Below, piece by piece: positions 1 to 13,911 of a stretch of 13,911 nt of DNA. How positions within the stretch are numbered: position 1 is the first letter of the stretch; each line of letters opens with the position of its first letter. The position numbers and the translations under genes are program-made. Source of the DNA: Promethearchaeia archaeon (GTDB lineage Archaea; Asgardarchaeota; Lokiarchaeia; Sigyniarchaeales; SOKP01); the NCBI GenBank assembly GCA_046483985.1, contig JAWOCD010000047.1, positions 1 through 13,911 on the forward strand, in the 5' to 3' direction. The notes beneath the pieces are model-generated. The model saw nothing but the letters and a program-made list of their open reading frames with translations, was not told the DNA's origin and ran no database searches.

Positions 1-52
1 GTTGCTACAGCTTCCACAGTCCAGACCGTTAGTGTGTTTATAGTGCTCTCGC

Positions 53-382
53 CAGTATTGGGCCCGAATCATTGAACTGGTGGAAGCAATGGAACTGATT
101 AAGCAATACCTCGAAGATCCAGACATTGTCAATCCGGACTGCAAGACCTTAGATGTCGAACCGAAGGAAGGAGTGGGTGTCGGTGTGACCGAAGCTCCGC
201 GCGGTTTATTGTTATATAATATCTGGTCTGACGCCGAAGGAATGTGCAAGAAACTCAATCTGTTAGTTGCCACGAACCATAATATTGCCGGCATTGAGAA
301 ATCCTTAATGCATACGGCAAAACAAGTATTCGAAGATAAGGCATTGGACGGATTAGACTTGCCAGATCCTTGGATTGAATAA
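53..382 (+). CDS. vhuA: C-terminal part of a group 3c [NiFe(Se)] hydrogenase large subunit (VhuA/MvhA), 5'-truncated in this window
   Basis: The frame is open from 44 and reads QYWARIIELVEAMELIKQYLEDPDI...GVGVTEAPRG...NLLVATNHN, all typical MvhA C-terminal motifs. It ends at TAA 380-382 without the DPCxxCxxH motif, which the next small gene supplies. An in-frame TAG lies at 41-43. Confidence 0.85.
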   Translation, partial: QYWARIIELVEAMELIKQYLEDPDIVNPDCKTLDVEPKEGVGVGVTEAPRGLLLYNIWSDAEGMCKKLNLLVATNHNIAGIEKSLMHTAKQVFEDKALDGLDLPDPWIE

Positions 383-429
383 ACGAATAAACTCAAATTA
401 AAAACTCAATAAAATTAAGTGAATAAAAA

Positions 430-582
430 ATGAGTGAGGATGTACCTGAAGGAGTAGTAAACCTCTTAGAAATGATAGTCCGCTGTTATGACTGCTGATT
501 ATCATGTGCCGCCCACATCACAGTTGTTGATGAGGATGGAAAAGAGCTTTACTCTCGTGAGATGAATGTTGGTTTAGGATGA
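430..582 (+). CDS. vhuU: Selenocysteine-containing hydrogenase peptide VhuU (50 aa, Sec at TGA 496-498)
   Basis: Manual translation from ATG 430 gives MSEDVPEGVVNLLEMIVRCYDC-U-LSCAAHITVVDEDGKELYSREMNVGLG*. The TGA falls exactly on the Ni-ligand position of the RxxDPCxxCxxH motif. It sits directly after a large subunit that lacks this motif, with a SECIS-like hairpin downstream. Confidence 0.92.
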
Positions 583-640
583 AATATCCAATATAAATAG
601 TAGATTGGATATGACTGCCCATGCACGGGTTAAAACCAAC
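568..640 (+). promoter_or_regulatory. Eukaryote-type SECIS element for vhuU
   Basis: The core is ATGA 579-582 opposite GA 613-614. It has a perfect 9-bp upper stem (ATATCCAAT 584-592 / ATTGGATAT 604-612), an apical loop with AAA 595-597 and an 8-bp lower stem (GTTGGTTT 568-575 / AAACCAAC 633-640). Confidence 0.8.
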
Positions 641-696
641 TAATTATGTAGAATAAAAATAGATTTAAAACAAAAAAATCAAAAATGTGAAAGATT

Positions 697-1215
697 ATGA
701 CAATGGATTTCGAATTTAGAAAGCAAATTATGGATTTTCATATTGGGCCTGATTTAATTAAGTATTGCTATCAATGCCGTAGATGCACGGACAATTGTCC
801 CGTCTCGGATGTCACCGATGAATTTTACAGCAAGCAGTATGACCCAAGAGCAAATATCTTAAATGCTCTGTTGGGATATAAGGATAAGATTTTTTCTGCT
901 GATCCGATTGCCATTTGGGGTTGTACTGTATGTGATACATGCGATGAGGTCTGTCCCCAAGACATCGAATTAACCGAAATTTTTACCTTTCTTAAGAATA
1001 AAAGTATTGAGAAAGGAGATGGGCCAGATTTTCTCTATTCTCAAGCACAGCTTATCTTTGATGAGGCAAAAGCAATTCCCATGCAATCCGCAATTGAGCG
1101 CCGACGCAACCGATTAGATTTACCGGAGATTGAAGCACCAAATACTGATGAGATTCAAGAGTTATTAAAGACTGTAGGAACCGATAAGAAATTAAAAAAC
1201 GAGGTTAACGAATAA
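697..1215 (+). CDS. hdrC: Heterodisulfide reductase subunit C
   Basis: Two 4Fe-4S motifs, CYQCRRCTDNCP and IWGCTVCDTCDEVCPQ; ends 1 bp before hdrB. Confidence 0.9.
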   Translation: MTMDFEFRKQIMDFHIGPDLIKYCYQCRRCTDNCPVSDVTDEFYSKQYDPRANILNALLGYKDKIFSADPIAIWGCTVCDTCDEVCPQDIELTEIFTFLKNKSIEKGDGPDFLYSQAQLIFDEAKAIPMQSAIERRRNRLDLPEIEAPNTDEIQELLKTVGTDKKLKNEVNE

Positions 1216-1216
1216 G

Positions 1217-2092
1217 ATGACAGAGTTTAAAATGTTTGAAGGCTGTACCATCGGGAACCGAATTCCGTTTATAGAAGCTGCTTGCCGTAAGGTGTTTGAT
1301 AAATTAGGTATTGAAACGTCCGAAGCACCCTTTTCATGTTGTCCAGATCCGACAGGAATGAAATCATTTGATAATGATGCTTGGTTAACTATTGGAGCAA
1401 GAAACTTATGTCTTGCCGAGGAAGAAGGTAAAGACATTATTTCCTTGTGCAATGGATGTGCAAACACCCTTTCCGGTGTAGAGCATGAACTAAAGCGCAA
1501 TTCCAATTTAATGGACAAGGTAAATTCTGATTTAGCCAAAATTGGCAAGGAATTTAAGGGGGCTATTTCTGTGGAACATTTTGTTGATGTCTTACTGGAA
1601 AAAATTGATGGAATCAAAAATGCCATAGAAAAACCCTTATCCGAATTAAAGGTTGCATGCCATCCCGGTTGCCACTATATGCGACCAGCAGAATGGATGG
1701 AGGCGGAAGAGGATGTATTTCGTCCAAAAAATCTTCGGAAACTTGTTGCCGCAACTGGGGCAACACCCGTTGATTATGAGGAAGAAGTCTTATGCTGTGG
1801 TTCAGCTGTTTCAAATGCCTACGAAGAACACGGCGAACAAATTCTCAAACAGAAGCTTGATTCCGTTAAAAAAGCGGGAGCAGATTGTATAGTAGTAAAT
1901 TGTCCAGCATGCTTCCAACAGTTTGATACAAAACAACGCGGTCTATCTCGGAAATTTGAAGAAGACTATGATATTCCAGTCCTCTATATCACGGAGCTGA
2001 TAGCTTTGGCAATGGGATTTGAGTCCAAAGAATTGGGAATGAGATATCACAGGACCCGATTACGTAACTTTTTAGCGGACCTAGATTTGTAG
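1217..2092 (+). CDS. hdrB: Heterodisulfide reductase subunit B
   Basis: Two CCG domains: FEGC, SCCP, LCNGC, HPGCH, CCGS, NCPACFQQFD, and IPVLYITELIALAMG near the C-terminus. Confidence 0.93.
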   Translation: MTEFKMFEGCTIGNRIPFIEAACRKVFDKLGIETSEAPFSCCPDPTGMKSFDNDAWLTIGARNLCLAEEEGKDIISLCNGCANTLSGVEHELKRNSNLMDKVNSDLAKIGKEFKGAISVEHFVDVLLEKIDGIKNAIEKPLSELKVACHPGCHYMRPAEWMEAEEDVFRPKNLRKLVAATGATPVDYEEEVLCCGSAVSNAYEEHGEQILKQKLDSVKKAGADCIVVNCPACFQQFDTKQRGLSRKFEEDYDIPVLYITELIALAMGFESKELGMRYHRTRLRNFLADLDL

Positions 2093-2132
2093 AAAAATCA
2101 GCAAATTTGCGTCAAAATTTAATATATATTAC

Positions 2133-2150
2133 CTTTTTTCTTTTTTTTCT
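2133..2150 (+). terminator. Oligo-T tract, probable archaeal terminator of vhu-hdrCB
   Basis: TTTTTTTCTTTTTTTTCT about 40 nt after the hdrB stop. Confidence 0.45.
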
Positions 2151-2319
2151 ATTATCTCGAAAAATTAAATGCTCCTTTTACCTTTTTGAATTTTTTCCTA
2201 AATTTTTCTTTTTAGAGGAGAATTAATTAAGAAGAAAATTCTATTATTGTATCGAAAAGGAAGTAATAATTTTAATTAACGAAGGATTAAAGTGTAATAG
2301 AGAAGGAGGAACAGAATCA

Positions 2320-2589
2320 ATGGATAAAAATGAACTCTATGTACTAAGAAAAAAGAAGATTAAGGATGAGATCCGAGCGGCAAGGAGAATTATAAAAAAG
2401 AGAGTGGAGCCGCTAAAAATAGCAGATAAGTTTATTCACGACTCGTTTGAATTAATGAAAGATAGAATTGTGAAAAATAATCCTGAAATCAAAGATGAAA
2501 GATTAAGGGAAAGAGTGCATGAGATATTAGATATTACTCGAAAAATCAAATCTAAACGGAAAAGAGGTAGAAAAATTGGCAGAAATTGA
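2320..2589 (+). CDS. Small basic protein, probable partner or antitoxin of the downstream nucleotidyltransferase
   Basis: 89 aa, Lys/Arg-rich, preceded by GGAGG and overlapping the next gene by 14 nt. Confidence 0.65.
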   Translation: MDKNELYVLRKKKIKDEIRAARRIIKKRVEPLKIADKFIHDSFELMKDRIVKNNPEIKDERLRERVHEILDITRKIKSKRKRGRKIGRN

Positions 2590-3157
2590 GAAAGTCCTTT
2601 CTCGTTTAGAAAAAATATTTAATACTACAAAATTAAAATATGTTATTGTTGGTGGTATTGCCGTTATCCATTATGGTCATGTGAGAGCCACCCAAGATAT
2701 AAACCTAATCATTGAAGATAATCCTTCAAAAATTTCTCATTTCTTGAATCTATTGGAGGTTTATGATTTTGGTGTTATGAATAAACAAATTAAAAAGGCA
2801 TACCAAGAAAGAACCCACTCTTCTATATTTGATGAAAAGAGCTTTTTAAGATTGGATATTAAAGTAGCCGATAAACAAAGGGAACTAGAGGTTCTTCGTA
2901 ACGCTAAATTTAAAAATATCCTTGATTGTAACTTATCTATTGCTCCTTTGGAATATATTTTACTCGGAAAAATTATTTACCTTGGAAAAATTGATGATAT
3001 CCCGAATTCAGAATTAATGGAATATCAAGATGTGGGAGATTTTTTGACCCTTTTTTATACCCATAAAGACGAGGTAGATTTAAGCTTTCTTAAAAAAAAA
3101 ACTAACCAACTTGGTCTTAAAACGACGCTTTCTCGTCTCCTAAATATTGATTTTTGA
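2576..3157 (+). CDS. Pol-beta superfamily nucleotidyltransferase (AbiEii/DUF6036-like)
   Basis: YVIVGGIAVIHYGHVRATQDINL matches the GG...RxTxDxD signature except that the second Asp is Asn. RLDI, PLEYILLGK and a late D(V)xD are also present. TTG start. Confidence 0.8.
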   Translation: MAEIEKVLSRLEKIFNTTKLKYVIVGGIAVIHYGHVRATQDINLIIEDNPSKISHFLNLLEVYDFGVMNKQIKKAYQERTHSSIFDEKSFLRLDIKVADKQRELEVLRNAKFKNILDCNLSIAPLEYILLGKIIYLGKIDDIPNSELMEYQDVGDFLTLFYTHKDEVDLSFLKKKTNQLGLKTTLSRLLNIDF

Positions 3158-3164
3158 TGGAAAA

Positions 3165-3608
3165 TTAAACCTTTGAGAACTTTTCAGAGATTTCATTTAG
3201 ATTCTTTACATTTTTTTTCAATTCCTCTGGAAGTTTCTTAATTATTTTCTCATCTGCCGTACAGAATATTTCTCCCCAATTTATACTTAAGGCAATATAA
3301 GCAGCATCATATATTGAGATATTATGCCTTATAGCAATTTTGACCATACTTTCCCTGATTTCACCTTGTATTCTTTTTGACGTAAATCTATAATTTTCTA
3401 AACTTACTCCAGCATTATTAATTTCTTCCCGAGTGAATAGTCCGCTATATTTCAAGGCATTTAAAACTTGATAGAAGAGAAAATGTGGAATTATTAATTC
3501 TACTTTCCCGTCTAAAAATTTATCTCTAATCATTAAGGCTATATTCGAATTTTTCTCTTGAATAAACCACTTAACAAGGATATTAGCATCAACGATTAAT
3601 TTATCCAT
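3165..3608 (-). CDS. vapC: PIN-domain VapC-family ribonuclease toxin
   Basis: LIVDANILVKWF, P..LFYQVLNAL, ISIYDAAYIALS and TADEK motifs in a 147-aa protein. Confidence 0.9.
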   Translation of the reverse strand: MDKLIVDANILVKWFIQEKNSNIALMIRDKFLDGKVELIIPHFLFYQVLNALKYSGLFTREEINNAGVSLENYRFTSKRIQGEIRESMVKIAIRHNISIYDAAYIALSINWGEIFCTADEKIIKKLPEELKKNVKNLNEISEKFSKV

Positions 3609-3623
3609 GATTTTTTAATCCCT

Positions 3624-3809
3624 TTATTTAGAATTTGCGTGCCTTCCTTCCCGAAATTTCTGGATAAGGTCCACACTGTTAAAATCCTTGGGAGCTTTTT
3701 TTCGTATTCTTTCATTTATTAGGACCGCTTTTGCCATATTCTTTTCTGTTTCATTTTGGACTTTAGACTCAATGGTCTGACGGATTATTTCGCTCCAATT
3801 AACGATCTG
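3624..3809 (-). pseudogene. vapB: 5'-truncated archaeal VapB-type antitoxin
   Basis: Minus-strand frame QIVNWSEIIRQTIESKVQ...NSVDLIQKFREGRHANSK* ends 15 nt before vapC. There is no start codon before the in-frame TGA at 3822-3824, and the expected N-terminal DNA-binding strand-helix is missing. Confidence 0.75.
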
Positions 3810-3810
3810 C

Positions 3811-3850
3811 GAAAGAAGTTCTCATCCCTTTAGGGAGGGGATTACGCTTC
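3811..3850. mobile_element. Isolated IS200/IS605-family end hairpin (remnant)
   Basis: GAAAGAAGTTCTCATCCCTTTAGGGAGGGG contains a TCCC-TTTA-GGGA hairpin, is a near copy of 11454-11476 and sits exactly at the vapB breakpoint. Confidence 0.6.
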
Positions 3851-3949
3851 TTTAACTTAGAAATAATTTTCTTATTGAACTTAATGAGAATTTTTTTATT
3901 CTATTTTGAATATTATTAAATAACTCAATTTGAATTTATACGATATATT

Positions 3950-4198
3950 ATGTGTCTGGCAATTCCCGGAAAAATTGTTGAATTGAATAAGGAAGAGCAT
4001 AGCGCTATTGTTGACTTCGACGGTATTAAGCAAAAAGTCATTGTTGCAATGGTGCCCAATCCCGAAGTGGGAAAATATGTGGTCATCCATGCCGGATATG
4101 CGATTGAAATCATGGGAGAAGAAGATGCCATGGAAGCAATTAATCAGTGGAAAGAAATCGCTGAAGATCAAGATATGGACATTACAGATATAATGTAA
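3950..4198 (+). CDS. hypC: Hydrogenase maturation chaperone HypC
   Basis: N-terminal MCLAIPGKIVE and VGKYVVIHAGYAI; 82 aa. Confidence 0.96.
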   Translation: MCLAIPGKIVELNKEEHSAIVDFDGIKQKVIVAMVPNPEVGKYVVIHAGYAIEIMGEEDAMEAINQWKEIAEDQDMDITDIM

Positions 4199-4389
4199 GA
4201 TCTTTTTATAGTCTTTTGCGTAAGTTTTTTTTTAGATTTTTAATTCCGTCTTTTCTAAGTTACAGCGACGTATAATCCTATCTCCACTTAAAATACTGAA
4301 AAAGACCGTGATATCGGGATATAACAATATGATTATAAAGAATATATTCCTCTTTATTAAATACTATTTTCATGTTTTTCAGGTTCTTT

Positions 4390-4437
4390 CGATGATTTTC
4401 TGAAAAGCCGATTGCTGTACCGATGATTTTCTGAAAA
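4390..4437. repeat. 17-bp exact direct repeat with 31-bp period
   Basis: CGATGATTTTCTGAAAA at 4390-4406 and 4421-4437. Confidence 0.85.
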
Positions 4438-4473
4438 ATTTTATGTGTGAGATAAGAATTGAGAAATATCCTT

Positions 4474-5277
4474 TTAAACATCGAAGATCTCGAACTTTAA
4501 TTCCTTCAGTTTATTGTACAATCGTTTGAGCGACTTCACTCCGTCCGAATCGGGAACATAATCCAATGGCGATTCACCTTTTAAATCTGCCTTTCCTAAT
4601 TTATGATCAAAAGGAATAGAATGATATAAGGGAACTTCCCAATCTTTTATTCGTTCACGAATAATATCTAATTGACTCTCATCAACTACTTTATTGGCAA
4701 CTAAATAGATATTGATAATTCCTAATTTCTTGGAAAGATTAATGATCTTCGCGCATAAATCCAGTGATTTTTGGGAGGGTTCGGCAATAACCAGCATTAC
4801 ATCTATGCCTTTAGCGGTTCCTCTCCCTAAATGCTCCAACCCGGCTTCAAAATCGACCACCACGACTTCATCTCGTTTCACAAAAAGATTGTGTAAAAGC
4901 GTTCGGATAAGTGCATTCTCGGGACAAAGGCATCCCGTTGCGGGGTCCTCAATTGATCCTAATACTAACAATTGTAGACCGTCTGGTCCCTCCACTTTAA
5001 ACCTATCGGGAATATCAGCCACTTTAGGATTGATATTATAAATTCCCGTTCCTCCTCCTGCAACGGCAGTTCTCTCTTCTATTAATTCTTTCATCTCCGA
5101 GATCGGAACAATTTCTTCTTTTCTCTCTTCGGATATTCCCAAGGTATAGTTTAAATTCATGGCCGAATCATTATCGATTGCAAGCACTTTAAATCCATCC
5201 TTGGCGAATAAGCGAGCCAGAGTACCCGCCACAGTGGTTTTACCCACTCCTCCTTTTCCAGCCACAGATATTTTCAT
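4474..5277 (-). CDS. cooC: CooC/AcsF-family nickel-insertion ATPase
   Basis: Deviant Walker A GKGGVGKT, Ni-binding GCLCPEN and DFEAGLEHLGRGT. Confidence 0.9.
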   Translation of the reverse strand: MKISVAGKGGVGKTTVAGTLARLFAKDGFKVLAIDNDSAMNLNYTLGISEERKEEIVPISEMKELIEERTAVAGGGTGIYNINPKVADIPDRFKVEGPDGLQLLVLGSIEDPATGCLCPENALIRTLLHNLFVKRDEVVVVDFEAGLEHLGRGTAKGIDVMLVIAEPSQKSLDLCAKIINLSKKLGIINIYLVANKVVDESQLDIIRERIKDWEVPLYHSIPFDHKLGKADLKGESPLDYVPDSDGVKSLKRLYNKLKELKFEIFDV

Positions 5278-5409
5278 TTTATTTTTTTCTCCTCTTTTCC
5301 ATTTATTTAAAAACCCAAAATAACTTAAATTTTTACATTACAGAACCGAATATCATAAGGCCATGAGGCTTACTTTTATAAGTGGTCTTTTCGGATCGAA
5401 ATGTTGAAA

Positions 5410-5429
5410 ATATAATATCCATATTATAT
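5410..5429. promoter_or_regulatory. Perfect inverted repeat upstream of cooC, possible operator
   Basis: ATATAATAT-CC-ATATTATAT with 9-bp arms, about 130 bp upstream of the cooC start. Confidence 0.35.
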
Positions 5430-5555
5430 AGTTGGATTGGGGTTGCATATTTCTAAACAGATCATACTCCCCCACGGGGGGACATTATAGGCTGAATCGG
5501 AATTTGAAGGTTTAAATTAATTCATTTTAAAAGAATAAGTTTAGAATTTCTCTAA

Positions 5556-5828
5556 CTATTGCTCAACTTTTAGACCGTCATTTCGCATTTTTTGCATTTT
5601 CTTCGATACTTTCATTAATTCTCTATAAAGTTTTTTATTCTTTTGGGGGTCTGTGGTCTTCATAAGCTTTTTGTTAAGCTTTTTTATTTTCATAGTTAGA
5701 TCTACAAACTGCTGCGGAGGCTCCAGTTGATATTTATATTTTCGATTTCCATCTTCATCTAATTCCACATAAACCCATTTCTGAGCTTTCTCAGACCAGT
5801 TCCATCGATTTAATCCGTGTTTTCTCAT
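5556..5828 (-). CDS. Hypothetical small basic protein (about 90 aa)
   Basis: Open frame with a Trp/Tyr-rich N-half and a Lys-rich helical C-half. ATG at 5828 is preferred over GTG at 5837. Confidence 0.7.
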   Translation of the reverse strand: MRKHGLNRWNWSEKAQKWVYVELDEDGNRKYKYQLEPPQQFVDLTMKIKKLNKKLMKTTDPQKNKKLYRELMKVSKKMQKMRNDGLKVEQ

Positions 5829-5873
5829 AAAAATCACGTAAAAAAAGGAAGTGATTATTGATTTTATTCATAC

Positions 5874-5904
5874 TATTAATGTAATATTAATGTAATATTA
5901 ATGT
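5874..5904. repeat. 11-bp tandem repeat, about 2.8 copies
   Basis: TATTAATGTAA at 5874 and 5885, plus a partial copy at 5896. Confidence 0.75.
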
Positions 5905-5984
5905 TTTAATAATGCCAATTCCAACTATATTTCTACTAAATAAAATAATTCTTGATTTTTAATTTCTTTCATAATAGGATTGGT

Positions 5985-7298
5985 TTATTGATTCTTAAGA
6001 CTTTTGATGGTTCGAATGACTGCCTCCCGTACATCTGGATCTCGGTCTTTACTTAAAATCTTCAAAATTTTCTGGAGCTTGCCTTTTCCTATTAAATTAT
6101 TTGTATAAAAATCTGTTAAGGAATTTGCAAGGGAAAGGCGTATAATCCAGTCTTGATGGTTGGCAAGTCGTTTTAATTGGATTGGATGATGGGGATCTTT
6201 TACATTTCTTAAACATCTAAGAATCACACGGATGATTTCTCGGTTGGAAGTTTGATGTAAGACATCATTAATCACTTTTAATACAATTTCTTTTTTTCTG
6301 TCCGCTAAGAGCCGATAATTTACTTGAAAGAGCAATTCAAAAAGATCCAAATTTACCGGATTGGGAGTATTTTTTAATACTTTTACTAAAATGTTCTGAT
6401 ACCGCTCTTTATCCTTATTAAAATCCTCCTTTACATCTTTCTGTAAATTTCCCTTCTCTTTATTCGGCTTTAACTTATCTTGTAACTGTTCAATTGTTTG
6501 GCTACTTTCTTGTTCTTTTTCTTGGAGAATTTTATTTTCATTTTCTAATTTTTCAATTTTTCGGGTCATATTTGCAATGGTCTCATAGGCGTTATTTAAC
6601 TGATATTTAATGACTCTGTAGTCTTCATTCATACTAATGACGTCTTTTTCCGCCTTCTTCTGCATAGCGTCTTGTTTGTCCTTGTCGCCTAATACACTTT
6701 GTGCTACTCTTATTTTTTTTCGAAACTTTTGGATCTTCTCAAGCAAGATATCTTTTTGGAAAGCTGAAGTATCCGTTGGGTCCGGCTGATTTTGGAATGT
6801 ATTTTTTTCTTCAATATTTTCCTCAATCCAGTCAATAAATTCTCCAGTATATTCTAAAAAATTGTCTAATCGCTGTTCATATTCTTCATTTTCTTCCGTT
6901 AATTGGATAATTAACTTTTTTGCCGTTAATAACTCATCTTTTACTGGTTCAGAAGCATATTTGTCTTTTTCGCACTGCTGGATCTCGTGTTTTAGGACTT
7001 TGATGAGCTTTTGCAACTTTTCTTCCAATATGTTAATTTCATTTTCCTTTCGATCACATAAATCATTTAGAATGGAAACTTCTCGCTCTTTAATCCCACA
7101 TTCCGCGTTGGGAGAATGTATACCATCTTTTTGATTTATTTGACCATTCAATTCTTTAATAAGGCGTTTTTGTTCCTTAATTGTGAACCTCAATTCTTCA
7201 TTTTCTTCTTGTAAGATCTCTAATTCTGGTTTTGATTCGGAAGATTGTTCTTTTTCCTTCCCTCGGGAGATGTGGTCCTCGTTTAACTCTTTACTCAA
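5985..7298 (-). CDS. Long coiled-coil protein with C-terminal HEAT-like repeats
   Basis: E/K/Q/L-rich heptads over the first ~300 aa, then NHQDWIIRLSLANSL and SKDRDPDVREAVIRTI, which match HEAT consensus. TTG start. Confidence 0.8.
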   Translation of the reverse strand: MSKELNEDHISRGKEKEQSSESKPELEILQEENEELRFTIKEQKRLIKELNGQINQKDGIHSPNAECGIKEREVSILNDLCDRKENEINILEEKLQKLIKVLKHEIQQCEKDKYASEPVKDELLTAKKLIIQLTEENEEYEQRLDNFLEYTGEFIDWIEENIEEKNTFQNQPDPTDTSAFQKDILLEKIQKFRKKIRVAQSVLGDKDKQDAMQKKAEKDVISMNEDYRVIKYQLNNAYETIANMTRKIEKLENENKILQEKEQESSQTIEQLQDKLKPNKEKGNLQKDVKEDFNKDKERYQNILVKVLKNTPNPVNLDLFELLFQVNYRLLADRKKEIVLKVINDVLHQTSNREIIRVILRCLRNVKDPHHPIQLKRLANHQDWIIRLSLANSLTDFYTNNLIGKGKLQKILKILSKDRDPDVREAVIRTIKSLKNQ

Positions 7299-7474
7299 TT
7301 TAGTTGCACTCTATCTAATGATTTTATTCCAACGGAGTTATTGAATATATGAAGATAAGTATTAAAAAATGTTAGTACTTAATTATTGGGACAATTGAAC
7401 TTCTTTTGCTATGAGTTAAATTAATAAAGCAGGGAAAAATAAAAAAGGAAACTATGTCTTTGTCACGCTTAACC

Positions 7475-7948
7475 TTATATTTCTATCGTTTTGATGGTGT
7501 CGCCCTTTTCAATTGCATCCACGACTTTTTGATCTTCTTCACTTACGACTTCCCCAAAAATTGTATGTTTATTGTTTAACCACGGGGTTGCCTTATGGGT
7601 TATAAAAAATTGTGAGCCGTTTGTGTTAGGTCCTGCATTTGCCATGGCGAGGATACCTGGTTTATCAAATTCTTTATCGCTATCAAACTCATCCTTGAAC
7701 GGGTATGGGACATCTTGTCCTTCATACGGGAACGAGGATACATCCTTGTTTTTTGGCCCTCCCTTCCCCGTACCGGTGGGGTCTCCGCCTTGAATCATAA
7801 AATCATCAATGACGCGGTGAAAGGCGATCCCGTCATAAAACCCCTGGTTGGCAAGATATTGAAAACTGGCAACCGTCATGGGTGCTTCCTCATCAAAAAG
7901 ATTAAGGTTTATATCTCCTTTATTGGTCTTAATTACTGCTGATTTCAT
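7475..7948 (-). CDS. ppiA: Cyclophilin-type peptidyl-prolyl cis-trans isomerase
   Basis: [37 protein letters not shown] and [12 protein letters not shown]. Confidence 0.96.
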
Positions 7949-8084
7949 ATTTCAGTATTAAGGGCGCTTCATTTAAATCTTTTTAGATTAAGATTTATGA
8001 GAGGAAAGTTTAAAAACTATTGAAATAGAATTGTGATATAACTTGAATTATTCTCTTAGATGAAAAGAAAAGCATACTGATAAT

Positions 8085-10256
8085 ATGACCGAGAATCAGA
8101 ATATCTCATATTTTTTTGATCCCTCATCCATTGCTGTTATTGGGGCGAGCAAGAATCAAGATAAAGTCGGTCATACCGTGCTAAAAAATATTATTGAATC
8201 TGGATTTGAGGGTGAGATTTACCCCATTAATCCAAACGCCGGAAAAATACTTGATTTGCAAGCATATGAAAGCGTCCTTGATGTTGAGGACGAGATTGAA
8301 ATTGCAATTTTTGTGATTCCTTCGAAATATGTAAGCTCCGTTGCAGAAGAATGCGGGAAGAAAGATGTAAAGGGTTTAATTGTAATTACTGCGGGGTTTA
8401 AGGAAATGGGTGGTGAAGGTGTAAAACGAGAAGAAGAATTAATAGAAATTGCAGATAAATACGATATACGGATATTAGGTCCAAATTGTTTAGGATTTAT
8501 CGGTCTTAAGTATAATGGCTCGTTTGCAGTAGAAACTCCGAAAAAAGGAGGTATTGCCATGATCTCTCAGTCGGGTGCAATGCTAACTGGCATGATGGAT
8601 TATTCTATGACCCAAGCGTTCGGATTTTCCTGCAATATAAGTTTAGGTAATAAGGCAGATTTAAGTGCCGTTGACTTTATTGAATATTTAGCAGACGATG
8701 ACGATACAGATGTCATTATTTGCTATTTGGAAAGTATTAAAGACGGAGCTCGATTTTTGGAAGTGGTTCCGGACGCTACTCGTAAAAAACCTGTAGTGAT
8801 CCTAAAATCTGGGGTGAGTGAAGCAGGAGCACGAGCTGCCTCCAGTCACACTGGGGCATTAGCAGGCTCGGATACTGCCTATCAACTCGCATTTGATAAA
8901 TGCGGCGTCATTCGAGCAAGGTCCATTGAAAATTTATTCGATTACGGGGAAATCTTCTTGGAACAACCTCTTCCCAAGCAAAATTCTTTTGCCATTATTA
9001 CAAATGCGGGTGGACCCGGGATCGTGGCAACAGACGCTTTTTCTAGAGAAGGGTTGAAACTTTCAGAATTGAACGAACCAATTCTCCATACTTTACGTGA
9101 CAACCTTCCTGTGGAAGCTGCAGTCTTTAATCCAATTGATATAGTTGGAGATGCTCCTCCGGAACGATACAAATTTACCATCGAAACTGTTTTCGGGCTT
9201 AATCATGGTGCCGAAGAGAAAGAAGGAGAGAATAATTCAATTACAACCAGTGGAGTTCTAATTATAGTTACCCCGCAAGCACAGACCCGACCAACCGAAG
9301 TAGCGAAATTTATCAATGAGGTTAATTCGAAAGGATTGAAAGAAAAGTCCATCGTATGTTCCTTTATTGGAGATAAATCTACTGCAGAAGGACGAAAATA
9401 CCTCAAGGATAATGGTGTACCTTGCTATCATTTTCCCGAACGCGCTGCACATTCTCTTAAAACACTGGTATCGCGAAGAGAATTCCTTCGGACTCCTCCT
9501 TTAGAAGAGCGTGAGATTCCAGAATTTGATGTCAATGAGGAGAAAGTGAAAGAGATCTTCGATGAAGTACAGAAAGACGAACGCAAGATGTTGCTGAGCC
9601 ATGAAGCCAGCGAAGTATTTGAATGTTATGGGATAAAATCTCCCAAATCTCGACTTGCACAGACTCCCCGGCAAGCTGAAGAATTACAAAAAGAGATAGG
9701 GAAATCGGTAATGAAAATTGTAAGCCCTCATATTGTCCATAAGACCGATGTGGGTGGAATTGTGTTGGATGTTACCGATCCGCACGAGGCATTTGAAGCC
9801 TATACTCAAATTGTGGATAATACGAAAAAGTTTGGCCCCCAAAATGCAAAGATCTATGGCGTAGAGGTTCAAGAAATGATTGACTACGACCAGCAAGAAA
9901 AGGTCAATGAATTAATTATAGGTGTTTCCCGAGATCCGCAATTCGGCGCAATGCTCATGGTAGGTTCTGGAGGAATCTACGCTAATTTCCTTAAAGATGT
10001 GTCCTTTGCATTGTCATATAAATTTACCGAACAAGATGCAAAAGAAATGCTGGAGGAGACCAAGATTTTTCGCCTTCTGCAAGGAGTTCGGGGAGACCCT
10101 CCTTCAGATATTGATGCGATTATCGAAGTTCTTTTACGGCTTGCTCAGTTAGTCAGAGATTTTTCAGAGATTGTGGAATTAGATATAAATCCCCTTCTTT
10201 CCTTCACGAAAGGTTATAGTGCAGTGGATATTAAAATTAATTTAAAATATCAATAA
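8085..10256 (+). CDS. acdAB: Acetate--CoA ligase (ADP-forming), fused alpha and beta subunits
   Basis: CoA-binding SIAVIGAS, ILGPNCLG, SQSGA, phospho-His SHTGALAG, TNAGGPG and NPID, then an ATP-grasp region with HKTDVGG and ELDINP. No GNAT domain. Confidence 0.92.
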   Translation: MTENQNISYFFDPSSIAVIGASKNQDKVGHTVLKNIIESGFEGEIYPINPNAGKILDLQAYESVLDVEDEIEIAIFVIPSKYVSSVAEECGKKDVKGLIVITAGFKEMGGEGVKREEELIEIADKYDIRILGPNCLGFIGLKYNGSFAVETPKKGGIAMISQSGAMLTGMMDYSMTQAFGFSCNISLGNKADLSAVDFIEYLADDDDTDVIICYLESIKDGARFLEVVPDATRKKPVVILKSGVSEAGARAASSHTGALAGSDTAYQLAFDKCGVIRARSIENLFDYGEIFLEQPLPKQNSFAIITNAGGPGIVATDAFSREGLKLSELNEPILHTLRDNLPVEAAVFNPIDIVGDAPPERYKFTIETVFGLNHGAEEKEGENNSITTSGVLIIVTPQAQTRPTEVAKFINEVNSKGLKEKSIVCSFIGDKSTAEGRKYLKDNGVPCYHFPERAAHSLKTLVSRREFLRTPPLEEREIPEFDVNEEKVKEIFDEVQKDERKMLLSHEASEVFECYGIKSPKSRLAQTPRQAEELQKEIGKSVMKIVSPHIVHKTDVGGIVLDVTDPHEAFEAYTQIVDNTKKFGPQNAKIYGVEVQEMIDYDQQEKVNELIIGVSRDPQFGAMLMVGSGGIYANFLKDVSFALSYKFTEQDAKEMLEETKIFRLLQGVRGDPPSDIDAIIEVLLRLAQLVRDFSEIVELDINPLLSFTKGYSAVDIKINLKYQ

Positions 10257-10345
10257 ACAACAATTTTTTCCGAATGAAAATAATGTAGAAAATCTTAAAA
10301 TGGATCAAAATAAAATTAAAGTGAGCAAAAAGGATTTGAAGTATT

Positions 10346-11410
10346 ATGGCTAAAAATATATATCTCTGTAGTCTTGAATCTAGAGTGGGTAAAACCTTAT
10401 TATCCATCGGAATAATGCAAAAACTAGAGAAGATGGGCAAAAAGTATTCATATTTTAAACCTATCGGAATTCCGAAGTCTGCATATTCCGCAAAAGCCGA
10501 CCCTGATGTGGGTTTTATTCTAGATACGGTTTATGAAACGGACTATCCTTATCACATTATATCTCCGATATCTATTCCGGATTGTTATTACGTTGACTTA
10601 ATCGATGAAAATAAGAAGCAAGAAGATTTACGGAAAATTAAAGACGCCTACGATCAAATTTCAGAAGGGGTGGATTACGTCATCATTGAAGGATCTCCTA
10701 CCATTAAAAAATTTATCCGGGTGGGCTTGGATGATTTGACCATTGCTGATACCCTCGGTTCGAGAGATATTGTCTATATCGAAAAAGAATCGTCCGATAA
10801 ATGTATTGACAATCTCTTCTTTACTAAAAAGTATCTTGATTTTCGTGAGTTTACCATGAAAGGGGTTCTCTTTAATCAGATTGATTATGATTATTTGGCA
10901 CGGATAGATGAACTTGCTGAGAATCATATCAAACGGTATGGAATCCCGATATTGGGAACAGTAGAAAAAAAATTAGAGTTAGTGGCAGCCCGCGTCTCAG
11001 AGGTAAAGGAAGCAATTGGTGGAGAGTTAATTAATGAAAGTGCCATATCGGGAATGGATACTATGGTCGAGAACTATATTATCGGGGCGATGAATCCTCA
11101 AGCTGCTTTGAAATATTTACGCCAAGTTAAAGGGGCAGCATGCATTACGGGTGGAGATCGTTCTGACCTACTTTTAGCATCATTAGACGAAGATGTCGCG
11201 TGTCTTATTTTAACGGGCTTTATCCAACCGGATGTGAAGGTCATCAGTGCGGCAAATGAAAAAAATGTCCCCATTATCCTCAGTCCTTCCGATACCTATA
11301 CCACACTCCGAAATCTTGAGCGGTTAAAACCGGGACTTCAAAGAGATGAAATAGACGATGTTATAAAACTAATGGAAGACTCGATAGACTGGGAAAGTTT
11401 ATTGGAGTAA
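10346..11410 (+). CDS. BioD-like/DRTGG domain protein (phosphotransacetylase N-terminal region without the catalytic domain)
   Basis: P-loop-like SRVGKT, YFKPIG, IIEG, then IGAM, ITGGDRSD and LILTG; 354 aa. Confidence 0.88.
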   Translation: MAKNIYLCSLESRVGKTLLSIGIMQKLEKMGKKYSYFKPIGIPKSAYSAKADPDVGFILDTVYETDYPYHIISPISIPDCYYVDLIDENKKQEDLRKIKDAYDQISEGVDYVIIEGSPTIKKFIRVGLDDLTIADTLGSRDIVYIEKESSDKCIDNLFFTKKYLDFREFTMKGVLFNQIDYDYLARIDELAENHIKRYGIPILGTVEKKLELVAARVSEVKEAIGGELINESAISGMDTMVENYIIGAMNPQAALKYLRQVKGAACITGGDRSDLLLASLDEDVACLILTGFIQPDVKVISAANEKNVPIILSPSDTYTTLRNLERLKPGLQRDEIDDVIKLMEDSIDWESLLE

Positions 11411-11453
11411 ACATGAAATACAAACAAGAAAAAGAAGTGCTATTAAAAAATAA

Positions 11454-11554
11454 GAAAGAAGTTCCCGTCCTTTAGGTTACTCCTAAGATATGCCCGCCAG
11501 CCAACGCTCAGTTGACTCGTAGCAATCCCCTTTCTTTAGGAAGGAGGCTTCAAC
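11454..11554. mobile_element. Non-autonomous IS200/IS605-derived miniature element (about 100 bp)
   Basis: Begins GAAAGAAGTTCCCGTCCTTTAGG and ends AATCCCCTTTC-TTTA-GGAAGGAGG-CTTCAAC, a hairpin followed by TCAAC. It is a GC-richer patch between convergent genes. Confidence 0.55.
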
Positions 11555-11556
11555 TT

Positions 11557-12993
11557 TTAGATTAAATTTAACTTCTTCATTTTTTTCTCTGCGATTTTAT
11601 TTATTTCTGCGCTATGGGTTAAGTCGATGTTAGATTCTCCCGAAATTCGCAAATAAGGGCTTGTCCCTGAGCGCCGGATCAATAACCATCCCTCATCATA
11701 ATCAAATCTGACCCCGTCCAGTTGGTTAATATTCTTAATTTCATGTTCTAATTCTTCGAACGCCTCTTTCATTTCATGAATAATCATTTGGTTTATTTCC
11801 TCCGTAAAAGGAATATCTTCCTTTAATTTAAAGTTTCGACGATAGAAAGGATAGTTCGGAATATCCTTTAAGAGTTCACGTAAGGTCTTTCCTTTTTCAG
11901 CCACCATGCGGAGAACTTTCGCAATAGTAACGATGGAATCGGGACCGTAATGCGTACTTGGCCAAATATAGGTGCCAGAATTCTCTCCGCCGACAAACCC
12001 CTTCGCCTCCTTCAGTGCTAAGGCGACTTTAATATCTCCCACTTCAGTACGAATTATCTCGCACCCCATCGGTTTTAAAACATCCTCGATTAGGCTTGAT
12101 GAATTAATGGGGGTTACAACAATTTTATTTTCTATCTTATCTTCATATCTTTGCAGATAATCTTTTGCCATGAGGGCTAATAATCTAACTGGATCTACAA
12201 TCCCCCCATTTTCATCCAAAAAGATCACTCTATCGGCATCCCCGTCGAGGGCAATTCCAATATCTTCACTATCAGAAACTCTGAGAAATTTAGAGATTTG
12301 TTTGAGATTTTTCTTGTTCGGTTCCGAGTTTCTTCCAGGAAAATGACCATCCATTTGTCCATTGAGCGTAATTAAATTAACATCATATTTATTCAAGAGG
12401 CGCGGGACAATGTCACAACTAGAACCGTTACCGGGGTCGACGATGACATGCAGATCTTCCCCATTAAACTGAATCCGATTGGTTACGTCAATAATATGTA
12501 TATCATTGATATCATTAACTTCCGTGATCTTTCCCACCTCATCCCAGTGTATATCGGAGAACTCTTTATTGTTATAAATCTCTTCGATCTGCCTTTCTTG
12601 GTCTGGAGAGAAACCCATTCCAGAAGGATTCCAAAACTTAAGTCCGATATATTCTGGAGTATTATGAGACGCTGTAATCATACAACCCGCGTCTGCCCGA
12701 AGATATCGTAACGACATAGCTAATGTAGGAGTAGTTACAATCCCCACGGTTTTTACCTTACAGCCTGAGCTCACTAAGCCCGAGATCAACGCATGTTCAA
12801 TCGGTAAAGCCGAGGTGCGGATATCTTTTCCGATGACAACGGTGCCACCGTGAATATAGGTACCCAATGCTAAACCTACTTCCAATGCCATCTGCGGAGT
12901 AAACATAACTTCCGCATTTGCATAGTTCGAATAGACCCTCCGTATACCACATGTCCCAAATATGTTATTATCTCCCTTTTCCTTCGTGGTCAT
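11557..12993 (-). CDS. glmM: Alpha-D-phosphohexomutase (phosphoglucosamine mutase / PMM-PGM)
   Basis: FGTCGIR, phospho-Ser TASHN, metal loop DGDADR, GGENSG and RRSGTSP. Substrate specificity is uncertain. Confidence 0.85.
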   Translation of the reverse strand: MTTKEKGDNNIFGTCGIRRVYSNYANAEVMFTPQMALEVGLALGTYIHGGTVVIGKDIRTSALPIEHALISGLVSSGCKVKTVGIVTTPTLAMSLRYLRADAGCMITASHNTPEYIGLKFWNPSGMGFSPDQERQIEEIYNNKEFSDIHWDEVGKITEVNDINDIHIIDVTNRIQFNGEDLHVIVDPGNGSSCDIVPRLLNKYDVNLITLNGQMDGHFPGRNSEPNKKNLKQISKFLRVSDSEDIGIALDGDADRVIFLDENGGIVDPVRLLALMAKDYLQRYEDKIENKIVVTPINSSSLIEDVLKPMGCEIIRTEVGDIKVALALKEAKGFVGGENSGTYIWPSTHYGPDSIVTIAKVLRMVAEKGKTLRELLKDIPNYPFYRRNFKLKEDIPFTEEINQMIIHEMKEAFEELEHEIKNINQLDGVRFDYDEGWLLIRRSGTSPYLRISGESNIDLTHSAEINKIAEKKMKKLNLI

Positions 12994-13117
12994 TTCTTTT
13001 ATTTCTTACTCCTTATTAATCAAATAGTTATTTAATTAACAAAACGGTTATTTAAAATCCTAATAGTATATTATAAAATGGATATTCAAGTTTAAATATT
13101 CGGGACAATTTAAATCT

Positions 13118-13590
13118 CGTGTCGCCAGCACTCCCCACGGGTCCAGTGTTTCCGTTTCCGTTCGCCGGCAATAGCTGCCGGGCGGGCAGAGATGCCAGAA
13201 GTTCGTCCTTCTCGGGAATGGCGATCTTGAAATATAATTTCACGAGCCGCAGAATTTTTTCTCTCGCAAATTTCGGGTACTTGGCAACTTACTGCCCAAG
13301 CCGCCCATTTTCGTCTGACTCGTCTTGACCGACGGTCTTGAAAATCTTGGTGCAGTCCATGAAAATCTGGTGGAGGTCGTTGTGCAGCTCCAGTGTATCG
13401 TTCGCATCCGCGATCAGCTGCTCTTCAAACGCGAGGTTGTCGGATGGGGGTTCTGGGATGTATTCAAACATCTTTCATAGCGCCCTTCGGAGAATATCTC
13501 CGCGTTTTATGCCATGCTGAGAACTTGTCAAACCGGTCAAGCCATTTTATCCACCCGAATCGAATAAAATGCGGCTAAGGAACCCGGCAT
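13118..13590 (-). pseudogene. Degraded gene with an N-terminal ribbon-helix-helix (CopG-like) domain in a GC-rich patch
   Basis: GGAAGGAG precedes ATG 13590. Joining frames gives MPGSLAAFYSIRVDK/WLDRFDKF/QHGIKRGDILRRAL*KMFEYIPEP...GRLGQ*VAKYPKFAREKILRLVKLYF. ORFs 13289-13471 and 13052-13243 share one frame. Confidence 0.6.
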
Positions 13591-13624
13591 AACTCCTTCC
13601 GCAGCGCATAATAGAAATTGAATA

Positions 13625-13911
13625 TTACTCTAGGGAATTCATAAAGCGCTTTTTTATCTCAACCGGAGAAAGTGGGATAATGGGTAATTTTTTATTACCG
13701 GGCACTCCCTTAATCAAGAGAAAATTGCATTTTTTTTCCATGTTTTTTAAGGTGGGAACAATTTCTTCTTTTTTCTTAATCACATTTATCTCTTTAAACC
13801 CTGCTCCCTTAGCAATGTGGGCCAAATCAGTGTTCTTTTGCGTATAGGTCGATTGGTTTCCCGTCGATCCATAAGCACCATTATCTATTGTAATGATCGT
13901 TAGATTGGAGG
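13625..13911 (-). CDS. comE: Sulfopyruvate decarboxylase beta subunit (TPP-binding), 3' part running off the window
   Basis: The frame is open to the window edge: SNLTIITIDNGAYGSTGNQSTYTQKNTDLAHIAKGAGF...PIIPLSPVEIKKRFM, typical of ComE/phosphonopyruvate decarboxylase C-termini. Confidence 0.8.
   Translation of the reverse strand, partial: SNLTIITIDNGAYGSTGNQSTYTQKNTDLAHIAKGAGFKEINVIKKKEEIVPTLKNMEKKCNFLLIKGVPGNKKLPIIPLSPVEIKKRFMNSLE

Follow-up and report, generated by a model that had tools for sequence, protein, structure and literature searches.

The window, that is, the whole stretch of DNA analysed here, comprises the first 13,911 bases of a contig (C75) from a Lokiarchaeia/Promethearchaeia metagenome-assembled genome of 4.06 Mb, 35% G+C and 128 contigs, with a completeness of 97%. 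Close to the start of the contig, genes for a hydrogenase large subunit and for two heterodisulfide reductase subunits flank a short gene with an in-frame TGA:

1-58: contig-start sequence, non-homologous to vhuA, with an in-frame TAG at 41-43
59-382, plus strand: final 107 codons (3' part) of vhuA, the large-subunit gene of a Vhu/Mvh-type [NiFe(Se)] hydrogenase; stop codon TAA at 380-382
430-582, plus strand: vhuU, a predicted selenoprotein gene of 50 codons; real stop codon TGA at 580-582
430-516, plus strand: predicted mature VhuU peptide, residues 1-29, ending at His29 (514-516)
496-498, plus strand: UGA, putative codon for selenocysteine (U23), where the Ni-ligand motif DPCxxCxxH has its first Cys
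517-579, plus strand: VhuU tail, residues 30-50 (21 residues)
697-1215, plus strand: hdrC-like gene, for a 4Fe-4S dicluster heterodisulfide reductase subunit (Pfam Fer4_8; TIGR03290 HdrC, E 7e-22, below the cut-off)
1217-2092, plus strand: hdrB-like gene with two CCG domains (Pfam CCG, E 4.9e-29; TIGR03288 HdrB, E 1.2e-83, 280.8 bits against a cut-off of 345)

The vhuA frame (frame 2) ends ...DLPDPWIE-TAA and contains no DPCxxCxxH motif, its match to the NCBIfam model NF041785 VhuA (E 2.9e-22) extending from profile position 329 to 417 of 418. The missing motif is found in the short gene that follows, which reads MSEDVPEGVVNLLEMIVRCYDC-U-LSCAAH-ITVVDEDGKELYSREMNVGLG and then stops, when 430-582 is translated with TGA as selenocysteine (U). 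This gene is missing from the mechanical list of open reading frames, where the plus strand is empty from 382 to 697, since the in-frame TGA cuts it into pieces of 22 and 27 codons. Translation and list thus agree with the first-pass annotation, which had described a large subunit ending without its C-terminal ligand motif, followed by a 50-codon frame, absent from the ORF track, that supplies the motif with TGA 496-498 at the ligand position and a 21-residue tail after the His.

Pfam searches of the 112-residue vhuA fragment and of the 51-residue VhuU peptide gave no match. The best NCBIfam model for the peptide is NF041786 VhuU (E 1.4e-14, 53.6 bits with U scored as C, against a curated equivalog cut-off of 70 bits), and the NCBIfam scores of VhuU, VhuA, VhuG, HdrB and HdrC all lie below the curated equivalog cut-offs. 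In a PDB sequence search the peptide aligns with residues 422-453 of 5odc_F, the C-terminal ligand segment of MvhA (DPCLSCATH), with a Cys on the TGA, and end to end (residues 2-27) with 9sfi_M, a 27-residue chain named "F420 non-reducing hydrogenase subunit", with X (Sec) on the TGA. Hence in both the reference large subunit and the solved VhuU chain the Cys or Sec falls on the TGA, an alignment that the first-pass annotation had proposed as a check. A paralogous large subunit on contig C2, which shares 96.6% DNA identity with the vhuA of the window, likewise follows the NF041785 VhuA profile as far as position 417 of 418 and has no C-terminal ligand motif; the closest PDB chain is 9sfi_g (418 aa, E 2.4e-100), with 5odc_F at E 8.4e-81. 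From the end point of the VhuA match and the fit of the peptide to the 9sfi chain it follows that the large subunit is split at the position where methanococcal Vhu is split, as had been claimed at the outset. Judged by its sequence, including the N-terminal RxCGxCxxxH motif (read as RICGICPIPHH in a vhuA 5' end on contig C98), the large subunit is closest to VhuA/MvhA and would thus be of the Mvh/Vhu type, group 3c-like.

That standard gene calling yields no ORF at 430-582, and that the short peptide has no Pfam match, is what would be expected if TGA 496-498 were a true stop and the region the decayed C-terminus of a once-fused large subunit, with no functional product. The conservation of the frame makes this exceedingly unlikely. 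Of 41 genomes of this order searched at the protein level, 37 yielded the ORF, nearly always with one in-frame TGA, and in the re-extracted loci of this order the TGA stands constantly at one position; among them are one TGT (motif DCC) and one DPU replacing DCU. Adding 80 loci found in GTDB species representatives to these same-order loci gives a set of 111, in which the codon at the Sec position is TGA in 110 and TGT in one. Across these loci, single-base differences from the window in the next six codons (LSCAAH) comprise 289 synonymous and no non-synonymous ones; translation therefore runs on through the TGA. Recurrence of a TGA-containing ORF in 37 of 41 same-order genomes and in 111 loci is well beyond what chance would produce. 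Furthermore, the tail is 21 residues long in 110 of the 111 loci, with several of its positions varying synonymously only, and the start codon and N-terminus of vhuU are conserved in relatives, while a true stop would leave the large subunit without two of its four metal ligands. The first-pass annotation had looked to conservation on both sides of the TGA for support, and had named TGC or TGT in relatives, or loss of conservation behind the TGA, as speaking against recoding; apart from the one TGT, its expectation of a conserved, recoded codon is borne out.

In one relative (L050, G027:C117, 1492-1638 on the minus strand of the oriented locus), the sole Cys variant, with TGT and the motif DCC, vhuU remains a separate small ORF, the tail end differs (...FIINIL-TAA) and the NVGLG-TGA end is lost; by eye, no hairpin resembling the RNA element described below was seen after this gene. 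In another orthologue (L043, G010:C49) an in-frame TAA occurs four codons past the His (...HITVVDE*), and the remaining tail codons and the RNA element are still recognisable on the 3' side; this TAA may stem from a sequencing error, or it may hint that the greater part of the tail can be dispensed with.

If the UGA is translated, it could in principle be read as Cys or Trp by near-cognate decoding and not as selenocysteine, and the TGT relative does suggest that Cys is tolerated at this position. Several observations render such decoding very unlikely. TGA is a normal stop in this genome, where it terminates 305 of 1959 long ORFs as well as vhuU itself, and on the same counts we also rejected a genome-wide reassignment of TGA. 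The TGT relative is the very one that has lost the NVGLG-TGA end and is without a visible SECIS-like hairpin, so that it serves as a natural control tying this element to the TGA. A complete selenocysteine pathway is maintained in the genome, together with a covarying SECIS directly 3' of vhuU. The components of the pathway are these:

C17, 67637-67729: tRNA-SeC, anticodon tca (ARAGORN)
C17, 230 bases 3' of tRNA-SeC: SepSecS (390 bits, above the cut-off)
C17: EFSec/SelB-like factor (235.7 bits against a cut-off of 242.25)
C51: PSTK-like kinase (157.9 bits against a cut-off of 290.5)
C97: SelD with one in-frame TGA (169 bits, above the cut-off)

The first-pass annotation had called for a genome search for precisely this machinery, all of which was found, the cut-offs for the PSTK and SelB/EFSec profiles being bacterial or methanogen ones. 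In addition, the genome holds nine matches to the FlpD/MvhD (VhuD) domain, four of which contain two TGAs each.

Immediately downstream of the selenocysteine codon's own frame, and in part within it, lies a candidate selenocysteine insertion element of the lokiSECIS type (an Asgard type I, eukaryote-like SECIS), on the plus strand:

568-640: whole predicted element, beginning inside the last vhuU codons
568-575/633-640: lower helix, its 5' strand formed by the codons for V-G-L
579-582: AUGA, the UGA of which is the vhuU stop codon
583: bulged A between AUGA and the upper helix
584-592/604-612: upper helix of 9 bp
593-603: apical loop of 11 nt, AUAAAUAGUAG
613-614: 3' core GA
617-620/627-630: conserved G+C side hairpin (GCCC/GGGU) between the 3' GA and the lower helix, which makes the element three-armed

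The minimum-free-energy fold of 568-640 has three helices (z = -3.29), and RNAalifold predicted these three helices on 28 orthologous regions as well. Compensatory changes are present in 15 of 19 pairs, two-sided ones in all nine upper-stem and in five of the seven lower-stem pairs; 89.5% of cells are paired, against 30-49% with slid partners, and none of 500 shuffles matches the observed values. The element shows the published lokiSECIS traits, namely AUGA, a 9-bp stem, an 11-nt loop with an A-rich beginning and a final G, and a 3' GA, the ranges of the model being 7-15 bp for the upper stem, 8-20 nt for the apical loop and GA or AA on the 3' side. A strict descriptor found eight matches in the genome, against none in three shuffled genomes, and the eight include both vhuU loci (the second is on C2) as well as sites just 3' of two of the VhuD genes with two TGAs. 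The near-invariant NVGLG-TGA gene end may be due to the position of the lower helix strand 568-575 in the coding region. We considered the terminal TGA 580-582 as a second selenocysteine codon and rejected it, since the SECIS stem comes next and some relatives carry TAA there. At the Rfam gathering thresholds no match was obtained, and no SECIS family appeared at E up to 10; sub-threshold matches over 568-641 were to C/D-box snoRNA families only (E 0.6-5, chance level), and these fit the kink-turn-like AUGA...GA signature.

On these grounds we hold with high confidence that vhuU at 430-582 encodes, as a gene of its own, the C-terminal end of the large subunit of a cytoplasmic [NiFeSe] hydrogenase of the Vhu/Mvh type (group 3c-like) in a Lokiarchaeial archaeon, with UGA as selenocysteine. 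The in-frame UGA 496-498 is very probably read as selenocysteine, as judged from codon conservation and genome content, and the lokiSECIS is proposed to direct this insertion. In such a scheme the ribosome would decode the UGA under the direction of the lokiSECIS, and VhuU would contribute Sec23 and Cys26 (UxxCxxH) as metal ligands, which, together with two cysteines from the N-terminal RxCGxCxxxH of VhuA, would complete the Ni-Fe site. After metal insertion the tail would be cut behind His29, so that VhuA would retain a bound peptide of about 29 residues, and VhuA/VhuU, together with VhuG, a VhuD-type subunit and HdrABC, might then couple H2 oxidation to the reduction of a disulfide and of ferredoxin by electron bifurcation. 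The initial description of the enzyme as an Hdr-coupled NiFeSe hydrogenase is consistent with the adjacent hdrC and hdrB and with the VhuD-type genes elsewhere in the genome. What the analysis shows directly is the gene, where its TGA lies, the conservation flanking this codon, the machinery genes, the structure of the SECIS and the operon context; the incorporation of selenocysteine, the removal of the tail, the assembly of a complex and its substrate in the cell are inferred.

In methanococcal VhuU and in other [NiFe] large subunits the tail is cleaved behind the His. By analogy, the 21-residue tail of VhuU is probably removed behind His29 by an endopeptidase of the HycI type. A search of this assembly for a HycI-family protease with PF01750, with TIGR00072 and by tblastn with the proteases of four relatives found none, while 39 of 40 relatives have exactly one such gene, of ~200 aa. 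Because the relatives have the gene and the assembly is in 128 contigs, we do not take this non-detection as absence, and the likeliest reading is that the protease gene is missing from the bin.

The genome contains a second vhuU copy (G000:C2:52991-53143, minus strand; L021:6992-7144), with 84% amino-acid identity to the first, in which TGA and SECIS are kept. Its locus has the order vhuA-hdrC-hdrB-vhuU, and in the window vhuU stands between vhuA and hdrC. Both arrangements recur among the 111 loci, where vhuA-vhuU-hdrC, as in the window, was found 74 times and hdrB-vhuU 24 times, so that vhuA-vhuU-hdrCB and vhuA-hdrCB-vhuU are both conserved as operon layouts.

The existence of the paralogue raises the question of whether the locus in the window is itself in working order. 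BLAST homology between C75 and the C2 paralogue begins only at base 59, bases 1-70 have no other BLAST match in the whole assembly, and none of the reading frames of bases 1-58 resembles the ...HHTFAYH of the paralogue. These 58 bases are possibly an assembly artefact at a repeat, possibly the end of an inserted element, possibly a true truncation. If the last of these applied, the locus would be a dead partial duplicate with vhuA truncated at base 59, and the working operon would be the one on C2, with the type of gene still correctly identified. In line with this, bases 1-58 are unlike the paralogue, give no VhuA peptide in any frame and contain the TAG at 41-43. The neighbouring evidence comes from contig C98, at both ends of which a VhuG-like gene is followed by a vhuA 5' end with RICGICPIPHH, pointing outward off the contig; these ends overlap C2 by 191 identical bases and do not overlap C75, which again would suit a dead duplicate. 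However, C98 thereby offers two outward vhuG-vhuA 5' ends, for which 3' ends of vhuA are offered by C2 and C75 only, and the assembly evidently broke within two near-identical vhuA copies. Moreover, contig ends at near-identical repeats are liable to assembly error, the layout of the window is the commonest among relatives, and its vhuU, SECIS, hdrC and hdrB are all intact. We therefore consider a dead duplicate unlikely. As a separate observation, the VhuG-like small subunits on C98 (L145:382-1707, minus strand; L146:5245-6642, plus strand), of 441 and 465 aa, are far longer than the 286-position VhuG profile, which aligns to them in two separate stretches, and carry extra sequence.

The first-pass annotation had called the gene hidden. 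It is indeed missed by the ORF list, yet genes of this kind have been in print since 2016. In the text of Mariotti et al. 2016 (PMC4989117), the VhuU of Lokiarchaeota is a peptide of ~50 residues containing one Sec; the lokiSECIS combines a 9-bp stem, preceded by AUGA, with an 11-nt loop that begins with adenines and has a conserved final G, and in VhuU.1 this AUGA doubles as the stop codon. The text of Huang, Xiao & Zhang 2024 (PMC11227280) gives the FrhA/MvhA/VhuU family as present in 68.3% of Sec-using Asgard genomes and describes UGG_CCA-type pairs in the SECIS lower stem. Compared with these texts, the window shares with Lokiarchaeota VhuU.1 the clade (Promethearchaeota and Promethearchaeia being taken as the present names of Lokiarchaeota and Lokiarchaeia), the length of ~50 residues, the single Sec, the 9-bp stem, the 11-nt loop with its A-rich beginning and its final AG, and the overlap of AUGA with the stop codon (PMC4989117), and it shares with the published Asgard SECIS the UGG_CCA pairs of the lower stem (PMC11227280). 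It differs from the lokiSECIS as described in the former in having GA in place of 3' AA, although both occur among relatives, and in the bulged A583 between AUGA and the stem. Since the window matches the Lokiarchaeal VhuU and lokiSECIS as far as those texts describe them, the finding is correct but already known. A CxxCUxxC motif, a side hairpin of the SECIS and the two operon layouts were not found in the text of PMC4989117 and PMC11227280.

Further afield, methanococcal VhuU/VhuA (NF041786, NF041785; 9sfi chains M and g) have a large subunit split at the same point and Sec in UxxCxxH, like the window, but with RAYDPU and a SECIS of the methanogen GAA_A type, whereas the window has RCYDCU, a eukaryote-like SECIS and a non-methanogen host. 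MvhA of the MvhAGD-HdrABC complex of Methanothermococcus thermolithotrophicus (5odc chain F) has in common with the window a homologous large subunit, an aligned C-terminal segment and an association with Hdr; it is, however, one chain with Cys, where in the window the C-terminal segment is a separate gene with a predicted Sec. Similarly, the eukaryotic SECIS with its kink-turn AUGA...GA core resembles the element of the window in this core, in the adenines that open the apical loop and in the lower helix, while the window element has a shorter upper stem, starts in the coding region and bears an extra 3' side hairpin.

As both the VhuU of Lokiarchaeota and its eukaryote-like SECIS are already in the literature, the present locus adds little for the field. 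What it does confirm is that reading the letters is enough to find a recoded gene that ORF-calling programs break up, and that the hydrogenase of a metagenome-assembled genome can be annotated as a complete [NiFeSe] enzyme and not as a large subunit lacking two metal ligands. Of possible interest to specialists are the invariant Cys beside the Sec (DCU), the SECIS with its conserved side hairpin and a lower stem that reaches into the coding region, and the existence of two conserved operon layouts.

The ligand motif at 484-507 (codons 19-26) has the form C19-x-x-C22-U23-x-x-C26 (RCYDCU). In 27 aligned orthologues Cys19 never varies and Cys22 hardly does (L048 has DPU), whereas the aligned references, comprising MvhA, the VhuU of 9sfi and other solved large subunits, are all RAYDPC/U. 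The 80 added loci were found through motif patterns containing RC[YF]D and CCLSCAAH, so that the frequency of DCU among them is biased; the less biased same-order sample has 29 DCU, one DPU and one DCC. A Cys directly before Sec is known from the GCUG end of thioredoxin reductase. It is a tentative and rather doubtful suggestion that the vicinal Cys22-Sec23 pair, with Cys19, might form a reversible Se-S bond or add a further metal contact, by which the Ni site would be protected or gated, and, separately, that the side hairpin 617-630 might be a candidate site for an Asgard SECIS-binding factor. If the former were true, the Cys-Sec pair would represent a type of [NiFeSe] chemistry that the text of neither PMC4989117 nor PMC11227280 describes.

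Directly 3' of the hdrB gene, the window contains a small unannotated ORF (2320-2589), which overlaps a DUF6036 nucleotidyltransferase gene (2576-3157), and, on the opposite strand, a PIN-domain gene (3165-3608); the stretch 2320-3608 looks like toxin-antitoxin-type modules.

Follow-up and report, generated by a model that had tools for sequence, protein, structure and literature searches.

Near the start of a contig from a Promethearchaeia archaeon, a short hydrogenase gene, vhuU, raises the question of how one mRNA can carry two UGA codons with different meanings, the first read as selenocysteine (Sec) and the second, 84 nt further on, serving both as the stop codon and as part of the signal that recodes the first. 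The window considered here is the whole stretch of DNA that was analysed, 13,911 nt in length. The part of it that frames the question consists of the following genes and sites, vhuU being given as read from its translation:

59..382, plus strand: 3' part of vhuA, encoding the large subunit of a [NiFe(Se)] hydrogenase; the contig start cuts the gene, and its TAA stop is at 380-382.
430..582, plus strand: vhuU coding sequence, 50 codons plus stop, with ATG at 430 and the stop TGA at 580-582.
496..498, plus strand: the in-frame TGA that is the Sec codon (U23), within YDCULSCAAH.
697-1215, plus strand: hdrC-like gene; Pfam Fer4 dicluster and CCG domains lie among the hdrC/hdrB pair.
1217-2092, plus strand: hdrB-like gene, the other member of the pair that carries these domains.

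Judged from its sequence, the vhuU product is the C-terminal part of the hydrogenase large subunit, encoded as a separate protein. A sequence search of the PDB aligned it to residues 422-453 of MvhA (5odc_F), with U23 falling on the first Cys of DPCxxCxxH, which in MvhA is the C-terminal nickel-binding motif. The large subunits of [NiFe] hydrogenases have a C-terminal propeptide that is cut off at maturation. The same search found a solved VhuU chain (9sfi_M) of 27 amino acids that corresponds to residues 5-30 only of the VhuU encoded here, and for this reason the last 20 or so residues are read as probably being the propeptide lost at maturation. As for vhuA, phmmer aligned the last 100 residues of its product with the large subunits of F420-non-reducing/Mvh hydrogenases, at about residues 337-417. 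Pfam returned nothing on either the 50-residue VhuU or the 100-residue VhuA fragment.

The hdrC gene begins 57 nt beyond the element that follows vhuU, and vhuU and hdrC/hdrB probably share one operon. The order vhuU-SECIS-hdrC-hdrB is kept in about 50 relatives, all Loki-type Asgard MAGs (Promethearchaeota/Promethearchaeia), in a scan based on HdrB, and of 400 genomes from this phylum covered by a protein search, 298 encode VhuU, nearly always with one in-frame TGA.

Several observations concern the surroundings of these genes. The vhuA of the window is 97% identical to the vhuA of a paralogous locus on another contig (C2), but positions 1-58 have no match there and the vhuA frame contains an in-frame TAG at 41-43; the likely explanation is not a truncated gene but a contig end that is chimeric or of low quality, at the boundary of a repeat. 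Further downstream, at 2320-3608, an ORF of 89 amino acids that has no Pfam match overlaps an ORF for a DUF6036 nucleotidyltransferase-like protein (2576-3157, plus strand), which is adjoined by a convergent PIN-domain ORF (3165-3608, minus strand), making a toxin-antitoxin-like cluster possible. The region 8085-11410 holds a gene for an ADP-forming acetyl-CoA synthetase-like protein of 723 amino acids with CoA-binding, CoA-ligase and ATP-grasp domains, followed by a gene for a DRTGG/AAA_26 protein, an ordinary metabolic context.

The element itself occupies positions 568-640 and straddles the end of the vhuU reading frame. Its parts, all on the plus strand, are as follows:

568..575, plus strand: 5' arm of helix I, the lower stem on the C side of the k-turn, inside the codons Val-Gly-Leu, GTT GGT TT(A).
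576..577, plus strand: A576 and G577, at k-turn positions -2b and -1b, with U616 and C615 as proposed partners.
578..582, plus strand: k-turn loop G578-A579-U580, then G581 and A582, the 5' half of the tandem G.A pairs.
579-582, plus strand: AUGA core, which includes the vhuU stop UGA 580-582.
583, plus strand: A583, an extra unpaired base between AUGA and helix II.
584-592/604-612, plus strand: helix II, a perfect 9-bp stem.
593-603, plus strand: apical loop of 11 nt, AUAAAUAGUAG, A-rich and ending in A602 G603.
613-614, plus strand: G613 and A614, the 3' half of the tandem G.A pairs, with C615 and U616 next.
617-620/627-630, plus strand: helix III, a side hairpin with loop 621-626, inserted in the non-bulged strand.
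633..640, plus strand: 3' arm of helix I, forming 8 bp with 568-575.

The sequence-only reading that had drawn attention to this locus placed the vhuU stop, ATGA 579-582, GA 613-614 and the 5' arm of the lower stem, within the coding sequence, exactly where they are found, rightly named a perfect 9-bp stem with an A-rich loop between the two core halves, and its estimate of about 80 nt between the Sec codon and the core agrees with the 84 nt measured from the Sec codon to the stop. Its picture of two helices is sound as far as it goes, since both helices are real, but it omits A583, the G577-C615 pair and the side hairpin 617-630. The 3' side of what would be called an internal loop is 18 nt long and has this small conserved hairpin inside it. 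The sequence fits a k-turn in which G577-C615 is followed by the loop G578-A579-U580 and by the pairs G581.A614 and A582.G613; A583, which keeps the two GA dinucleotides from exact juxtaposition, would need to bulge.

The minimum free energy (MFE) of the single sequence is just two standard deviations better than that of shuffles (z-score -2.0), so that the case for the fold rests on comparison. In a MAFFT alignment of 52 distinct sequences, 88.8% of the cells are paired as against at most 48% when the partners are slid, none of 500 shuffles reaches this value, and compensatory double changes are seen at 19 of the 21 pairs. A covariance-model alignment of 97 matches (90 of them distinct) gives 93.5% paired cells; both counts are given because the covariance-model alignment leans towards the structure and MAFFT aligns a few sequences wrongly at the 3' arm of helix I, and taken together the two place 88.8-93.5% of cells in pairs versus at most 50% with slid partners. 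RNAalifold, run on the unfitted MAFFT alignment, independently recovered all three helices. In the genome of 4.06 Mb, the covariance model finds the site in the window with E=5e-20; it replaced a strict regular-expression scan (ATGA, a perfect stem and GA or AA) whose 174 matches were mostly spurious and which missed several true elements. The fold of the element is thus far beyond chance.

Each helix contributes to this result. Helix I is 94% paired with compensatory changes at seven of its eight pairs, and helix II, likewise with 94% of its cells paired, has such changes at all nine. Helix III is 91% paired, its two inner C-G pairs being nearly invariant and its outer pairs covarying; relatives from different Asgard families keep it, and the SECIS behind the hdrA-vhuD pair of this genome has it too. 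Two third codon positions, 570 in the Val codon and 573 in the Gly codon, change in concert with their non-coding partners 638 and 635 (U-A/A-U and C-G/U-A), direct evidence that RNA structure constrains the last codons of vhuU as well. Among the 90 distinct sequences, the pair 577-615 is GC in 87, CG in two and GU in one, and is never unpaired, and A576-U616 is paired in 72%.

The nucleotides around the core show a similar pattern. GGAUGA is nearly invariant among the relatives, and GAC or AAC stands 3' of helix II in all loci, GA being found there in 49 of 90 relatives and AA in 41. The commonest form has no spacer and AA (41/90). The window belongs to a minority, 15 of 90, with one more base after AUGA, a base always seen together with GA and never with AA; the association of A583 with GA in 15 out of 15 cases may reflect shared ancestry alone. 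The commonest loop ending is AG (55/90).

In the paralogous vhuU copy on contig C2, helix II is kept by means of three compensatory pairs. This second vhu/hdr locus (L001, G000:C2:52800-55835, minus strand) has the order vhuA-hdrC-hdrB-vhuU-SECIS, unlike the vhuA-vhuU-SECIS-hdrC-hdrB of the window and of some 50 relatives, and its vhuU shows both the overlap of stop and core and the extra A as in the window. Elsewhere, a single genome (G123:C82) has two vhuU-type SECIS matches 290 nt apart (L045:1621-1708 and L045:1910-1999), which suggests tandem vhuU copies.

For Sec decoding, the genome has tRNA-Sec, a SepSecS that scores above its curated cut-off, an EFSec-like GTPase whose contig (C17) also carries SepSecS, and a Sec-containing SelD, with a TGA in its reading frame. 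In addition to the site in the window, the covariance model finds the second vhuU copy on C2 and seven further elements, one of them behind the hdrA-vhuD pair, and the same type of element stands behind other UGA-containing ORFs of this genome. A Cys paralog of vhuU (L062) has TGC in place of the Sec codon and ends in TAA; the model finds no SECIS there at E<=10, and by eye the sequence after the stop does not resemble one. The conserved fold tracks Sec-containing genes, and the second UGA of vhuU sits inside its core.

Some of these elements lie outside the five classical families. Hairpins of the lokiSECIS type are found directly behind ORFs with in-frame UGA on four contigs of G000, at C37 (~48133, minus), C97 (~43833, plus), C95 (~49135, plus) and C107 (~2040, plus), corresponding to loci L003, L006, L005 and L007. 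Two of the four ORFs encode proteins of about 320-335 amino acids with a hydrophobic stretch near the C-terminus, one encodes 172 amino acids with Cys-Sec-Sec and one 132 amino acids with TTUTMSFC; the coding sequence of the C37 ORF extends into the SECIS, with a TAA stop in the loop. Five more covariance-model matches with E values from 5e-8 to 6e-6, at G000:C24:25165-25249 (plus), C24:25773-25861 (plus), C85:93557-93643 (plus), C32:152473-152556 (minus) and C8:27181-27271 (plus), are probably additional SECIS elements.

Overall, we consider, with a probability of roughly 0.92, that 568-640 is the vhuU lokiSECIS, or Asgard type I eSECIS-like element, a published feature with a k-turn-based fold whose helix I is extended by G577-C615, and that it would recode UGA 496-498 and be melted at UGA 580-582. 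It has every feature by which a lokiSECIS is defined in sequence (AUGA, a 9-bp stem, an 11-nt loop with an A-rich start and an AG end, GA on the 3' side, and a Sec gene together with the Sec machinery), and the published PatScan pattern, which tolerates one indel, accommodates A583 before the stem. The description of the element as a eukaryote-type SECIS holds for its AUGA/GA core, its 9-bp stem and its A-rich loop of 11 nt; Rfam reports no SECIS family on 380-760 at E<=10 and none on the whole window at the gathering score, and the element is therefore better called eukaryote-like than a eukaryotic SECIS.

The way in which the two UGA codons would be told apart can be outlined as follows. With the ribosome at UGA 496-498, the whole element would still be at least 70 nt ahead; it would stay folded and would recruit the archaeal Sec-specific elongation factor with Sec-tRNA(Sec), either directly or via a k-turn-binding protein, and Sec would go in at the Ni-binding position of VhuU. 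UGA 580-582 would provide U(L3), G(1b) and A(2b) of the k-turn. By the time this codon reaches the A site, passage through the mRNA channel would already have unwound both helix I and the 5' arm of helix II, and the lack of a SECIS at that moment would lead to termination by release factor at UGA 580-582, an expectation based on the geometry of the ribosome and on the smallest distance between UGA and SECIS known in eukaryotes. That unfolding by the ribosome enforces termination is plausible, and it has been argued before by Mariotti et al. (2016, Mol Biol Evol 33:2441; PMC4989117) as a minimal-distance constraint that bars the recoding of a UGA so near the SECIS. According to the same paper, no SECIS-binding protein is known in Asgard archaea and no SBP2 homologue has been reported in Lokiarchaeota. 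In a reporter in M. maripaludis, one lokiarchaeal SECIS was non-functional (PMC11881835).

The claim that one mRNA carries two UGAs of different meaning is borne out across the relatives, in nearly all of which the Sec codon is conserved; of 87 distinct loci from several Asgard families, 82 have the UGA of the core as the first in-frame stop beyond that codon. The sequence-only reading had proposed aligning orthologous loci for covariation and for conserved overlap, and both were found, the former as the 19 of 21 compensated pairs and the latter as these 82 loci. Among them the spacing from Sec codon to stop is invariably 84 nt, and the core is AUGA in 78, UUGA in three (L076, L078 and L088) and CUGA in one (L046), with the UGA stop retained in these variants; such natural variants indicate that the 5' A of AUGA is not strictly required. 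The remaining five loci stop at TAA or TAG 5-45 nt upstream of the core and retain the SECIS: in two of them a 2-nt insertion creates a TAG 5 nt upstream, one has a premature TAA, and two closed genomes of a sister family (G138 and G143) have TAA 23-27 nt upstream. Because these loci keep the element with an upstream stop, the overlap is not needed for function; it is strongly conserved and not obligatory.

A conserved read-through product ending at TAG 598-600 was also considered and rejected, as the in-frame tails past the stop UGA range from 2 to 62 amino acids and hold no conserved product. Nothing points to selection for a protein extended beyond UGA 580-582.

The overlap might in addition be an adaptive regulator, whereby terminating ribosomes melt the SECIS and thus throttle Sec insertion by trailing ribosomes or couple vhuU output to the rate of translation. 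In favour of such a role, 82 of 87 loci, drawn from several Asgard families, preserve the overlap together with the distance of 84 nt from the Sec codon, and melting would be unavoidable from ribosome geometry. However, conserved protein length explains the spacing equally well, any SECIS near a stop codon would melt in the same way without the need for a special device, the variants with an upstream TAA or TAG retain their SECIS, and in other selenoprotein genes of this genome the stop codon falls within the loop or precedes the core by 3-21 nt. We therefore regard a regulatory role as improbable. The natural TAA and TAG variants, together with the other genes that stop before or inside their SECIS, suggest that the overlap represents compaction and dual constraint rather than a regulatory device, and it is best seen as dual coding, in which the codons for a propeptide, itself probably cleaved off at maturation, also carry an RNA fold.

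A more distant alternative is that the k-turn RNA has nothing to do with Sec decoding and is instead a C/D-box-like sRNA, or an L7Ae-binding element that regulates or stabilises the vhu-hdr mRNA. Rfam C/D snoRNA families do match 568-641, but with E values of 1.3-2.9 and scores of 16-17 bits, far under the gathering scores of 44-60, and these weak matches are explained by the resemblance of AGGAUGA to a C box. There is no D box (CUGA) beside the terminal stem, none before 633-640, and there are no C' or D' boxes; the combination of a C box (RUGAUGA), a D box and a gathering-level score was not found, and a box C/D sRNA was rejected. Moreover, the element tracks UGA-containing genes, is missing by the model from behind the Cys paralog, and has the A-rich loop ending in AG that is the signature of lokiSECIS, which together leave an origin of this kind very improbable. 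The weakest proposal, that of a chance hairpin or an intrinsic transcription terminator, could appeal to a stem-loop right after a stop codon in AT-rich DNA and to the modest MFE z-score, but its probability is negligible in view of the strong covariation in three helices, which already refutes a chance hairpin, and of a downstream sequence that has no T-run in the window and leads within 57 nt to hdrC in conserved synteny.

The preferred reading of 568-640 as the vhuU lokiSECIS may be taken one step further. At odds we would place slightly short of even, the Asgard SECIS is a three-way k-junction and not a two-helix hairpin, combining a canonical k-turn, in which the stop-codon bases would occupy L3, 1b and 2b, with the conserved GC-rich side hairpin 617-630. 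This hairpin might be a second site of protein contact or a vestige of the GC-clamped stem of methanogen SECIS. The k-junction topology has been described for the TPP riboswitch (Wang, Daldrop, Huang and Lilley, 2014, NAR 42:5322; PMC4005666), and the position of helix III in the window, 91% paired and flanked by A614-C615-U616 on one side and by the 3' arm of helix I on the other, corresponds to it; the likeness is one of topology as predicted from sequence, and the function differs.

Among known systems, the closest is the lokiSECIS of Lokiarchaeota VhuU.1, which belongs to the same gene and has the same shape as the element in the window. As described by Mariotti et al. (PMC4989117), it consists of AUGA, a 9-bp stem, an A-rich 11-nt loop ending in G, usually AG, and GA ("AA in VhuU"), and the AUGA motif of VhuU.1 doubles as the stop codon. 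In the published VhuU elements the stem comes directly after AUGA and is followed by AA, whereas the window has GA and A583, and the published drawing is of the hairpin only, without the lower stem, the closing G-C pair or the side hairpin. For Asgard type I eSECIS-like elements, a core GA_[G/A]A, an upper stem of 7-15 bp and a loop of 8-20 nt have been reported, with UGA stops in Lokiarchaeia often overlapping the AUGA motif and a lower stem described for frhA and vhuU, in frhA with the pairs [U/C]GG_C[C/U][A/G] (Huang, Xiao, Zhang et al., 2024, ISME J 18:wrae111; PMC11227280). These frhA pairs correspond to U570-G571-G572 and C636-C637-A638 of the window. In that model, the region from the core to the lower stem is an internal loop, whereas the window has a conserved hairpin and a conserved G-C pair there; both G577-C615, as the closing pair of the k-turn, and the side hairpin 617-630 are absent from the drawings in the two papers. 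The overlap, which the sequence-only reading had left open as perhaps undescribed, was already in print, in the Discussion of PMC4989117 and the Methods of PMC11227280. The layout was thus published in 2016 and again in 2024, and the window is another instance of it, not a new device.

More distant systems share part of the architecture. Eukaryotic SECIS elements (Rfam RF00031 and related; the k-turn bound by SBP2) have in common with the window the AUGA...GA core of tandem sheared G.A pairs and the unpaired adenines in the loop, and they likewise lie in the 3' region and act at a distance on an upstream UGA. Unlike them, the window has a shorter helix II (9 bp), an overlap with the coding sequence and stop, and a third helix. 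The SECIS of Methanococcales and Methanopyrus, with its kink-turn-like GAA_A motif, serves the same gene family (vhuU/frhA) from the 3' region, has a short GC-rich stem and depends for its function on an internal loop of kink-turn-like form (PMC11881835); the AUGA hairpin and A-rich loop of the window element are absent from it. The vhuU element bears on the origin of eukaryotic SECIS from archaeal ancestors, and the comparative support that the window adds for a larger three-helix fold could guide structural and binding work on the Asgard SECIS-binding factor.
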